Below are positions 1 through 64,000 of a stretch of 64,000 nt of DNA, piece by piece. Within the stretch, counting starts at the first letter, position 1. Each line of letters begins with the position of its first letter. The position numbers and the translations under genes are program-made. Source of the DNA: Verrucomicrobiota bacterium (GTDB lineage Bacteria; Verrucomicrobiota; Verrucomicrobiia; Verrucomicrobiales; Akkermansiaceae). The notes beneath the pieces are model-generated. The model searched no databases. It was not told the origin of the DNA and worked only from the letters and a program-made list of their open reading frames with translations. The stretch is from the NCBI GenBank assembly GCA_040384845.1, contig JAZKIL010000014.1:40227-104226 (forward strand), written 5' to 3'.

Positions 1-1062
1 CACTGGCACGTTGAGCCCGATCTTCTCTGCAAAGCGCACCACATCCCAGTTGGCCAAGCGAATGCAACCATGGCTGCTGGCTCTTCCGATGGTATCGGGA
101 TCATTGGTGCCGTGGATGCCTATGCCGTCTTTGCTGAGTTGAATCCACATGACACCAACCGGATTGTTAGGACCGGGTGACAGCATGTGAAAGTCGTCGC
201 TGCGGACGCCTTCTTTTAGCATGGATTTATCGTGGCGGAAATTCGGCATGGTAGAGATTTTTGTCACTTTCCATTTTCCCACGGGTGATTCCGTCTGTCC
301 GGAGCCGACGGTTACAGGATAGGCCGCGACGAGCTTATCGTTTTCGAACACCGTTAGCATGTTGATCTCGGTATTGATATGAACGATCAGCTTACTATCA
401 TTTTCCTTCTTGGCTTCAGCATCATCGTTTTTGTTAGAATCGGCTTCATCCTTATCCTGGGCGAACTTTTCTTTCAGTGCATCAATGGCGGATTTTTCAA
501 ATGGCACCACGTTGACGACTTTCAACAAATCTCCCGCTTTGATGTTCTTGGTTTTGCCTGGGTTGAGTTCTTCCAGATAACCCGCATCCATGTGAAATTT
601 CTCAGCGATCGCCTCTGCTGCGGAGCGATACGGCAATGCTTTGAGTTTGGCTTGCTCCGGGATTTCGCTCGGAAGTTCACCCACTTGCTTTAGATCTTCC
701 TCACTCACTTCGTAAGTTAGAAACAAAGGATCTGCAGTTGTTAGATCTAGATCACTCAGATCCGGTAGTGCATCGCCTTTCTCAACTTTCACTTTGGGAT
801 CCGGAGTCGTTGGAGTGACCGCCCCTCCCTGCGCCTGACGGTATAGAGCTAGAGCTTCCAAAGTGAATTGCCCGATGCGTCCATCAATTTTTCCAGGAGC
901 GAATTCCGCTTTATCGAGAAAAATTTGTAGCCGAGTCACGGCTTCGATCGCTTCGCCGGCGACGGGATTTTCGGTCTTTTTTTCCTCCTCCGCGAGAGCT
1001 CCGAAAGATAAGGATGCGAGGAGAAGAATCGTTGTGGGCAGTTTGGGTAAGGAGCTGGACAT
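1..1062 (-). CDS. L,D-transpeptidase (YkuD/ErfK family) with signal peptide and N-terminal peptidoglycan-binding region; 3' end runs off the window
   Basis: Not in the ORF track. Manual translation from ATG at 1062 gives MSSSLPKLPTTILLLASLSFGALAEEEKK...RLQIFLDKAEFAPGKIDG; the window start encodes GIHGTNDPDTIGRASSHGCIRLANWD, the HxxC catalytic motif, in the same frame. Confidence 0.9.
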   Translation of the reverse strand, partial: MSSSLPKLPTTILLLASLSFGALAEEEKKTENPVAGEAIEAVTRLQIFLDKAEFAPGKIDGRIGQFTLEALALYRQAQGGAVTPTTPDPKVKVEKGDALPDLSDLDLTTADPLFLTYEVSEEDLKQVGELPSEIPEQAKLKALPYRSAAEAIAEKFHMDAGYLEELNPGKTKNIKAGDLLKVVNVVPFEKSAIDALKEKFAQDKDEADSNKNDDAEAKKENDSKLIVHINTEINMLTVFENDKLVAAYPVTVGSGQTESPVGKWKVTKISTMPNFRHDKSMLKEGVRSDDFHMLSPGPNNPVGVMWIQLSKDGIGIHGTNDPDTIGRASSHGCIRLANWDVVRFAEKIGLNVPV

Positions 1063-1248
1063 ATACGGATAGAGTATCGCCCGATGGAAACTCCGCTATA
1101 AGTAGTAACCCTCGGTTATCGCACCGAAGGAGCCTATTTGGTTCCCCGGGACTTCTAACGCCGGGCATAACCACCCAAATCCTTTGAAATCCGTGCTTTG
1201 ACAGAACAGTATACGGGTGAAAGGTGTGCCGCGCACCCAATAACCTGA

Positions 1249-2652
1249 ATGAACCCTATTCGAAGCTCTTTCATCTACTGTCTCATCCCTTTCGGGCTGG
1301 TCGCCTGTGCCATTACAGATTCTCGAAATGCTTTGCCCGAAATTCCGGCTGCTTGGAAAAATGCCGTCTCGTTCCCCTCGGCTTCCGCCCAGCGCGACCT
1401 CAGCCGTTGGTGGAAACGCTTTGACGATCCCACACTCAACCGCGTTATTACTGACGGCCTGGCCAATAGTCCGGACATCGCTTCCGCATCCTCGCGCATC
1501 CGGGAAGCTCGGGCCCGCCGAGATGAGGTGAACTCCTCGCTTTTTCCATTCATCGGCGGATCCGCGGGGTCAAATTCTAGTTGGCTGAAAACTCGCGGTC
1601 TGTCTGAGGTTTCCAACACGCGTTATTCTGCAGATCTCAACGCGTCGTGGGAAGTCGACTGGTTTGGAAAAAACCGCTCTAGCGTCGAAGCAGCATCCGC
1701 TCAAATCGGTGCTGCGGAAGAAAGTTTTCATTCGGTCCAAGCCTCGCTCGCGGCCGAAATTGCCACCGCTTATACGAACCTCCGCGCCGATGAAACGCGA
1801 ATGACGGTGCTGCGCAGCCTCGTCAAAAGCCGTGAGCAAACCGCACAACTCGCGACTTGGCGGCAACAAGCCGGCGAGACGGATTCACTCGAATCCAGCC
1901 AAGCGCTCAGCAGTCTCGAACAAGCACGTGCCGGCATTCCCGCGCTGGAACAAGCCATTGCTCAGGGGAAAAACTTGCTGTCATTGCTGTGCGGACGCGA
2001 GCCCGGCTCGCTCGACTCCGCACTAAAATCTAGCAAGTCCGATATTCCTCATCCTGAACGTAGCCTAGCCATTGGCATTCCGGCGGACACCATTCGGCAA
2101 CGTCCAGATGTCCGCCTCGCTGGTTGGCAGCTTGTTGCGGCAGTAGCCAATAGCCGCTCAGCCGAAGCAGAGCGCTTTCCCTCTCTCAACCTAACAGGAA
2201 ATCTCGGGATCAACGCTCTCAGCGCTGGGAAACTTTTCAATCCACAGACCACAGGTGCGGGACTCGTCGCTGGAATCACCAGTCCAATCTTTGACGCCGG
2301 TCGCATCCAATCGAATATTGAGGCGCTTGGCGAGGCCGAGGAACAAGCCGTGCAAACTTACCGCTCCGCAGTTCTAACAGGGCTCTCCGAGGTCGAGGAC
2401 GCGCTTATCGCCTGCCGCCGATCGGCAGAACGTCTCGAAATACTCGAAAAAGCTACCCGGCTAGCCCGTGAGTCTGACCAACTCGCCCGTCAGCGTTATG
2501 AGGCTGGTGAAATTGATTTTCTTGCGGTGCTCGATTCCCAACGCACATTGCTTGGCCTTGAAGACAGCCTGATTTCATCTCGTGCTGACCGAACTACATC
2601 CTATATCCGTCTTTATCAGGCGCTGGGCGGTGGCTGGTCATCTGCATCCTAA
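1249..2652 (+). CDS. Efflux outer-membrane lipoprotein, NodT/OprM (TolC) family
   Basis: Lipobox LVAC, WWKRFDDPTLN, RPDVR and LYQALGGGW motifs; first gene of an efflux operon. Confidence 0.92.
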   Translation: MNPIRSSFIYCLIPFGLVACAITDSRNALPEIPAAWKNAVSFPSASAQRDLSRWWKRFDDPTLNRVITDGLANSPDIASASSRIREARARRDEVNSSLFPFIGGSAGSNSSWLKTRGLSEVSNTRYSADLNASWEVDWFGKNRSSVEAASAQIGAAEESFHSVQASLAAEIATAYTNLRADETRMTVLRSLVKSREQTAQLATWRQQAGETDSLESSQALSSLEQARAGIPALEQAIAQGKNLLSLLCGREPGSLDSALKSSKSDIPHPERSLAIGIPADTIRQRPDVRLAGWQLVAAVANSRSAEAERFPSLNLTGNLGINALSAGKLFNPQTTGAGLVAGITSPIFDAGRIQSNIEALGEAEEQAVQTYRSAVLTGLSEVEDALIACRRSAERLEILEKATRLARESDQLARQRYEAGEIDFLAVLDSQRTLLGLEDSLISSRADRTTSYIRLYQALGGGWSSAS

Positions 2653-2680
2653 CAACTTTCATACTCTCATCCGTTTCTCT

Positions 2681-4033
2681 ATGCAAAAACCAAATCCGAA
2701 CGAAGATCTCGCTAAAATTGTCCGCGCCGGCGCTTCCAAGCCGGTTCGCAAAAGCATCATCATGCTGGTGGTCATCGCTCTCCTTGGCAGTGGCGTCTGG
2801 TATTTTTTCAACCGCAACGATAATGAAAACAGCGAACCAAAATTTATCACCGAGCCCGTAAAGCGAGGCCGTATCTCACTCATCGTCACCGCCGCGGGCA
2901 ACCTCGCGCCTACCAACCAAGTGATCATCGGCAGCGAACTTTCTGGTACCGTCAAGGAACTCTACATCGACACCAATGACACAGTAAAAAAGGATCAGCC
3001 CCTCGCCAAGCTGGATACTTCAAAGCTCGAACAACAGACCGAACGCAGTCGCGCCGCGCGGCTCGCGGCACAGGCACGTGTTAGCCAAGCGGAAGCGACG
3101 CTTGCTGAAAGTAAGGCCGCGCTCGCGAGGCAGGAGGAACTCCTCAAACTCAGCGAAGGTAAAACCCCGTCGAAAGCCACCATGGAGACCTCTCGCGCCA
3201 CTGTTGCTCGAGCCGAGGCCGATCTGCAAAGCGCGAAAGCCTCCGTCACAGGAGCCGAGGCCGATGTTCGTGCCTTTGAAAGCGATTTGAAAAAAGCCAT
3301 CATCTGCTCGCCAGTAGATGGAGTTGTCCTTTCCCGCTCGATCGAGGTCGGCCAAACTGTCGCCGCCTCATTCACTGCTCCCACGCTTTTCACGATCGCA
3401 GAGGATCTTAAGAAAATGGAATTGTTAGTTTCCGTGTCTGAAGCGGACATTGGCCGTGTCCAAGTAGGTCAGACAGCAACCTTCAGCGTCGATGCCTGGC
3501 CTACACGTTCCTACACCGCTACAGTGGAAAAAGTCGCATTCGGATCGGCCAACAACAATACGAACAGCAATGGTGGATCTAACAACAATGGAAACAACTC
3601 GGCTGCAGCCACCGGCATCGTCATCTACAGCACCGAGCTCAATGTCCCCAATGACGACCTGTCCCTGCGTCCAGGGATGACTGCCTCTGTGGACATCGCC
3701 ATCGAAGACAAGAAAGACATCATGGTGGTTCCTAACACCGCATTGAGGTTTGATCCGGAGGTTGCCGCAGCCATCGGCAAGCCTACCGAAAGCAAGCGCA
3801 CCATCGTCGAGACTCTTATGCCGAGTCGCGGTCGCTTTCGCAGTCCTTCTGCGCCTAAGAGCGGTACGCGGACGGAAGAGCCGCATGTTTGGATATTGAA
3901 AAATGGAAAACCTGAAATGGTGATTGTTAAAACTGGTATCACCGACGGATTACGGACCGAAATCATCGGAGACTCCCTTTCCGAAGAAGCGCCGATCATC
4001 GTAAGCATCAAGCCCATTGAAAAAGCGGAATGA
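2681..4033 (+). CDS. Periplasmic adaptor (membrane fusion protein), MacA-like
   Basis: IGSELSG, SPVDGVV, GQTVAASFTAPTLF, LRPGMTA motifs. Start placed at MQKPNP (2681) rather than the longer ORF-track start. Confidence 0.9.
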   Translation: MQKPNPNEDLAKIVRAGASKPVRKSIIMLVVIALLGSGVWYFFNRNDNENSEPKFITEPVKRGRISLIVTAAGNLAPTNQVIIGSELSGTVKELYIDTNDTVKKDQPLAKLDTSKLEQQTERSRAARLAAQARVSQAEATLAESKAALARQEELLKLSEGKTPSKATMETSRATVARAEADLQSAKASVTGAEADVRAFESDLKKAIICSPVDGVVLSRSIEVGQTVAASFTAPTLFTIAEDLKKMELLVSVSEADIGRVQVGQTATFSVDAWPTRSYTATVEKVAFGSANNNTNSNGGSNNNGNNSAAATGIVIYSTELNVPNDDLSLRPGMTASVDIAIEDKKDIMVVPNTALRFDPEVAAAIGKPTESKRTIVETLMPSRGRFRSPSAPKSGTRTEEPHVWILKNGKPEMVIVKTGITDGLRTEIIGDSLSEEAPIIVSIKPIEKAE

Positions 4034-4737
4034 CCACGGAAACACTCATCAAACTGCGCGGCCTCACCAAGGTCTACGGCAGCGGAGACGCCTCGTTCCT
4101 CGCCCTACGCGGCGTAGATCTGGATATACGTCGTGGAGAATTTCTCGCGGTGATGGGCCCCAGCGGTTCGGGAAAATCCACGTTGATGAATCTGTTAGGT
4201 TGTCTCGATAGTCCCACTTCCGGCTCTTATATCTTTAAAGGCATCGAGGTGGAAACTCTCAACAAAGACCAACGCTCGTTGATCCGCCGCCATGCACTGG
4301 GTTTCATCTTCCAAGGCTTCAATCTACTTGCTCGCACCTCGGCCTTGGAAAATGTCGAGCTCCCCCTTCTCTATCGCGGTTACTCACGCAAGGAGCGACA
4401 CGAACTCGCCCGCGAGGCGCTCGCCCGCGTGGGACTGATCAACAAGGAGCGCAATACGCCCGCCGAACTCTCCGGCGGGCAGCAACAACGCGTTGCCATC
4501 GCCCGCGCCATCGTCACTAATCCAGACACCCTGTTTGCCGACGAGCCAACCGGGAATCTGGATTCGAAGACCACGCGCGAAATCATGGAACTGCTCGACC
4601 AACTCAACACCGAACGCGGCATCTCCATCATCATGGTCACCCACGAAGTCGATGTTGCCTCACATGCAAAACGTATCATCCATGTGATCGACGGCTTGAT
4701 CTCCGAGGATTCCACCAACCACTCTGCCGCGCACTGA
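4030..4737 (+). CDS. ABC transporter ATP-binding protein, MacB/LolD-like
   Basis: Walker A GPSGSGKST, signature LSGGQQQRVAIARA, ADEPTGNLD; ATGA overlap with the upstream gene. Confidence 0.95.
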   Translation: MTTETLIKLRGLTKVYGSGDASFLALRGVDLDIRRGEFLAVMGPSGSGKSTLMNLLGCLDSPTSGSYIFKGIEVETLNKDQRSLIRRHALGFIFQGFNLLARTSALENVELPLLYRGYSRKERHELAREALARVGLINKERNTPAELSGGQQQRVAIARAIVTNPDTLFADEPTGNLDSKTTREIMELLDQLNTERGISIIMVTHEVDVASHAKRIIHVIDGLISEDSTNHSAAH

Positions 4738-4740
4738 TTT

Positions 4741-5949
4741 ATGATTTTCAACGCTCTACTCATCGCCATTCGAGAGATCCGTCGGAATCTGACGCGTTCG
4801 TTTCTAACAGTGATTGGGATTGTGATCGGTGTTGCTGCGGTCATCACCATGGTCACGCTTGGCCGCGGTGCGACAGCGAGTATCAAGGACCAGATTTCAA
4901 AAATGGGCAGCAATCTGCTCGTGCTCCGCTCCGGCGAGGGTTGGGGTTCCTGGGGAGCACCGCAGTTCACCATGAGTGATGTGGAAGCTATCCGCTATCA
5001 GGTTTCCGGGATCTCTGGCATCGCCCCCTTCATCCGCACCAATGTGCCCGCCGTCTATCAGGAAAACGACCGCGCCACGGATGTTCAAGGCACCACCCCC
5101 AACTATTTCGTTATCGGGAACTGGGATATCGCCCTCGGCCGCTTTTTCACGGAAGAGGAGGTAAAAGAGGCTGCTCCGGTATGCGTTATCGGGGAAACCA
5201 TCCGCAAAGAGCTTTTCGGCGCAGGCGTGGATCCCATCGGCTGTAAAATTCGTGCGAAGTCGATTGCCTTTGAAGTTGTTGGCGTTACCGCTGCCAAGGG
5301 GCAGGGCGGCTTTTCTGATGATCTGGACGACAATATCATCACCCCTTATACCACCGTGCAGCTCCGGCTAACTGGACGCGGCGACGGACGAAACATCAAT
5401 CAAATCATGATCTCAGGCGAGGACGGCTACCCAGGCGCCAATATCGTGGCCGATGTCAGTTCTCTCATGCGTGAGCGCCGTGGTATCCGTGCTAATGAGC
5501 AGGACAACTTTAATGTCTTCGATTCTCAGCAACTCTCGGAGGTCCTCAGCTCCAGCACACAGGTCATGACATCGTTGTTGGCTTGGGTTGCAGGTGTCAG
5601 CCTTCTCGTTGGCGGCATTGGCATCATGAATATCATGCTCGTTTCGGTGACTGAGCGCACCCGCGAAATCGGCATCCGCCTTGCCATCGGGGCACGTGCT
5701 CGGGAGGTGCTACTGCAGTTTCTTGTCGAGGCAGTCACTCTCTCCTGCATCGGCGGACTTTCGGGCATCATCCTCGCTTATGGGGTCTGTACCATGCTCG
5801 TGAAAGAAGTCGGTGCGCCGTTCATCTTCGATGTCAAAATCAATGTCATCGCCTTCGTGTTTTCCGCTGCCATAGGCATTGTCTTCGGCTTCATGCCCGC
5901 CCGCCGAGCCGCCAAACTGGATCCCATCGAAGCACTACGGCACGAGTAA
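4741..5949 (+). CDS. ABC transporter permease, MacB/FtsX family
   Basis: RSFLTVIGIVIGVAAVI, VGGIGIMNIMLVSVTERTREIGIR, PARRAAKLDPIEALRHE. Confidence 0.95.
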   Translation: MIFNALLIAIREIRRNLTRSFLTVIGIVIGVAAVITMVTLGRGATASIKDQISKMGSNLLVLRSGEGWGSWGAPQFTMSDVEAIRYQVSGISGIAPFIRTNVPAVYQENDRATDVQGTTPNYFVIGNWDIALGRFFTEEEVKEAAPVCVIGETIRKELFGAGVDPIGCKIRAKSIAFEVVGVTAAKGQGGFSDDLDDNIITPYTTVQLRLTGRGDGRNINQIMISGEDGYPGANIVADVSSLMRERRGIRANEQDNFNVFDSQQLSEVLSSSTQVMTSLLAWVAGVSLLVGGIGIMNIMLVSVTERTREIGIRLAIGARAREVLLQFLVEAVTLSCIGGLSGIILAYGVCTMLVKEVGAPFIFDVKINVIAFVFSAAIGIVFGFMPARRAAKLDPIEALRHE

Positions 5950-5961
5950 TACAAGGAGGGG

Positions 5962-6038
5962 GCATCATACGCGGCGGGGTGGACGCCCGAATTCTAACTG
6001 GATCGTTACCCACCGTTGGATGGAGCATCTTGTTCGAG
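5962..6038 (-). mobile_element. Truncated/degenerate integron attC site (cassette D)
   Basis: Minus strand CTCGAAC-AAGAT-GCTCCATC-CAACGGTGG...GAATTCGGGCGTCCACCCCGCCG closely resembles the attC at 7440-7528, but L' is degenerate and there is no terminal GTT. Confidence 0.7.
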
Positions 6039-6042
6039 ATTA

Positions 6043-6441
6043 TTAATTTTGTTTCCATGATTGTACAAGAAAATACTGATAGTCTTCTCCTGGTCTTTTA
6101 ATCAAATCTCCCTCGCTCCTTCTTTGGATGGATTAAAACTGACCGTGCAAGTCCAATGTTCCATTTAGTAACTTCGGTGAAGAATCGCTTGCTGGAAATA
6201 CCGCATGAATCATATCCGTCGATTGAGGTGCTCGGAAGGTAAGCTCTCTGCCATTTGGATAGTATCCCTGTGCTCCACAGACGAGGGGATATTGGATTCC
6301 AGCGGATAATGCATCAAAATACACAAGATTCTGTAAAATCACTATTGAGGTGGCTTGGGATTGTGCATCCTCCGTAGATGGTCGGTTATCCGAAGAGCAC
6401 CCGATCAAAAATATTAGCGATAGTAAGCAAATGATTTTCAT
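6043..6441 (-). pseudogene. Cassette D: small lipoprotein-like ORFan with a probable premature TAA at 6133-6135
   Basis: Lipobox LIGC. After TAA the same frame stays open for SIQRRSEGDLIKRPGEDYQYFLVQSWKQN to a stop at 6043-6045, 5 nt before the attC. It could instead be an intact 102-aa gene (6133-6441). Confidence 0.5.
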
Positions 6442-6446
6442 TTATT

Positions 6447-6573
6447 CTCGAACGATGAGCACGTGCACCACTACCAGCGGGAGCGCGCGTCGGTCACGGG
6501 GTTGAGGTTGTAGTCAGGATAAATCATCGAAAGTGAACGGCTGGTAGTGATTGCACGATGCGGCTTGTTAGTC
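6447..6573 (-). mobile_element. Integron attC site (cassette C), 127 bp
   Basis: R'' GACTAAC, spacer AAGCC, L'' GCATCGTG (one extra base), stem ATCACTACCAGC/GCTGGTAGTGGT, L' CACGTGC, spacer TCATC, R' GTTCGAG. Confidence 0.88.
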
Positions 6574-7008
6574 GCGCTTGTCTGGACATAGGAGGTCCCG
6601 AAGCTTCTGCTCGATAAGGACACGATCTGCCGAAAGAGCCATGGATCCGATATACGAATTCCCATCAGAATGGTCTCCATAAACACAGAGCTGGATGCGG
6701 TAGTCTCTAAAGTCGTCTGCCAGCAATGTCCGGAGCCCAGCAAGAAACTCCGGAGTACAATGGTCGGGAGTAACCTCCAAGTGGCGAGTGTGATCAGGCC
6801 ACCAGTCATCACCCACGAACGGTGACTCATCGGACTCAGAGCCGAATTGCTTAGATGCTTCGTTGCGAATCAGGTGGATGAGGAATGAATCCCTTCGCTC
6901 GTAATCGGATTCCTCGCTCTCGGTCGCAAACTCTGCAATGAACGCCTGCTCCCTAAACAACTCATCGAACTGATCAGGCGATACAACTTGTTGGTTCTTG
7001 GGCAGCAT
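6568..7008 (-). CDS. Cassette C: hypothetical acidic protein, 146 aa
   Basis: ORF fills the space between two attC sites; its TAA stop lies inside R'' (GAC-TAA-C). No family recognised. Confidence 0.8.
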   Translation of the reverse strand: MLPKNQQVVSPDQFDELFREQAFIAEFATESEESDYERRDSFLIHLIRNEASKQFGSESDESPFVGDDWWPDHTRHLEVTPDHCTPEFLAGLRTLLADDFRDYRIQLCVYGDHSDGNSYIGSMALSADRVLIEQKLRDLLCPDKRD

Positions 7009-7019
7009 ATGAATTCTTT

Positions 7020-7115
7020 GACTAATGTTAGAAGTGTGGCACGGCGGGAGAAAGGCGTCCAGAGCGAAGCGAACTAGGGACTTTGCCCGCCGTTGCCACC
7101 ACTGACTTGTTCTGC
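7020..7115 (-). mobile_element. Integron attC site (cassette B), 96 bp, core GTT changed to ATT
   Basis: R'' GCAGAAC, AAGTC, L'' AGTGGTGG, stem CAACGGCGGG/CCCGCCGT, L' CCACACT, TCTAAC, R' ATTAGTC. Confidence 0.8.
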
Positions 7116-7433
7116 TTCTTCATTTGGTTCGATTGGTCTTGCCCCAGCATAGAGCACCTCATTCGGATCGATCCCGGATATGAATGTCCTCAGGGCTTCG
7201 ATGTCTTGCTCGCTACCGGTCAACTTGGGATCGAAATAGGTCTCTTGAATTACGAAGATCTCACCCTCGCCACGAAGGAATCTAGATACCTGCAAATCCG
7301 GTGCCCAGAATTCGTCCTCCAGCTTCAACCCTAACGCGCCGATCCCGCGAAACACATTGGAGAAGCAGGCCCCCTTGAATTCGACTTCGCTATCCTTATT
7401 GAAGGCGAAAAAGCGATCTTCCCAAGTCATCAT
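7074..7433 (-). CDS. Cassette B: hypothetical protein, 119 aa; C-terminus reads into the attC (EQVSGGNGGQSP)
   Basis: ORF starts 6 nt after R' of the preceding attC and stops inside its own attC. Confidence 0.78.
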   Translation of the reverse strand: MMTWEDRFFAFNKDSEVEFKGACFSNVFRGIGALGLKLEDEFWAPDLQVSRFLRGEGEIFVIQETYFDPKLTGSEQDIEALRTFISGIDPNEVLYAGARPIEPNEEAEQVSGGNGGQSP

Positions 7434-7439
7434 TTCTTA

Positions 7440-7528
7440 GCAGAACGTCTAGCTCATCCACGGCGGGGATGGAAGCCCGAATTCAAAGAAGGACGTTGTC
7501 CGCCGTTGGATGGAGCGCCTTGTTCGCC
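7440..7528 (-). mobile_element. Integron attC site (cassette A), 89 bp
   Basis: R'' GGCGAAC, AAGGC, L'' GCTCCATC, stem AACGGCGG/CCGCCGT, L' GATGAGC, TAGAC, R' GTTCTGC. Confidence 0.9.
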
Positions 7529-7541
7529 GTTTGTTTGATAT

Positions 7542-7886
7542 TCATTGTGGTGGACTACATTGACCTCCTGACCACGCACCAATTGACTCTCCAATGGCAT
7601 CCTGAAGTGGAGTCTGATTGCACCAGTATTCATCGATTGTTCCAGCTCGGGACCAGGTAGAATGATTAAACCCATCTTCTATATCGTTATACCAGATGAC
7701 CGTCGAGCCATAGATTGCGACGACCCAGAAACCACCACCCATCACGCCGTATGTGTTCTCTTCCCACTTGACGGGATCTATCTTAATTACTTCCCATACA
7801 CGACGCTGCGCCAAGCTCATCTTGTCCCATGCTGAATTGATTATGTCCCAAATCTCGACTTCGGTCGTGGGTTTCCAAGTATTCAT
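7542..7886 (-). CDS. Cassette A: Trp-rich hypothetical protein, 114 aa
   Basis: Preceded by core site GTTAGCC (7892-7898) and followed by an attC. Contains GGGFWVVAIYGSTVIWYNDIEDGFN...IDEYWCNQ. Confidence 0.8.
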   Translation of the reverse strand: MNTWKPTTEVEIWDIINSAWDKMSLAQRRVWEVIKIDPVKWEENTYGVMGGGFWVVAIYGSTVIWYNDIEDGFNHSTWSRAGTIDEYWCNQTPLQDAIGESIGAWSGGQCSPPQ

Positions 7887-8189
7887 TTTCTGGCTAACAG
7901 TATTTATTAGTAGAGTCTCACGTGTGTATATCAGACGCGGTTGACTTCTATATTCAATCGAAATTTATCAATAACGACAAGGAATTTGTTAGGTGGCGTG
8001 GGTACTATCAGAAAATTTTAAGCCGCTCATTTTTCCAAAACTTCCTTTGCTGATAGTCCCCAGTTTTTAGTGGACGGGATGGTAATTTGCGGCCGGTTTA
8101 GGATAGAGATTTATCTTCATGTTACGATGAGCCATGGGTTAGGAGTAATCAGTCCTTTCGATGAAGAACTGAATGGATTGATGGAAAGC

Positions 8190-8335
8190 GTGGCGAGACG
8201 CCACTCACACGGCCTGCGGCAAGATGCCGCAGCTACGGTGTGATAATTCATGAGACGGCGACCGATGATCGCCGCTACGACGGACAAGTTTTTGAATGAA
8301 GAGGAAAGATAAAGGGACAGGAATGTCCCTTCTCC
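8190..8335. repeat. Cluster of four REP-like palindromes
   Basis: GTGGCGAGACGCCAC (8190-8204), CTGCGGCAAGATGCCGCAG+CTAC (8214-8236), CGGCGACCGATGATCGCCG+CTAC (8256-8278), AGGGACAGGAATGTCCCT+TCTCC (about 8313-8335); GTAG/GGAG-type ends on the minus strand. Confidence 0.7.
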
Positions 8336-8339
8336 TCAG

Positions 8340-9032
8340 TTACTTAGCTGCTCCGGGAAGGATTTTTATGTTCCGGAAAAAGCATTCATCGATGTGGTCG
8401 GTGAGCACGATGTGGCCTTCGATCTTTTTTTCGTAGCCGTTGGCTTTTGCAAATTTACTTTTGGCGATAGCGGCCTTGAGCTCTTCGCTTTCTAACTCGT
8501 AAGCGAGGACACGGGCTCCGTTGAGCCAATGCTCGACGCTTTTGCCTTTAACCACGATCTTAGAGCTATTCCATTCGCCGACGGGCTTGAGTGGCTTGTC
8601 ATCGGCGGGAGGAAGGATGTCGTAAAGGCAGGCGGTTTGACGGTGCGGGCCGATCTTGCCGTCCCGGTGACCGGTGTCGTCGAGCATTTGATATTCGGGG
8701 CCAGAGAAATTTCCACGATCCTCAAGCACGAGGTATTTGATTCCATTGTTGCCCTTGGGAGAAATTTTCCATTCCCAAGCGAGGGTGAAGTCTCCGTATT
8801 TTTCCTTGGTGATGATATCTCCGCCGGGAATTATGCTAAGTTTTTTCAGGATGCCGTCCTCGATCTTCCAACAGCGACCGGGCTCCGCATCGGAGCGAAA
8901 CTTACGGAAGTTGGATAGGTCTTTGCCATTGAAGAGGAGCTGCCAGCCGGCGGCTTTTTCCTCTGGGCTGAGGGTGTTGATTTCCTCTGCGAAGATCGGA
9001 AGGGTGATCAGGAAAAAGAAAAAGATTTTCAT
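8340..9032 (-). CDS. DUF1080 (3-keto-disaccharide hydrolase-like) secreted protein
   Basis: GWQLLFNGKDL, GNNGIKY, PEYQMLDD, KPVGEWN, GHIVLTDH motifs; signal peptide. Confidence 0.9.
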   Translation of the reverse strand: MKIFFFFLITLPIFAEEINTLSPEEKAAGWQLLFNGKDLSNFRKFRSDAEPGRCWKIEDGILKKLSIIPGGDIITKEKYGDFTLAWEWKISPKGNNGIKYLVLEDRGNFSGPEYQMLDDTGHRDGKIGPHRQTACLYDILPPADDKPLKPVGEWNSSKIVVKGKSVEHWLNGARVLAYELESEELKAAIAKSKFAKANGYEKKIEGHIVLTDHIDECFFRNIKILPGAAK

Positions 9033-9154
9033 CGTGAGAGAAGCCTACGAAATGATGTGGGTTTGTCGAACTGGATTAGCGAAGTCCTCGCGCCAGGATT
9101 TGAATGATCGAGACTGGCTTGATTCTTCCGCTGAATCGCGGATGGTAACGCAGC

Positions 9155-10144
9155 ATGCGAGCATTCTTACCATTTACCGTTTTTCTTCTGCTCACAGGCT
9201 GTCAAACGATACACTTCTACACTCAAGGCGTCAGAGGCCAAATCGAGATCCTAGCCAAATCTCAACCCAACGCAAAACTGATCGCTTCTCCTGATACCTC
9301 ATCTTCCCTCAAAGAACGTCTGATCTTAGCCGAAGAACTTTGCTCATTCGCAACCCGTGAACTCGCACTTCCCGGAAATTCCGCCTACCACAAATATGCC
9401 GATCTCGAACGCAACCACGTCGTCTTCGTCCTCCATGCAGCACCCGAATTTTCGATGGAACCAAAAACATGGTTCTACCCCTTCGTCGGCAATCAAGCCT
9501 ACCGCGGCTACTTCAACGAACAGGATGCCGAAACGTATGCCTCCACCCTCCGCGAGAAAGGCTATGAAGTCTATCTCGGCGGGACCGATGCCTACTCCAC
9601 ACTTGGAGTCTTCCACGACCCGCTACTAAACACCTTCATCGACTACCCAGAATTGCACTTCACAGAAACGATTTTTCACGAACTCACTCACATCCGCTAC
9701 TTCGTCAAAGGCGATACAACATTCAACGAATCCCTCGCCAATGTCGTGGCCGAAGAAGGCATGCGCCGCTGGCTGACTTCCAAAGGACGACATGCGGACC
9801 TCGCTAGCTACGAGGAACTTCTCCAACGTCGGCGTGACTTCTACCAACAAATCGCAATCACTCGCTCCGAACTAACCAAATTATATGCATCCGAGATATC
9901 CGAAGAATCCATGCATACCCAGAAACAACAAATCCTCAATCAACTCAAATCCCGCGCTCGTGAACTACAAAAACGCTGGGGAGGAAAGCAGCTCACGGAA
10001 TGGCTCAAGCTTGATCTAACAAACGCTCACATACTTGCCTTATCCGTATACAACCAAGAAATGCCAACTTTCCAAAAACTGCTGGAAGAATCCGGCGGAG
10101 ACTTCGGAACTTTCTTCCAAAAAGTAGAAGCTATGAAGCCCTGA
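9155..10144 (+). CDS. Predicted zinc aminopeptidase lipoprotein (DUF2265-like)
   Basis: Lipobox LTGC, YRGYF, AYSTLG..DPLLNTF, IFHELTH (HExxH), TTFNES. Confidence 0.85.
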   Translation: MRAFLPFTVFLLLTGCQTIHFYTQGVRGQIEILAKSQPNAKLIASPDTSSSLKERLILAEELCSFATRELALPGNSAYHKYADLERNHVVFVLHAAPEFSMEPKTWFYPFVGNQAYRGYFNEQDAETYASTLREKGYEVYLGGTDAYSTLGVFHDPLLNTFIDYPELHFTETIFHELTHIRYFVKGDTTFNESLANVVAEEGMRRWLTSKGRHADLASYEELLQRRRDFYQQIAITRSELTKLYASEISEESMHTQKQQILNQLKSRARELQKRWGGKQLTEWLKLDLTNAHILALSVYNQEMPTFQKLLEESGGDFGTFFQKVEAMKP

Positions 10145-10219
10145 GGAACTTAAAATAAATCCCAGCGTGACGATGTGTGTTGTCTGAAAAATGGTTACCA
10201 CTCATGATGCGTGAATTTT

Positions 10220-10606
10220 TTACCATACGAATTGAAGCTTCCAAACGGAACTACTTCCTAACCCGCTTATCATAGTGAGGCTTTTTTCGTCTGCATCCAA
10301 AACCCCAAACCCAGTCGAATTCATCACCACACATCGGCTCTTTCCAGTTGATAGATTGAAAACGAATAAATCGAAATTTCTGCCCTCGAAAATCTTCAGT
10401 CTCAATTTAGGAATATAAAGCATATCTCCTTTACCAAAAAAGGGGCCACCAAAATTTCCTCTGATTTTTTTCCCATCAATAAACAAGCGCCCAATCCGAG
10501 CCCCTCCCATTGAGGTTTCGCATGTATCTAGCAACTCAACAGTGTGGCCATCGAAGCTTTTGCTCTCGATGAACTCAGTCGGGTTTTCCGAATTTTCGTT
10601 AGACAT
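10220..10606 (-). CDS. Hypothetical AT-rich ORFan
   Basis: Open frame; start moved to MSNENSEN (10606) because the longer start overlaps accA and a REP. Confidence 0.6.
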   Translation of the reverse strand: MSNENSENPTEFIESKSFDGHTVELLDTCETSMGGARIGRLFIDGKKIRGNFGGPFFGKGDMLYIPKLRLKIFEGRNFDLFVFNLSTGKSRCVVMNSTGFGVLDADEKSLTMISGLGSSSVWKLQFVW

Positions 10607-10622
10607 GTTTGCTTCACTTGCG

Positions 10623-10652
10623 AGGTCGCGATTGAAAATCGCCGTTCCTTTC
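10623..10652. repeat. REP-like palindrome, copy 1 (second copy at 35646-35675)
   Basis: AGGTCGCGATTGAAAATCGCCGTTCCTTTC versus AGGTCGCGATTTAAAATCGCGGTTCCTTTC: 28 of 30 identical. Confidence 0.7.
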
Positions 10653-10653
10653 A

Positions 10654-11607
10654 TCACGCCTCATTCCACTCGCCGAACTTACGGAATTTATCGTAGCGTT
10701 CTTGGAGAAGAGTTTCAGTGCTGAGAGAGCAAAGATGATCGAGTTCTTTGGAGACATGTTCGCGGAATGAAAGGGCGGTTGAGGCGTGGTCATGGTGGGC
10801 GCCGCCGAGGGGCTCCGGGATGACTCCGTCGATGAGGTTGAGTTTCATCAGATCTGGCGCGACGAGCTTCATGGCCTCTGCGGCTTCTGGTGCATGTTTG
10901 CGATGCTTCCAAAGAATGGCTGCGCAACCTTCGGGTGAGATCACTGAGTAGTAGGCGTTTTCCATCATCAACACGCGATCCGCGACGCCGATCCCGAGTG
11001 CACCACCAGATCCGCCCTCGCCGATGACCACGGCGATGATGGGAGTTTTGAGCAGCATCATTTCGCGGAGGTTGAAGGCGATGGCCTCTGCGATGTTACG
11101 CTCTTCTGCACCGATTCCAGGGAAGGCTCCCGGGGTGTCGATGAGTGCGATGATGGGCATGGAAAATTTCTCGGCGATTTTCATCAAGCGGAGAGATTTG
11201 CGATAACCTTCCGGATGCGCGGAGCCGAAGTTGCGTTTGAGATTTTCTTTCGTATCGCGGCCTTTTTGGTGGCCCAATACCACGCATTTATGTTCACCCA
11301 ACATGGCGAACCCGCCGGGCATGGATGCGTCATCCCCGATGTGGCGATCGCCATGGAGTTCACTGAAATCTGTGAAGGCGAGTGAAACATAATCGAGCAT
11401 GAAAGGGCGTTGGGTGTGGCGGGCGATCTGCACACGCTGCCAAGGAGTCAGGTTTTGATAAATCGCGGAACGCGTTTCAGCAAGTTTACGCTCCATCGTG
11501 GCAATTTCAGCCGATAAATCGAGATTCTGAGCCGAAGATTTAGAGCGAAGTTTATCGATCTCTTTTTCAAGTTCAGCGGCGGGTTTTTCAAATTCTAGGA
11601 GTTGCAT
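10654..11607 (-). CDS. accA: Acetyl-CoA carboxylase carboxyltransferase subunit alpha
   Basis: LEFEKP, LTPWQRVQIARH, PEGYRK, IDTPGAFPGIGAEER, GEGGSGGALG, YSVISPEGCAAILW. Confidence 0.97.
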   Translation of the reverse strand: MQLLEFEKPAAELEKEIDKLRSKSSAQNLDLSAEIATMERKLAETRSAIYQNLTPWQRVQIARHTQRPFMLDYVSLAFTDFSELHGDRHIGDDASMPGGFAMLGEHKCVVLGHQKGRDTKENLKRNFGSAHPEGYRKSLRLMKIAEKFSMPIIALIDTPGAFPGIGAEERNIAEAIAFNLREMMLLKTPIIAVVIGEGGSGGALGIGVADRVLMMENAYYSVISPEGCAAILWKHRKHAPEAAEAMKLVAPDLMKLNLIDGVIPEPLGGAHHDHASTALSFREHVSKELDHLCSLSTETLLQERYDKFRKFGEWNEA

Positions 11608-11783
11608 GATAGGAAAAATTCAAATGGCGAGCGCGGAGCAGAGGTTCAACTGCCGAGAGTTTAAGGGTTAAAAAGAAAGACGCAAGACGCAAGGCAGGGA
11701 CCTTTCCGGTTCGGAAATACTCATCAATTCCCTTATGCGATAACAACCGCTAGATATGGACGCCTAGGGATAGGCATCCCTGA

Positions 11784-12680
11784 CTATTTCTTCGACGACC
11801 GGATCTCCACGACGTTTCCGGTGCGGGTGAGGAGGAAAAGTTCTTCGATGTCGGCTTCTTTTAGGAAGATACCGCGGGGTGGGGTTTCATCGTCTTTGTT
11901 GAAGGGAAGGATCTGCAGGGCCGGGTTTTTGAGGGCGAGGCTTTTTGAGGTGGACCGGTATTCGATCGCGGTCGGGGCGACGACTTTTCCATCGAGATCC
12001 GCGCGGCGCGATGCGATCACGGTGGTGCCTGCGGCCGGAGCTGCGCCTTGCGTATTGAGGATGGGGTAGTCGCAGATAAATTTCGCATCCTCCCAAAGCG
12101 AGAGGGAATTGCGTAACGGATCGATGACGATGCGGTAGTTGAGCGGCATCAAGGTCAGCTCATCCCCGACTTTTAGATTCTGCAACTCCATCATGTTGTT
12201 GAGGTGCATGATCATATCCAGCGAAGTTTCGTTGCGGCCTGCGATGGCGAAATAGGAATCGCCGGATTTCACTTTGTAGGTGGTTTTTCCGGTGCGGAAA
12301 TCGGAAGAGAGCACTTCATCGAGATTCATCATGCTGACAATGCGGCGTGCCTGAGGCGCGGCGGGAGACGAGGAAAATACATTGATGATGGCCATGAGTT
12401 TTTCGCGGCCTTCGCGGATTTTACCGAGCGCGATAAGTTCATGGGCTTTTTGGAACGCGCGGTCGCCGGGTTCGAAGTCCGGGATTTCCGCGGCGTCTAA
12501 CACTTTGCTGAAATCTTCTTCCTTCGTATCGCGCAAGACGGTGCCTGCTTCTGGGATAATTTTTGCGAACACGCCACCTAACGGTTTGACGGCGATGTGA
12601 TAGGAAAGCATACCGGTAAACGTCGCGATAACTGCGACGGCGATGCCGGCGATGATTTTGATGATGAGCCAGATTCTCAT
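11784..12680 (-). CDS. Membrane-anchored LysM protein with degenerate YkuD-like C-terminal domain
   Basis: N-terminal TM helix, YKVKSGDS...IA...LN LysM pattern, C-terminus DIEELFLLTRTGNVVEIR. Confidence 0.75.
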   Translation of the reverse strand: MRIWLIIKIIAGIAVAVIATFTGMLSYHIAVKPLGGVFAKIIPEAGTVLRDTKEEDFSKVLDAAEIPDFEPGDRAFQKAHELIALGKIREGREKLMAIINVFSSSPAAPQARRIVSMMNLDEVLSSDFRTGKTTYKVKSGDSYFAIAGRNETSLDMIMHLNNMMELQNLKVGDELTLMPLNYRIVIDPLRNSLSLWEDAKFICDYPILNTQGAAPAAGTTVIASRRADLDGKVVAPTAIEYRSTSKSLALKNPALQILPFNKDDETPPRGIFLKEADIEELFLLTRTGNVVEIRSSKK

Positions 12681-12705
12681 ATGGCGATGCGTGTGCGGGG
12701 TTTCA

Positions 12706-13242
12706 CTAGATCAGGCCTTTTCTACGTAGATCGAAGGCATTGATTTCATGCGAACGAAGAATCATCTCAAAAGAAAATTTCAGGATGGAAACTTCCCATG
12801 CGTCATCCACCCCTTCGATGATGGCGCGGGAGGGATTGCCGGTGCGGCGGATGTCTGCGAGCACGCGCTCGCGGACTGCGTCGATGGTGTCGTGGACGAT
12901 TTCCTCGTTGACCGCGCCGCGTTTGAAGCGGAAACCGTATTGGAGAAATGCGAGGTCACGGCCTTGCTCCTTGAGTTTGTCCACCAATGCATCGAAACGA
13001 GCGCGGGCGTTGTCATCAAACCCTTCGAGTTCGATTTCACGATACGGCTGTGGGCGCAAGATGCGCGGCTTCATCGCCTCAACCTCTCCGGTGCGAATCC
13101 GCACGGACCCAACCTGATCCATCGGCTCGCTCAGGAGTTGGAATTCAAAACGTGTTTCTCCAAACGTCTGGATGCGATGATCCGGTTCATGAAGAACCCG
13201 AGTGGTTTCCATGGCATACTGAATGTCGTCTTGGGTGGGCAT
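12706..13242 (-). CDS. Hypothetical protein, 178 aa
   Basis: Long ORF with genome-typical codon usage, co-oriented between acpP and the LysM gene. Confidence 0.75.
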   Translation of the reverse strand: MPTQDDIQYAMETTRVLHEPDHRIQTFGETRFEFQLLSEPMDQVGSVRIRTGEVEAMKPRILRPQPYREIELEGFDDNARARFDALVDKLKEQGRDLAFLQYGFRFKRGAVNEEIVHDTIDAVRERVLADIRRTGNPSRAIIEGVDDAWEVSILKFSFEMILRSHEINAFDLRRKGLI

Positions 13243-13375
13243 GTCTGAAGTAAAAGCTAAAAATCTGAAATACTGAAACGCTGAAAACAGAGAGCGCTGA
13301 TTTATTTACATGAGTGTCCATTGGATTTTTACTAGAGCAACTACATTTAGAAAATTGAAGGTCGCTCCCAAAGAA

Positions 13376-13405
13376 AAGGGTGGATGCCTTGCGACAACCA
13401 CCCTT
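13376..13405 (-). terminator. Probable intrinsic terminator after acpP
   Basis: AAGGGTGG...CCACCCTT stem followed by a T-rich run on the minus strand. Confidence 0.55.
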
Positions 13406-13427
13406 CGGAAAACTGAAGTCTAACGAA

Positions 13428-13670
13428 TTAGCCTTTTTTGCTGGTGATGAACGTCACGACGTCTTTGACCGCTTGGAGTTTCTCAGCTTCGTCGTCTGGA
13501 ACTTCAACGTCGAATTCCTCTTCGAGAGCCATAACGAGCTCGACGGTATCGAGTGAGTCGGCACCGAGGTCCTCAACGAACTTGGCTTCTAGAGTTACTT
13601 GGTCGGCGCTGACGCCGAGCTGGTCTACGATGATTTCCTTGACGCGTTCTTCGATCGATTTGTCTGACAT
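13428..13670 (-). CDS. acpP: Acyl carrier protein
   Basis: [20 protein letters not shown] phosphopantetheine motif. Confidence 0.98.
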
Positions 13671-13810
13671 GTGTTGAGTGGTTGTGTGTTGGTGTGAGAA
13701 ACGGTTAACGCGGTGGCGCCTTGGTTGGCAATATGAAAAGCGGAAAACTCAGAAAGCGATAGGAAAAAATGGAAACGATTTTGGGGGGAGACGTGCTTTT
13801 TCGACTTTTT

Positions 13811-14003
13811 AAACGGAGGATCGGAGGATGGGGAGAAAACGGGGGTTTGTAAGGGTCAAAATCCGGTCCCAGCTTTTTGCTACAAGGAGGGAGGAGAATC
13901 GGGAGAAGAGGAGGAAAACTTAACTCATTCGCCTTCCTTACTTCATAATACTCCAATCTTTTAACCTCTGCTTTCTCACTCCGTTTTCTCCGATCCTCCG
14001 TTT
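13811..14003. repeat. Imperfect long inverted repeat (MITE/REP-like) upstream of acpP
   Basis: AAACGGAGGATCGGAG...GAGAAAACGG (13811-13842) versus CCGTTTTCTCCGATCCTCCGTTT (13981-14003). Confidence 0.55.
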
Positions 14004-14033
14004 GAGTTTCTTTTGAACCCTAGCTTTCACCCT

Positions 14034-14861
14034 TCACCCTTCACTCTTCTCCACCACGCAGTAATCGATGATTTCTCCGGTGAAGTTGCTGCGGATTTGG
14101 CGCATGAGTTGTTCGGCGGGTTGGTTTTTTTCTTGGCTGAAGCCGCCGTAAGTTAAGCCATCGATTCTGGAGCGCTTCATACCGGAAGGTGTTTCGTGCT
14201 CAATGAAGGCGATGCCTTTGCCGTCCCATTTCCGGAGATCCAGGACGCGCATGTTTTCGTATGGAATGTTTTTCCCGTCGGCGGTGGTGAGAGATTTTTC
14301 ATCAGCAATGATGCTGCGGCGAACCGTGCGGATGAGGAAAAACAAGGTGATGACCGATAGCGAAACGCAGATGTAAAAAACGAGGATTTGCTGCTCGATT
14401 TTTTCTGCATCGAAGGCCTTTTCCGCAGGCTTTTCGTTGAGCTGATTTTTTCCCGAGTATTCCAGCCATAGATGGTTGTGTTGCAGGGTTTTGACACGGG
14501 AGTAATCCGTGAGAACCTCCGGCCATGGCATGGGGAGCTTGAGGCCAGAGGGAAGGAGCGCCGGATCATTCGGGAAATCCACCGTTTGCTTGGAGGCAAA
14601 CTCACGCCAAGTTTCCTCAGTCAACGGAGTCTCAGCGTCCATTTTCGAAAAGGTCTTGGTCGCTTTCTCAAAGGTCGCGTGAACGTAGTATTCGAAATTC
14701 TTTTTCCGATATCCCGTCGTGCCGTCGAGGTAAAACAACACGCTGAACACACTGAACATCGCCAAAATCACACCGGCACGAAACAGAAACCACGGAGTGG
14801 GTTTACAAATGATTTTCTCGGAATGACTCATGAGCGTGGAGACCCTAGAACTCACCGACAT
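14034..14861 (-). CDS. Hypothetical membrane protein with two TM helices
   Basis: 275-aa ORF with two hydrophobic segments. Confidence 0.75.
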   Translation of the reverse strand: MSVSSRVSTLMSHSEKIICKPTPWFLFRAGVILAMFSVFSVLFYLDGTTGYRKKNFEYYVHATFEKATKTFSKMDAETPLTEETWREFASKQTVDFPNDPALLPSGLKLPMPWPEVLTDYSRVKTLQHNHLWLEYSGKNQLNEKPAEKAFDAEKIEQQILVFYICVSLSVITLFFLIRTVRRSIIADEKSLTTADGKNIPYENMRVLDLRKWDGKGIAFIEHETPSGMKRSRIDGLTYGGFSQEKNQPAEQLMRQIRSNFTGEIIDYCVVEKSEG

Positions 14862-14877
14862 ACCTGTCCACCCTTTT

Positions 14878-14989
14878 GGAGCAGGGGTGTCATCACCCCT
14901 TGAGGCTTGAGGGTGTCATCACCCTCAGTCGAATATGAAACACACGGTGAGACGCCGTTCAGCCTCATGCCGTGAGACACGGCAACTCC
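14878..14989. repeat. Composite REP element: two inverted double-hairpin units (REPIN/BIME-like)
   Basis: Plus strand: GGAG-C-AGGGGTGTCATCACCCCT-TGAGGCTT-GAGGGTGTCATCACCCTC. Minus strand: GGAG-T-TGCCGTGTCTCACGGCA-TGAGGCTGA-ACGGCGTCTCACCGT. Confidence 0.7.
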
Positions 14990-16689
14990 TAAAGATTCTT
15001 ATCCGTCACAGCGCCTTCGCTGGCGCTGGTGACGAGTTTTGCATACTTGGCGAGGACTCCGTATTTATAACGCGGTTCCGGGCGCACCCATTTGTCTTTG
15101 CGGGCGGCGATTTTCGCGTCGGGGAGATTTACGGAAATGCGGTTCTCGACGGCGTTGATTTCGATTTCATCGCCATCTTCGAGGATGGCGATGGTGCCGC
15201 CTTCGAAAGCTTCCGGAGTGATGTGGCCGACCACGAAACCGTGGCTGCCGCCGGAGAAACGACCATCGGTGATGAGGGCGACGTCTTTGCCGAGGCCCAT
15301 GCCCATTACGGCGGAAGTAGGTCCAAGCATCTCACGCATCCCGGGTCCGCCTTTCGGCCCTTCGTAGCGGATGACGATGACGTTTCCTTTCTCAATTTTC
15401 TTGGCGAGAATGGCAGTCATCGCTTCTGGTTCAGAATTGAAGACTCGGGCTTTGCCTTTAAAGACTTCGCCTTCTTTACCGGAAATTTTTGCCACGGACC
15501 CGCCTTCTGCCAGGTTTCCGTAGAGCACACGAAGGTGACTGTCTTTTTTGAGCGGGTTGTTAACCGGACGGATGATCTGTTGATCCGCTGGGTAGTTGAT
15601 AGGAGATTTCTCTAAATTCTCGCGCATCGTGCGACCTGTCACGGTCATGCAATCCCCGTGCAGGAGCCCAGCTTCTAACAGCATTTTCATCAGCGGAACG
15701 GTGCCACCGATGCGGACGAGATCCGCCATCGCGTATTTGCCGGATGGCTTGAGATCGGCAAGAACGGGAGTTTTTTTGCCGATGCGTTCGAAGTCGTCCA
15801 AAGTGATTTCCACGCCGGCGGAGTGCGCCATTGCAGGGATGTGAAGGCAGGCATTGGTGGAGCCGCCGAGAGCGATGAGGACGGTGATCGCGTTTTCAAA
15901 AGCTTCTTTCGTCATGATGTCGCGCGGCTTGATACCGAGCTTGATGAGGTTCAGCACGGCTGCACCGGCGTCGAAACAATCGCGCATCTTGTCATCGGAA
16001 ATCGCCGCCTGCGCGGAGCTGTTAGGGAGCGACATGCCGAGCGCTTCGATCGCGCTGGCCATCGTGTTGGCGGTATACATTCCGCCGCAAGAACCCGGGC
16101 CGGGAATCGCGCAGGACTCGACGTGATCCAACTCTTCATCCGTGAACTCGCCGTTCGCGTGTTTACCCACCGCCTCGAACACGGAAACGATATCCAGATC
16201 TTTTTCCTCACCTTTGATCTTGCCGCAGCCGGGCAGAATCGTGCCGCCGTAGACGAAAACGGCTGGGCGGTTCATCCGGCCCATCGTCATCACGCAGGCG
16301 GGCATGTTTTTGTCACAGCCGCCGATCGCCACGAAACCGTCCATGCCTTCGCAGCCGACCACAGTTTCGATGGAGTCTGCGATCACTTCACGGGAAACGA
16401 GCGAATATTTCATCCCCTCGGTGCCCATTGAGATGCCGTCTGAAATGGTGATGGTGTTGAAAATGATGCCCTTACCGCCTGCGGCGTCGACGCCTTTTGA
16501 GGACTCAATCGCGAGCTTATCGATGTGGATGTTACAAGGTGTGACCTGGCTCCATGTGGAGGCGATGCCGATCTGGGGTTTGGCAAAATCTGCTTTTTCA
16601 AAACCCACGGCATAAAGCATGGCGCGGCTTGGGGCGCGGTCGGGTCCATCAAGCATCAAACTGGAAAAGGGGCGTTGTTCGTCGTTCAT
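14989..16689 (-). CDS. ilvD: Dihydroxy-acid dehydratase
   Basis: PCNIH, TISDGISMGTEGMKYSLVSREVIADSIE, GGCDKN, GGSTN, EGPKGGPGMREML, TDGRFSG. Start placed at MNDEQ. Confidence 0.97.
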   Translation of the reverse strand: MNDEQRPFSSLMLDGPDRAPSRAMLYAVGFEKADFAKPQIGIASTWSQVTPCNIHIDKLAIESSKGVDAAGGKGIIFNTITISDGISMGTEGMKYSLVSREVIADSIETVVGCEGMDGFVAIGGCDKNMPACVMTMGRMNRPAVFVYGGTILPGCGKIKGEEKDLDIVSVFEAVGKHANGEFTDEELDHVESCAIPGPGSCGGMYTANTMASAIEALGMSLPNSSAQAAISDDKMRDCFDAGAAVLNLIKLGIKPRDIMTKEAFENAITVLIALGGSTNACLHIPAMAHSAGVEITLDDFERIGKKTPVLADLKPSGKYAMADLVRIGGTVPLMKMLLEAGLLHGDCMTVTGRTMRENLEKSPINYPADQQIIRPVNNPLKKDSHLRVLYGNLAEGGSVAKISGKEGEVFKGKARVFNSEPEAMTAILAKKIEKGNVIVIRYEGPKGGPGMREMLGPTSAVMGMGLGKDVALITDGRFSGGSHGFVVGHITPEAFEGGTIAILEDGDEIEINAVENRISVNLPDAKIAARKDKWVRPEPRYKYGVLAKYAKLVTSASEGAVTDKNL

Positions 16690-16763
16690 CGGGCGGCGAT
16701 GATTGACCAAAGTGAACGAGTTGGCAAACCGTCTTTGAGCATTTTAAGGAGCGCTCTGGAGGG

Positions 16764-16778
16764 CGTAAAATCCTATGG
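16764..16778 (+). promoter_or_regulatory. Conserved 15-bp motif CGTAAAATCCTATGG, copy 1
   Basis: Identical copy at 18372-18386; each begins 49 nt before the downstream ATG. Confidence 0.55.
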
Positions 16779-16812
16779 CGGTGCTGAAGCTTTTCAGGTT
16801 AGTTTTGTTTTA

Positions 16813-18357
16813 ATGAAACTTTTGCACTGCTTGTTCATACAGGGAATTGGAATTTCCATGGGCGTTGCGGAGATTGACGTAAAGCCTGCGCAAGAACCGA
16901 CACATAAACCGGTGATCATAACAGTGTGCGAAAAGGCTTTGGCGGAAAAGCCATTGAAGACAAGTCCGGCAAATCAAATGCTCGCTCAAGTCGCCGGCGA
17001 TGAACTCGAAGCGTATTCGGCGATGAATAAGGAAGAGGAATGGGTATCAAAATTACCTCTGAAACATCCTTTTCTAGCAACCGCACACCTTGCCTTCGCT
17101 GGCCACCGACCCATGGCAATCAGCCCGGATATGATTTGGTTGCTGCTCAGCCAACAAGTCGCGGAAGAGGTGCGGAAGAGTCCGGAAAAATACCGTGAAC
17201 ACTTTGCAGCACATGAATTCGGAAAACGAACCCTCGGCGTGAGTCGGGATAATTTCGAACTCGGCAAGCCCGGGAATGATTGGCCAGGTGTATTTGCGGA
17301 ACTTGAATCACAAATTTTAAAAGATGTCCCCGACTCCCCAGCCGCAAGTTTTTCTCACGCATTTAGCACCAGTACATCGACCGAAATCGCGGCACGGCAG
17401 GTCGTCTTACTTGCTGCCGCATCACCATTTTTTGAATACCACGTCTCAACCTTATGTGGAATTCCGCGGATCGAGTTGGAAGGCACACCCGATGACTGGC
17501 GATGGATACGGCAAAAAGTCACAATCCTGCAAACGTTCAACATGGATCGCAAAACAAAGGCGTTGATTCCGGTGCTCGACGAGTTCATCGCTGCCTCCGA
17601 AGGCAAAGCGAATCCAGCCTTTTGGAAAAGTTTCTACAAATTCAGTTCCCAAAGCGGTGGCTCGTATGTGAGCGGATGGATCAATCTATTTTTTGTTTCA
17701 GAATCCGACAAGTTGCTCGATGTCGTTCTTGAGCCAACTTTCACATGGACTGCGGCTCCCATTGTAAAAACCGATCTTGGAGCATCCAATTTGCCTGTGG
17801 CTTTAAACTCCAAATCCTATAAATTACTAGGTGCGCTCGATACCGATTTTGTTTGGAATTATTTTGGCAAAGCCAAACCCATGCGAATACGCGCGGGTTT
17901 CATCGGCGTCGCGCAGGATAAAAAATCACTGACTCTGAAACCAAGAATCGCATGGCAAGTGCTGCATATGAAAATTTCACGTGAGGAGATGGAAGCGGTG
18001 GATTACCTGAGCCAACTGCAGATGGTAATTGATCGTTCAGAATTTCGATACTGGGGTAGACTTGCCTTCGACGAAAAAAGCCAAATGATCAAATTAGGAG
18101 AGGAATTTCGAGAAGGAGAGTTAGGCAGTCAATTTTGGCATAAAGCCTTTCCGCTAATGATCCAACTCAAGGCGATTGATGTATCCAAGTTGATATCCGA
18201 AATCGAAGATCCCAAAGAAATCAGGGCAATCTGCGAGGCGATGCTATCCGCAAAGTCTGTCACCCAAGTGAACGTTCCAGCCGACCTCGACAAGGCGTGT
18301 TTGAGTATCCTGCAAAGCAGAAAGGATTGGAAAATCGAAACTGCGAAAGCTGAGTAG
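16813..18357 (+). CDS. DUF4419 family secreted protein with C-terminal extension
   Basis: HPFLATAHLAFAGHRPMAISPDMIWL, FSTST, CGIPRIELEGTPDDW, YVSGWINLFF. Start at MKLLHCLF (16813); the ORF-track extension overlaps ilvD antisense. Confidence 0.82.
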   Translation: MKLLHCLFIQGIGISMGVAEIDVKPAQEPTHKPVIITVCEKALAEKPLKTSPANQMLAQVAGDELEAYSAMNKEEEWVSKLPLKHPFLATAHLAFAGHRPMAISPDMIWLLLSQQVAEEVRKSPEKYREHFAAHEFGKRTLGVSRDNFELGKPGNDWPGVFAELESQILKDVPDSPAASFSHAFSTSTSTEIAARQVVLLAAASPFFEYHVSTLCGIPRIELEGTPDDWRWIRQKVTILQTFNMDRKTKALIPVLDEFIAASEGKANPAFWKSFYKFSSQSGGSYVSGWINLFFVSESDKLLDVVLEPTFTWTAAPIVKTDLGASNLPVALNSKSYKLLGALDTDFVWNYFGKAKPMRIRAGFIGVAQDKKSLTLKPRIAWQVLHMKISREEMEAVDYLSQLQMVIDRSEFRYWGRLAFDEKSQMIKLGEEFREGELGSQFWHKAFPLMIQLKAIDVSKLISEIEDPKEIRAICEAMLSAKSVTQVNVPADLDKACLSILQSRKDWKIETAKAE

Positions 18358-18371
18358 GTGAGTTTAGGAGC

Positions 18372-18386
18372 CGTAAAATCCTATGG
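18372..18386 (+). promoter_or_regulatory. Conserved 15-bp motif CGTAAAATCCTATGG, copy 2
   Basis: See copy 1 at 16764-16778. Confidence 0.55.
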
Positions 18387-18420
18387 TCTAATTCAAATTT
18401 TTGCGGTAAATTTCACCGTC

Positions 18421-19080
18421 ATGAAAACACTGTGTAGCGTTATTATCTTCGGGTTTGCGGTGATTTCAGCGACCGCGAATGATGTTGAGACGCGCCGCGC
18501 GGAAGAGACAGGCAAGCGTTACGCTCAATATGAAACTCTTGCTGGGCGGGTTTATAAAGACGTTCTGGTCACCAAAATCGACGATGCAGGGATTTATATC
18601 AACCATGCCGATGGCGCAGCGCGGCTGAGATTTGAACACCTGAGCCCTGAACAGAGACAACATTTCGGGATCACAAAGGAGGGCGCTACTGAGATCTATG
18701 AACAAGAATTGAAGGCGCAAGCAGCTTACGAAGCGAAAGTTGCGGAGCAGCAAAAAGCCAAACGGGAGCTTCTAGCCAAAGAAACGGCAGCGCGAATCGA
18801 GGCAGAACGTTTGGCGGCAGCAAAGGCTCCGCAGGTGGTAATCGCTCCTAAAATCGTTTCCACCTTGGAAATCCCAACTTTGCCCATAGTCAATGGAACT
18901 GGAGCCGGTGTTCTTTACGGCACGCGGCGTTACAACCCGTCCCGAAGCGCGTATTATTACGGCAGCGGATATGCTTCCCCCGGCAACTACGGTTACTATC
19001 CCGGCCCTTACCATCATTACTCTCCCAAGCATTGTCCCCCCACCCAACATGGCAGCATTTTCCATTTCACGATTAAGTGA
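18421..19080 (+). CDS. Hypothetical secreted protein (globular N-domain, coiled coil, Tyr/Pro-rich tail)
   Basis: Signal peptide MKTLCSVIIFGFAVISATA; start placed at 18421. Confidence 0.78.
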   Translation: MKTLCSVIIFGFAVISATANDVETRRAEETGKRYAQYETLAGRVYKDVLVTKIDDAGIYINHADGAARLRFEHLSPEQRQHFGITKEGATEIYEQELKAQAAYEAKVAEQQKAKRELLAKETAARIEAERLAAAKAPQVVIAPKIVSTLEIPTLPIVNGTGAGVLYGTRRYNPSRSAYYYGSGYASPGNYGYYPGPYHHYSPKHCPPTQHGSIFHFTIK

Positions 19081-19211
19081 ATCCAGCAGCTCTGGCTCCC
19101 CCGTGGCAAAAGTGCGTCCGAAATGAAGAAATCACTTTACAAATTCACCTTATTTTCTACTTTCCGCGCCCCGCCGCCTAGTTGGCTGCGCAATTTTAAC
19201 CAATTTCTGTC

Positions 19212-19376
19212 ATGAGAGTACTTTCTTCACTAGCTTCCGCTAAGCGCCGTCACGCTGATTGCCAAGTCGTCAGCCGCAAAGGCACGAACTACGTGATCTG
19301 CAAAACCAATCCGAAGTTCAAAGCCCGCCAAGGCGCGACCAAAGGAACCCGCATGTCCAAAAAAGGCGTGAAATAA
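19212..19376 (+). CDS. rpmJ: 50S ribosomal protein L36, type B (zinc-ribbon-less, YkgO-like), 54 aa
   Basis: Below the ORF-track cutoff. Translates as [54 protein letters not shown], with the [11 protein letters not shown] signature. Confidence 0.93.
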
Positions 19377-19410
19377 TTTCCCGAGCCGTTGTTTTCATAG
19401 TTTAGGTTCC

Positions 19411-19444
19411 AAAAAGGGGCGATCTTGCGAGATCGCCCCTTTTT
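19411..19444. terminator. Bidirectional intrinsic terminator
   Basis: AAAAAGGGGCGATCT-TGCG-AGATCGCCCCTTTTT between convergent genes. Confidence 0.85.
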
Positions 19445-19476
19445 ATTTAGGAAATTCCTAATGCTAATTTCACCAT

Positions 19477-20541
19477 TCACTTTTTACCATTCGCTTTTCC
19501 TTGTAGGAGTGCATCGACGGTGAGTTCGACGAAGGTGCCCGGAACTCCTGAGTATTCCAGTTTGCCGTTGGCATCGATAACGAAGACGGCGGGTCGGCTG
19601 CGGATCTTGTAGAGGGTGGAGATTTCATCTTTGGAATCGATGATGTTGTTCCATTTGATCGAGTCTTTGGCTTGGAGTTCCCGGACGCTGGCGAGGGGTT
19701 CGGGGGTGATGCCGATGACTGAAAGGGGTTTTCCAGCGTATTTATCGACCAACCGATTGGTAAGTTCGATCACTTTCTGAATCTCGGGTGATTGAGAATC
19801 CCAGAACAATAAGACGGTGATTTTGCCTTTGAACTCGCTGCTCTTGTTGATCCGGCCAGCTACGTCCGTGCCTGAAAATTCGGGTGGGGTGCGGCCTTTG
19901 ATGAGATAGCGAATGATGAACAGCTCATCGGAGGCGAGTGTTCCGACGCTCTGGTCGCCGATTTTTTCATCGACGGCTTGGATGATGGCCATGCGCAAAT
20001 GAGTGATACGCTTTTCGAGAATTTCCGGACTATCGCCCAAGTTTTTCAGCAAGAGCGCGGCGCCGAGAGCTGCGATGCCTTGGGTTTTCTTATCGGGGTT
20101 TTTGCTGATAATTTTTTCTAACAACGGCAATGCACGTGGAGAACCGCTTTGGGTGAGTGCGATGCAAAACGCACCGATGTTGGGTTTCCCAAAATGGTGC
20201 TCCTCAAAACTATCCAGGATTTCTTTCCGATGCTTGGAAGTCTCCGGATGATTTGCCGCCACGTGATGGGTGAGATGGAGATAAAACGCGGCATAAGGAA
20301 TGGTCCAATCCTGATGAAGAGAGCGGGCAATGTTTTTCCAGATCTCTGTGGCTGTGGCTTCGGGAGACGGGCGCTTTTCCATGAGTGCCTGTTTTTCCGC
20401 AGCTGTCTTTGCGATCTTGAGTTTCAGCAAAAAACTTTCTTGAGAAAGCTCGTAGGTGCGTTTGTTGCGCTCCGCCTCAGTTGGAGATGCCACGACGTGC
20501 GTGACCATGAGGATGGAGATGAAAATGAAGAATCGTTGCAT
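19477..20541 (-). CDS. Secreted protein with C-terminal TlpA/AhpC-TSA thioredoxin-like domain
   Basis: G..PPEFSGTDVAG...SEFKGKITVLLFW, YKIRSRPAVFVIDANGKLEY. No CxxC. Confidence 0.78.
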   Translation of the reverse strand: MQRFFIFISILMVTHVVASPTEAERNKRTYELSQESFLLKLKIAKTAAEKQALMEKRPSPEATATEIWKNIARSLHQDWTIPYAAFYLHLTHHVAANHPETSKHRKEILDSFEEHHFGKPNIGAFCIALTQSGSPRALPLLEKIISKNPDKKTQGIAALGAALLLKNLGDSPEILEKRITHLRMAIIQAVDEKIGDQSVGTLASDELFIIRYLIKGRTPPEFSGTDVAGRINKSSEFKGKITVLLFWDSQSPEIQKVIELTNRLVDKYAGKPLSVIGITPEPLASVRELQAKDSIKWNNIIDSKDEISTLYKIRSRPAVFVIDANGKLEYSGVPGTFVELTVDALLQGKANGKK

Positions 20542-20580
20542 GGAGGTGTTAGAAAATATTTGGGGGGAGCGAGGCTTTGC

Positions 20581-20988
20581 TCACTTCCAGGTCCAGTTGA
20601 AGATGGTTTCGATATCCGGATGAAGCGAATGATGCGCAGGGCAACCGCGGCCCGCACTCTCTAATAACGCGCGTTCTGGGTGATCGGCGGCGAGCGGCAT
20701 GTCAATATCGACTTCGAGTTTCGCGATACGGCGCGGGGTGTCGGTGGACATGTGCTTGCGGACTTCGACTTTCAAGCCATCCAGGGAAATTTGTTTCCGC
20801 TCGGCGACAATGCCCATGACGGTTGCCATGCAAGCTCCGAGACCGGTGGCGAGAAGATCGGTGGGAGAAAAGGATTCGCCTTTACCGTTGTTATCGACTG
20901 GAGCATCGGTGCTCAGCGTGTTGCCAGAGGAAAGATGAGTTGCGGAGCAGCGGAGTCCGCCTTGATAGGTGAGTTGGATGGTGACCAT
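20581..20988 (-). CDS. OsmC family protein
   Basis: TDAPVDNNGKGESFSPTDLLATGLGACMAT...GCPAHHSLHP. Confidence 0.93.
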   Translation of the reverse strand: MVTIQLTYQGGLRCSATHLSSGNTLSTDAPVDNNGKGESFSPTDLLATGLGACMATVMGIVAERKQISLDGLKVEVRKHMSTDTPRRIAKLEVDIDMPLAADHPERALLESAGRGCPAHHSLHPDIETIFNWTWK

Positions 20989-20997
20989 GGGGTAAGA

Positions 20998-23559
20998 TTA
21001 TTCGTTGAGGGTTGTGGAGTCTGTCGTTGGATCGATTTTTGCGAGAACGACCCGGAAACCGTAATAGCCGGTGCGTACGCTTGGCGGCACAGGATTGCGC
21101 CAACCTAATAGAAGATTTTCTTCGCGATAGGTATTCCAGCCACCGCCACGAAGCACGCCGAGGGAATTTTCCTCATCAAGGGAAATGTCGTCCTCAACCC
21201 ATTCGTGAACATTTCCGCTCAAATCGTAAAGGCCGAATCTATTAGCGTAAAATTTACCCACAGGAGCGGTTCTGGCAAAACCATCCGAGTAACCTTGAAT
21301 GATGCGTGTTGAGGAAGTCTCGCTATCTACGGCTGTGGTATCCGCATAATTTCCATATGAATCCGGCGGCGGCCAATAAGCTCCCCATGCATAGAAAATG
21401 GATTTGTTCGCATCGCGTTGGCTGGGGCCATCGCCCATTTCTTTTTTCAAGCTAGCGATTCGGCTCCATTCAAGATCGGTTGGCAAACGGTAATGGTGCG
21501 TTTGTCCGATGAGCTCTTCTTCCCGTTCTTTTTCTGTTAGCCAATTACAAAAAGCTTTGGCGTCATCGCGTGATACATAGACAACGGGATGATGTTTGCT
21601 GTGGTGAAAATCCGGTTCGCGCGGGGTTTCATATTTGGCGCTTTTCGTGAACTCCTCGTAGTCGATGACCCGGGTTTCGTAAACGGAGGCCATGAGATCC
21701 GGCCCGACTGGCTCGAAGCGCATATCGATTCCGTTGTGCCATGTTTTTCCAAAAACGACTCCTTGGCTCGGCTGCAGCATGGCAGTGAGCGAGAGGTTTT
21801 CACCTTCCTTCACCTTCGCGTTGAGCGTGAGCGGCTTGTATCCTTCCAAAATAATGAGCAGATCGACAGGCCCCGGTTTTACTTTGGGAATAAGCAGCAT
21901 TTCAGCGGTCGAGCCGAAATGGATACCGTTCATATAAACCTCCGCACCGGGTGGCTCGCTCACGAGTTGCACCTCACCGTATTTATATTCCCCGACGACC
22001 AATCGAAACGGCCTGAGATTTTCGCGCTTGGCGCGGTCGCTTAAATTTGGATGCGTGAAACTCTGATCCACCTCGGCGGTGATTTCATTGTCTTGGCTGA
22101 AAAATCCTTGTTGAACGCCGTTCACCCGCACCCAGTCGATGAATGCGATGATGTCAGGTTGTTGCGCGAGAACGATGTGTGTAGTCTCGCCATTCTCCGT
22201 CATCTGCAGGAATTCGACGGAACTTTTCGGGCGTTTGGAAAATTTAAGGAAGTCGTTCCAAATCTCTTTAGGGATGTAGCGGGAAGTGACGTGTTTATCT
22301 TCGACTGGCAGGTAAGTCAGGCCATTGTGATCCTGCCATTTTTCTTCAACTCGTGGTGGGGAAAAATTTTGTAATTCGCGGTAAATCAGCACCGGATCTG
22401 AATCCGTGCCCGGCATAACCGTTTCCGAAACCACCACGTTTTTATAACCATTTTTCCGAATGACATAATCCAATTGGCTGCCGACAGTTGCACGTAAGGT
22501 TCCGATAGATGTCGGGGTGCTTCCGATTAATTCACCGTCTGGACTGTAAACTTCTGCTCCTTCCGGCGTGGTGACGATGCGGATCTGTCTCTCTGCGATC
22601 CTCGGCTTCAGGGGCTCGATTTGATTCCATGGCAACCAATCGCTGTCTTTAAATGCGCTCCATGTTGTCCAACCCGCGAAGCCAAAAAGAATGGCTGTGG
22701 TTGCCCAAATCGAAAGCCCGGGACGACGTCTGCGTGTGCCGCGCTGAAGGCATTGAAGCACTTCCGCGAGTTCACCAGCAGTGGAAATTTTGCGTTTGCT
22801 GATTCGCGGATCGCAAACGTCACAGATGATTTTATTCAGCTCGAGCCAACGTTTGCGCTCGAGACCCGTGGGCAACTCATCGGGAAGTTCAGGAAAATCC
22901 AAGCGGTCTTTTCCTGTGGCGATTTCGTAAAGAACTTTGCCGAGAGAATAAATATCTGCCTGCGCGGAACCGGGACCTTCGGGAGGGACAAAACCCTCGG
23001 TGCCGACAAAAGTTCTTTGATCACGCGCAGCAACCAAACCGATATCCGCGAGCTTGGCCTTGCCGTTTACGAAAATGACATTCGAGGGTTTAACATCGCG
23101 GTGCGCCAATCCGTTTTGATGAAGATGATTCAACGCTTCTGCGAGACGCAAACCGACAGCGATGCAAACCGAGGTATCCCAACGAACGCTTTTTTTCCCA
23201 TCGGCGCGCAAGGTGAGTGCTTCGTATTCGATGGGGTTGATGTCTTGGCCAGCGTTGACGTCATCGCCCAGTTCCATGACGTAGTAATAAAATGCACCGC
23301 AATCCGGACTGCGGCCAACGTGGAGGATATTGACAAGAGCTGGGTGATCGCGAGAGATCGGCTCGTATTTCAGGATGCCTTCGAACTCGCGCTCGAACGT
23401 TCTTTCATCATCGAAATCCTCGCGCCAGACGACTTTCACCGCGCGCAGCGCACCAGTGACACCCCGCGCCATCCAAACTTCCCCGTAAGCGCCACCACCA
23501 ATTTTTCGCAGGACGTCGTGATCGGGTATGCTCGGGTGGCTGCGTTTCGGTGCTGGCAT
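20998..23559 (-). CDS. Ser/Thr protein kinase with TM helix, PEGA repeats and C-terminal FGE-sulfatase (SUMF1-like) domain
   Basis: GGGAYGEVW, AVK, HRDVKPSN, DIG, GTEGFVPPE; TTPEGAEVY and SEPPGAEVY PEGA motifs; YRLPTDLEWS, ANRFGLYDLSGNVHEW, RGGGW, GFRVV. Confidence 0.92.
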   Translation of the reverse strand: MPAPKRSHPSIPDHDVLRKIGGGAYGEVWMARGVTGALRAVKVVWREDFDDERTFEREFEGILKYEPISRDHPALVNILHVGRSPDCGAFYYYVMELGDDVNAGQDINPIEYEALTLRADGKKSVRWDTSVCIAVGLRLAEALNHLHQNGLAHRDVKPSNVIFVNGKAKLADIGLVAARDQRTFVGTEGFVPPEGPGSAQADIYSLGKVLYEIATGKDRLDFPELPDELPTGLERKRWLELNKIICDVCDPRISKRKISTAGELAEVLQCLQRGTRRRRPGLSIWATTAILFGFAGWTTWSAFKDSDWLPWNQIEPLKPRIAERQIRIVTTPEGAEVYSPDGELIGSTPTSIGTLRATVGSQLDYVIRKNGYKNVVVSETVMPGTDSDPVLIYRELQNFSPPRVEEKWQDHNGLTYLPVEDKHVTSRYIPKEIWNDFLKFSKRPKSSVEFLQMTENGETTHIVLAQQPDIIAFIDWVRVNGVQQGFFSQDNEITAEVDQSFTHPNLSDRAKRENLRPFRLVVGEYKYGEVQLVSEPPGAEVYMNGIHFGSTAEMLLIPKVKPGPVDLLIILEGYKPLTLNAKVKEGENLSLTAMLQPSQGVVFGKTWHNGIDMRFEPVGPDLMASVYETRVIDYEEFTKSAKYETPREPDFHHSKHHPVVYVSRDDAKAFCNWLTEKEREEELIGQTHHYRLPTDLEWSRIASLKKEMGDGPSQRDANKSIFYAWGAYWPPPDSYGNYADTTAVDSETSSTRIIQGYSDGFARTAPVGKFYANRFGLYDLSGNVHEWVEDDISLDEENSLGVLRGGGWNTYREENLLLGWRNPVPPSVRTGYYGFRVVLAKIDPTTDSTTLNE

Positions 23560-23562
23560 GGT

Positions 23563-24246
23563 TCACTCTGTCTCTTCTTCGAGTTTCGCCAGCTCTTTCT
23601 TGAGCACGGCTCCCACCCGGTGTTTCGCTAAATAAACCTGCGCCATGCTGACATTCAGTTTTTCCTGAACCTTGTCCGCATCCCATTGGCGAATTACGTA
23701 ATAGTCGAAAATTTGATACTGTTTCGGAGACACTTGCGCCTTCACACGAGATAGAGCGGCATCGGCGATTCCTTTTTTCCATTCCACATCCCACAGACGT
23801 TCTAACACATCTCCATTCGGATCTTCCACGCGATCGATCACCGCCGTTTTGCGATCGTCTGCCCACTCGCCTTCGATCATCGCGGTGTCTTTTTTGCGTT
23901 TGCGGAATTGGTCGTTGATCCGCCAACGCGTCATATTCATCAACCACGTTTTGAATGAGCCTTGCTCGGGATCGTAGAGTTTTTTCTTACTCTGCTTGGC
24001 GATGGAAAGAATGGTTTCCTGGACGCAGTCAAAAGCCTCCTCGGAGCGCAGACCGGCTTTAATGGCGACGGCATAAATCAGCCTCCAGTAGGTTTGATAA
24101 AACTCATCCCAGGTGCGTTGGTCTTCCCAATTATCAAGCCTAGCGATCAGGCTTTTGCGGGTTTTCGCATAGGCTTGTTGAATGATTGGGTCCTCTTGTG
24201 AGGCTTCTTTGTCGATTTCCTCGGACATTGCGGTGATATCTAGCAT
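23563..24246 (-). CDS. ECF-type RNA polymerase sigma factor
   Basis: TRKSLIARL..W..FYQTYWRLIY, VQET, GSFKTWL..MTRWRIND, VYLAKHRV; 3 nt upstream of the kinase gene. Confidence 0.9.
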   Translation of the reverse strand: MLDITAMSEEIDKEASQEDPIIQQAYAKTRKSLIARLDNWEDQRTWDEFYQTYWRLIYAVAIKAGLRSEEAFDCVQETILSIAKQSKKKLYDPEQGSFKTWLMNMTRWRINDQFRKRKKDTAMIEGEWADDRKTAVIDRVEDPNGDVLERLWDVEWKKGIADAALSRVKAQVSPKQYQIFDYYVIRQWDADKVQEKLNVSMAQVYLAKHRVGAVLKKELAKLEEETE

Positions 24247-24283
24247 CTCTTACTGGGCTTGTCTTTCCTCAAAAATCCTAATT

Positions 24284-25624
24284 TCAGGCAGGTGTTGGCT
24301 CTGATACGGACTCGGTTTCAGATTCCCGGATCTTTTTGTCCCAGAAATACCTGCGGAAAATGACTTTCACCGCCGCTGAGAGAGGAACCGCAAGCAAAGC
24401 ACCCACGAAACCACCCAACACCACGGACCAGAACAGCATCGAGAAAATAACCGTGAGCGGGTGTAGGCCGACGGAATCCCCGACAATTTTCGGAGCGGTG
24501 ACCAGCGAGTTGATTTGTTGCACGCCGGCGAAAATCAGGATCACGCAACCGACATACGGCCAAGGCTCAAGATCAAAGGGAATTTTAATGCTATCGGACG
24601 CGGACTGGGCATGCAGGTAGGCGATAATGCAGGCTGGGATCAGGCAGAGAATATTGCCGATGTAAGGGATGATCCCAAGGATCGCCATGAACACACCGAT
24701 CAAAAGCGCATACGGCAAGTCGAAGAAAAACAAGGCGATCCCCACGAGGATGCCATCGATGATACCAACGAGCACTTGGCCGCGGAAGAATGAAACCAAG
24801 TAGCCATTGATTTCTTGGAGAGTAGTGACCAATTCCGTTTTAAACCGTGAATCACGCAGCGGCATGTAATCATGCCAGTGCTCGCGAATGGAAACCGAGT
24901 CTTTCAAAAAGAAGAACAAGTAAACCGGCACCATGATCATACCCAGAACCAAGCCGAGAAACCCGATGATTTTCGAGGATCCCACCGAGAGCCAGCGGGT
25001 GCCCATTTGAATAAGCTCGTCTTTGTAAGTGTAGAGGGTTTTGCCCGCGCGGGTTTGCCAGAAAAAGTCCAGGGACTCAGGACTTTGGGCTTCGGTATCA
25101 ATGGGAATCGCTTCGCCGTCAGGTTTAATTTCCGTCAGCCCCCATCCAATGGGGTCATTGTGATGTTCATTGCGAAGCCTGTGCAATGAGCGCGCGAGTG
25201 CGGGCACAAGATTGGGTTCCGGCTCTGGGATTTCAACTTCTTCACCGTCCACTATCTCAACCGTCTCCACGGATTCTATCGGGGCCGGCATAGTGATAAT
25301 TTGTCGGAAAAATTTTCTTCCGCCCTGAATCGCAGGGAGAACCGCAGCCACCAACAAAGTGACAACGCAAAGAATGGCGATAAACACGCCGATCACCGAC
25401 CACAAGCGACTAAGCCCGCGTTTTTCAAGCAGCCGGACGACGGGATCTAACAAATAAGCAACGATGCCGGCGACGATGAGCGGAACGAGCACTGGCTGGA
25501 GAAATCCGAAAATTTGACCGACCAGCCAGACTAGGCCTACGAGGAGGGAGCCGAGCACAAGCATTGCTGTGCCGGTGGCCGCGCTCCAAATGGTTCTCTG
25601 TTGAAATCGGGTAGGATATTTCAT
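24284..25624 (-). CDS. AI-2E (PerM) family transporter
   Basis: AYLLDPVV, FFRGQVLV, IPYIG, PKIVGDSVGLHP, GALLAVPL. Confidence 0.92.
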   Translation of the reverse strand: MKYPTRFQQRTIWSAATGTAMLVLGSLLVGLVWLVGQIFGFLQPVLVPLIVAGIVAYLLDPVVRLLEKRGLSRLWSVIGVFIAILCVVTLLVAAVLPAIQGGRKFFRQIITMPAPIESVETVEIVDGEEVEIPEPEPNLVPALARSLHRLRNEHHNDPIGWGLTEIKPDGEAIPIDTEAQSPESLDFFWQTRAGKTLYTYKDELIQMGTRWLSVGSSKIIGFLGLVLGMIMVPVYLFFFLKDSVSIREHWHDYMPLRDSRFKTELVTTLQEINGYLVSFFRGQVLVGIIDGILVGIALFFFDLPYALLIGVFMAILGIIPYIGNILCLIPACIIAYLHAQSASDSIKIPFDLEPWPYVGCVILIFAGVQQINSLVTAPKIVGDSVGLHPLTVIFSMLFWSVVLGGFVGALLAVPLSAAVKVIFRRYFWDKKIRESETESVSEPTPA

Positions 25625-25668
25625 CGCACCGATTTCCTACAGATTCCCCGCGAGATTCACAACCTTTC

Positions 25669-27051
25669 TTATACTCGGGCATCGGACATCGATATTGGGT
25701 CTAAAGCAGCGCCGAGCTGCTCCGCCGTAATGCCGAGAGCGGTTAGTTTCTCCATGCACAGGCTGCGGATGGTTTTTCCGGAAGCTTTGGCTTCTTTCGC
25801 AATGGCTGCTGCTTGGTCGTAGCCGATTAGCGGAACTAACGAGGTGACCATGGAAAAGGAAAGTTCGATCAGTTCCTCGCAGCGCTCGCGATTGGCGGTG
25901 ATTCCTGAAACGCATTTTTCTGCGAACACCCTCGCGCCATTCGCGAGGAGTTGGATCGACTCCAACATCGTCTGTCCCATCAGGGGCATGAAAGCGTTGA
26001 GCTCGAAATGACCGTTCGCGCCACAGAAAGTCACGGTGGTTTGATTTCCGAAAACGCGTGCGCAAACCATCGTCATTGCCTCGCAGAGAACCGGATTCAC
26101 TTTTCCTGGCATGATGGATGAACCCGGCTGGATCGCTGGAAGGTTGATCTCACCAATCGCACAACGCGGACCTGAGGCGAGCAAACGGAGGTCATTGGCG
26201 ATTTTGAAAAGCGAAGTCGCGATGGCGTTGAGCTGGCCGTGCGCCTCGACGATAGCGTCGCGCGCGGCTTGGGCTTCGAAAGGATTTTCCGCCCGGTGAA
26301 AACGAAATCCCGTACGTTCATTAAGTAGCGAGATGGCCGTTTCGGGAAAATCCGGATGGCAATTCAGGCCAGTGCCAATCGCTGTGCCACCAAGCGGTAT
26401 TTCTAACAACGCCTTGATCGCCTTGTGGCAACGGTCGACTCCGCGTTCCGCTTGTTTCGCATAGCCGGAAAATTCCTGCCCAAGCCGAATCGGCACCGCA
26501 TCCATCAAATGCGTGCGTCCGATTTTCAAAACATCGTGAAACTCGGATGCTTTTCCCGAAAGCGATATTTCTAACAGATCTAGCGCGGGCATCAGGGTAT
26601 CTCGAATTTGCAGACACGTGGCGATGTGTATCGCCGTCGGAAAAGTATCGTTGGAAGATTGGCCGAGATTGACGTGATCGTTCGGATGGACTTCCACCCC
26701 GCGCTGACGGCAGAGCGTGCCGATCACTTCGTTCGCGTTCATATTGGTCGAAGTCCCTGAACCCGTCTGGAAAACATCGACAGGAAAATGAGCATCGTGT
26801 TTCCCCTCCGCAACCTCACGTGCAGCCTCGGCGATGGAGCTAACGAGCGCAGGATCCAGAACGCCGATCCGCTGATTCGCAAGCGCCGCAGCTTCTTTGA
26901 TCAAGCCATAGGCATGAATCAACGCAGGATGCATGGCCTGTCCCGAGATCGCGAAATTCTCCACCGCGCGCTGGGTGGAGGCTCCGTAAAGCGCATCAAC
27001 CGGAACTTCCAGCTCGCCCATGGAATCGTGTTCAATACGGGTTTCTTGCAT
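25669..27051 (-). CDS. fumC: Class II fumarate hydratase
   Basis: EHDSMG, FQTGSGTSTNMNANEV, HPNDHVNLGQSSND, GRTHLMDA, GSSIMPGKVNP. aspA is possible but fumC fits better. Confidence 0.9.
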   Translation of the reverse strand: MQETRIEHDSMGELEVPVDALYGASTQRAVENFAISGQAMHPALIHAYGLIKEAAALANQRIGVLDPALVSSIAEAAREVAEGKHDAHFPVDVFQTGSGTSTNMNANEVIGTLCRQRGVEVHPNDHVNLGQSSNDTFPTAIHIATCLQIRDTLMPALDLLEISLSGKASEFHDVLKIGRTHLMDAVPIRLGQEFSGYAKQAERGVDRCHKAIKALLEIPLGGTAIGTGLNCHPDFPETAISLLNERTGFRFHRAENPFEAQAARDAIVEAHGQLNAIATSLFKIANDLRLLASGPRCAIGEINLPAIQPGSSIMPGKVNPVLCEAMTMVCARVFGNQTTVTFCGANGHFELNAFMPLMGQTMLESIQLLANGARVFAEKCVSGITANRERCEELIELSFSMVTSLVPLIGYDQAAAIAKEAKASGKTIRSLCMEKLTALGITAEQLGAALDPISMSDARV

Positions 27052-27224
27052 GATCTAAGAAACAACATTTACAGCACTGATGCAATCAGGAACAACCCCT
27101 TGTTTCTGTGTGTTTTCTTAACCGCTTTGCGATCTCTGAGGTTAATTTTCCATATCTAACAGATTTCGATATTAAAAAGTGACCCCTGCACTTGCATTTA
27201 ACAAATATTTAAGGAAGTTATGTT

Positions 27225-27806
27225 ATGAACCCACCGCAGCTCGCCCCACCTGGCGCCGGACTACCATTCCTTGAGAACCTCATCGCCCGCTGCCTGCTGG
27301 GACTGAAGCGACTTACGAAAAACAGCGCGGACTTAACGGCCCATTTCATCAGCGAACGCGCGGCAATAGCCGAGTTGATTGGCAGCGTTGATGAAAACAC
27401 ACTCTCTCGCCGAGTTCTAATTCAGAGACCACGAGGCTTGGAGGACAGTAGCCGAAACTGGTCGATATTGATGACTCTCGATCACCTCCGCATTGTTAAT
27501 CATGCATTCATCGGAGCGATCGGATCGCTGGCCAACGAGCATGTTCCGGAAGGAGAAGCGAGCACCGCTGCGGTGAAGCCAGATCCGGCGGTTGGTCTGG
27601 CTGTTATCGGTGAATACGAGGTATCATGTGATGCCCTACTCGAAACCCTTGCTGCCGTGAAAAATTTCAAAACGCAGGCACGCTACGCCCACCCATGGTT
27701 CGGACAGATGGATGCGCACGGCTGGCATGCTCTCACAGGAAGCCACATGAGTATCCATCGCACACAGATCGATCGGATTTTAGGCGGTACACTTACTCGC
27801 TCCTGA
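27225..27806 (+). CDS. DinB-like family protein
   Basis: WS..MTLDHL, HPWFG, terminal H..IH..QI metal-binding His pattern. Confidence 0.75.
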   Translation: MNPPQLAPPGAGLPFLENLIARCLLGLKRLTKNSADLTAHFISERAAIAELIGSVDENTLSRRVLIQRPRGLEDSSRNWSILMTLDHLRIVNHAFIGAIGSLANEHVPEGEASTAAVKPDPAVGLAVIGEYEVSCDALLETLAAVKNFKTQARYAHPWFGQMDAHGWHALTGSHMSIHRTQIDRILGGTLTRS

Positions 27807-27873
27807 TCATCGGTTTTCTTTATGAAACTCTGCGACTTGTTTGTCAGAAAAATGGAATTAAGCTACGCCCATC

Positions 27874-28437
27874 ATGAGCGATACTGAAACATCACCGATG
27901 GCGAGTTTACCGAAAATTCCTGAAGGTGCGCAGGTCCTTACGTTGGGTGCGGGTTGTTTTTGGTGTGTCGAAGCGGCTTACAACCAGATCGATGGCGTGC
28001 ATACGGCGATTTCGGGTTACATGGGCGGCGAGGTGGCTAATCCGACTTATGAGCAAATTTGCGACGGAAACACCGGGCATGCGGAAGTGGTGCAGGTGGT
28101 GTTTGATCCAACGAAAATCGATTACGAAACCATCCTCGCGTGGTTTTGGGATCTGCACGACCCGACGCAACTCAACCGCCAAGGCAACGACGTCGGCACG
28201 CAATATCGCTCGGCGATTTTTTACGAGAACGAGGAACAGAAAAATCTAGCAGAACAATCCAAGCAAGCGGCTCAGGAAAATTTTGATCGACCTATCGTCA
28301 CCGAGATCGTGCCAGCCATGACATTTTTCCCTGCGGAGAATTATCATCAGAACTATTACTTTCTAAACAAGACCCGCAATAGTTACTGCCAGTTCGTGGT
28401 CGAGCCTAAGCTGAAGAAGTTGAAGCTGAATCATTGA
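27874..28437 (+). CDS. msrA: Peptide methionine sulfoxide reductase A
   Basis: GCFWC, GHAEVV, HDPTQLNRQGNDVGTQYRS, AENYHQ. Confidence 0.97.
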   Translation: MSDTETSPMASLPKIPEGAQVLTLGAGCFWCVEAAYNQIDGVHTAISGYMGGEVANPTYEQICDGNTGHAEVVQVVFDPTKIDYETILAWFWDLHDPTQLNRQGNDVGTQYRSAIFYENEEQKNLAEQSKQAAQENFDRPIVTEIVPAMTFFPAENYHQNYYFLNKTRNSYCQFVVEPKLKKLKLNH

Positions 28438-28533
28438 GTTTGGTAGGGTGCCATCGCCGAGGGCACCGCATGGAATGAGGAAGAAAATGATGCTTCAAGG
28501 GAGAATCGGGTACCTTTCGCTTCACGCGGCGCC

Positions 28534-31020
28534 CTACCTCTCTCTTAAGACCACAAAACTCTCGGCATCGATTTCTAACTCTTCCGGCCAAGCAGTCTCA
28601 AACGGCATGAGTTGCCCGTTTTCGATATACCACCCCGGCAAAAGTTTTCCTAACGATCCTGCTTTGTGACCAGCTTGGAAAAAGCTGTCCTCTTTAGGCA
28701 ATGGCGGATGCGGCATCGACATGGAAACCACTTGTCCGTTCAACGCCATGCATGGCAGGTGCGTGATTTTAAAAACTGCTAACGCCTCGGTGGCCTTCTT
28801 ACTGAAATCAAAGAAGGAACATTCCGCATCACTCCGACTTTCGCGTTCGATCTGCGCTCTTAGCTCAGCAGCTCCGATCCATAATGCATTGTCACGCGAG
28901 ATGAAATTTTTCTCACGAATCAGTTTTCCACCTGAGGATTTTACAAAATTTTCCAAGACCGGGCGAATCGCATCGATCTCCGGATCGTGCTCCAAGATGT
29001 GGAAAGTTGTGCGGCGAGGCAAGGCACCAAACTGCATGAGCTGATACGCGTTGCGGGTTTGCGGGTTTTCGTTGTTAGAAATACGATGTGTGATGGCTTG
29101 AGCTGAGGCTTTCAGCATAGCCGCCTGTACGATCTGGCGATTCGGCTTGGGAGCCGTAATCGGCTCGCCAACCGCGACAGATAAACCGTAAGGAATCCCG
29201 TAAGGCATTTTGTTAAAAAACTTACCGCGCTCGAAGGAGAAAATCGAACCCCAAGAACCATCGACCCAAACTGGAAGAATCGGCACTTCGGCATTTTTTG
29301 CGATGAGCTCAAATCCCCTTTCCAATTCACACAAGCCACCCGTGCGTGTCAGTTGGCCTTCTGGAAAGAGCACCACAAGATGCCCGTTGGCGAGAGCTTC
29401 AATCGTCGTCCGGATCGCTTCTAACGGTTGTGAACGGCGGATCGTCACCGTGCCGAACAATTTTGCGGAAAGGCGAATGGTTGGGTTCACCATGAACGTT
29501 TCATCCATCACAAAACGCACAGGGCGATCAGAAATGACCGAGAGGAAAAAGGCATCGGCAAAGGTCACATGGTTAGGTAGCAACAACGCACCGCCGCTTT
29601 TCGGGATGTTTTCCAGTCCGCTAACTTTGATGCGGTAAATGGATTTCACCAACGAGCCGACGAACAAGCGGATGAAGTCCGCAGGTAAAATCCGCAGCAC
29701 ATAAATCGTCATGATTCCGCAAGCTGAGCCGATCACGATGAGCTGCATACGGAAACCCGCGAGCTCGGACATACCGAGCGAATTCGAGATCAAAAACATC
29801 AACTCGATTGCCACCACGGCGACGATGCCAGCGAAGCAATCCTGTAGGTTTACGGCGGACTGCAGCTCGCCGCGTTTATTGGCAGGATAACGATCCTGCA
29901 TCCAAGCATTGAGCGGGGCGAGGAACAGCGCGGAGGAAAGCGCCAACAAGCCAAGAGTCAGCAAGAACAACGCCTCGTGCGGAGAGTCGGTGATAAATTT
30001 GAGCAGCTTGAAATCTAACAGAGATAGAAACGCTGAAGCTTTTCCCATCGGAAACCACGCAAGAGCCAGTGCACTGATTGTCATCAAAAATCCCGCTAGC
30101 GGCACCCAACCGAGTTCGATTTTTTTCCGCAACAACCATGAAGCGAAGCCAAAACCTATCGCCATGCCCAGTGAAGCGGCAGCCATAAAAATCGAAGATA
30201 AAGTTCCGAAGCCTTCTCCGCCTTCGGTCATCGCTTTAGCAATTTTGACGGACCATAAATTGACGAACGCAGCAAAGCCCCAGAAAAACGCGACCCCGAA
30301 CGAGGCGCGACGCAGCCCCTGTTCTTTCCAAAGCTCGCCGATATCACGGAAATGGCTGAACAACAATTTTCCGGAAACGGGTGTGGTTCCTTGTGCCGAA
30401 ACTTTGGGGATCAAAAGTGCTGTGCCTATCGCTGGAACCGATAAGCACGTCAGGAGAAACAGCGGGAAAAAGGCCGCTTCCCAGGCATTTTCGGACTGCG
30501 AACCTAATTCGATAAATCTTTTATCATACCACCATCCCGCAATGATCTGACCCACCAAAAGCGCCAACATGGCCATCATTTGCTGCACGCCGGAGGCAAA
30601 CCCGAGATGTCTTGACCCGACCAATTCCTTGTTGATCCCAAACTTTGCCGGACTGAAAAACGCGGCTTGCGTGGCTAGCAGAAAAAATCCAATCAACGCT
30701 AGCGGCATATTTTTAACCCAAACCGCGGCGGCAATCAGGGCCAATATAATAATCTGCGCAATCGCAGATCCAAGCAAGACATCGCGTTTTGAAAAACGAT
30801 CACTCATCCAACCTGCGAGCGGAGCAAACAACACAAACGGCAACGCGATCATCAGTCCCGCCCAAGACTCCACCGCGTAGCCCACCGCACCGCCCAACGG
30901 AATAAGAATGAATTGCGCGGCCTTATCGTTAAATGCGTTCTGCGTCTGCTGAACGATCATGCTCCAATAACCCAGCCATTGCCGCTTGGTCGGTTCTCCT
31001 TCGGGTGTATCGGTTTCCAT
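28534..31020 (-). CDS. MFS (LplT-like) fused to a lysophospholipid acyltransferase, with a degenerate acyl-ACP-synthetase-like tail (Aas-like)
   Basis: MFS repeats, NHVTFAD and FPEGQLTRTG acyltransferase motifs, tail GHKAGSLGKLLPG. Confidence 0.85.
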   Translation of the reverse strand: METDTPEGEPTKRQWLGYWSMIVQQTQNAFNDKAAQFILIPLGGAVGYAVESWAGLMIALPFVLFAPLAGWMSDRFSKRDVLLGSAIAQIIILALIAAAVWVKNMPLALIGFFLLATQAAFFSPAKFGINKELVGSRHLGFASGVQQMMAMLALLVGQIIAGWWYDKRFIELGSQSENAWEAAFFPLFLLTCLSVPAIGTALLIPKVSAQGTTPVSGKLLFSHFRDIGELWKEQGLRRASFGVAFFWGFAAFVNLWSVKIAKAMTEGGEGFGTLSSIFMAAASLGMAIGFGFASWLLRKKIELGWVPLAGFLMTISALALAWFPMGKASAFLSLLDFKLLKFITDSPHEALFLLTLGLLALSSALFLAPLNAWMQDRYPANKRGELQSAVNLQDCFAGIVAVVAIELMFLISNSLGMSELAGFRMQLIVIGSACGIMTIYVLRILPADFIRLFVGSLVKSIYRIKVSGLENIPKSGGALLLPNHVTFADAFFLSVISDRPVRFVMDETFMVNPTIRLSAKLFGTVTIRRSQPLEAIRTTIEALANGHLVVLFPEGQLTRTGGLCELERGFELIAKNAEVPILPVWVDGSWGSIFSFERGKFFNKMPYGIPYGLSVAVGEPITAPKPNRQIVQAAMLKASAQAITHRISNNENPQTRNAYQLMQFGALPRRTTFHILEHDPEIDAIRPVLENFVKSSGGKLIREKNFISRDNALWIGAAELRAQIERESRSDAECSFFDFSKKATEALAVFKITHLPCMALNGQVVSMSMPHPPLPKEDSFFQAGHKAGSLGKLLPGWYIENGQLMPFETAWPEELEIDAESFVVLRER

Positions 31021-31032
31021 GTGTAAAAAATG

Positions 31033-31890
31033 TTAGATGCCACCGCCTAAGCAGTCGAGCTTTTGGTTCATTTCGAGTGCCGGATTGCTTTCACGCGCCT
31101 CACCGACAATCACCGCCGGCACGCCAGCCACTGTCGTATGCGGAGGAACATCGTTCAACACCACACTGCCGGCACCGACCTTTGCATGTGTGCCAATTTC
31201 GACACGACCCAAAATTTTCGCGCCCGCACCGATCAACACACCTGAGCGAATGATCGGATGCCGCGCACCCGTGTCCTTGCCGGTTCCACCCAGCGTGACC
31301 TCGTGGAGAATCGATACGTCGTCTTCGATGATCGCCGTTTCGCCAACGACAAACGAAGTCGCGTGGTCGAGCAAAATGCCGCAACCAATTTTCGCGGCCG
31401 GATGAATGTCTGTGGAAAACACCTCCGATGAAATGCTCTGCAAATAAAGCGCCAACCAACGGCGACCATCTTTCCAAAGTTGGTGACTCACCCGATACGT
31501 GCTTAACGCCATGAAACCTTTGAAAAACAACAAGGGCTCCAGCGGAGAAAAACAGGCGGGATCGCGCTCAAACATCGCCAAAAGATCGCGGCTGCATGCT
31601 CGGGCGATCGATTCATGTTTTTTGAAAATATCTTCAATCAGCGGCTCGATCGTCTCGCGCGGCATGTCTTCTCGCGCCAGCCTGCGGCTCAAACGCACCG
31701 AGAGCGCCTCGGCAAAACTGCTGCGCGAAAGCACGACATCGTGAACCAATGCCCGCAATCCCTCCTCTTCCTCATACAGCCGCTCGGCCTCCGTGCGGAG
31801 TTTCGCCCAGAGGTTTTCTAAATTCGCGGCTTCCCCACCGCACAACTTCGTTCCACTCTCTTGCACCGCTGTTTGTTGTTTGTTGCTCAT
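31033..31890 (-). CDS. cysE: Serine O-acetyltransferase
   Basis: RDPAC, FFKGF, DIHPAAKIG, LDHAT, VTLGGTGK...RHP, hexapeptide repeats, GVPA. The start may be up to 15 codons later. Confidence 0.95.
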   Translation of the reverse strand: MSNKQQTAVQESGTKLCGGEAANLENLWAKLRTEAERLYEEEEGLRALVHDVVLSRSSFAEALSVRLSRRLAREDMPRETIEPLIEDIFKKHESIARACSRDLLAMFERDPACFSPLEPLLFFKGFMALSTYRVSHQLWKDGRRWLALYLQSISSEVFSTDIHPAAKIGCGILLDHATSFVVGETAIIEDDVSILHEVTLGGTGKDTGARHPIIRSGVLIGAGAKILGRVEIGTHAKVGAGSVVLNDVPPHTTVAGVPAVIVGEARESNPALEMNQKLDCLGGGI

Positions 31891-32302
31891 GAAGATTTCC
31901 CAAAAATTAGAATACGCCTGCCGAGCCCTCGCTCAACTCGCGAAAACCTATGACGGCAAAAGTCTTACTCGCCTGGACGAGTTAGCGCAACGCGAAGCTA
32001 TCTCTGCGAACTTTTTAGTTCAAATTCTCAATGATCTCCGCCGCGGCGGTATGATCGATTCCCGCCGTGGCGCTTCTGGCGGATATTTGCTCTCCCGCCC
32101 CGCAAACCAGATCACCCTCCGCCAAATCGTCGAGGCCGTGGAACCGTCCCAACTGCAAAATACCGCCCTGGATCAAGGCGAATCCGGCGTTTCCGTCCGC
32201 CGCGCATGGGAAAACGTTTCCACCCAACTCACCAAAAATCTCGAGGAAATCACCTTGGAAGCCCTTGCCAGCCCGTCATCTGACCCGATGTTCTATATCT
32301 AA
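31889..32302 (+). CDS. Rrf2 family transcriptional regulator without Fe-S cysteines (CymR-like)
   Basis: MKISQKLEYA, FLVQILNDLRRGG.IDSRRGASGGYLL, ITLRQIVEAVE. Confidence 0.92.
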   Translation: MKISQKLEYACRALAQLAKTYDGKSLTRLDELAQREAISANFLVQILNDLRRGGMIDSRRGASGGYLLSRPANQITLRQIVEAVEPSQLQNTALDQGESGVSVRRAWENVSTQLTKNLEEITLEALASPSSDPMFYI

Positions 32303-32353
32303 ACTCCCGCGGTTGGAAAAAACCAAAGAGTCTTCCCGTATCCAATTTTCCTC

Positions 32354-35300
32354 ATGATCCGCTGGTTTGCCCAAAACGACATCGCTGCAAATTTTTTGCT
32401 CTTCGGCATTCTAGCCTGGGGGACTTGGTCGGCGATCTATAAAATTCCGCTCGAAGTTCAACCCAGACTTGAAACCAATCGGATCTACATCGAGGTCGAA
32501 TACCGCGGCGGTAGTCCCGGAGATGTGGAAAAAGCTGTGGTGCTACCCATCGAGTCGGCGCTCGAAGGTCTTTCGGGGATCGAATCCATCGAATCTCTTG
32601 CCGACGACGGCTATGCGCGCGTCCTTGTGAATGCACAATCCAAGCGCAACCTTGAAAAACTCCGTGATGAGGTGAAAACCCGGGTTGAGCAAATCAGCAG
32701 TTTCCCTGATGAGATCGAACCCCCGAAGGTTTCCATTCCCGACAGTAGTATGTGGTTTGACGTCATCAAAGTGGCGATCTCAGGGGAAATGGATGAAGAC
32801 AACTTGCTACGCGCAGCGCGAACCGTGCGAGATGACCTCATCGCCATGCCCGGCATTTCCCAAGCCAGTGTGTTAGGAAACTCACCGTTGGAAATTTCCA
32901 TCGAAGCCGATCCGCGTCGTCTCCGCGACTACGGCCTAACATTTTCTGACCTCAGCGCCGCCATTCGCCTCTCATCCATCGATATCCCTGCTGGCCGTAT
33001 CCAAACCGATGAAGGGAAAATAACCATCCGCTCCAAAGGGCAGGCCTACACTCGCGAGGATTTTGAAGAAATTGTCATCAGCAACCAAAACGGCTCGGAG
33101 GTAAAGTTGAAGACCGTCGCGAAAATTTCCGATGGTTTTGAGGAAAACAGAAAAATCATGCGCTTTAATGGCAAGCCCTGTCTGCTGGTTGAAGTCTTAC
33201 GCTTGGGAAATGAAAACGCCCTCGATATCGCTTCAAAAACCAAAGCTTACGTGGCGACAGCACACGAGCGTTTTCCAGAAGGCGTCGAAGTTACCACATG
33301 GGACGATTCCTCGGAAGAACTCGAAGGCCGGCTCGGGACACTACTCACCTCCATGCTGCAAGGCGGGTTGTTAGTTCTCATCGTCCTCGGTATTTTCCTT
33401 CGCCCTGCGCTTGCATTCTGGGTCACGCTCGGCATTCCCGTTTCGTTTGCTGGCGGATTGATCATGATGCCTTTTTTCGGAATGACCGCAAACGTCATGT
33501 CGATCTTCGGCTTCATCATTGTCATCGGCCTTGTTGTCGACGACGCCATCGTCACTGCAGAAAACGTTTATTACAGGCTGAAAAATGGAGATAACCCGTT
33601 AGAATCCGCCATCAATGGAACCATCGAAGTCACTACACCCGTTACTTTTGGAGCGATCACTACCATCGTCGCGTTCATCCCACTGATGTTCTTCGATGGT
33701 TTCTATGGTTCATTTACCAATCAAATCCCGCCTATCGTCGCAGCAGTCCTGATTTTTTCCCTGATCGAGTCGAAACTCTCCCTGCCCAGCCACCTCAAGC
33801 ATCTAAATATGCGCAAACGAACGAACATCTTCGCTCGTTTTCAAGAACGCATTGCCGATGGAATGGAGCAATTCGTGGATCGTTGTTATGATCCCGTTTT
33901 GCGACTCGCCACCAAACATCGCTATATCACCCTGGCCTTATTTTTCGCGGCCGGCGCAGCTTCGATCGGCTATTTCTCATCAGGGAAAATGGGTTTTGTA
34001 AACATGCCCTCGATCGATAAAAACCGTATCGTCGCCTCGCTGCGCATGCCGCGTGAAGCTAAAGTCGAAGATACCGAAAAGCGCACGCAACAAGTGGCGG
34101 CAGCTCTCGAACAAATCAAAAAGGAATTCGTCGATCCCGGCACCGGAAAGCCTTTGGTGAACCATGTTCTAACATCTGCTGGCGGATTTCCTCATCGCAA
34201 CATCGTTGATACACGCACAGGCAACGTCATCGTCTCCGTCACAGATCCTGCGGATCGCAGCGAGCCCGGACCAAAGAACTCGGAAATTGCTGAGCGCTGG
34301 ACAGAACTGGTCGGTGAAATGCCTGAAGTGCAGGATTTCTGGATCTCCGGTGATCGTGGCATGGGCATGGGTGGAGATAATGAAGTCGAATCCCTTACCG
34401 TTGAAATCCGCGGCCCGGATGGCGATGAAAAAGAAGCAGCGGTCCGGCAGGTTGAAAGTTTGTTAGAATCTTATCAAGGCATCGAAAGCGCTTACAGCAA
34501 TTCCAGCGGAAGAAATGATGAACTTCTCATTACCATTCGCCCGGAAGGCGAAGCACTTGGTCTGACCCAACAAGATCTCTCAAGACAAGTGCGTGGCGCG
34601 TTTTTCGGTGAACAAGCCCAACGCGTGCAACGCGGTCGCGATGACATCCGCGTCATGGTGCGTATGCCGCTGGAGCTGCGGCAATCGCTAGCTACTCTTG
34701 ATCATCTGAGAATCCGCACCCCCTCCGGCGGCGAGGCTCCTTTTCATACCATCGCCTCCGCTAAATATGTCGAAGCCCGCTCCCGCATCGAACGCATCGA
34801 TGGTTCACAAGTCATCGAGATCATGGCCCAGCCAGCGGATGAATCGGTCGATGTCGTGGCGATCTCCAGAGCCCTACAAGACGATCTCGATCTCATCCTG
34901 AATCGCTACCACAATCTAACATGGCGTTACTCGGGATACATCGCAGACCATGAAAAAACCAAAATGCGTTCTATCATCGGTGGCATCGCATTATTTCTCG
35001 CACTCTACGCCTTGCTCGCCATTCCGTTCCGCTCCCTTTACCAACCGTTTTTCGTCATGCTCGCCGTTCCTTTCGGCGCCATCGGTGCGTTGTTCGGACA
35101 TCTCATTATGGATATCACCCCCTCGTATCTTTCCGTCTTCGGCATCCTCGCTCTCGCAGGAGTAGTCGTGAACGACTCCTTGGTCATGGTCGATTACATC
35201 AATCAAAAACTTCAAGCCGGAGAAGACCTATACGAATCCGTCATCCATTCTGGCACCCGTCGTTTTCGCCCCATTTTCCTAACGTCGGCCACCACCTTTG

Positions 35301-35518
35301 TCGGATTGCTGCCCCTGCTATTTGATCGCTCTCTCCAAGCTCAAATGCTCATCCCCATGGCCACTTCTCTCGCGTTCGGTATCCTCTTCGCCACCATCAT
35401 CACACTCTTTCTCATCCCCTGCTCATACCTAGCCGCAGAAGAAATCCGGGGACTGTTAGGAAAAGCATGGGTTTGGTGGAGATACCCCAATGGCAAGCCG
35501 GCGAAGGGTGATTCTTGA
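32354..35518 (+). CDS. RND efflux transporter permease (AcrB/CzcA superfamily)
   Basis: 1054 aa; GLVVDDAIV, GVVVNDSL, RFRPIFLTS, PMATSLAFG. Confidence 0.93.
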   Translation: MIRWFAQNDIAANFLLFGILAWGTWSAIYKIPLEVQPRLETNRIYIEVEYRGGSPGDVEKAVVLPIESALEGLSGIESIESLADDGYARVLVNAQSKRNLEKLRDEVKTRVEQISSFPDEIEPPKVSIPDSSMWFDVIKVAISGEMDEDNLLRAARTVRDDLIAMPGISQASVLGNSPLEISIEADPRRLRDYGLTFSDLSAAIRLSSIDIPAGRIQTDEGKITIRSKGQAYTREDFEEIVISNQNGSEVKLKTVAKISDGFEENRKIMRFNGKPCLLVEVLRLGNENALDIASKTKAYVATAHERFPEGVEVTTWDDSSEELEGRLGTLLTSMLQGGLLVLIVLGIFLRPALAFWVTLGIPVSFAGGLIMMPFFGMTANVMSIFGFIIVIGLVVDDAIVTAENVYYRLKNGDNPLESAINGTIEVTTPVTFGAITTIVAFIPLMFFDGFYGSFTNQIPPIVAAVLIFSLIESKLSLPSHLKHLNMRKRTNIFARFQERIADGMEQFVDRCYDPVLRLATKHRYITLALFFAAGAASIGYFSSGKMGFVNMPSIDKNRIVASLRMPREAKVEDTEKRTQQVAAALEQIKKEFVDPGTGKPLVNHVLTSAGGFPHRNIVDTRTGNVIVSVTDPADRSEPGPKNSEIAERWTELVGEMPEVQDFWISGDRGMGMGGDNEVESLTVEIRGPDGDEKEAAVRQVESLLESYQGIESAYSNSSGRNDELLITIRPEGEALGLTQQDLSRQVRGAFFGEQAQRVQRGRDDIRVMVRMPLELRQSLATLDHLRIRTPSGGEAPFHTIASAKYVEARSRIERIDGSQVIEIMAQPADESVDVVAISRALQDDLDLILNRYHNLTWRYSGYIADHEKTKMRSIIGGIALFLALYALLAIPFRSLYQPFFVMLAVPFGAIGALFGHLIMDITPSYLSVFGILALAGVVVNDSLVMVDYINQKLQAGEDLYESVIHSGTRRFRPIFLTSATTFVGLLPLLFDRSLQAQMLIPMATSLAFGILFATIITLFLIPCSYLAAEEIRGLLGKAWVWWRYPNGKPAKGDS

Positions 35519-35645
35519 GCTCCGCTCTCAAATCCTGCGCGATAAAACATGAAACGCGTGATTCCTGTATGGCTGGCTATAACATCGGTTGATTATAGTC
35601 ATTCGATTCAAATGCGACTCAAAGAAACACTCTCTTGCACTCACC

Positions 35646-35675
35646 AGGTCGCGATTTAAAATCGCGGTTCCTTTC
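35646..35675. repeat. REP-like palindrome, copy 2 (see 10623-10652)
   Basis: AGGTCGCGATTTAAAATCGCGGTTCCTTTC, downstream of purK. Confidence 0.7.
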
Positions 35676-35722
35676 TTGCTCGCATTATCAGTGCTTCAGC
35701 ACTCATTCCGTGCAATCCGCGG

Positions 35723-36892
35723 TTAACTCTTCGCAGTTTTATTGAGCCAACCAGCCGCCAGCTTCTCAACCCGCTTCAGAATCTCATCCGGATCCTCACC
35801 CAAGAGCGTCGCATGTCCCATTTTGCGCATACCAGGGGCGCGGCGTTTTCCGTAGAGGTGAAGGACGGCGCCATCAGTTTCTAACAATGGCGTCCAATCC
35901 GGAGGTGTGGTTTCGTCCTGCCAGAAATCGGCTAACAGGTTTAGCATGACGCAGGGCGAGACGAGTCGGGTCGAACCGAGAGGAAGTTGGAGGGCGACAC
36001 GAAGTTGTTGTTCGAACTGCGAGGTGGCGCAGGCATCTAGCGTGTGGTGACCGGAGTTGTGGGGGCGCGGGGCCATTTCGTTGACGACCAAGGAGCCATT
36101 GTGATTCACGAAAAACTCGACGCCGATGATGCCATGATAATCAAGAGCTACGGCGACTTTTTCCGCCAGCGCACGGGCCTGTTTGGATGTCACTTCGGAA
36201 ATCCGTGCGGGGACGATGGAAACATCGAGCACGTGATTCCGGTGGCGATTTTCCGCAGGATCGTAAGTCCGCACTTCGCCAGCCGCTGAGCGCACGACCA
36301 TCACGGAAATCTCTTTTTCAAAGGGAACCCAGGCTTCAAGGATCGCACGTTCTTCTCCGAAATTTTCCCAGACGCTTGCTGGATCTTCGTTGCCTTGGAT
36401 TTTCAACTGGCCTTTACCATCATATCCAAAGGCTGCGGTTTTCAAGACGCCCGGGCCATTGAGCTCGGCCATGGCAGATTGCAGATCTGTTAGGGTTTCG
36501 ATCACTCGAAACCACGTGCAGGGAATGCCGTGTTGCTTGAGGAAATTTTTCTCGCGCTCGCGGTTCTGGCAAATCCCCACCGCTTCCGGTGATGGAAAAA
36601 TGGCGATACGCTTTCTAACACCTTCGAGAGTGGCTAGAGGAATGTTTTCAAACTCCACGGTCGCAACCGTCGCTTGTTTGCAAAACTGCTCCAGTGCTTC
36701 TGCAGAATCGAAGGGAAGATCGATAATTTCATCCGCGACCTCAACCGCCGGAGCCTCAAGCCCACCGGTCCAGACGACGGAACGCACGCCCATCCGCCGC
36801 GCCGCGAGCGCAAGCATGCGCCCGAGCTGACCTCCGCCGATCACGCCGACGACCTGTTGCTTGTCCAAAGGGAAAAAAACCGAAGCTGACAT
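35723..36892 (-). CDS. purK: N5-carboxyaminoimidazole ribonucleotide synthase
   Basis: GGGQLGRM, EFEN, GYDGKGQ, NEMAPRPHNSGH, LHLYGK, RKMGH. Confidence 0.97.
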   Translation of the reverse strand: MSASVFFPLDKQQVVGVIGGGQLGRMLALAARRMGVRSVVWTGGLEAPAVEVADEIIDLPFDSAEALEQFCKQATVATVEFENIPLATLEGVRKRIAIFPSPEAVGICQNREREKNFLKQHGIPCTWFRVIETLTDLQSAMAELNGPGVLKTAAFGYDGKGQLKIQGNEDPASVWENFGEERAILEAWVPFEKEISVMVVRSAAGEVRTYDPAENRHRNHVLDVSIVPARISEVTSKQARALAEKVAVALDYHGIIGVEFFVNHNGSLVVNEMAPRPHNSGHHTLDACATSQFEQQLRVALQLPLGSTRLVSPCVMLNLLADFWQDETTPPDWTPLLETDGAVLHLYGKRRAPGMRKMGHATLLGEDPDEILKRVEKLAAGWLNKTAKS

Positions 36893-36904
36893 GGTAACAA
36901 AAAA

Positions 36905-37390
36905 TCAATCCAACTCAGGCAACACCGCCTCGGAAACTTTCGCGGTTTGTTTGCGACGAAACTCCGTTAGCTTCGCGGCCAACTCCGTATTATCGACCGC
37001 CAACATCGCCACGGCGAACAGCCCAGCATTGGTCGCGCCTGCGTGGCCGATGGCAAACGTCGCGGTCGGGATTCCCGCCGGCATCTGCACGATGGAGAGC
37101 AAGGAATCCACGCCTTTGAGAGTTTTTGATTCCACTGGAACGCCAAGCACGGGGAGTTCGGTCATCGCCGCAACCATGCCGGGCAAATGCGCCGCGCCAC
37201 CAGCGCCCGCAATGATGCATTTCAAACCTTTGCCTTTCGCCTGCTTCGCATACTCGACCAAACGATCGGGCGTCCGGTGTGCGCTCACGACCTCCGCGTG
37301 AAACTCCACGCCGAAATCTTTCAGCACCCGCGCCGCATGCTCCATCGTCGGCCAATCCGACGTGCTTCCCATGATGATGCCAACACTCAT
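36905..37390 (-). CDS. purE: N5-CAIR mutase
   Basis: [36 protein letters not shown]. Start at MSVGII. Confidence 0.97.
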
Positions 37391-37460
37391 AAGCGGCGAG
37401 ATTGCCCGCACCGCCCGCTCACGTCAACATCTGTGATGCATGGAGTTTTTGAGAAAAAAC

Positions 37461-37862
37461 CTAAATCCCTTGGTTCCGCTCATTGACTTGGCGGTTCAGC
37501 GTGCAGAAATCGTAAAGCCAACCGATCCCGAACACACCACCCGTCACTAACCAAAGCAAACCGGTGAGAATTTTTCCTAAGTAAAATCGATGAATCCCGA
37601 GCAAACCTAAAAAGGTGAGGAGAATCCACGCCACCGAATAATCAAAGTTCCCGGTGGTGTAGCGATGATCCGCACGACGATCCATCCCGGGAATCAGAAA
37701 TAAATCGATCAACCAACCAACCCCAAGCAGACCCAAGGTAAAAAACCAGATCGCCCCGGTGATCGGCTTTCCGTAATAAAATCGATGTGCCCCGGTGAAA
37801 CCGAAAATCCACAAAAGATACCCTATCGTTTTACTATGTGTGTCGCCGCGCAGTTCATTCAT
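37461..37862 (-). CDS. Double TM2-domain membrane protein
   Basis: Two repeats: GFTGAHRFYYGK and GLLGIHRFYLGK. Confidence 0.88.
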   Translation of the reverse strand: MNELRGDTHSKTIGYLLWIFGFTGAHRFYYGKPITGAIWFFTLGLLGVGWLIDLFLIPGMDRRADHRYTTGNFDYSVAWILLTFLGLLGIHRFYLGKILTGLLWLVTGGVFGIGWLYDFCTLNRQVNERNQGI

Positions 37863-37974
37863 TTCAGGAAGTCTGCTTCATATCTTCCTGCTGTCATGAA
37901 AAAAGAAAATGCCCAACACATTTCGAGTTGGGCAAGAAGTGATCCCTAACTGGGAGCAGGAAAATCCGTTGGGG

Positions 37975-38481
37975 CTACTTTCTAGCGTGTTTTTTGTCCG
38001 AGCACTCGCACGCAGGCTCACCGGCTGCGGGCACGACCTCATGAATGGTGATCGTTCCACCAGCTGGGCATTTCAGCGCGGCAGCACCGCCAAGTTTCAG
38101 CTTGATAGCTTCAACATCGAGTGCGGCTCCCGGCTCGAGAGCTTTTTCAGCTTGGTATTCACTTACTGCCTCATCGATTTTGATCTGCAACATCATGCAC
38201 TTAGCGACATCCGAGCCCATTTTCCATGCGGTTCCTCCGACTGCAACCATCGCGATGACGGAAACAATGGTGACCAAAAGGCCAATGTAACCCAAAATCA
38301 TCCCGGCAAGAGCCAAGCCAGATCCCGTCAGCTGACCGGAAGATTTTTTAATGCCAGACATCGCCATGTGGCCAAAAACAACGGCGAGTGGGGAAATGCA
38401 TGTTAGGCCTGTGATCAAACTGGCAATTGCCAAGCCGGATGTTTTAGGAGCGGAGGTATAAGGTGATTCGGTGGTTTGCAT
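37975..38481 (-). CDS. DUF4190 membrane protein with Cys-containing C-terminal domain
   Basis: SGLAIASL, GHMA...IKKS.G.LTG.GLALAG.ILGY; tail CPAGG...C.CS..H. Confidence 0.8.
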   Translation of the reverse strand: MQTTESPYTSAPKTSGLAIASLITGLTCISPLAVVFGHMAMSGIKKSSGQLTGSGLALAGMILGYIGLLVTIVSVIAMVAVGGTAWKMGSDVAKCMMLQIKIDEAVSEYQAEKALEPGAALDVEAIKLKLGGAAALKCPAGGTITIHEVVPAAGEPACECSDKKHARK

Positions 38482-38648
38482 AATTTGACTCGTGCAGGCT
38501 GGTGTGAATTTTTCGAAAGTTCAAGAGGCATTTCGTGACCCTATTTTGGATATCCTAACAAACTCATTCACCCTCAAGCGGCTTATAAATCAATCCCCCT
38601 CATGGCTTGGCTCGCAAACTGCTAAAGTTAGGCGATCACGTAAAACCC

Positions 38649-40079
38649 ATGCTAAACGGATACCAGCCAGACGCTTTTTTCGATGAAATGTTTCAATCGG
38701 ACGGCAAGGTCCGGCAACATTGTGCGCCACTCTTCGACCGCATCGCGGCACTGGATCAGAACGATTTCGAGGCGCGCAAGGCGACCTGTGAGCTGTATTT
38801 CCTAACCCAAGGCGTCACCTTCAATGTCTACCACGACTCGCGAGGCAGCGAACGCATTTTCCCCTTCGATCCCGTGCCCCGGGTCATTCCTGCGGATGAA
38901 TGGGAACATCTCGAGTCCGGCCTGATCCAGCGGATCACTGCACTCAATCTTTTTCTTCACGATATTTATCACGATCAACAAATTCTCAAAGACGGCATCA
39001 TCCCTCGCTCGTTCATCGAGGGGGCTAGGCATTATCGCCCCGAGTTCCGTGGCATCGATGTTCCTGGCGATATCTACATTCACATTTGCGGCAGCGATCT
39101 CATCCGCGACGACAAAGGCGAATGGCTGGTGCTCGAAGACAACGGCCGCTGCCCTTCCGGCGCATCATACTTGTTAGAAAATCGCAAGGCGCTGAAACGG
39201 GTTTTCCCGGATTTGTTCGATACTTCGTCAGTGCGCTCGGTCGATTCCTATCCGCTCGATGTGTTGGAAATGCTGCGCCACATCGCGCCGCGAAAATCCG
39301 GCAACCCCGTCTGCGTGTTGCTCACTCCCGGCTGTCACAACAGCGCTTATTTCGAGCATTGTTATCTCGCGCGCGAAATGGGGATCGAGATTGTTGAGGG
39401 TCGGGATCTGGTCGTGCGCGACAATGTGGTCTACATGCGCACGACTCGCGGCTTGGAGCGCGTCGACGTCATTTACCGTCGCATCGATGACGATTTCATC
39501 GATCCCGTGGTGTTCCGGAAAGATTCCGTGCTCGGCGTCCCTGGCATCATGAATGCCTACCGCGAAGGAAATGTCGCGCTCGCGAATGCGGTTGGAACCG
39601 GAGTGGCGGATGACAAGGCGATCTACGCTTTCGTTCCCGACATCATCCGCTACTACCTCGCGCAGGAGCCGATTTTACAAAACGTCCCCACCTATCTCGC
39701 CGCGAAGGATGACGATTTGCGTTACATTCTCGATCACTTGCCGGAGCTCGTCGTGAAAGCCACCAATGAATCCGGCGGATACGGCATGCTCATGGGGCCT
39801 GCGGCCAGCAAATCGGAAATCGCTGAATTCCGCAAACTCATCATCGCGGATCCCACGAACTACATCGCCCAACCCGTGGTTTCACTCTCCCGCTGCCCGA
39901 CGTGGTGCGATGAAACCATGGAAGGCCGCCACGTTGATCTCAGGCCCTACATCATTTATGGAGAAACCCCACGCATCGTTCCCGGTGGACTCACCCGTGT
40001 TGCTTTGAAAAAAGGCTCACTGGTCGTGAACTCGTCCCAAGGCGGCGGCAGCAAAGACACCTGGGTCCTCCGCCACTAA
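38649..40079 (+). CDS. Circularly permuted type 2 ATP-grasp protein
   Basis: [86 protein letters not shown]. Start at MLNGY. Confidence 0.93.
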
Positions 40080-40105
40080 GAAAACCCATCACTTTTTAAA
40101 GAACC

Positions 40106-41143
40106 ATGCTCTCTCGTGTCGCCAACACTCTTTACTGGATGGCCCGCTATGTCGAACGTGCGGATAACCTCGCGCGTCTTATCGATGTGAATCGCCACCT
40201 TCTGTTAGACAACGAAACGCTTGGCAGCGATCGCATCGCGGATTTCTGGAGACCCATCATTCTCTGCACCGGAGATGAGGAACAATACCACACGCTTTAC
40301 CCGGAAACATACGGCGAAGACGTGATCCGATTTCTAACAGATGACCCGAGGAACGTGAGCAGCATCGCTTCCTGCATCGCCCAAGCACGCGAAAGCGCAC
40401 GCACGGTTCGCGATCAGCTTTCCGATGAAATGTGGGAGGAAATCAACGCCCTGCATCTTTTCGTGCGCTCGGACGAAGCCGCCAATCTCCTGCATGAAGC
40501 ACCGCCGCGCTACTATGAACGCATTCGCCGCTCGGTCGCCACTTTCCTCGGGATTTCCGCCACCACACATCCCCGTGATGAAGGCTGGGAGTTTATGGAA
40601 CTCGGGCGTCACCTCGAACGCGCGGATAAAACCACGCGTTTCCTTGATACGACTTCTTACCTACCCGAAGTCAGCCAAGGAAGCGGCAGCGCACCTGGCA
40701 TGATGCATTGGAATGCGATCTTGGGTTCCTGCGGTGCGCTCGGCGCTTTTCGTGCCGGTCATCATCGCTTCGATGCCGAAGGCGCACTTGGTTTTCTGGT
40801 TTTTTCCAGAAACTTTCCTCGCTCGGTTCGTTACTGCATGGATCGGGTCGACGAATGCATCCACCAAATTTCCGGAAGTCCACGCGGTGGTTTCCTCAAC
40901 GAAGCCGAACGCGAAAGCGGCATGCTTCTCGCCGATCTCAGCTACGGCACCGCCGAAGAAGCGATGACGCTTGGCTTGCATCCTTACCTCGATGGATTGC
41001 AGGAACGCTTCAACCGCATCGGTGAACTTGTTTTCGAGACATTTGTCCTCATGCCAGAAATGTTCGAATCGCAACGCAGCATGCAACAGCGGGGGCACGA
41101 TGCCGTCACCGCATGGCAGGAACAACAACAGCAACAACAATGA
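40106..41143 (+). CDS. Alpha-E domain protein (DUF403) with poly-Gln C-terminus
   Basis: MLSRVANTLYWMARYVERA, ARESAR.VR...S.EMWE, GRHLERADKT (ER motifs), FPRS. Confidence 0.93.
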   Translation: MLSRVANTLYWMARYVERADNLARLIDVNRHLLLDNETLGSDRIADFWRPIILCTGDEEQYHTLYPETYGEDVIRFLTDDPRNVSSIASCIAQARESARTVRDQLSDEMWEEINALHLFVRSDEAANLLHEAPPRYYERIRRSVATFLGISATTHPRDEGWEFMELGRHLERADKTTRFLDTTSYLPEVSQGSGSAPGMMHWNAILGSCGALGAFRAGHHRFDAEGALGFLVFSRNFPRSVRYCMDRVDECIHQISGSPRGGFLNEAERESGMLLADLSYGTAEEAMTLGLHPYLDGLQERFNRIGELVFETFVLMPEMFESQRSMQQRGHDAVTAWQEQQQQQQ

Positions 41144-41222
41144 AGTTGTTGTTGGTGATTCGTTATGGGTTATTCGTTATCTGTAATCCGTCTGCCAGAT
41201 TGATCATCATCCTTGTCATCGC

Positions 41223-42065
41223 ATGAAGCTCTCCGTTGTTCACCGCACCATCTTCCGTTACGGGGGGCCTGTCACTGACAGCGTGAACGAGCTGCATCTC
41301 GAACCACGTACGTTTCCGTTTCAAAAAACGCTTTCGTCGTTGATCCGTGTGTTACCGGCCACTCGCTTGAGTAAATTCCAAGACCTTTTTCAAAACACCA
41401 CGCATCATTTCGAAATTCAGAGAAGCCATCAACATCTCGAAATCGAAAGCCGGATTCGCGTCCACAACCTCCCGCTGGAAATTCCAGACGAGGCCCGCGC
41501 CGCAACCAAAGAAATTTACCGCACGCCCGCTGTGCAGGATCGCAGTTGGCCTTATCTCAACGAAAGCGCGCGCGTGATATTCCGCCCGGAAATTTGGCGC
41601 CAAGCTCTCGATCTCACCTTTGCTCAACCTGCTTATTTCGACAAAGCGACTGAGATCATGAATTGGATCCACTCCGAGTTCCGCTACGAACCCGGCAGCA
41701 CCGATGTCACGACTCATCTCGATCAATGTTTCACCGAGAGACGTGGAGTTTGCCAAGATTTCACTCACGTCATGTTAGGACTTTGCCGCGCCGCTGATAT
41801 TCCCGCGCGTTACGCTTCCGGCTATCTTTACAACGGCCCGCGCGATCATCTTATCGGTGCCCAGGCCTCCCACGCATGGGCAGAGGTATTTCTCCCCGTC
41901 GTCGGCTGGATCGGCTTCGATCCCACCAACAACACCCTCGCCGATGCTCGCTACGTCAAAATCGCCGTCGGCCGCGATTACGAAGACGTTGCCCCCATCC
42001 GTGGCACCTACCGCGGATCCGCCCACTGTCAGATGGACGTCGATGTGTTGGTGGAGGCGATTTGA
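41223..42065 (+). CDS. Transglutaminase-like protein (bacterial N-terminal domain plus core)
   Basis: H.T.FRY, GVCQDFTH, ARYASGY, SHAW.EV, GFDPTN, GRDY.DV.P (Cys-His-Asp triad). Confidence 0.93.
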   Translation: MKLSVVHRTIFRYGGPVTDSVNELHLEPRTFPFQKTLSSLIRVLPATRLSKFQDLFQNTTHHFEIQRSHQHLEIESRIRVHNLPLEIPDEARAATKEIYRTPAVQDRSWPYLNESARVIFRPEIWRQALDLTFAQPAYFDKATEIMNWIHSEFRYEPGSTDVTTHLDQCFTERRGVCQDFTHVMLGLCRAADIPARYASGYLYNGPRDHLIGAQASHAWAEVFLPVVGWIGFDPTNNTLADARYVKIAVGRDYEDVAPIRGTYRGSAHCQMDVDVLVEAI

Positions 42066-42225
42066 ACGCAGCGGAGATGGAAGGATTGATATTCCACCAA
42101 CATTTCCTCAAATTTTATCAGCTGTACCAATTTTCACCAACCCTACCCGTACTAGGCAGCAGGATGCAGCCGCTCCTTGGTTAAAAAGACTTGCGCCGGG
42201 ACGATTGCCACCCTACCTCAAGCCC

Positions 42226-42663
42226 ATGGCTAACGAAACCACGCTGATTCTTTTCAAACCCGACGCTGTCACCAAAAACCTTGCTGGCGAGGTGCTTGCC
42301 CGTTTTGCGAAAGAAGGTTTCGTGGTCCGCGGGATCAAAATGATGACCCTCAGTGACGAAATCCTCGCTGAACACTACGCCCACATCGCTGCCATGCCGT
42401 TTTTCCCATCCGTGCGTGGTTTCATGCAGGAAACCCCGGTCATCGCTCTTGCGCTTGAAGGAGATAACGTCATCTCCCGCGTCCGTGATCTCCTTGGCCC
42501 GACCGATTCGACCACCGCTGCCGCAGGCACGATCCGTGGCGACTTTGGCGACAAATCCGGCGACTCGAAAATGCGCAACGTCTGCCACGCTTCCGATTCA
42601 CCGGAAGCCGCCGCCGCAGAAATCAAACGCTTCTTCAAAGAAGGCGAGATTTTCTCTTACTAG
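42226..42663 (+). CDS. ndk: Nucleoside diphosphate kinase
   Basis: TLILFKPD, HY..., GTIRGDFG, N..HASDS. Start at MANETT. Confidence 0.96.
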   Translation: MANETTLILFKPDAVTKNLAGEVLARFAKEGFVVRGIKMMTLSDEILAEHYAHIAAMPFFPSVRGFMQETPVIALALEGDNVISRVRDLLGPTDSTTAAAGTIRGDFGDKSGDSKMRNVCHASDSPEAAAAEIKRFFKEGEIFSY

Positions 42664-42704
42664 GTCTTCGAGAGATTTTTGCGAAGCCATAGAGATTCAC
42701 GTCC

Positions 42705-43451
42705 ATGAGCTTCAGCCTGCTGCTTCACGAAATTGAGCATCCGCCAACAAGGCAGATGTTAGAGGAATTATCCTTAAAAGTCCCAGGCATCGCGAAAGCG
42801 GACTGCGCGGGATTTTTAGAACATTGGTGTGGGATTGTCGCCTCAAATCTTGAGCTCCAGGATGCCCAAGCATTTCAAGCCGCACTGCGCGGCGCGGGTT
42901 ATGAAACCGACATTGTGTTAGATCGAGACGTCCCCGCACTGCATTCGGACTACCGCTGCCAACGGATCGCGCTCACGGATCAATGGATCCTGCTCAGCGA
43001 TGCAATGGGAAGAAGTAGGAACAAACCCCGGAATGAATTGGTATTCGCTGCGGCGGGAGTCGTGGAGAAACAGAAACTAATGACCAAGTTTAAGCTTGAG
43101 ATCGAGACACGAGAGATGGGGCGAAGCCGTTACGATGCTCTCGCTGAGAAGCGATACAAACAGGAAGTCGACAAAATCTTTTTCCGTATCGATCTATTCT
43201 TTAGCACTGAGCCACATCGGATTTCGTTAGAGATTGATCACGAAAGCGTCTTGTTTTACGCAACTCGGCCGATTCGATTGAAGGATACCTTGAATCTAAA
43301 AATCCTGATGACCGATCTTCATGCCTTGTTACCGCCGGATCGGACAAACACCAGCGTACGTGAGCGATCGATGGATCACACTTATTCCAGCATGAATGCT
43401 TACGAAGAGGAAATCCGCTGGGCGTTTTATCGCCTCGGGGCGAAAGCTTAA
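42705..43451 (+). CDS. Hypothetical protein, 248 aa
   Basis: Long ORF co-oriented after ndk; no motif recognised. Confidence 0.75.
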   Translation: MSFSLLLHEIEHPPTRQMLEELSLKVPGIAKADCAGFLEHWCGIVASNLELQDAQAFQAALRGAGYETDIVLDRDVPALHSDYRCQRIALTDQWILLSDAMGRSRNKPRNELVFAAAGVVEKQKLMTKFKLEIETREMGRSRYDALAEKRYKQEVDKIFFRIDLFFSTEPHRISLEIDHESVLFYATRPIRLKDTLNLKILMTDLHALLPPDRTNTSVRERSMDHTYSSMNAYEEEIRWAFYRLGAKA

Positions 43452-43456
43452 GTCTG

Positions 43457-44323
43457 TTAGGCGCGCATTTTCGAGTAAGCGCGCAAGTAGCCCACGCACT
43501 GTGCGATTTCCGGCAAGTTACTGTCCCAGTTGTGTTCATACTCGATCGAAACGTTGCCTTTGAAACCATGTTTGCGGACTTCATCGAGGATCGCGACGTT
43601 ATCGATGATGCCGGTGCCGAATGGGCGGTCGTGCGTCCATTTTTCGATCGATTCACGATCTTTCATGTGGAACGAAACCACCCGTGGCGCGACTTTTTTG
43701 ATCACATCCAAAGGATTGAGCCCGCTGGTGGCCCAGTGGCCGATATCGGCGCAAATGCCAACGTTTGCGTGACGATCTTTGACTGCACTGAAAACGAAAT
43801 CCGGATCCCAGAGCTTGTAGTTCGGTTTCTTGGGATGGTTGTGGAAACCGACTTTGATATCGTACTCGGCAGCGAGTTTCTCGATGAGATCGATGGATTC
43901 GATGCTCTCGGTGTTGATGCTGTAGAGTCCGAGCTTTTTGCCTAAGTCAAACACGGCACGAGCTCCCGCTTCGTTGTTTGGGATCCCAATCACGCCCATG
44001 CTTTGAGCGACGATGTTGTTTGCTTTGAGATGTTCGATGACCGCTTGGATCTTGTCTTCCGGCATGCCCGGACCGAAATTCACCTTATCGTGAGCGCCGC
44101 CTAAAGCCTGGCCGGAAAACACTTCCACTCCACCGACACCGGCAGCTGCGGCCATTTCGATCGCCTGAAACAAACTGAATTTTTTGAGCGACCAGCATTG
44201 CACCGTGATTCCGAAACCTGCCGCTGTCACCGCCGCTTGCGGAATAGGCGCGCCTTTTGAACGGAGAGCCAACAAAACAGATGCGGCAGGAATCATGGTA
44301 AACAGGGAACGACGTTTCATCAT
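43457..44323 (-). CDS. Sugar phosphate isomerase/epimerase (AP endonuclease 2 TIM barrel) with Tat-like leader
   Basis: MKRRSLF leader, HNHP, DIGHW, FHMKD, SIEYE. Start at MMKRR. Confidence 0.88.
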   Translation of the reverse strand: MMKRRSLFTMIPAASVLLALRSKGAPIPQAAVTAAGFGITVQCWSLKKFSLFQAIEMAAAAGVGGVEVFSGQALGGAHDKVNFGPGMPEDKIQAVIEHLKANNIVAQSMGVIGIPNNEAGARAVFDLGKKLGLYSINTESIESIDLIEKLAAEYDIKVGFHNHPKKPNYKLWDPDFVFSAVKDRHANVGICADIGHWATSGLNPLDVIKKVAPRVVSFHMKDRESIEKWTHDRPFGTGIIDNVAILDEVRKHGFKGNVSIEYEHNWDSNLPEIAQCVGYLRAYSKMRA

Positions 44324-44444
44324 GGATGAATAACTACCAGAGCAGCACTGGGGATCAACTACTGATTGCGGGAAAGTTAAACTCGAATATATCTGTGTTG
44401 AGATTCCGTAAAATGACAGCAAGCTCAGCCGACTTCCGAACCTC

Positions 44445-45200
44445 ATGATTTCATTCAGACAGCATCCATTTCCAGTGGTCGCACATTTTGACCGGGTGGT
44501 TGCGGTGTCGTTCGCTTTTCCGGCGGAAGTCTTGAAAAGCATGGTTCCGGTGGGATTGGAATTGGATACGTATGAAGGTCTTGGATTTGTGACTGTGGCC
44601 ATGGTATGGACTCGCGGACTCAAGCCCGCAGGTTTTCCGGCTTTTCTTGGACAGGATTTCTTTCTCGCGGGTTATCGCATCTTTACGCGGTTGGAGGATG
44701 AGAATGGCCGGCGTTTGCGAGGGTTGAAAATCATTCGTAGCGAGACGGATAAACGACGGATGGTTCAGTCAGGGAATTTGATTACCGGTTACAACTATCG
44801 ATGGGTGCGGGTGCAGATCGAAGCTGAAGCTGCCGGCACACGGGTTATTTCCACGCTGGCTGATGGTGAAGTAACGTTGGATCTATGTTTCAACGATAGC
44901 CATCCTGACGCATCTTTACCTGAGGGCACGCCGTTTCCGGATTGGAGGACTGCCAGACAATTTGCGGGGCCGATGCCTTTCACTTTCAGCCCGCGAGCGG
45001 ACGGTTCATTTATCGTGGTGGAGGGAAGCAGAGAAACGTGGAAGCCAAGACCCGTAGAAGTGAAAAGTTGGAAAGTCGGTTTGTTCAATGAAACACCGTT
45101 ACGCGATGCGCATCCGATTCTAGCCAATGCCTTTGTCGTCGAGAATGTGGACTATCGCTGGGAACGCGGACGCATCGTGTATCCGGGAGGGAAATCATGA
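44445..45200 (+). CDS. DUF2071 (YqjF-like) protein
   Basis: VP.GLELDTYEGLGFVTVAMV.TR.L.P, YRIF, RGL.I..SETD. Confidence 0.85.
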   Translation: MISFRQHPFPVVAHFDRVVAVSFAFPAEVLKSMVPVGLELDTYEGLGFVTVAMVWTRGLKPAGFPAFLGQDFFLAGYRIFTRLEDENGRRLRGLKIIRSETDKRRMVQSGNLITGYNYRWVRVQIEAEAAGTRVISTLADGEVTLDLCFNDSHPDASLPEGTPFPDWRTARQFAGPMPFTFSPRADGSFIVVEGSRETWKPRPVEVKSWKVGLFNETPLRDAHPILANAFVVENVDYRWERGRIVYPGGKS

Positions 45201-45952
45201 AACATAGGACGCCGTGGCAAGGAATGGTAACGATCGCGCGGTTCAACTGGCCGTTCTATCTTTTGGCGGCAGTGATCATGGTTTCAGCGATCATTGCGCT
45301 TTTTGTATTTCGTGAAACGTGGCTAATGATAGCTGCGACTTTGATTCTGTTAGGCTCATCCTATTTCATTTTCATTTCGCTTGGGGTGTCGCATTGGGTT
45401 TACGATCGATCCGATCTCTACCGTTGGAAGTGGCTTGCGGAAGCATTGGAAGGGACGGAGCGGGCTCGAATGATTTTCTGTCACTCGGGCTTTGATGATG
45501 GATCGGATTTATTGAAGTTGGAAACCCCTGAAACGGAGTGGTGCGTGTTGGATCACTACGATCCGACTTCGATGACCGAGGCATCGATTCAACGGGCCCG
45601 CAGATGGGCTCCACCTGCGGCGGGAACGCTTGCTGTGCCGCATGACCGTTGGGAGGTCGACGACGATTGGGCGGATGTGGTGTTTGGTTTTCTTGCGATT
45701 CATGAATTCCGCAGCGTCGAAGAAAGGGCTGCGTGGTTCGGTGAGGCAAAGCGTTGTTTACGTGCTCACGGTAAAATCGTCCTCGTGGAGCATCAGCGGG
45801 ATCTTGCGAATTTCTTAGCTTTCGGGCCCGGATTTCTTCATTTCCACAGCGCAAGAGCCTGGCAGGAAAGCTGGGAGCGAGCGGAACTTCGTGAGGTGAA
45901 AAGTTTTCCGATCACGCCTTGGATACGGGTGGTAGTTCTTGAAAAATCATGA
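45197..45952 (+). CDS. Class I SAM-dependent methyltransferase with N-terminal TM helices
   Basis: HSGFDD, FLAIHE.R, GKIVLVEH.RD..NFLAFGPGF.HF; ATGA coupling. Confidence 0.8.
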   Translation: MKHRTPWQGMVTIARFNWPFYLLAAVIMVSAIIALFVFRETWLMIAATLILLGSSYFIFISLGVSHWVYDRSDLYRWKWLAEALEGTERARMIFCHSGFDDGSDLLKLETPETEWCVLDHYDPTSMTEASIQRARRWAPPAAGTLAVPHDRWEVDDDWADVVFGFLAIHEFRSVEERAAWFGEAKRCLRAHGKIVLVEHQRDLANFLAFGPGFLHFHSARAWQESWERAELREVKSFPITPWIRVVVLEKS

Positions 45953-46377
45953 ATGAAATTTTGAGCCTACTGCTGAGATTCGCAGGCGCAGGATTAATCC
46001 TGCTGACCTTGGTTCATATTCCTATCGGCAAGATGCTGAAGTGGAAAGAGGACGGGCGAAAACTGAGTCCGGTGAACGAACAGGTCTTTCATGTTCATAC
46101 GTTTTTTGTCTGCTTGATCATTTTCATGATGGGGCTTCCGTGTTTGCTGATGCCATCCATGTTTCTGGAGAAAAGCCCTGCTGGATTATGGGCGTCGGGA
46201 TCGTTCGCTGTATTTTGGGGAACCCGATTGTTTTTCCAATTCTTTGTCTACCGATCGGATCTCTGGCGTGGGAAACGTTTGGAAACGTTGGTGCATTTCT
46301 TGTTCGCGCTGATCTGGCTATCCCTAACAACTCTATTCGGCGCATGTGCGGCGGTTCAATTGGACTGGATCGGGTGA
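45949..46377 (+). CDS. Small four-TM membrane protein
   Basis: Hydrophobic 142-aa ORF; ATGA-coupled to the methyltransferase. Confidence 0.8.
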   Translation: MNEILSLLLRFAGAGLILLTLVHIPIGKMLKWKEDGRKLSPVNEQVFHVHTFFVCLIIFMMGLPCLLMPSMFLEKSPAGLWASGSFAVFWGTRLFFQFFVYRSDLWRGKRLETLVHFLFALIWLSLTTLFGACAAVQLDWIG

Positions 46378-46745
46378 TTTTCGCGGGTAGCCCACCACCA
46401 AATCAGGGCGATGAAACATAGATTCAGCGCAACCATGCCTGCGGCGGAAATCAGCAGATCGCGAGCGAGGATGATCTCAAGCGTGTTCATGGAAATCAGA
46501 CCGAGCGTTTGGATGGAAGCGTTGAGTTTACGATGTTTCCCCCAGATCACCCAACAGCCTAACAAAATTTCCATGGTCCCGATACAAACCGTCGCGACAT
46601 CCGCAACCGACTCTCCGAGGATGCGCTCGACAATCATTTTGTGACGCGGGATACCGTCGAAAATCTTGCTGTAAAGTCCGTGGAAAATCCACACGCCTCC
46701 AATGAAGAAGGCGGTTATTTTTGGGAAGAGAGATGAGGTTGGCAT
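46356..46745 (-). CDS. DoxX-like family membrane protein
   Basis: VWIFHGLYSKI....PRH..IV.RILG, IG.MEILLG.W, MNTLEI.LARDLL. Confidence 0.82.
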   Translation of the reverse strand: MPTSSLFPKITAFFIGGVWIFHGLYSKIFDGIPRHKMIVERILGESVADVATVCIGTMEILLGCWVIWGKHRKLNASIQTLGLISMNTLEIILARDLLISAAGMVALNLCFIALIWWWATRENHPIQSN

Positions 46746-46749
46746 GGGA

Positions 46750-47691
46750 TTAGTTTACCTTCCATGCCGCCAGAGCCCCGCACAAATCCCCCAATGCGCA
46801 GCCGACGGATTTGAAGAGAGTGATTTCTTTGTCGTTTTGGCGAGCGGGTTGGGTTGCGCGGCAGAGATCGGCGAGCTGGCCTTTGACTTGATCTAACGAG
46901 AATTTTCCTTCGGAAACGGGAACGAGGATTTCCCCGGCTTCGCGGAAGCAGTTTTCCCGGCTATCGACATAAACGCTGGATTTCGTGACGAGTTCGGTGT
47001 CGCACTCGCGTTTGTCTTTGTGGTGGTTACCGAGGAAATCGGTGTGGGTTCCGGGTTTGATCCACTCGCCTCTAACAAGAATTTCCGTGCTTCCGGTGGC
47101 GGAGACGACGATGTCGGACTGACTGCAGGCTGTCGGGATATCTGAGGTGGTTTCGAAAAGGATTTCAGGAAACTCGACCGACATTTTTTCGCGTAGCGCA
47201 TCGGCCTTCTGAACGGAGCGACCCCATAACAAGATCCGTTTCAACGGACGGACGCTCGCGTGAGCGCGGATGAGAAACGGGGCGAGTTTACCAGTGCCGA
47301 GTAGCAACAGTGTTTCCGAATTTTCACGAGAGAGCAGACGAGAAGCGAGTGCTGAAACTCCCGCGGTACGCCAGCAGGTGACGCTTACCCCATCGATCAA
47401 CGCAAGTGGAGTGCCGGTTTTGCGATCGAACAACATGATCTGCGAATAGAGCGTTTGCGCGGGTGCTTGGTTGTGAGGAAAATAGGTGAAAGCTTTTTGC
47501 GCGATCACTTCGTCATTCCAGCTCGGTAGCATGGCGAAGGCATCGTGAGAGCCGGATTCGGCATCAAGCAACAGCACCTGCCGCGGCGGCATGGTGTGCG
47601 GGGCGGCAAAGGTCGCGCGCAGGGCATCGATGAATTCAGGGTAATGCAGCGAGGCATGGACTTGCTCGGCGGAAATCAATTTCAGACTCAT
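46750..47691 (-). CDS. Ornithine cyclodeaminase/mu-crystallin family reductase (LhpI-like)
   Basis: MLPSW, K..T.FP.N, RTAGVSALA, GTG, SATGS, VYVDSRE...EAGE, FKSVG.ALGDL. Start at MSLKLI. Confidence 0.9.
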   Translation of the reverse strand: MSLKLISAEQVHASLHYPEFIDALRATFAAPHTMPPRQVLLLDAESGSHDAFAMLPSWNDEVIAQKAFTYFPHNQAPAQTLYSQIMLFDRKTGTPLALIDGVSVTCWRTAGVSALASRLLSRENSETLLLLGTGKLAPFLIRAHASVRPLKRILLWGRSVQKADALREKMSVEFPEILFETTSDIPTACSQSDIVVSATGSTEILVRGEWIKPGTHTDFLGNHHKDKRECDTELVTKSSVYVDSRENCFREAGEILVPVSEGKFSLDQVKGQLADLCRATQPARQNDKEITLFKSVGCALGDLCGALAAWKVN

Positions 47692-47761
47692 GTTTGGCGA
47701 GACATTGAAGCCAAAGCCACCCATTGCCAAGTAGTGATGGTTGGTAATTCGACGTAAGCTT

Positions 47762-47854
47762 ACCACAGAGTCACGGAGGAAGACGGAGGACACTGGAAGA
47801 AGTTATAAATTTTAATATTTCCGTGTCCTCCCTCTTCCTCCGTGACTCTGTGGT
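47762..47854. repeat. 22-bp perfect inverted repeat (REP/MITE-like) between divergent genes
   Basis: ACCACAGAGTCACGGAGGAAGA (47762-47783) and TCTTCCTCCGTGACTCTGTGGT (47833-47854); pairing extends inward after one mismatch. Confidence 0.75.
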
Positions 47855-47914
47855 CAAAAAAGCCCACTTGCCCTCCGGCTTGCAATTGTCTGGGCAGGGT
47901 TTAAAGATCACGGC

Positions 47915-48937
47915 GTGTTTGAAACTCAGATCATAGAAGCCACCGACGACGGGATGAAGGATGCGCAGAATGCTGCGGTCGCGCTTTTGCAGCAGGGTGA
48001 GGTTGTCGCTTTGCCAACGGAGACGGTTTACGGGCTTGCGGCGGATGCGTTCAATCCAGCGGCTGTGGCGAAAATTTTCGCCGCGAAAGAGCGCCCGGAT
48101 TTCGATCCCTTGATTGTGCACATTGCATCGGCGCGGGATTTGGATCGAGTCGCGATCGTGCCAGAGGAAATCCGCCACATCGTGAACCAACTCACCAACG
48201 AATTTTGGCCGGGACCGCTTACTTTGATTTTACCAAAAACACCCGAGGTTCCGGATCTCGTCACCAGCGGCTTGCCCACGGTCGGTGTGCGGCAAAGCGG
48301 TCATCCGATTTTCCGGGCGATCAATAAAGCTCTCGGAAATCCCATCGCCGCGCCGAGTGCGAATCGCTTCGGGCGGATCTCTCCCACATCTGCTTCCGCA
48401 GTGATGAAAGAACTCGGCGGTCGGATTCCACTGATCGTAAATGCCGGTGCGTGTAACGAAGGTTTGGAAAGCACGATCATTCGCATTGAGACCCGTGAAG
48501 GCAAGAAGCCGATTTTTTACGTCCACCGCGCGGGCCCGATCAGCAAGGAGCAGTTGCAGAAATTTGGAAAAGTGCAGGCGGTGAAGCCCGGCGACAAACT
48601 GCAATCGCCCGGTCAGTTAGAGAGCCATTACGCGCCGCTCACGCCGTTTCGCCTGATTGAAAAGCCCGGCGATTTCACACCGGAGATTGGCAAAAAATAC
48701 GGACTGCTGAGTTACACCGGAGAAGAAGGCGGGGAATTTGTTCGAATGCATCGTTGGGATAGCGTGGTCGCGCTCAGTCCCGGCAGCGGAAAACTTTCCG
48801 AAGCGGCGGTGCGTTTGTTTTACGCGATGCGTGAAATGGATGAGATGGGTCTCGACGAAATCATCGCCGAGCCAGTCAGCGAAGTGGGCCTCGGGGTGGC
48901 GATCATGGACAGGCTGCGAAGGGCTTCAGCGAGGTGA
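47915..48937 (+). CDS. tsaC: L-threonylcarbamoyladenylate synthase, Sua5 type
   Basis: PTETVYGL, K.RP..DPLIVH, WPGPLT, AAPSANRFG.ISPT, GLEST, SPG.L.SHYAP, AIMDRL.RAS. Confidence 0.95.
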   Translation: MFETQIIEATDDGMKDAQNAAVALLQQGEVVALPTETVYGLAADAFNPAAVAKIFAAKERPDFDPLIVHIASARDLDRVAIVPEEIRHIVNQLTNEFWPGPLTLILPKTPEVPDLVTSGLPTVGVRQSGHPIFRAINKALGNPIAAPSANRFGRISPTSASAVMKELGGRIPLIVNAGACNEGLESTIIRIETREGKKPIFYVHRAGPISKEQLQKFGKVQAVKPGDKLQSPGQLESHYAPLTPFRLIEKPGDFTPEIGKKYGLLSYTGEEGGEFVRMHRWDSVVALSPGSGKLSEAAVRLFYAMREMDEMGLDEIIAEPVSEVGLGVAIMDRLRRASAR

Positions 48938-49046
48938 TTGCGTAATCAGTAATCGGCAAGTCATTGATTATCAATGGATTACATCCCAACTCCTAATTAA
49001 CTCCTAATTTCTCCTAAATTAGGAGTTGAGCGATCCCCCTCACGTT

Positions 49047-50468
49047 TTAAGCGATAATCCCATCGATCACTTTCGCGGGCTCGACCCCGGTGAGTTTGTA
49101 ATCGAGGCCTTGGAATTTTTTAGTGAAGCGGGCGTGGTCGATGCCGAAGCGATCTAACAGCGTAGCGTGAAGATCGCGGACGTGGACGATTTGATCGACG
49201 GAGTTGTAGCCGAGTTCATCGGTTGCGCCGTGGACGTGACCGGGCTTGATTCCTGCGCCGGCCATCCAGATGGAGAAGGCGCGGATGTGGTGATCGCGAC
49301 CGGTTCCTTGGCCCATGGGCGTGCGGCCGAATTCGCCGCCCCAAATGACCAATGTGTCTTCTAACATACCTCGTTGTTTCAGGTCTTTAATGAGAGCGGC
49401 GGAGGCTTGATCGGTTTGCTTTGCTGCGTCGGGCATATTTTTTTCGATCCCGCCGTGGTGATCCCAACCGCGATGATAGAGCTGCACGAAACGCACGCCG
49501 CGTTCTAACATCCGGCGGGCTAGCAGGCAGTTTGATGCGAACGAACCATCGCCCGCTTCTTTCACCCCATACATGTCGAGAATGTGTTTGGGCTCGCCTT
49601 TCATATCGGTGAGTTCCGGCACGGATGACTGCATGCGGAAAGCCATTTCATATTGGGCGATGCGGGTTTCGATTTCAGGATCGTAATGATGTTCACGCAA
49701 CATGCCATTGAGGCGCTGAACTTCTTCGATGACCTGACGCTGGGTGGATTGGCAAACGCCATCCGGACTGCCGACATAGTGAACGGCGTCGCCTTTCGAC
49801 TGGAACTGCACTCCTTGAAACTTGGAAGGCAAGAAGCCGGAGGACCATTGACGCGAGGAAATCGGCTGATCCGGAGAATTTCCTCTGGAAACCATCACGA
49901 CGTATCCAGGTAAATTCTGAGTTTCCGAGCCGAGTCCGTAGAGCAGCCACGAACCCATGCTGGGTCGGCCTTTCAGGATGGAGCCGGAGTTCATGAACGC
50001 ATGAGCCGGATCATGATTGATCTGCTCGGTGACCATGGAACGGATCACGCAGATGTCGTCTGCAATCGAACCGATGTTAGGAAAAATATCCGAGATCTCG
50101 ATGCCGGCTTGTCCGTATTTTTTGAAGCCCGTGAAAGAACCGCGAGCGATGAGCTGACTGCCTTGAAGTTGCGCAAGTTGTTGCCCCTTGGTGAAAGATT
50201 CCGGAAAGGGTTTGCCGTTGAGGTTATTGAGCTCGGGCTTCGGATCGAACGATTCCAAATGCGAAGGCCCACCGGCCATGCAAAGATGGATCACGCGTTT
50301 TGCTTTGGCAGGAAAATGCAAACCACCTTGTTCATAAATCCGTGGTAGAGACACGCCGCCTGCGAACTGCGAGAGCGCAATTCCACCGAGCCCGGCGAAA
50401 CTTCGTTTCAGGAAAGTTCTGCGGGACCAATCGGTTTGGAGCGCTTGTTGGAGGTGATGGGGGTTCAT
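49047..50468 (-). CDS. DUF1501 (sulfatase-like) protein with Tat signal
   Basis: SRRTFL, AKRVIHL.MAGGPSHLESFDPKP, NHDPA, RGVRFVQLYH.GWDHH, GGEFGRTP, GRDHH. Start at MNPHH. Confidence 0.92.
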   Translation of the reverse strand: MNPHHLQQALQTDWSRRTFLKRSFAGLGGIALSQFAGGVSLPRIYEQGGLHFPAKAKRVIHLCMAGGPSHLESFDPKPELNNLNGKPFPESFTKGQQLAQLQGSQLIARGSFTGFKKYGQAGIEISDIFPNIGSIADDICVIRSMVTEQINHDPAHAFMNSGSILKGRPSMGSWLLYGLGSETQNLPGYVVMVSRGNSPDQPISSRQWSSGFLPSKFQGVQFQSKGDAVHYVGSPDGVCQSTQRQVIEEVQRLNGMLREHHYDPEIETRIAQYEMAFRMQSSVPELTDMKGEPKHILDMYGVKEAGDGSFASNCLLARRMLERGVRFVQLYHRGWDHHGGIEKNMPDAAKQTDQASAALIKDLKQRGMLEDTLVIWGGEFGRTPMGQGTGRDHHIRAFSIWMAGAGIKPGHVHGATDELGYNSVDQIVHVRDLHATLLDRFGIDHARFTKKFQGLDYKLTGVEPAKVIDGIIA

Positions 50469-50469
50469 G

Positions 50470-53400
50470 TCAGAATCTCGTGATCGTTTCGTGCAGGTTG
50501 AGGATGACGCGGCAGAGCTGTCCCGTCGCATCCGTTTTTGGATCCTCTTTGCGGAGTTTTTCAAGAAAGGCGATGAGATTGTCTCTTTCTTGCGGGGTCG
50601 GTTCGCGCGATAGGGCGAGGAGGTAGGCGCGGTTGATTTTTTCCGCGTCTGAACTGTTAGGAAGTTCGGTTTCGAGGCGGGCGGCGAGACCTTTGGCAGC
50701 TTCCACGAATGTGGGATCGTTGAGAAGGGTCAGTGCCTGCTGGGGAGAGTTCGATTGGAAGCGATCAATGGCGCATTCTTCGCGAGAAGGAGCGTCGAAA
50801 GCGGCGAGCATGGGATGGATAAACGTCCGCTGCCAATGGATGTAGAGTCCGCGCCGGTATTGATCGGACCCGATGGAAGCGGTGTATTGACGTTGAGGGA
50901 AATTGAGGTTCGCCCAGTAATCTTCTGGCTGATAGGGAAGAATCGATGGCCCACCGGTTTGTTCGGCGCGAAGCAGGCCTGAGATGGCAAGGGCGTTATC
51001 GCGCACGAATTCGGCTTCCAGACGGCGTGCGGATTGTTCGGAAAGCAAGCGATTGGCGGGATCGATTTCTGCGAGCTGTGGATTTTTCGCGGAGACCTGT
51101 TGGTATGTTTCAGAAGTGACGATTAGGCGCACCATGTGTTTCACGTCCCATTTGGAACTTTGGAACTCCATAGCAAGCCAATCGATGAGTTCGGGATGCG
51201 AGGGCCACTCGCCTTGGTTGCCGAGATCGTCCAGAATGTTAGAAAGTCCTTTGCCGAAAAATTGTTTCCAAAGGCGATTCGAAAAGTGGCGGGACGTGAG
51301 CGGATTTTCCGGAGCGAGCAGCCACTCCGCGAGATCCATGCGGTTGAGGCGTCTGCCGGGTGTTGGCGCATCTTTTGTTAGAAAGGCAGGAAAGGCCGGC
51401 TCGACCTTCTCGGTGGGGTTCATCCAATCGCCGCGCGGAAGCAGGTGCCCTTGTGGGATTTTATCCGGAGGCAGGACTTGCGAGATCAGGGTATGAGCGT
51501 ATCCGGCTTGAGCGGCGAGCATTTGGGTGCGGGCCGTTTTGTAGTTGGCGGGAAGTTTATCATCCGGTGTGGTGGCAAGCAGGAATGCGGCTTCGATCTC
51601 CGGATGAAGCGGATTGCCGGTGTTGAAAGCGGAAGCGAGTGCCGGGGTTAGCGCATCTTTTTCTCCGGGGACAGGATCGGCAAACGGGCTGACACTGAGA
51701 CGGAATTTTCCGATATCCGCTGAAGCAAGGGTGAGAGTCAGCGTGGAGTTTTCGGCTGGGGAAACGGATTGTTTCAAATGAAAATGAGCGTGATGAGGAA
51801 TGCTTGCGGCATCCGAGGGCTCTTCGAAAGTCGCGGGGGCGGATTGCCAGGTTTCTTCTAACAGCGGCGATTGAAAACCATTGTTATAGCTTTTCGGGGT
51901 GCGGCGATCGGCCTGTTGGTAGGCGAAGCTCAGGGGATCGGCGTTGATTGCAAAAGTTGGAGTGGCAGTGAATTTACCAGTTGGGCTACGGCCGATGCGG
52001 TTGTTGTTCGCCGCGTCGGGGAGGACTTCGAGGCGGAGTGTTTTTATAGGAACTCCTAGGGGAACAGAATAAGTGACGGTGATGGCTTCCTTATCCACAG
52101 GTGGGCCGGAGATAAGAAGAGTGCCGTCTGAAGATTGGCTGGGCGGATTCAATCCACCGCCACGGGTGATGGTAGTGGCTTTCAGCGGCAGCCAGCCATC
52201 GCGATTCGCCTGATAAAAAGCAGCGGTGGATTTGCTCCAAGCTTCCAGAGTTGCAGGATCGTAAGACATGCCTTTCACGGCGGCAACGGATGCTTGGCGG
52301 GCGTTTTCCAGGCGCCACTGCGAAGCGCGGTTTTTGGCAAATAGCTCGGGAGCAAAGGGAGAATCGTTGTTGAACCCTTTTAGATCCGTATTGGGAGTAT
52401 AGTTGTAATCGGCATAAACACCCCATTGGCGAACATCGTTAAAGAAGGCAGCTAGCGAATAGAAATCACGTATCGTGAAGGGATCGAACTTGTGGTCGTG
52501 GCACTCGGCGCAGCCGGTGGTGAGTCCAAGCCATGCTCCACCAATCGCACGGACACGATCGCTGGCGGATTTCGCAAGATATTCCTTTGTTTGAGCACCG
52601 CCTTCACGGGTCATGAGGTTGAGGCGAAGAAAGCCGGTGGCGGTTTTTTGTTCCTCAGTGGCATTTGGGATGAGGTCGCCTGCGAGCTGTTCACGGGTGA
52701 ATTGGTCGAAGGGCTTGTTAGAGTTGAAGGAATCGATGACGTAGTCACGGAATGGAAAGATGCGGGCGTTTTGATCGCCATGGTAACCCACGGTGTCGGC
52801 GTAGCGGACGGCATCGAGCCATGTGACGGCCATGCGCTCACCGTAATGCGGGGAGGCCAGGAGGCGGTCGACTTGTTTTTCGTATGCGTTCGGGGATTCG
52901 TCGGAGAGGAAGGATTGGATTTCTTCAGGTGTGGGAGGGAGGCCGATGAGGTCGAGGGAAAGGCGGCGCAGGAGGATGGCTTTTTCCGCAGGAGGCGAAG
53001 GTTTCAGTCCGTGTTTGGCGAGGTTGCTGCGGACAAACGCATCGATGGGATTTTTCGTGTCGGTTTGTGGCACGTTGGGTTTCGTGATCGATGCAAAAGC
53101 CCAATGCTCTTGGTATTTCGCGCCTTGTTCAATCCAACGGGTAATGAGCTGTTTTTCCTGATCGGAAAGGGGTTTGTGAAAATCCTCCGGCGGCATGATG
53201 TCATCGGGATCTGCGGTTTGGATGCGCTGCCAGACGACGCTATCCTTGGGATTTCCGGGAACGATGGCGTGTTTTTTCTTATCGCTTTCGAGCGCAGCGT
53301 AAGCGCCCTCAACCGTGTCGAGGCGAAGATTTTCCTCGCGTGTGGTGGAGTCAAAACCGTGACAGGAGAAGCATTTATCGGAGAGGATGGGCCGGATGTG

Positions 53401-53568
53401 GGCGTTGAAGCTGACGGTTTCCGGAATGCTGGACGTTGTGGACTGGGTCGGCGACTGTGAGATGGCCTGAGAGGATTTGCGCTCACCCATCCCGAGCCAT
53501 ACTAACACACCTATCAAGCTGGTGATGCAAAGCGCGGATAAAGTGAGAATAAGGCGGGTGCGTGGCAT
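50470..53568 (-). CDS. PSD1/PSCyt2 (DUF1549-DUF1553) protein with N-terminal planctomycete cytochrome c domain
   Basis: CFSCH and CAECH haem motifs, LLRRLSLDLIGLPPT, LLASPHYGER, PSHPELIDWLA, RRLEAEFVRD, PQQALTLLND. Confidence 0.93.
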   Translation of the reverse strand: MPRTRLILTLSALCITSLIGVLVWLGMGERKSSQAISQSPTQSTTSSIPETVSFNAHIRPILSDKCFSCHGFDSTTREENLRLDTVEGAYAALESDKKKHAIVPGNPKDSVVWQRIQTADPDDIMPPEDFHKPLSDQEKQLITRWIEQGAKYQEHWAFASITKPNVPQTDTKNPIDAFVRSNLAKHGLKPSPPAEKAILLRRLSLDLIGLPPTPEEIQSFLSDESPNAYEKQVDRLLASPHYGERMAVTWLDAVRYADTVGYHGDQNARIFPFRDYVIDSFNSNKPFDQFTREQLAGDLIPNATEEQKTATGFLRLNLMTREGGAQTKEYLAKSASDRVRAIGGAWLGLTTGCAECHDHKFDPFTIRDFYSLAAFFNDVRQWGVYADYNYTPNTDLKGFNNDSPFAPELFAKNRASQWRLENARQASVAAVKGMSYDPATLEAWSKSTAAFYQANRDGWLPLKATTITRGGGLNPPSQSSDGTLLISGPPVDKEAITVTYSVPLGVPIKTLRLEVLPDAANNNRIGRSPTGKFTATPTFAINADPLSFAYQQADRRTPKSYNNGFQSPLLEETWQSAPATFEEPSDAASIPHHAHFHLKQSVSPAENSTLTLTLASADIGKFRLSVSPFADPVPGEKDALTPALASAFNTGNPLHPEIEAAFLLATTPDDKLPANYKTARTQMLAAQAGYAHTLISQVLPPDKIPQGHLLPRGDWMNPTEKVEPAFPAFLTKDAPTPGRRLNRMDLAEWLLAPENPLTSRHFSNRLWKQFFGKGLSNILDDLGNQGEWPSHPELIDWLAMEFQSSKWDVKHMVRLIVTSETYQQVSAKNPQLAEIDPANRLLSEQSARRLEAEFVRDNALAISGLLRAEQTGGPSILPYQPEDYWANLNFPQRQYTASIGSDQYRRGLYIHWQRTFIHPMLAAFDAPSREECAIDRFQSNSPQQALTLLNDPTFVEAAKGLAARLETELPNSSDAEKINRAYLLALSREPTPQERDNLIAFLEKLRKEDPKTDATGQLCRVILNLHETITRF

Positions 53569-53658
53569 GGGCGGATCAGAGTAGAGAAATGCTTTATGAG
53601 CAATTAACTACGAAGCGACCCTAGGTCAAATTACAAACCCTGCACTTTTGATCTATCC

Positions 53659-54174
53659 TCACTTTTTCACATCGCTACCCGCGAATGGCAATTTGGATTG
53701 GTTAACATCGATGTAGCCTCCGAGTTCGTAAACGTTGGTGTAGCCGTAGGTCTGGAGTGAAATCAGAGTGGAGAGATTGAGCGAGGCACCGGCTCTTTTC
53801 ATAGGCATAGAGACGGGTGCCTTGTCGAAGTTGTTATTGCAGTAGATGAGGATCCGCGTGTTTTTATTGGGGAAAATTTTCGCGAGGGCTTCCTCGGTGA
53901 AATCGGTAAACGGCAAGTTCACCGCACCTTTCAGATGCAGCATGGCAAATTTATCGGCACTACGGGCATCGAGGACGATCGTGTCCTTCTCTGCTGCCAT
54001 CTTGAGAAAGGCGTCCTGATCGATCACGCGGTTGATGCGTTGGGTTTCGACGGTGTGGGCATCGTTTAGGAAAGCTTGGATATCGACGTGTGGATTCTTT
54101 GGCGTTTCGGCGAAGGCGGAGCTGAAACCGATGGAAAGGACGCAGAGCAGTTTTAAATGGATGGATGTTTTAAT
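53659..54174 (-). CDS. Secreted rhodanese-like protein, probable non-canonical ATT start
   Basis: LDARS..KF...HLKGAVNLPF, ILIYCNNN, VYELGG. The frame is open upstream to a TAA and encodes a signal peptide (I)KTSIHLKLLCVLSIGFSSAFA with no ATG. Confidence 0.8.
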   Translation of the reverse strand: MKTSIHLKLLCVLSIGFSSAFAETPKNPHVDIQAFLNDAHTVETQRINRVIDQDAFLKMAAEKDTIVLDARSADKFAMLHLKGAVNLPFTDFTEEALAKIFPNKNTRILIYCNNNFDKAPVSMPMKRAGASLNLSTLISLQTYGYTNVYELGGYIDVNQSKLPFAGSDVKK

Positions 54175-54238
54175 GACGCTGCGAGATTAGCACCATGAAG
54201 CAGCGGCTTTGTGTAAAGACGCTGTAAATTTTATGCGA

Positions 54239-55327
54239 CTAATCCGCTTTTAAATCCAAGCCCGCAGTGAATTGGGAAAATTGCTGTTTCAGAGAATCGT
54301 TCCACATGTTTTTCCCTTTTGCCGCAGCTTGCCATGCATTCGCGGCGGCTGTGCATTGTTCTAACAGCTTGGCCGATCCGGGTTTATCTTTCCACATGGC
54401 CGGTGGATATTTTTTCATGAAACCGATTAATAAATCGTCCGGGATTTTTTCGGTGTCGGCTTTTTTGAAAGCTGCCGGAACCATCTTATCGACCTCGGCT
54501 TGGCTAACGTTGTTAGAAGCGGAAGGCTTCGGTGCAGCGGTGGATTGTTTCGGAATTTCATCCAGGTTTTTCCAAGCATCACTGATGACCACAGGTTCGG
54601 TGGCGGATGCCCCTGGCAGGCCGGTGGCGAGTTGGAAACATTGTCTCGCGAGATCCCATGCGCCATCTGACATCCCGTGACCCACATCTGGCCAAGTGGC
54701 GGAGATATAACAGAAACCTTGTTTATCGATCTCCTCGCGGAAGCGTTCGTGCCACTGCAGGCGGGTGTAGGGAGCGGTGTCGAAAGATTTCCCAGTGTCT
54801 TTTTCTCCGCATGAAATGGCGAAGGGAATTTTTTTCGCTTTTGCGTTTATCTGGCCGTAATTATCGGTAGCCCATGAGCCGCCGGAATGTGAAGAGACCC
54901 CGCAAACGTATTGGGGATTCAGCATGGTGAAGCGATGCGTGAACTGGCTGCCGCCGGAAAAACCGTGGAGAAACATTTGATCGCGCAGCTTGTAGGTTTT
55001 TTTGAGCGTCTCAAAAAGCGCGATGAGTTTTTCCGCATGTACACCATCGCCATTTTGATAAGGGCGATCCCCTTTTGAAATAAATGACGGCCCGATCACA
55101 ATCACATCTCCGCGCTGGGCCCAATCTTTCATTTTGGCTGCGCCGTTGCCTTTTCCTCCGGCACCGTGGACCCCAACGACGAGTTGATAGGTTTTAGCGG
55201 GATCGATAACGTCCGGCGTGTAAATAAAGCAATCCATGTCTTGTGAGTCTTTTATGACGCTCTCTGCGGCAAATAGACGGGCGTAACAAATTGCTGCAAG
55301 GATGATGGTGCAAAAAATGGATTTCAT
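54239..55327 (-). CDS. Secreted alpha/beta-hydrolase (esterase/depolymerase-like)
   Basis: Signal peptide, VGVHG, GFSGG nucleophile elbow, CGEKD, GHG. Confidence 0.75.
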   Translation of the reverse strand: MKSIFCTIILAAICYARLFAAESVIKDSQDMDCFIYTPDVIDPAKTYQLVVGVHGAGGKGNGAAKMKDWAQRGDVIVIGPSFISKGDRPYQNGDGVHAEKLIALFETLKKTYKLRDQMFLHGFSGGSQFTHRFTMLNPQYVCGVSSHSGGSWATDNYGQINAKAKKIPFAISCGEKDTGKSFDTAPYTRLQWHERFREEIDKQGFCYISATWPDVGHGMSDGAWDLARQCFQLATGLPGASATEPVVISDAWKNLDEIPKQSTAAPKPSASNNVSQAEVDKMVPAAFKKADTEKIPDDLLIGFMKKYPPAMWKDKPGSAKLLEQCTAAANAWQAAAKGKNMWNDSLKQQFSQFTAGLDLKAD

Positions 55328-55491
55328 GATGGAAAACGTTAAGATCTACATGAGAATTACGGAGTGATTTTATAACTTCTCCGAGGCGCTGCCGTTGGAA
55401 GGATTGAGAGAAGAGCCAGTGATAAGAGGGATAAAATACGGCTCACATTGATACTATTTCAAAAGCATGGAACATGTGCAAACCCTAAGAA

Positions 55492-55514
55492 CGGCGACCA
55501 ATGATCGCCGCCAC
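55492..55514. repeat. REP-like palindrome matching 8256-8278
   Basis: CGGCGACCAATGATCGCCGCCAC versus CGGCGACCGATGATCGCCGCTAC: 21 of 23 identical; next to the ppk1 stop. Confidence 0.7.
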
Positions 55515-55515
55515 G

Positions 55516-57606
55516 TCAATCCTGCGGCACGTGGGGCTCGAAGGTCATGGAGCGTTCGTGTTCCCGAGCCTTGGCGGCGCGTTTGGCTTGGATGTGGAAA
55601 TGCTCTTGCGCGCGGAACGGTTTCTCGCCTTTTTTTGCGGTGATGGGTTTTGAGCTTCCATCGGCTTGGATGCGGTAAGCGTTTTGGTTGTCTTGGAAAT
55701 AGGTTTCCAAGATTTTCACCAAGCGCCGTTTGATACTTTTTTCCTCAATCGGGATCATCAGCTCCACGCGTTTTTCGAGGTTACGCGTCATCCAATCAGC
55801 AGAGGCGATGAAGACTTCGGGTTCGCCGCCTTGGTGGAAGTAGAACAAGCGGGCATGTTCGAGAAAGCGATCGATTACGGAAACGACCTCAATGTTTTTT
55901 GAGAATTTCTCACCCGGGATCAGGCAGCAGATACCGCGGACATTGAGTTGGACTTCGACGCCCGCTGCGGAGGCGTTATAGAGAGCGGCGATGATATCGG
56001 GATCCTGGAGCGAGTTGGTTTTGCCGATAATTTTTGCGGGCAAGCCTTGCTTGGCGCGTTCGGTTTCGCCGGCGATCAGATCTAACAGACGCGGCTTCAT
56101 CGCGGATGGCGCTGGAATGAGGCGCTGGAAGCGGAGCAGTTTGGAGCGGCCCGTCACTGCGTTGAAAAGCAACGATGCGTCGTTACCGTATTCGGATTTG
56201 CAGGTGAGGTAGGAAAGATCCGTGTAGAGGCGCGAGGTGGTCTCGTTGTAATTTCCCGTTCCCAGATGGACGTAGCGGCGCAGTCTGCCGGATTCGCGGC
56301 GCACGATGAGACAGATTTTCGCGTGGGTTTTGAGGTTTTTCACGCCGTAAACAATCTGTGCACCCGCGCGTTGGAGTTCATCGGCGCGGGTGAGGTTGCG
56401 GGCTTCATCGAAGCGGGCTTTCAGTTCGACCAAGGCGGTGACGTGCTTGCCGTTTTCCGCAGCTTTGATCAAGGCATCGATGATGCGCGATTGGCGAGCG
56501 GTGCGATAAAGGATCTGTTTGATCGCGATCACATCCGGATCGGCGGCGGCTTCTTCGATCAAGCGAATGACCGGATCGAACGATTCGTAGGGATGAAACA
56601 ACAGCACGTCGTTGGCGGCGATGGTTTCAAACATCGATGCGCCCGGCGCGATGGCCGGGCTGTTTTGCGCGGGCCATTCTTCATCGCGGAGGTGATCAAA
56701 CGCCGGCAAAAACGCGAGCTCCATGAAAGACGCCAAACCCAGCGGGCCTTCGTGACGGAAAATTTCCTGTGAGGTCGATGACGTCACGGTGCGGATCATT
56801 TGTGATAGATCGCGCGGCGCATCGTCCCGGATTTCGAGGCGCACGGTATCAGCGAAACGACGCGCGGTGAGCACGTCTTCCATTTCATCAGCGAGGTCCG
56901 TGGCGTCTTCTTCCTCGACGGCGATATCGCCATTCCGGGTCACTCGGAAAGCAGTGGTGGCGGTGACGGTTTCACCGGGGAACAAGCGACCCGCATGCTG
57001 TGCGACGAGATCTTCGATCAAGATAAACGCATGCGTTTCATCCTCGGTCTGGACGGAAATTCGACGGGGCAAATTTTCATGAATCGGAATCAACACATGG
57101 CGTGAAGATTGATCGGTTGGATCAAGCAAACGACATGCGAGTACGATGTGAAGCGCGGGGATATTTGGCGGCGGCGAGTTAGGATCGACGGCTAACGGCG
57201 TGAGCAGCGGAGAAATGTTGTCTTCAAAAATCGCTGCGGTTTGGGCGCTCTGTGCGTCCGTGAGTTGATCGGCAGCAAGCATGACGATTCCCTTTTCCGC
57301 TAATGCGGGAAGCAAGGTGTCATTGAGAAGCGTGTATTGATCTGCGCTCATTTTTAGCACCCGATCGCGGATGGCATTGAGGTTGCGGATGGGCGTGTAG
57401 CCTGAGTTGTCGCGAGTTTTCCGACCACTGCGTTTTTGAAGCATCAGCGACCCGACGCGAACTTGGAAAAACTCATCGAGATTCGATGCAGTAATGGCGA
57501 GGAATTTGACTCGCTCTAACAAAGGCATGGATTCCTTCAACGCCTGGTCGAGGACGCGTTGGTTGAATTCGAGCCAGGAGAGTTCGCGGTTGTTGTATTC
57601 GGGCAT
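55516..57606 (-). CDS. ppk1: Polyphosphate kinase 1
   Basis: NRELSWLEFNQRVL, SNLDEFF.VRV, FHPYESF, ELKARFDE, KTHAK, HLGTGNYN, RFLEHAR, SADWMTRNL. Confidence 0.97.
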   Translation of the reverse strand: MPEYNNRELSWLEFNQRVLDQALKESMPLLERVKFLAITASNLDEFFQVRVGSLMLQKRSGRKTRDNSGYTPIRNLNAIRDRVLKMSADQYTLLNDTLLPALAEKGIVMLAADQLTDAQSAQTAAIFEDNISPLLTPLAVDPNSPPPNIPALHIVLACRLLDPTDQSSRHVLIPIHENLPRRISVQTEDETHAFILIEDLVAQHAGRLFPGETVTATTAFRVTRNGDIAVEEEDATDLADEMEDVLTARRFADTVRLEIRDDAPRDLSQMIRTVTSSTSQEIFRHEGPLGLASFMELAFLPAFDHLRDEEWPAQNSPAIAPGASMFETIAANDVLLFHPYESFDPVIRLIEEAAADPDVIAIKQILYRTARQSRIIDALIKAAENGKHVTALVELKARFDEARNLTRADELQRAGAQIVYGVKNLKTHAKICLIVRRESGRLRRYVHLGTGNYNETTSRLYTDLSYLTCKSEYGNDASLLFNAVTGRSKLLRFQRLIPAPSAMKPRLLDLIAGETERAKQGLPAKIIGKTNSLQDPDIIAALYNASAAGVEVQLNVRGICCLIPGEKFSKNIEVVSVIDRFLEHARLFYFHQGGEPEVFIASADWMTRNLEKRVELMIPIEEKSIKRRLVKILETYFQDNQNAYRIQADGSSKPITAKKGEKPFRAQEHFHIQAKRAAKAREHERSMTFEPHVPQD

Positions 57607-57644
57607 GGGAAGAAGTGGAAAGTGTGGAGTGATCAGTGGAAAAA

Positions 57645-59207
57645 CTAGTTATCCTCGTCGATGACGACGGTGAGGCCGAAGACTTGTTCGAAGAGATCCG
57701 CTTTTGCGTCCATGGCGAGGCGTTCGATCGCGGCGTCTTCGAGGCCATGCAAACGGATGTGAAGCTTGTTAGATAAACGGGTGATTTCGATTTTGGAAAC
57801 GCGCTGGATGTGGGTGCGTTCGAGCGCATCCGCCACTCGTAGTATGGCCGCGAGTTTGCAAACACGAATCCGGTCTTCCACGCTGAGCGCTGCGTAGGAC
57901 GGATGATCGAGACGCGGGCCGGAATGGCGATGATATCGCGAAACCAAGGCGACGATGGTGACATCGAGCCGGTCCAAACCGAAGATTTCCGAGTTTAGAA
58001 TGATGTATTCCGAGTGCTTGTGATGCGCGCGCGGGCTTACGTAGGTGCCGACCTCGTGAAGGATGGCGGAGACTTTCAGCAACAACATGTCGTGTTCGTT
58101 GAGCTGGTGCAGATCTTTGAGATTCGCCACGAAGTGTTCGCAAAGTTTTCCGACGTGTTCTCCGTGGCCGGGATCGGATTGGTAGCGTTCTGCCAAAATC
58201 CTGGCGGAACGCAGCACCTCGGAGGCGAAGGTATCGGTGAGATCACGCGAGGCGAGGAGATCATTAAGCAGGCCTTGCTCGTATTCACTAACAGGAATGT
58301 GAACTTCTTTGAGTGAGAGGGTTTCTGCGATGGCGAGGTTGAGCTCAAGCGCGGGGATCAATGCCTCGGCGGTTTGGTAATCGAGTTGGAAACGTTTCAC
58401 CGCTTCGAGGTCGGTGAGCGCGGAGGTCTCGGTGGTGAAGGCGCGCAGTTTTTTTACTGAGCAGGCTTCGTTGGTTTTCGTGACAAAGCTCGCGACCGAT
58501 TGAATTTCATATCCGATCAACACGATACCATCGATGGATACGTCCGAATAATCATGGCGAAGCTGCGCGAGATTTCCCGAAGCGTGTTCGCGAATGACGC
58601 GCAACAAAGTCGGCCCCTCGGCGAGTGATGCCTCGACTGCCTCGCGAGTGCGGTGGGTTCCCATGCGGTAACTTGTGTATCGCGTGATCAGACCTTCTTT
58701 GAAAAGCAATGCCCGCGTGTTTCCCGGGCCGACGTGAACGACCAACGCGGTGCGCTCGCTCATCGCGGGGAGGTGCTGAATGCGGCGGCGGGTTTTGAGA
58801 TAAATCAAACGCGTCATTTCTCCGTCATCGATCATGGAAACCGGAAGCCCACACGCAATGCGAATGCGGTTCAGCACGGCCTCGTGGTTGGTCGCTTCGT
58901 GCAAAACGTTGGTGGCGACGGCGCGGCTGAAATTATGTGGATCAAGGCCGAGCTCGGATAAGGTTTTTTGATAACCGCGGATGATGGAAACAATTCGCTC
59001 TGTGGTCGCGTTCGAGACCACATTTCCGCCGAAAACATCGTGGGCAAGAGGAGCGGGCTGTTCGAGGAAATCGATGGGCAGCAATGTGCCGTCATCGGTG
59101 CGTTCTGCGATAACCATAGAGACCGAACTCGCACCGATATGCAGCGCCGTGAGCAAAGTTGTCTTATCTACTGAAGGAAGGGAACGTTTTGTCCGTGCAA
59201 GCGCCAT
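57645..59207 (-). CDS. ppx: Ppx/GppA family protein with HD domain; catalytic motifs degenerate
   Basis: ASKHA-fold motifs LHIGASS and VHVGPGNT; HD region LHEVG, HHKH, RYHR, LRVADAL; directly upstream of ppk1. Confidence 0.82.
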   Translation of the reverse strand: MALARTKRSLPSVDKTTLLTALHIGASSVSMVIAERTDDGTLLPIDFLEQPAPLAHDVFGGNVVSNATTERIVSIIRGYQKTLSELGLDPHNFSRAVATNVLHEATNHEAVLNRIRIACGLPVSMIDDGEMTRLIYLKTRRRIQHLPAMSERTALVVHVGPGNTRALLFKEGLITRYTSYRMGTHRTREAVEASLAEGPTLLRVIREHASGNLAQLRHDYSDVSIDGIVLIGYEIQSVASFVTKTNEACSVKKLRAFTTETSALTDLEAVKRFQLDYQTAEALIPALELNLAIAETLSLKEVHIPVSEYEQGLLNDLLASRDLTDTFASEVLRSARILAERYQSDPGHGEHVGKLCEHFVANLKDLHQLNEHDMLLLKVSAILHEVGTYVSPRAHHKHSEYIILNSEIFGLDRLDVTIVALVSRYHRHSGPRLDHPSYAALSVEDRIRVCKLAAILRVADALERTHIQRVSKIEITRLSNKLHIRLHGLEDAAIERLAMDAKADLFEQVFGLTVVIDEDN

Positions 59208-59316
59208 CCCCGATATCAGATACGATTGGACAGTTTTACAATGCCGAATGTGTGACAGGAGCGACTAATATAGAGACGAAGCTTGTCACATCGTTTCCAT
59301 CGATAGATAAAGCAGT

Positions 59317-60144
59317 ATGCCTGTTAGCGGAGCTTTAGAACGATACTTGGTCAAGCCGGGTGCAAAGGTGGATCTCTCGAAGATCGATTCGGATGAACGG
59401 ACACTTTTCCAAACTGGGGGAAAAGACGAGAGCAATAAGGCTTTTGATAAGCTGCAGGACGAGCTGCAGGATCTTCAAAAGGTGCTTTACGCACAGAATA
59501 AGCATAAGATTTTGTTAGTCCTGCAAGCGATGGACACCGGCGGCAAGGACGGCTGCGTGAAGCACGTGTTTTCAAGGATCGACCCGCAAGGCATTCACGT
59601 CCGCTCTTTTAAAAAACCGACCGAAGACGAGCTAGCCCGAGATTTTCTGTGGCGCGTGCACAATAAAGTCCCGCGCAGCGGTGAAATGGTTATTTTCAAC
59701 CGCAGCCATTACGAAGATGTCATTGCGGTGAAGGTGAAAAAGTTATTTCCCGATAAAGTTTGGAAACAACGTCACCAGCACATCATCGATTTTGAGCGCA
59801 TGCTCGCCGAGGAAGGCACCACGATTGTGAAAATCTACCTGCACATTTCCAAAGATGAGCAGAAGCGCCGCATCGTTTCCCGACTGGAAAATCCAGAAAA
59901 ACATTGGAAGTTTCATCCAGATGACCTGAAAGATCGGGCGCTTTGGAACGACTTCATGAAGACCTACGAGGAGCTACTTTCAAAAACCTCCACCGAACTG
60001 GCGCCGTGGTATGTCGTCCCCGCCAACCGCAAGTGGTATCGCAACCTTTGCGTCGCACGGATCATGGTGGATACGATGAAGCGGCTGAACATGAAGCTTC
60101 CAAAAGTCGATTGGGATCCAGCCAAAATCGTCGTGGAAGATTGA
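59317..60144 (+). CDS. ppk2: Polyphosphate kinase 2 family, class III-like
   Basis: LQAMDTGGKDG, FKKPT.DEL..DFLWR, FNRSHYEDV, PWYVVPAN.KWYRN. Confidence 0.93.
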   Translation: MPVSGALERYLVKPGAKVDLSKIDSDERTLFQTGGKDESNKAFDKLQDELQDLQKVLYAQNKHKILLVLQAMDTGGKDGCVKHVFSRIDPQGIHVRSFKKPTEDELARDFLWRVHNKVPRSGEMVIFNRSHYEDVIAVKVKKLFPDKVWKQRHQHIIDFERMLAEEGTTIVKIYLHISKDEQKRRIVSRLENPEKHWKFHPDDLKDRALWNDFMKTYEELLSKTSTELAPWYVVPANRKWYRNLCVARIMVDTMKRLNMKLPKVDWDPAKIVVED

Positions 60145-60145
60145 G

Positions 60146-60715
60146 ATGTCCGTGAAATTACTCGGCTTCGCCGCAGTTGCGGAGGTGACAGATCATGACG
60201 CTTTCGCTGCGGCGATCCGCAGTGAACTGGAAGCCGTGCGAGATTTGCTCGGCGCAAACATGGTCGTCCTATCAGGTGCGGGAACGGATGTGGATCTTAT
60301 TTTTCTACGCACTTGTATCGAACTCCGCATCCCAACCATCGTGCTTTTACCAAGCGATGAACCTTTCATCTCCGAAACCGATCCGGAAAAATGCAAGCTG
60401 TTAGAAAATTTACTCAGCGTTTCACTGGCAAAATACCCCCTCCCCCCATCGACCCAGGCCACCCCCATCCTCGAATGGGCAGATGCACTGCTCTGCGCTT
60501 GTTGTGATGACGAAGAGGAAATCCTCACGGACGCGCTGGCTCTCGGCATACCCACGAAAAAACTTCATTCCATCAGTCTCGAATCTAACTGGACTCACCC
60601 ACCCCACCCGGCAAGCCCCGCCAGACATGGATTTCCAACCAGACGTGAGCTACTGGAGTTTCTGGATAAACGGTTTGGAAGTGAGGCAAATCTGACTAGA
60701 AACGTCAGGATATGA
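60146..60715 (+). CDS. Hypothetical protein, possibly a degenerate SLOG-like Rossmann fold
   Basis: Starts 1 nt after the ppk2 stop; pattern LGFA...VVLSGAGTDVDLIF...L.IP.IVLLP...WADALL. Confidence 0.65.
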   Translation: MSVKLLGFAAVAEVTDHDAFAAAIRSELEAVRDLLGANMVVLSGAGTDVDLIFLRTCIELRIPTIVLLPSDEPFISETDPEKCKLLENLLSVSLAKYPLPPSTQATPILEWADALLCACCDDEEEILTDALALGIPTKKLHSISLESNWTHPPHPASPARHGFPTRRELLEFLDKRFGSEANLTRNVRI

Positions 60716-60731
60716 AGTTTAGTGTGTAATC

Positions 60732-60980
60732 ATGAATAAGAAGTCTTGGCAATTGCAGGAGGCAAAAAGCAGATTTAGCGATTTGGTGAACACCGTTCTG
60801 ACTGACGGAGCGCAAACGGTCACCAAACATGGCAAGCCAGCGGTGGTGGTGATTTCAGCCGAAGAATATCAGCAAAGAATCGCCCCACGGAAATCATTGG
60901 CCGCCGCACTTCGGGCCTGCCCGGAGGATCTCTCGGATCTACTGAAATCGGAGCCCAAGCGCGTCGCGCGTGATATTTGA
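60732..60980 (+). CDS. Phd/YefM family antitoxin (orphan)
   Basis: WQLQEAKSRFSDLV, TVTKHGKPAVVVISAEEY. Confidence 0.9.
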   Translation: MNKKSWQLQEAKSRFSDLVNTVLTDGAQTVTKHGKPAVVVISAEEYQQRIAPRKSLAAALRACPEDLSDLLKSEPKRVARDI

Positions 60981-61033
60981 ATCAGCGGGTGAGTTAGCGG
61001 GTCTTTATTCGCGAGGTCACTCTAACTCACGTT

Positions 61034-61462
61034 CTATTCTATATCCGCAATAGCCCCTGTCCGGCAATTTGCGGTGATCACTCCGATCAATCCGTTGGAG
61101 AACATCCATAATCCGTATATTGCCGCTGCGGTTGGAAAAGAGAACAAAGTAAAAGCTAGAGAAGTAGCTCTACGCGTTCTGAAGACCGCGTCAAAATCAG
61201 TCAGCGTGCAGCCTATCCAGAAGATAACTACTCCGGCGACTAACAGCAGGCTCCCCCATACGATCCGTGGCCAGAAAATCCCTCGAATCGTCTGCGCTCG
61301 ATCACTCATGGCTAGATCAACCAAAAGTGCAGCATCGTCATCCGGAACGCCTTGGGCCGATAAACTTTCTAGAATTTCTTCTGAGTCCTCACCCCACATC
61401 ACACTCCGAGTCACTGAGTCCAGTGAGGGATGATCTTCGGTTGGTTCGTCGGCTGAATTCAT
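61034..61462 (-). CDS. Hypothetical two-TM membrane protein
   Basis: Acidic N-terminus plus two hydrophobic helices; start at MNSADE. Confidence 0.7.
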   Translation of the reverse strand: MNSADEPTEDHPSLDSVTRSVMWGEDSEEILESLSAQGVPDDDAALLVDLAMSDRAQTIRGIFWPRIVWGSLLLVAGVVIFWIGCTLTDFDAVFRTRRATSLAFTLFSFPTAAAIYGLWMFSNGLIGVITANCRTGAIADIE

Positions 61463-61526
61463 GATGCTTTTGACTGAGTCTTTATTCGCGTGCATTCGCG
61501 TTCATTGGCGGTTTAATTCCACTTAG

Positions 61527-63260
61527 ATGAAGCCTACGCCCTATCCATTCCTCCTGTCATGCCTGTTTGTTGCCATTTTTTCAATCGTCCCTGCTTCTGC
61601 TGAACCTAAACAGAAACCCAACGTCATCCTCATCATCACGGATGATCAAGGTTACGGCGAAATCGCGGCGCACGGAAATCCCGTGATCAAAACCCCCAGC
61701 CTCGACAAGCTGCACGGCGAGAGCGTGCGACTCACCAATTTCCATGTCGATCCCACCTGCTCACCCACTCGCTCTGCCCTGATGACGGGCCGCTACTCCA
61801 CCCGCACGGGCGTGTGGCACACGATCAATGGTCGGTCACTGATGAAACCTGAAGAAGTGACCTTAGCGGAAACTTTCAAATCCAACGGCTACGCCACTGG
61901 GATGATAGGCAAATGGCATCTTGGAGATAATTACCCGTTTCGCCCGCAGGATCAGGGTTTCGAGCATACCATCCAACACCTCGGCGGCGGCATTGGAAAC
62001 GGCGCGGATTACTGGGACAATGATTACTTCGACGACACTTATCTAACCAACGGCGAGTGGAAAAAATACGAAGGTTACTGCACGGATGTTTGGTTCCGCG
62101 AGGCGGCGCGTTTCGTTGAGGAAAAAAAGGATAAGCCGTTCTTTCTCTACCTTTCCACCAATGCCCCGCACTCGCCACACAACGTGCCTGATGCTTATCC
62201 CAAGCCCTACCGCGATGCGGGGATGCCCGATGAATTGGCAAAATATTACGGGATGATCACCAACATCGATGAAAACCTCGGACGTTTTCGTGAAAAACTA
62301 ATCGAACTCGGGCTTGCAGAAAACACCTTGCTTATCTTCATGACCGACAACGGGACGAGTGCTGGCTACACCGATGAAAAGGCGAAATATCCCTACTTCA
62401 ATGCCGGGATGCGCGGATGGAAAGGCTCCGCATGGGACGGTGGACATCGCGTGCCGTGCTTCTGGCATTGGCCGAAAAATAATCTAACGGGCGGGCGCGA
62501 TGTAACGGAGCTCTCCGCACACATCGATATCTTGCCCACTCTGGTCAACCTGCTGGAATTGAAAAAGCCCGAAGGCCCGGCTCTCGATGGCATACCTCTA
62601 ACCCAGCCACTACATGGTGTTGTGGAAGAAATCCGTGGGGATAGATCTCTCTTTGTTCACGTCCAGCGCGCCTTTGTCCCTCCGAAATGGAGCAACTCCG
62701 CCGTGATGACCCAGCGCTGGCGTTTGGTCGACGGAAAACAACTTTACGACATCCAAGCCGATCCCGGCCAAAAAACGGATATCGCCGCCGCTCATCCCGA
62801 GGTGGTTGAACAACTACGCAGCGATTACGAAACGTGGTGGGCGTCGCTGAAAACAGACATGGAGCAAACCTCACGTTTCTACATGGGTAGTACGGAAAAT
62901 CCGATGATGCTGATGAGTCATGACTGGCTCATGCCCAAAGGACAAGCGGCATGGAACCAGAATCATGTCAAACGCGGCGACCTGATCAACGGACCATGGG
63001 CGGTCGATGTGAAAGAAACGGGTGAATATGAAATCACCCTCCGCTACTGGCCGTCGCATCTGAACAAAGCAATGGATTGCGTCAAAGCCCGACTCACCAT
63101 CGGTGAAACCGATGAGAGTCAAGCCATCGAGAAAACCGCCACCAAAGCTACGTTCCGGGTCAAACTGAAAGCTGGCCCAGCCATGTTGCAAACCTGGCTA
63201 ACAAGATCCGATGAAAAAGAACACGGCGCGTATTTTACGGAGGTCAAGAAGGTGGAGTAG
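61527..63260 (+). CDS. Arylsulfatase (formylglycine-dependent)
   Basis: PNVILIITDDQGYG, CSPTRSALMTG, GKWHLG, PFFLY...NAPH.P, TDNG, GGHRVP. Confidence 0.95.
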   Translation: MKPTPYPFLLSCLFVAIFSIVPASAEPKQKPNVILIITDDQGYGEIAAHGNPVIKTPSLDKLHGESVRLTNFHVDPTCSPTRSALMTGRYSTRTGVWHTINGRSLMKPEEVTLAETFKSNGYATGMIGKWHLGDNYPFRPQDQGFEHTIQHLGGGIGNGADYWDNDYFDDTYLTNGEWKKYEGYCTDVWFREAARFVEEKKDKPFFLYLSTNAPHSPHNVPDAYPKPYRDAGMPDELAKYYGMITNIDENLGRFREKLIELGLAENTLLIFMTDNGTSAGYTDEKAKYPYFNAGMRGWKGSAWDGGHRVPCFWHWPKNNLTGGRDVTELSAHIDILPTLVNLLELKKPEGPALDGIPLTQPLHGVVEEIRGDRSLFVHVQRAFVPPKWSNSAVMTQRWRLVDGKQLYDIQADPGQKTDIAAAHPEVVEQLRSDYETWWASLKTDMEQTSRFYMGSTENPMMLMSHDWLMPKGQAAWNQNHVKRGDLINGPWAVDVKETGEYEITLRYWPSHLNKAMDCVKARLTIGETDESQAIEKTATKATFRVKLKAGPAMLQTWLTRSDEKEHGAYFTEVKKVE

Positions 63261-63287
63261 AGGTCTTAAGGCCGACATTCAGACATT

Positions 63288-63854
63288 TTACGCCTCCACA
63301 CTCAACGACAGCGCGCGAGAAAAATCTTCTGCCTCGCGGTCGCAGGCGGCTAGAAAGATTCTGATTTCTTCTAACAGCGCATCGCAATGTTTATTCCATT
63401 TCGATTCGCCACGAAGGATCTGAGTGCTTTCACGGAGGCCGGTGAAATGAACTTTCTCTGCACCAGCCTCGCGAAGCTCCGCAATTTCAGCGCGTAGGGT
63501 TTCGAAAAACGCTAGCTCGAAACCATTACCGGCATTGGTGGCGGTGTGAACGAGACAAACCGTCACCGGCGGCGCAAGCGGTTGGAGTTTGTCCGCGATT
63601 GGTGCGCAGCCGATTTTCACCAGCATCTTGCGCACGCGCTCGAACAAATCCTCAAGCTGCAACAAGCGCAGAGAACATTTACTTTCCAAATACAGCTCCA
63701 CTCCGTAGCGGATTTCCTGCGCCATCGGGAAATTCTCATGATCCGCAGCTTTCGCAGCGCGCATGATCGCGTCTTCCAACCACGCAGTATCGTAATCGAG
63801 CACCTGGTAGGGGCCGATCTGAATCGCGGGGCGTTGGTTGATGAAAGCGATCAC
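63288..63854 (-). CDS. Hypothetical protein downstream of nrdR
   Basis: 188-aa ORF co-oriented with nrdR; no confident family. Confidence 0.72.
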   Translation of the reverse strand: MIAFINQRPAIQIGPYQVLDYDTAWLEDAIMRAAKAADHENFPMAQEIRYGVELYLESKCSLRLLQLEDLFERVRKMLVKIGCAPIADKLQPLAPPVTVCLVHTATNAGNGFELAFFETLRAEIAELREAGAEKVHFTGLRESTQILRGESKWNKHCDALLEEIRIFLAACDREAEDFSRALSLSVEA

Positions 63855-63902
63855 AAAAGTTTTATAAGGAAACGTTGATTTCTAAATGAGTTGAACGGCG
63901 CG

Positions 63903-64000
63903 TCATTCTTTGAACAAGCGGCGCTGGAAGGTATCCCGCGCGGCGCGGCGCGAGAGCGATTGGATCTCGGCGATGAATTCGTTCACGTTTTCGAACTGAC
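63903..64000 (-). CDS. nrdR: Transcriptional repressor NrdR, C-terminal fragment (gene starts beyond the window)
   Basis: Minus-strand translation QFENVNEFIAEIQSLSRRAARDTFQRRLFKE-stop resembles the NrdR C-terminus (YRQFxDVxEF). Confidence 0.75.
   Translation of the reverse strand, partial: QFENVNEFIAEIQSLSRRAARDTFQRRLFKE

Follow-up and report, generated by a model that had tools for sequence, protein, structure and literature searches.

A four-cassette array with an attI-like head and an intI stub, a probable remnant of a sedentary chromosomal integron in a member of the Verrucomicrobiota

The minus strand of positions 5949-7898 of the window, as we call the whole 64-kb stretch of DNA analyzed in this work, carries four promoterless gene cassettes, each of which is closed by an attC site. 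In all likelihood, we are dealing with what is left of a sedentary chromosomal integron, of a type that is common in this verrucomicrobial lineage. With four attC sites in 1.6 kb it falls under the definition of a CALIN (at least two clustered attCs and no intI within clustering distance), and of the intI gene with the IntI-specific additional domain that characterizes a complete integron only a 23-codon C-terminal stub is present. The array is thus genuine but ordinary and belongs to a well-known kind of element, i.e. a degenerate chromosomal integron or CALIN.

Gene cassettes and their attC sites

Two cores delimit an attC site, the inverse core R'' with the consensus RYYYAAC and the core R' with GTTRRRY, which pair through AAC/GTT. 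An extrahelical base on the L'' side sets the recombined strand, and the length of the sites is about 57-141 nt. All four sites in the window exhibit the order R''/L''/L'/R' with one extra base in L'', invariably at position 4 of this box, and span 89-127 nt from R'' to R'. Cassette A (7446..7897, minus strand like all others) consists of the open reading frame casA (7542-7886, 114 aa) and attC E4 (7440-7528; R'' GGCGAAC, 7522-7528; R' GTTCTGC, 7440-7446), while cassette B (7026..7445) is made up of casB (7074-7433, 119 aa) and E3 (7020-7115; R'' GCAGAAC, 7109-7115; R' ATTAGTC, 7020-7026). Cassette C (6453..7025) comprises casC (6568-7008, 146 aa, acidic) and the long-type site E2 (6447-6573; R'' GACTAAC, 6567-6573; R' GTTCGAG, 6447-6453) and is followed by cassette D (5955..6452) with the lipoprotein-like casD (6133-6441) and the terminal site E1 (5949-6038; R'' CTCGAAC, 6032-6038; R' CTTGTAT, 5949-5955). 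The attC architecture proposed in the preliminary description holds for the layout and for the extra base at L'' position 4 but not for every box: two of the four R' sites are off at the first base (ATTAGTC in E3, CTTGTAT in E1), and both L' and R' of E1 are degenerate and extend onto the final base of the macB stop codon (5947-5949).

A strict search by regular expression and stem scan missed the sites in the window; three related sites elsewhere served to seed a profile. Model R1 scored E4, E3, E2 and E1 at 93.3, 83.0, 35.7 and 59.7 bits, respectively, the value for E2 being reached even though this site was outside the training set. Covariance model R2, trained exclusively on the attCs of the complete integron of the sister species G003, returned exactly four matches over the 64 kb, namely E4, E3, E2 and E1 at 67.1, 64.2, 55.7 and 23.6 bits, a yield well beyond chance expectation. 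The original observation of a four-cassette array is confirmed. Rfam lacks an attC model, and a scan of positions 5000-9000 against this database accordingly retrieved no relevant family. Folding of the bottom strands, put forward as a check at the outset, gave a mixed picture: E3 is clearly more stable than expected (z = -4.1) and bulges appear on the 3' arm of E2, E3 and E4, but E1 folds no better than shuffled sequences (z = +0.95) and the MFE z-scores of E2 and E4, taken singly, are unremarkable.

The preliminary description had suggested searching for further attCs, and at least 45 sites of this family are indeed present at about a dozen loci together with three attI-like heads. They form two length classes of ~100 nt and ~138 nt (model matches including short flanks). 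An alignment of about 31 of the genome's sites reveals an unpaired column at L'' position 4 and compensatory changes in eight of the nine L-box pairs. The covariation score amounts to 0.454 versus 0.159 for shuffles, none of 500 shuffles scored as high, and the signal collapses once the pairing partners are slid; at a mean column identity of 60%, compensatory change is strong. Across the genome, R' of the upstream site and R'' of the downstream one are reverse complements of each other in 18 of 31 neighboring pairs (on average 3.16 of 4 matches compared to 1.94 under permutation, p<5e-5). The three internal junctions in the window obey this rule exactly, with 4/4 variable bases each, just as had been noticed from the sequence at first reading. 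The 5' end of cassette A (TTAGCC) is one base off its own R'', and a metagenomic copy has the perfect TTCGCC.

Cassettes A, B and C were each found singly on metagenome contigs at 91-93% identity and with other neighbors, and homology of the recurring cassettes begins and ends at the G|TT crossover. Cassette A (window 7898-7433, 93% identity) is located between different cassettes on contigs L166 and L167, cassette B (7446-7031, 92%) has different neighbors on L169, where the crossover base is a G, and on L168 cassette C (7028-6489, 91%) is conserved starting at its 5' boundary and preceded by a different cassette. The G|TT boundaries and the single-cassette copies indirectly support the notion that the attCs in the window were recombined by IntI as folded bottom strands.

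Homologues of the four cassette proteins number from 17 to more than 384, some of them in other phyla, and the term 'ORFan' originally applied to them had to be abandoned. Three of the genes have been under purifying selection, with dN/dS values of 0.12 for casA, 0.24 for casB and 0.21 for casC. In casD, an in-frame TAA at 6133-6135 shortens the reading frame; the homologous frame extends to 6046, and the alignment with homologues of ~133 aa passes the stop codon into 29 further codons. Searches of the cassette proteins against Pfam, NCBIfam and PADLOC yielded no match. Confident AlphaFold models were obtained for casA (pLDDT 85) and casC (pLDDT 91), and neither gave a significant fold match in the PDB. 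A function of casC as an immunity protein was considered on the basis of a weak Imm32 match in the neighbor of one homologue, with a two-gene arrangement in an acidobacterial MAG as the second basis, and was not adopted. A consensus scan of the minus strand between 7899 and 8310 retrieved no sigma-70-type promoter, whereby promoters in this phylum may differ from the consensus.

An attI-like head next to an intI stub, and the distribution of integrases

The array is preceded by an attI-like head of 176 nt (7899..8074, minus strand), a conserved leader that ends with ...CTACTAATAAATACT before G|TT (G at 7898) and carries repeated CTGATA(G)TAC / TATCAG motifs. It is 82% identical to a second locus in the same genome (G000:C23:6604-6783), 82% identical over 66 nt to a third (G000:C2:198193-198257) and 86% identical to G003:C61, and its core-proximal 49-60 nt match G003:C189 9432-9491, a copy flanked by a cassette array on one side and by a divergent, full-length intI on the other. 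Altogether, the head is conserved at five loci in two species, conservation ends at GTT and the first cassette differs from locus to locus. No similarity was detected to the intI-flanking DNA of eight other relatives, and sharing is limited to the closest species, G003. Judging from its position and conservation, the head probably represents attI and would then be the site bound by IntI.

Beyond the head and divergent from the cassettes, positions 8103..8171 of the plus strand represent the terminal 23 codons of intI (IEIYLHVTMSHGLGVISPFDEEL) with the motif of the catalytic tyrosine. Eighteen of the 23 residues agree with the C-terminus of full-length IntI from G003 (TEIYLHVSMSHGLGVSSPLDEEV), and the nucleotide sequence is 80% identical over 62-66 nt to intI 3' ends from that species. 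The 3' end of the gene lies within about 28 nt of the head, and its orientation is divergent, as expected. The G003 head of highest similarity (G003:C61) already adjoins a truncated intI, at a different locus. The preliminary description, the coordinates of which stopped short of the head and the stub at 7899-8171, had stated that the 64 kb lack a tyrosine recombinase. This is correct for intact genes, the nearest of which are located on other contigs, and overlooks the stub. Neither insertion of a bare cassette block between an efflux operon and a DUF1080 gene nor a 'trans-serviced' reservoir, as envisaged at that time, is supported, given that the array retains its head and the last 23 codons of intI. 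As context, two short repeats with 19 and 13 copies in the genome (at most two mismatches) occupy 8255..8336, between the stub and the DUF1080 gene, and possibly delimit the integron platform on its far side; the second repeat is palindromic and also has a terminator-like score with respect to DUF1080.

The stub is too short to be detected by a search with TIGR02249, which retrieved only two genes from the assembly, both below the cut-off. The same two genes were the only matches in tblastn searches with seven IntI proteins of relatives (six congeneric, one of the same order), and NCBIfam types them as XerC and XerD. Besides the 23-codon stub, neither an IntI nor a fragment thereof is present in the 3.35-Mb assembly (97% complete, 27 contigs), and no intI remnants were found at the other array heads (C2, C23, C27, C13); a weak match on C8 proved spurious. 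As four contig ends (C2 start, C18 start, C27 end and C9 end) fall inside cassette arrays of this draft of 27 contigs, an intI could still reside in unassembled sequence. Among 61 relatives, 29 possess an IntI above the cut-off and 52 the attC family. In the complete genome of G002, an array of the same attC family adjoins intI, and arrays of dozens of cassettes beside this gene occur in congeners including G002, G003 and G015.

The surroundings of the array are not conserved. macB and the DUF1080 gene are adjacent in none of 40 congeners, an attC follows macB in none of 15 species and lies beside DUF1080 in none of five. For the G003 platform with the highest similarity, the flanking DNA maps to another contig of the genome studied here. 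An orthologous empty site was not found because the flanks are non-syntenic in the sister species.

Proposed history and alternative explanations

The presence of the head and of the last 23 intI codons points to a formerly complete integron from which the integrase was deleted in place. Since an empty site is lacking and the flanks are non-syntenic, deletion in place is not cleanly separable from translocation of an already truncated platform. On the basis of established integron biology and of the boundaries described above, we propose that the cassettes entered singly as circles. IntI would have recombined the folded attC bottom strand with attI at G|TT, such that the first six bases of each cassette complement its own R''. 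A later deletion of roughly 0.9-1.3 kb would then have taken almost all of intI. As the assembly contains no other integron integrase, the array is unable to excise, capture or reshuffle cassettes by itself. It would now constitute a stranded gene store in early decay, marked by the degenerate E1, the change of the crossover G to A in E3 and the nonsense codon in casD. The word 'stranded' had already been chosen in the preliminary description and agrees well with the absence of any IntI from the 97%-complete assembly.

A variant of this history, which we regard as unlikely, is that a multi-platform integron system exists here in a naturally integrase-null state. Three attI-type heads and at least 45 cassettes, spread over about a dozen loci, would persist after intI was lost completely, the cassettes being either still transcribed and selected or traded via a transient integrase acting in trans. 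If the cassettes were transcribed and selected, as hinted at by dN/dS values of 0.12-0.24, cassette domestication would be in progress; a transient trans-acting integrase would fit the 91-93% identical single-cassette copies in environmental arrays. Most species of the genus keep one to four integrases. Somewhat less probable still is an array that remains active because an integrase from an unassembled part of the genome or from incoming mobile DNA serves the arrays in trans. The contig ends inside arrays, the well-formed state of three of the four attCs, the near-identical cassettes (91-93%) circulating in environmental arrays and the commonness of IntI in the genus are all compatible with such activity. 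However, apart from the stub no trace of IntI exists in 3.35 Mb at 97% completeness, the open contig ends pair as two upstream and two downstream ends without leaving over an array head, and E1 and E3 have lesions at positions critical for recombination, to which the nonsense codon in casD is added.

The integron remnant must also be weighed against two explanations that do without an integron platform at the locus. Off-target insertion (attC x attG or at secondary sites) by an integrase encoded elsewhere has been demonstrated experimentally and was proposed for small CALINs (bioRxiv 10.1101/2022.09.11.507474), and the single attCs on contigs C5, C9, C13, C23 and C25 could have originated in this way. 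For the array in the window this origin is highly improbable: secondary-site events would carry neither head nor stub, whereas here the head has its counterpart in the putative attI region of the complete sister-species integron and the 3' end of intI follows about 28 nt further on, divergent as expected. A reading of the intergenic palindromes as REP-type repeats, or as terminators separating small genes unrelated to one another, could draw on the lack of Rfam matches, on weak MFE z-scores for three of the four hairpins and on other short palindromic repeats in the genome. It is already refuted by the bulged L box preserved by covariation, the adherence to the junction rule, the homology breakpoints at G|TT and the fact that the same family of sites builds arrays beside IntI in relatives.

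Relation to known integrons and significance

CALINs have been published from genomes that lack IntI, as have integrons from Verrucomicrobia (PMC4889954, PMC8618304), and general knowledge of integrons is left unchanged by the array. According to Cury et al. (2016), half of the CALINs occur in genomes without IntI, and CALINs beside an intI pseudogene are a minority class, established by a screen that requires more than 50% profile coverage (PMC4889954). The array described here comes closest to this minority class and resembles the CALINs in that survey with regard to the lack of database annotation for its cassettes and the absence of IntI from the genome. It differs in its 23-codon intI remnant, which is below the reach of that pseudogene screen, in its recognizable attI-like head and in the richness of its genome in attI-like heads (three) and attCs (at least 45). 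With sedentary chromosomal integrons such as the Vibrio cholerae superintegron and its VCR-type attCs it shares a lineage-specific, homogeneous attC family, promoterless single-ORF cassettes mostly without assigned function and the order divergent intI, probable attI and array. Unlike in these integrons, intI is deleted, the array comprises only four cassettes and the attCs (~100 / ~138 nt) have their own consensus, e.g. an AAC-AAG junction after R''.

What the locus offers is a cleanly dissected case of the death of a chromosomal integron, in which the integrase was probably lost first, insertion site and cassettes stayed behind and point lesions would then have struck recombination sites as well as cargo. 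Reusable items for this little-studied phylum are an attC covariance model for Verrucomicrobia that covers two length classes, a candidate consensus of attI (…GATATAC-N…-CTACTAATAAATACT|GTT) and a cassette set with movement between arrays documented to base-pair resolution.

The attI-like head and the remnant of intI

The array in the window very probably descends from a formerly complete integron that has lost its integrase and is now stranded. Preceding cassette A on the minus strand, a 176-nt segment (7899-8074), absent from the preliminary description, recurs in the same genome, where it heads two other arrays (C23:6604-6783, 82%, and C2:198193-198257), and at two loci of G003, the closest species. 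In all five copies of this head, conservation stops at ...CTACTAATAAATACT|GTT and a differing first cassette follows. Contig C189 of G003 has the canonical order, in which the attC array extends to 9109, the head lies at 9432-9491 and a full-length, divergent intI occupies 10047-10979; given this layout, the head is best read, from its position and conservation, as the attI region of the lineage's integron. About 28 nt past the head, a plus-strand stub at 8103-8171 encodes IEIYLHVTMSHGLGVISPFDEEL, with 18 of 23 residues identical to the C-terminus of G003 IntI (TEIYLHVSMSHGLGVSSPLDEEV) and a nucleotide identity to G003 intI of 80% over 62-66 nt, so that nearly the whole of intI has been deleted, its last 23 codons remaining beside attI.

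Two short repeats are located between the stub and the DUF1080 gene (8255-8280 and 8311-8332). At two mismatches or fewer, the genome contains 19 copies of the repeat ACGGCGACCGATGATCGCCGCTACGA and 13 of the palindrome AAAGGGACAGGAATGTCCCTTC, the latter also scoring as a terminator-like hairpin for DUF1080.

attC sites and cassette boundaries

The four minus-strand reading frames and four intergenic imperfect palindromes of the preliminary description were found as claimed. The attC sites, all on the minus strand, are E4 (7440-7528), E3 (7020-7115), E2 (6447-6573, a long type) and E1 (5949-6038, the last attC). On the top strand of the cassettes, which is the minus strand, they share the order R'' (NNNNAAC), then a 5-nt spacer beginning with AAG, next L'' and a variable centre, and finally L', a further spacer and R' (GTTNNNN). 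The extra L'' base reported at position 4 was borne out, L'' being one base longer than L' in all four sites, as was the complementarity of core and inverse core, with four of four variable bases matching at all three internal junctions.

A profile seeded with the window sites yielded about 30 further sites in the same genome. RNAalifold analysis of a 31-site alignment recovered the L-box helix with the column of L'' position 4 unpaired and with compensatory changes in eight of nine helix pairs; the covariation score of the 18-pair structure was 0.454 as compared to 0.159 ± 0.016 for shuffles, none of 500 reaching as high, and 80.7% of cells paired in register versus 30-44% when the 3' partners were slid by 1-3 columns. 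Covariance model R1 recovers all four window sites, including, with 35.7 bits, the long E2, which its training set did not contain. For a non-circular test, a second model, R2, was trained only on the 16 attCs of the complete G003 integron on contig C189; applied to every position of the 64-kb window, it returned exactly four sites (67.1, 64.2, 55.7 and 23.6 bits) and no further site at E ≤ 1, E-values of both models being rough due to shortened calibration. Taken alone, single-sequence folding energies (z-scores of -4.1 for E3, -1.5 for E2, -1.3 for E4 and +0.95 for E1) are weak evidence for attC identity.

The genome harbors at least 45 attCs including those of the window, 44 of which came from the genome search and one, E2, from the window search only. 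They fall into two length classes of about 100 and 138 nt. In 18 of 31 adjacent pairs, the downstream R'' is the reverse complement of the upstream R' at all four variable bases (mean 3.16 of 4 versus 1.94 under permutation, p < 5e-5), and agreement between R' and R'' within one attC is just 1.67 of 4. This pattern is the signature of once-circular cassettes cut at G|TT. Copies of cassette A (7898-7433; contigs L166 and L167, 93% identity), B (7446-7031; L169, 92%) and C (7028-6489; L168, 91%) occur singly on short metagenome contigs, flanked by different cassettes with attCs of the same family, and homology begins and ends at the core-site GTT; the fixed synteny of four genes that had been named as evidence against cassettes was thus not found. 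One cassette elsewhere in the genome (C2:195072-195171 and 194606-194705) has GAT for GTT both in its 5' core (GATAGGC) and in its own R'' (GCCTATC), and the variant therefore seems to be carried along with the cassette through recombination.

Parts of the array have decayed. L' and R' (CTTGTAT) of E1 are degenerate, the site reaches just 23.6 bits with R2 and folds no better than shuffles, and E3 has A as its crossover base where the metagenome copy has G. The casD gene contains an in-frame TAA (6133-6135), across which homologues of about 133 aa align into the following 29 codons, ending just before R''. The reading frames of casA, casB and casC are intact, with dN/dS values against the metagenome copies of 0.12, 0.24 and 0.21, respectively.

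Integrase loss and alternative origins

IntI was not found in the assembly (3.35 Mb, 27 contigs, 97% completeness). TIGR02249 matches just two genes, which score well under the cut-off and lack the IntI-specific insert; tblastn with seven IntI proteins from relatives (six congeneric, one of the same order) returns only the same two at 26-33% identity, and NCBIfam assigns them as XerD-like and XerC-like. The genome carries further integrase-less arrays of 3-10 cassettes: ten attCs each at C2:462-5412 and C18:39-5584, seven at C2:193003-197770 and two groups of three at C27:16492-29220, besides single sites on C5, C9, C13, C23 and C25 and a weak match on C1. Two of these loci, the second C2 array and C23:5465-6783, possess attI-like heads.

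Among 61 relatives, 29 encode one or, often, several IntI scoring above the cut-off, and 52 share the attC family; G002, a complete genome, has an array of about 46 kb adjoining a divergent intI. A search with an attC 17-mer followed by an R1 scan found the family in metagenome-assembled genomes labelled Akkermansiaceae, Luteolibacter, Haloferula, Terrimicrobiaceae and Chthoniobacterales. On this distribution, the organism from which the window comes most likely belongs to the Verrucomicrobiota. Open frames of 110-175 aa covering only the IntI C-terminus (model positions ~207-315) occur at G003:C61:16956-17255, at G003:C189:11611-11919 and in about ten other relatives, one of them directly after a full-length intI, and may represent a recurrent truncated form. 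At G003:C61, a gene (L162 5524-5898; 76% protein identity to G000:C18:47009-47383 of the window's genome) separates the head from the truncated intI and may be an insertion that disrupted the latter.

Capture of cassettes through recombination of attI with attC at G|TT is established for integrons. The cassettes of the window would have been acquired in this manner, with which the boundary data agree, and would now be immobile unless IntI were supplied in trans. Such service, by an unassembled or incoming IntI, is improbable; in its favor, the assembly is a draft. Four contig ends stop inside arrays, two of them open on the upstream and two on the downstream side; joined to one another, they would leave no head missing. 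Bare insertion of cassettes at a secondary site is contradicted by the head and the stub and is very unlikely, and a reading without any integron is refuted and carries next to no weight. For the favored loss of the integrase from a complete integron, either deletion at this locus or arrival of an already truncated platform could account: the window flanks are non-syntenic in the sister species, and the most similar G003 head, at another locus, already adjoins a truncated intI.

Cassette proteins and relation to known integrons

None of the four proteins has a match in Pfam, NCBIfam or PADLOC, and a PDB fold search with AlphaFold models of CasA (pLDDT 85) and CasC (pLDDT 91) gave no significant match. 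The label ORFan cannot be upheld, as homologues exist for all four: more than 384 for CasA (Proteobacteria, Planctomycetes, Verrucomicrobia), 17 for CasB, 74 for CasC (Acidobacteria included) and 41 cluster representatives for CasD, the N-terminus of which reads as a lipoprotein-type signal (LIGC). In the gamma-proteobacterium Flocculibacter collagenilyticus (CP059888.1; L164 3681-10154) the casA homologue is a cassette of an array that has its own attC family, unrelated to that of the window, and obeys the same junction rule; this array includes two IS110-family transposases. In a Pyrinomonadaceae metagenome-assembled genome (DASVGE010000119.1; L036 5233-6441), in a region without attC, a 254-aa reading frame lacking a Pfam match is followed after 4 nt by a casC homologue; the pair may form a two-gene module and could hint at the function of casC.

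Clusters of attC sites without a nearby intI were defined as CALINs by Cury et al. 2016 (PMC4889954); half of them reside in genomes without IntI and 5% adjoin intI pseudogenes (PMC4889954). The window array shares both traits, the lack of IntI in the genome and an intI remnant nearby. Loss of intI is one of three proposed CALIN origins (PMC8618304), secondary-site insertion being another that was experimentally shown (10.1101/2022.09.11.507474), and integrons of Verrucomicrobia are already on record (PMC4889954, PMC8618304). The array therefore belongs to a known kind: it is a well-documented case of an established element type, which would not surprise a specialist.

Follow-up and report, generated by a model that had tools for sequence, protein, structure and literature searches.

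A widespread ATP-grasp, Alpha-E and transglutaminase-like gene triad in a freshwater Verrucomicrobiales genome, with a conserved sigma-54 promoter element and a glutamine-tailed Alpha-E protein

The window, by which we mean the whole 64,000-nt stretch of DNA analysed here, carries a genuine, though unremarkable, copy of the COG2308-COG2307-COG1305 triad, a set of three enzyme genes that is widespread in bacteria. The triad type is already known; this copy adds two features, a sigma-54 promoter that is conserved among relatives and an Alpha-E protein with a glutamine-only tail. To our knowledge, the triad is among the most widespread of those bacterial operons for which no product is known. Anbu ties it to the origin of the proteasome, and it is also linked to the response to nitrogen starvation. 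A role in peptide ligation or tagging was put forward by Valas and Bourne in 2008 (PMC3235984) and by Iyer et al. in 2009 (summarised in PMC5666114 and PMC6376114). An earlier, sequence-only reading of this DNA held that the product is not biochemically established; indeed, no paper establishing it was found in the literature searched.

Gene content and order of the triad

The locus consists of the following features:

38608-38623, + strand: sigma-54 (-24/-12) promoter element TGGCTCGCAAACTGCT, 25 nt upstream of the ATP-grasp ATG
38649-40079, + strand: circularly permuted ATP-grasp ligase (COG2308), 476 aa (PF14403, PF04174, PDB 3n6x)
40106-41143, + strand: Alpha-E protein (COG2307), 345 aa, all-alpha (PF04168, AF2 model)
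41117-41140, + strand: Alpha-E C-terminal tail QEQQQQQQ, a low-confidence prediction, likely disordered
41223-42065, + strand: transglutaminase-like Cys-His-Asp enzyme (COG1305) with bacterial N-terminal domain, 280 aa (PF01841, PF08379)

All three genes are co-oriented, with gaps of 26 nt between ATP-grasp and Alpha-E and 79 nt between Alpha-E and the transglutaminase-like gene. The ATP-grasp protein spans the complete CP_ATPgrasp_2 model (PF14403, E 8e-166, model positions 1-374 of 374) and also matches PF04174 (E 3e-150); its nearest solved structure is PDB 3n6x (E 4e-182), deposited as a 'putative glutathionylspermidine synthase', and in an alignment of 106 homologues 63 positions are conserved in at least 97%. 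Alpha-E covers 293 of the 294 positions of PF04168 (E 2.7e-87), with E17-R18 (the ER motif) and E171 invariant and R172 present in at least 90% of 46 sequences. Its AF2 model (pLDDT 85.5, pTM 0.83) gave no fold match in the PDB with Foldseek at E<=0.001 (best E 0.23, TM 0.26), nor did the PDB contain a match by sequence. The third protein matches Transglut_core (PF01841, E 1.1e-24) and Bact_transglu_N (PF08379, E 3.2e-20) and aligns to PDB 3isr, deposited as a 'putative cysteine protease', and to TgpA (6g49); its C177, H217 and D233 are invariant across 92 homologues. These matches, conserved residues and coordinates agree with the sequence-only reading, which had correctly recognised the triad and described three tightly spaced, co-oriented genes with intact catalytic motifs.

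The order ATP-grasp/Alpha-E/transglutaminase is the same in most of 80 loci and holds from 97% down to 40% identity; as it is kept in dozens of relatives, the triad is not a chance arrangement. The ATP-grasp start at ATG 38649, as read earlier, is correct. A longer ORF from TTG-38607 is an artefact, because this TTG falls inside the conserved sigma-54 promoter, and in relatives the promoter element is either in a different reading frame from the ATG or closed off by a stop. Upstream, an ORF at 37909-38406 (+) is spurious, the true gene being a DUF4190 gene on the minus strand. The neighbouring ndk was rejected as a part of the system, its linkage to the triad being confined to close relatives. 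No riboswitch or other known RNA was found in 37400-43600 at E<=1.

The host is a freshwater member of the Verrucomicrobiales with a 97%-complete genome of 3.35 Mb, in which the triad, and with it both ATP-grasp and Alpha-E, occurs in a single copy. Most relatives carry in addition a type-2 paralogous set, which has been lost from the host genome, so that only the stand-alone set is kept. In the type-2 set (34 loci) ATP-grasp and Alpha-E form a single polypeptide of about 840-880 aa. Because of this fusion the two proteins probably function as one unit, and the fusions argue for a subunit role of Alpha-E. M. tuberculosis presents a likely parallel to the type-1 and type-2 sets of the relatives: Rv2411c-Rv2410c-Rv2409c form a stand-alone set, and Rv2567/Rv2569c a set with fused ATP-grasp and Alpha-E, whereas the window genome has the stand-alone set only. 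When GABA-trehalose synthesis was assayed, Rv2411c and Rv2567 served solely as negatives (bioRxiv 10.64898/2026.04.15.718621).

No Anbu gene adjoins the triad, as the sequence-only reading had noted, and a search of the 97%-complete host genome for the proteasome family PF00227 returned 0 matches, i.e. no Anbu, no HslV and no proteasome; in a control, the family was recovered in 10 of 14 reference genomes. The system must therefore be complete without a downstream protease. In an order-wide survey of 121 genomes, Alpha-E was present in 81 and any proteasome-family gene in 5, with none in the remaining 116. Thus, the suggestion that this might be a minimal three-gene version stands as far as Anbu is missing, but such a version is not unusual: absence of Anbu is normal for Verrucomicrobiales. 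COG2308 has also been described in genomes without Anbu (Valas and Bourne 2008, PMC3235984). The core of the Anbu operon (PP_2686-2688 in P. putida, I35_5080-5082 in B. cenocepacia, and its counterpart in Y. bercovieri) has these three Pfam families in identical order. The window locus differs from the canonical four-gene operon in the missing Anbu and in its verrucomicrobial host, and may differ from it in the oligo-glutamine C-terminus of its Alpha-E.

The sigma-54 promoter element

The element at 38608-38623 has GG-N10-GC spacing and 2 mismatches relative to TGGCACG-N4-TTGCW. This element recurs in 43 of 67 loci, typically some 41 nt ahead of the ATP-grasp start and in a few loci at 36-85 nt. 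These 43 represent every Verrucomicrobiales-type locus with upstream sequence available; by background, 0.045 occurrences per 220 nt would be expected. Beyond the element, the upstream DNA of the different loci is unrelated. In front of the type-2 paralogue operon, which served as negative control, the element is absent (2 of 34, scattered).

The host genome encodes rpoN and three NtrC-family activators. The best of these scores 426 bits against an NtrC equivalog cut-off of 558.6 and none reaches it, which leaves room for a signal other than nitrogen. In the host, promoters of the same type stand in front of amtB, PII, a GS-II-like glutamine synthetase and glycogen synthase. In B. cenocepacia, homologous clusters rank with the genes that depend most strongly on NtrC/sigma-54 (PMC5491218), and in P. 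putida they are induced under nitrogen limitation (PMC8050072, PMC7801951). By analogy, the window promoter appears to match this NtrC-dependent induction in Burkholderia and Pseudomonas, and the proteobacterial parallels, together with the promoters of amtB, PII and glutamine synthetase, suggest that the window triad would be induced by nitrogen limitation.

The glutamine tail of Alpha-E

Of the 2,905 host ORFs with a length of 150 aa or more, only Alpha-E ends in at least four glutamines. The model has a pLDDT of about 50 from residue 324 to the end. Orthologues with as little as 40% identity still carry the tail at their very end, while the preceding linker is variable. Glutamine-tailed Alpha-E proteins cluster in one half of the family tree; the tail is missing in most of the other half and in several Planctomycete and deltaproteobacterial loci. 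As it is not universal, it cannot be essential to the chemistry of the family. In two loci without an Alpha-E tail, a glutamine-rich tail is found on ATP-grasp instead, which we count in favour of the reading preferred below. The tail keeps alive the idea of Alpha-E as a substrate. At the level of RNA, a glutamine-codon attenuator hairpin formed by the CAA/CAG run and the downstream GTTGTTGTTG (41132-41154) was considered and dropped as unconserved (significant in the window with z = -3.5, median z -0.42 over 46 loci).

Possible activities of the triad

The reading that we prefer, and to which we give about an even chance, is a ligase unit with an opposing enzyme. The three genes would form one cytoplasmic operon transcribed from the sigma-54 promoter, with an NtrC-type protein sensing nitrogen limitation as the likeliest activator. 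The ATP-grasp protein would convert a carboxylate to an acyl-phosphate at the expense of ATP and then couple it to an amine, with Alpha-E as the subunit that confers specificity or serves as scaffold. The transglutaminase-like thiol enzyme might carry out an opposing or follow-up step on a glutamine- or glutamate-type amide, i.e. deamidation, transfer or cleavage via a thioester intermediate, and the oligo-glutamine C-terminus of Alpha-E would be the best candidate for a physiological substrate or docking element. Phosphate release from ATP has been reported for the Y. bercovieri ATP-grasp protein (PMC6376114). Besides the sub-threshold scores of the activators and the patchy distribution of the tail, further points count against this reading: Piasecka et al. 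describe the Yersinia operon proteins as not forming a stable complex (PMC6376114), and an AF2 model of a natural ATP-grasp~Alpha-E fusion reached a pTM of only 0.57 and is uninformative on the interface.

A bolder version, which we regard as quite unlikely, makes the oligo-glutamine tail the built-in substrate or primer of a self-contained cycle of protein-tail modification. Under nitrogen limitation the transglutaminase-like enzyme would deamidate or thioester-activate the terminal glutamines, deamidation yielding ammonia and glutamates; the ATP-grasp/Alpha-E unit would then re-ligate, extend or conjugate the tail with ATP. The logic would be Pup-like or RimK-like, with unrelated folds. Pup-GGQ is first deamidated and then ligated, and RimK lengthens the C-terminus of ribosomal protein S6. 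The likeness to Pup/Dop/PafA and to ligases of the RimK/tubulin-ligase type is one of analogy only: a disordered C-terminus ending in glutamine beside an enzyme capable of amidase activity and an ATP-dependent carboxylate-amine ligase. The Pup ligase fold is glutamine-synthetase-like, whereas that in the window is ATP-grasp; Pup is a small tag protein, whereas the window tail sits on a conserved, folded Alpha-E of 345 aa; and the proteasome is absent from the window genome, so that only the terminal-glutamine logic is shared.

A small-molecule substrate would fit the enzymes just as well. A possible account, to which we give clearly less than an even chance, is nitrogen scavenging, in which ATP-grasp ligates a free metabolite and the transglutaminase-like enzyme later hydrolyses the amide to free usable nitrogen, with Alpha-E only structural and the tail regulatory or incidental. 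Examples would be the PuuA/PuuD route, in which an amine is gamma-glutamylated, or glutathionylspermidine synthetase/amidase. In the latter, GspSA, an ATP-grasp-type ligase is paired with a papain-like thiol amidase that reverses its reaction, and the provisional name of 3n6x points to this enzyme. The likeness lies in the pairing: the window ligase is CP_ATPgrasp_1/2 and not GSP_synth, its thiol enzyme is transglutaminase-core and not CHAP (neither GSP_synth nor CHAP was found among the Pfam matches of the triad at E<=0.001), and GspSA has no counterpart of Alpha-E. Scavenging would agree with the many family members without a glutamine tail and with the co-regulation of the Burkholderia and Pseudomonas cluster with urease, nitrate and polyamine/amino-acid uptake genes (PMC5491218, PMC7801951). 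However, the window locus has no linked transporter or other catabolic gene, its neighbours being ndk, purEK and membrane proteins, a metabolite of this kind has yet to be found, and a conserved tail that is unique in the genome, next to a glutamine-directed enzyme fold, is left unexplained.

Tagging or peptide synthesis, as proposed by Iyer et al. (2009) in the summaries of PMC5666114 and PMC6376114, appears unlikely for this host. Here ATP-grasp/Alpha-E would build a peptide tag or attach it to cellular proteins, the transglutaminase-like enzyme would cross-link or remove the tag, and in other bacteria Anbu would process the tagged proteins. Two enzymes that make or break amide bonds in one operon would fit, and induction by nitrogen limitation is consistent with protein turnover (PMC7801951). 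Yet the host, like 116 of the 121 genomes of the order, lacks any proteasome relative, and no conserved small peptide or tag gene lies near the triad, the upstream DNA being unconserved and the intergenic lengths variable among relatives. Finally, it is highly improbable that the third gene is simply a protease like the related Rv2569c of M. tuberculosis, which reportedly degrades casein and E-cadherin (PMC11081392), with the ATP-grasp/Alpha-E pair functionally unrelated: although the papain-like fold is common to the transglutaminase-like superfamily and 3isr was deposited under a protease name, the Rv2569c activity was insensitive to cysteine-protease inhibitors (PMC11081392) and fits poorly with an invariant Cys-His-Asp triad, strict gene linkage across phyla favours a joint function, and no signal peptide is evident on the window protein (N-terminus judged by eye).

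The locus itself will not surprise a specialist; its value is that of a simple test system. Kept alone, without a proteasome relative, in a streamlined freshwater genome of 3.35 Mb, the triad must be functionally complete by itself. Its sigma-54 promoter would carry the nitrogen link from Proteobacteria into Verrucomicrobiota, and promoter and glutamine tail together offer two concrete handles on triad function. If the tail-modification cycle were true, it would provide the first chemistry for a triad present in thousands of bacterial genomes.

The three genes, their surroundings and the absence of Anbu

The three-gene operon that the sequence-only reading had described at 38649-42065 was confirmed at exactly these coordinates; families and catalytic or signature residues all match, and the ORFs are spaced by 26 nt and then 79 nt.

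38649-40079, + strand, CP ATP-grasp ligase gene (full-length match to Pfam CP_ATPgrasp_2, E 8e-166)
40106-41143, + strand, Alpha-E gene (Pfam Alpha-E, E 2.7e-87)
41223-42065, + strand, transglutaminase-like gene (Pfam Transglut_core, E 1.1e-24, and bacterial N-terminal domain, E 3.2e-20)

NCBIfam holds a model for none of the three proteins. A PDB sequence search returned the structural-genomics entry 3n6x as a very near relative of the ATP-grasp (E 4e-182), and 3isr as well as P. aeruginosa TgpA (6g49) can be aligned with the third protein, whose Cys-His-Asp triad (C177, H217, D233) is invariant across 92 homologues. In Alpha-E, E17-R18 and E171 are invariant and R172 nearly so (46 sequences).

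The host genome (3.35 Mb, 97% complete) encodes one Alpha-E, one CP-ATP-grasp and five transglutaminase-core genes; the nearest loci come from freshwater MAGs labelled Akkermansiaceae, Luteolibacter or Prosthecobacter. The suggested genome-wide search for Anbu found no proteasome-family gene whatever, hence neither Anbu nor HslV. As the proteasome family PF00227 occurs in only 5 of the 121 genomes of the order, compared with 81 of 121 (29 of 34 genera) for Alpha-E, absence of Anbu is the rule here. The proposed minimal version thus stands as three genes without Anbu, but is normal for the order. The Alpha-E-less genomes listed in the order census (G001, G009, G014 and others) all come from a single genus within the same family and are small (2-3 Mb) and highly complete. 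The pattern resembles a loss particular to that lineage, perhaps tied to life in association with a host.

Around the operon we found no conserved small ORF, and no Rfam family matched within 37400-43600. The gene ndk lies 3' of the operon in close relatives only. Past it, a 248-aa ORF (42705-43451) without Pfam match is present in some close relatives only and seems fast-evolving, because its identity is 68-75% vs >90% for neighbouring genes. A 165-aa ORF on the + strand (37909-38406) was rejected as a gene: it has no family match and is 63% conserved vs ~95% for its neighbours (one locus), and the real gene there is probably the overlapping ORF on the opposite strand.

37975-38481, - strand, DUF4190 membrane protein gene (E 2e-14)

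Alpha-E, its glutamine tail and the fused paralogue

The AF2 model of Alpha-E is confident and all-helical (pLDDT 85.5, pTM 0.83) with a low-confidence C-terminus. Since the PDB contains neither a sequence match nor a fold match (best E 0.23, TM 0.26), solved structures offer no guide to its function. Its last residues are AWQEQQQQQQ, which makes it the single ORF with four or more terminal glutamines among the 2,905 of ≥150 aa that the genome contains. Behind a variable linker, a run of 3-11 glutamines is retained at the C-terminus or close to it in orthologues of 97% to ~40% identity. In the more distant of these the run follows a G-A-(Y/W/F)-H motif with an acidic stretch; in orthologues from planctomycetes and deltaproteobacteria, Q/S- or Q/T-rich tails frequently take its place. 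A glutamine-rich end occurs in 29 of 131 diverse family representatives (25/61 in the half of the tree that includes the window protein vs 4/70 in the other), clustered but labile (18 changes vs 26 in shuffles). At two related loci, L043 and L072, the ATP-grasp rather than Alpha-E has such an end (…QLQAQKQVQS and …ESQQSQQQIVARMAS). The tail is real and, though not universal, under selection in the clade of the window protein.

At the nucleotide level (41132-41154), the CAA CAA CAA codons at the Alpha-E end pair with GTTGTTGTTG just past the stop to form a hairpin (duplex z = -3.5 vs shuffles). As a conserved element it was ruled out (median z -0.42 over 46 loci); one Prosthecobacter subclade shows comparable CAG/CTG pairing.

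In addition to the stand-alone set (type 1), most relatives have a type 2 with fused ATP-grasp~Alpha-E (~840-880 aa); the host genome retains type 1 only. This fusion is Rosetta-stone evidence suggesting that the two proteins act jointly, and its proteins are without a glutamine tail. Its AF2 model was too uncertain for use (pTM 0.57). In the type-2 sets (L026-L079, e.g. L079:2543-5188) the fused protein is followed by its own transglutaminase-like gene, and in Planctomycetes a ~1,100-aa protein with a transglutaminase domain is encoded between type 1 and type 2.

The predicted sigma-54 promoter and nitrogen limitation

Upstream of the first gene we found a candidate promoter.

38608-38623, + strand, sigma-54 -24/-12 promoter element, 16-mer TGGCTCGCAAACTGCT with GG-N10-GC spacing

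The TTG at 38607, the first-gene start in a mechanical ORF list, was rejected; it falls within this 16-mer. The element is not coding, because at the related loci L003 and L008 it either sits in a different frame from the ATG or runs into a stop. As a single match it is unremarkable (92 matches in the window vs 103 expected, at most 3 mismatches), and the weight of the evidence for a promoter rests on conservation: of 67 related loci, 43 have the element ~41 nt 5' of the ATP-grasp start, against a background of 0.045 per 220 nt, and these 43 comprise every Verrucomicrobiales-type locus having upstream sequence. Farther upstream the DNA is unrelated among loci, with purE, TM2, DUF4190 or some other gene as neighbour, and the type-2 operon of the same loci, an internal control, is without the element (2/34, at scattered positions). 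Upstream of the ATP-grasp at another locus (L020:7916-7963), the sigma-54-like 16-mer TGGCACGCGGTCTGCT stands three times in direct tandem with 16-nt spacing (-85, -69, -53).

The host encodes rpoN and three NtrC-family activators, none of which reaches the equivalog cut-off. A strict genome-wide scan gave sigma-54 matches 29-94 nt 5' of the genes for an ammonium transporter, PII, a GS-II-like glutamine synthetase and glycogen synthase.

C1:466173, C1:489726, C3:250739 and C3:222887 (contigs of the same genome), strict sigma-54 matches before the nitrogen genes and glycogen synthase

Together these four sketch what would be a small regulon for nitrogen limitation in this verrucomicrobium. Elsewhere, the homologous cluster I35_5080-83 of B. 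cenocepacia is among the genes that depend most strongly on NtrC/sigma-54 (PMC5491218), PP_2685-2688 of P. putida is induced by nitrogen limitation (PMC7801951, PMC8050072), and in Bradyrhizobium a sigma-54 site is predicted before a CP_ATPgrasp_1 gene (PMC13207237). From its promoter element and these analogues we infer that the window operon may belong to a nitrogen-limitation regulon.

Proposed mechanism and standing of the operon

In the general scheme, to which we give an even chance, the triad would be transcribed as one unit from the sigma-54 promoter, ATP-grasp and Alpha-E together would make up a carboxylate-amine ligase that depends on ATP, and the third protein, as a transglutaminase-like thiol enzyme, would target an amide of glutamine/glutamate type. 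The Yersinia ATP-grasp hydrolyses ATP, but no stable complex was seen (Piasecka et al., PMC6376114), which weakens the model of Alpha-E and ATP-grasp as subunits. The main competitor, a nitrogen-scavenging small-molecule pathway, is possible but clearly less probable than the general scheme; tagging of other proteins is unlikely. Within the general scheme, its most specific version, in which the Alpha-E tail itself would be substrate or primer, is more doubtful still. In bioRxiv 10.64898/2026.04.15.718621, Rv2411c and Rv2567 served only as negatives, for a different reaction.

Taken together, the window copy is a genuine, intact and typical representative of a known, biochemically unsolved operon family, and the interpretation of the triad as a predicted peptide-ligation operon is supported. 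What this copy adds is the conservation of both the putative sigma-54 promoter and the glutamine tail, together with the evidence from the fusion and an Alpha-E without solved relative.
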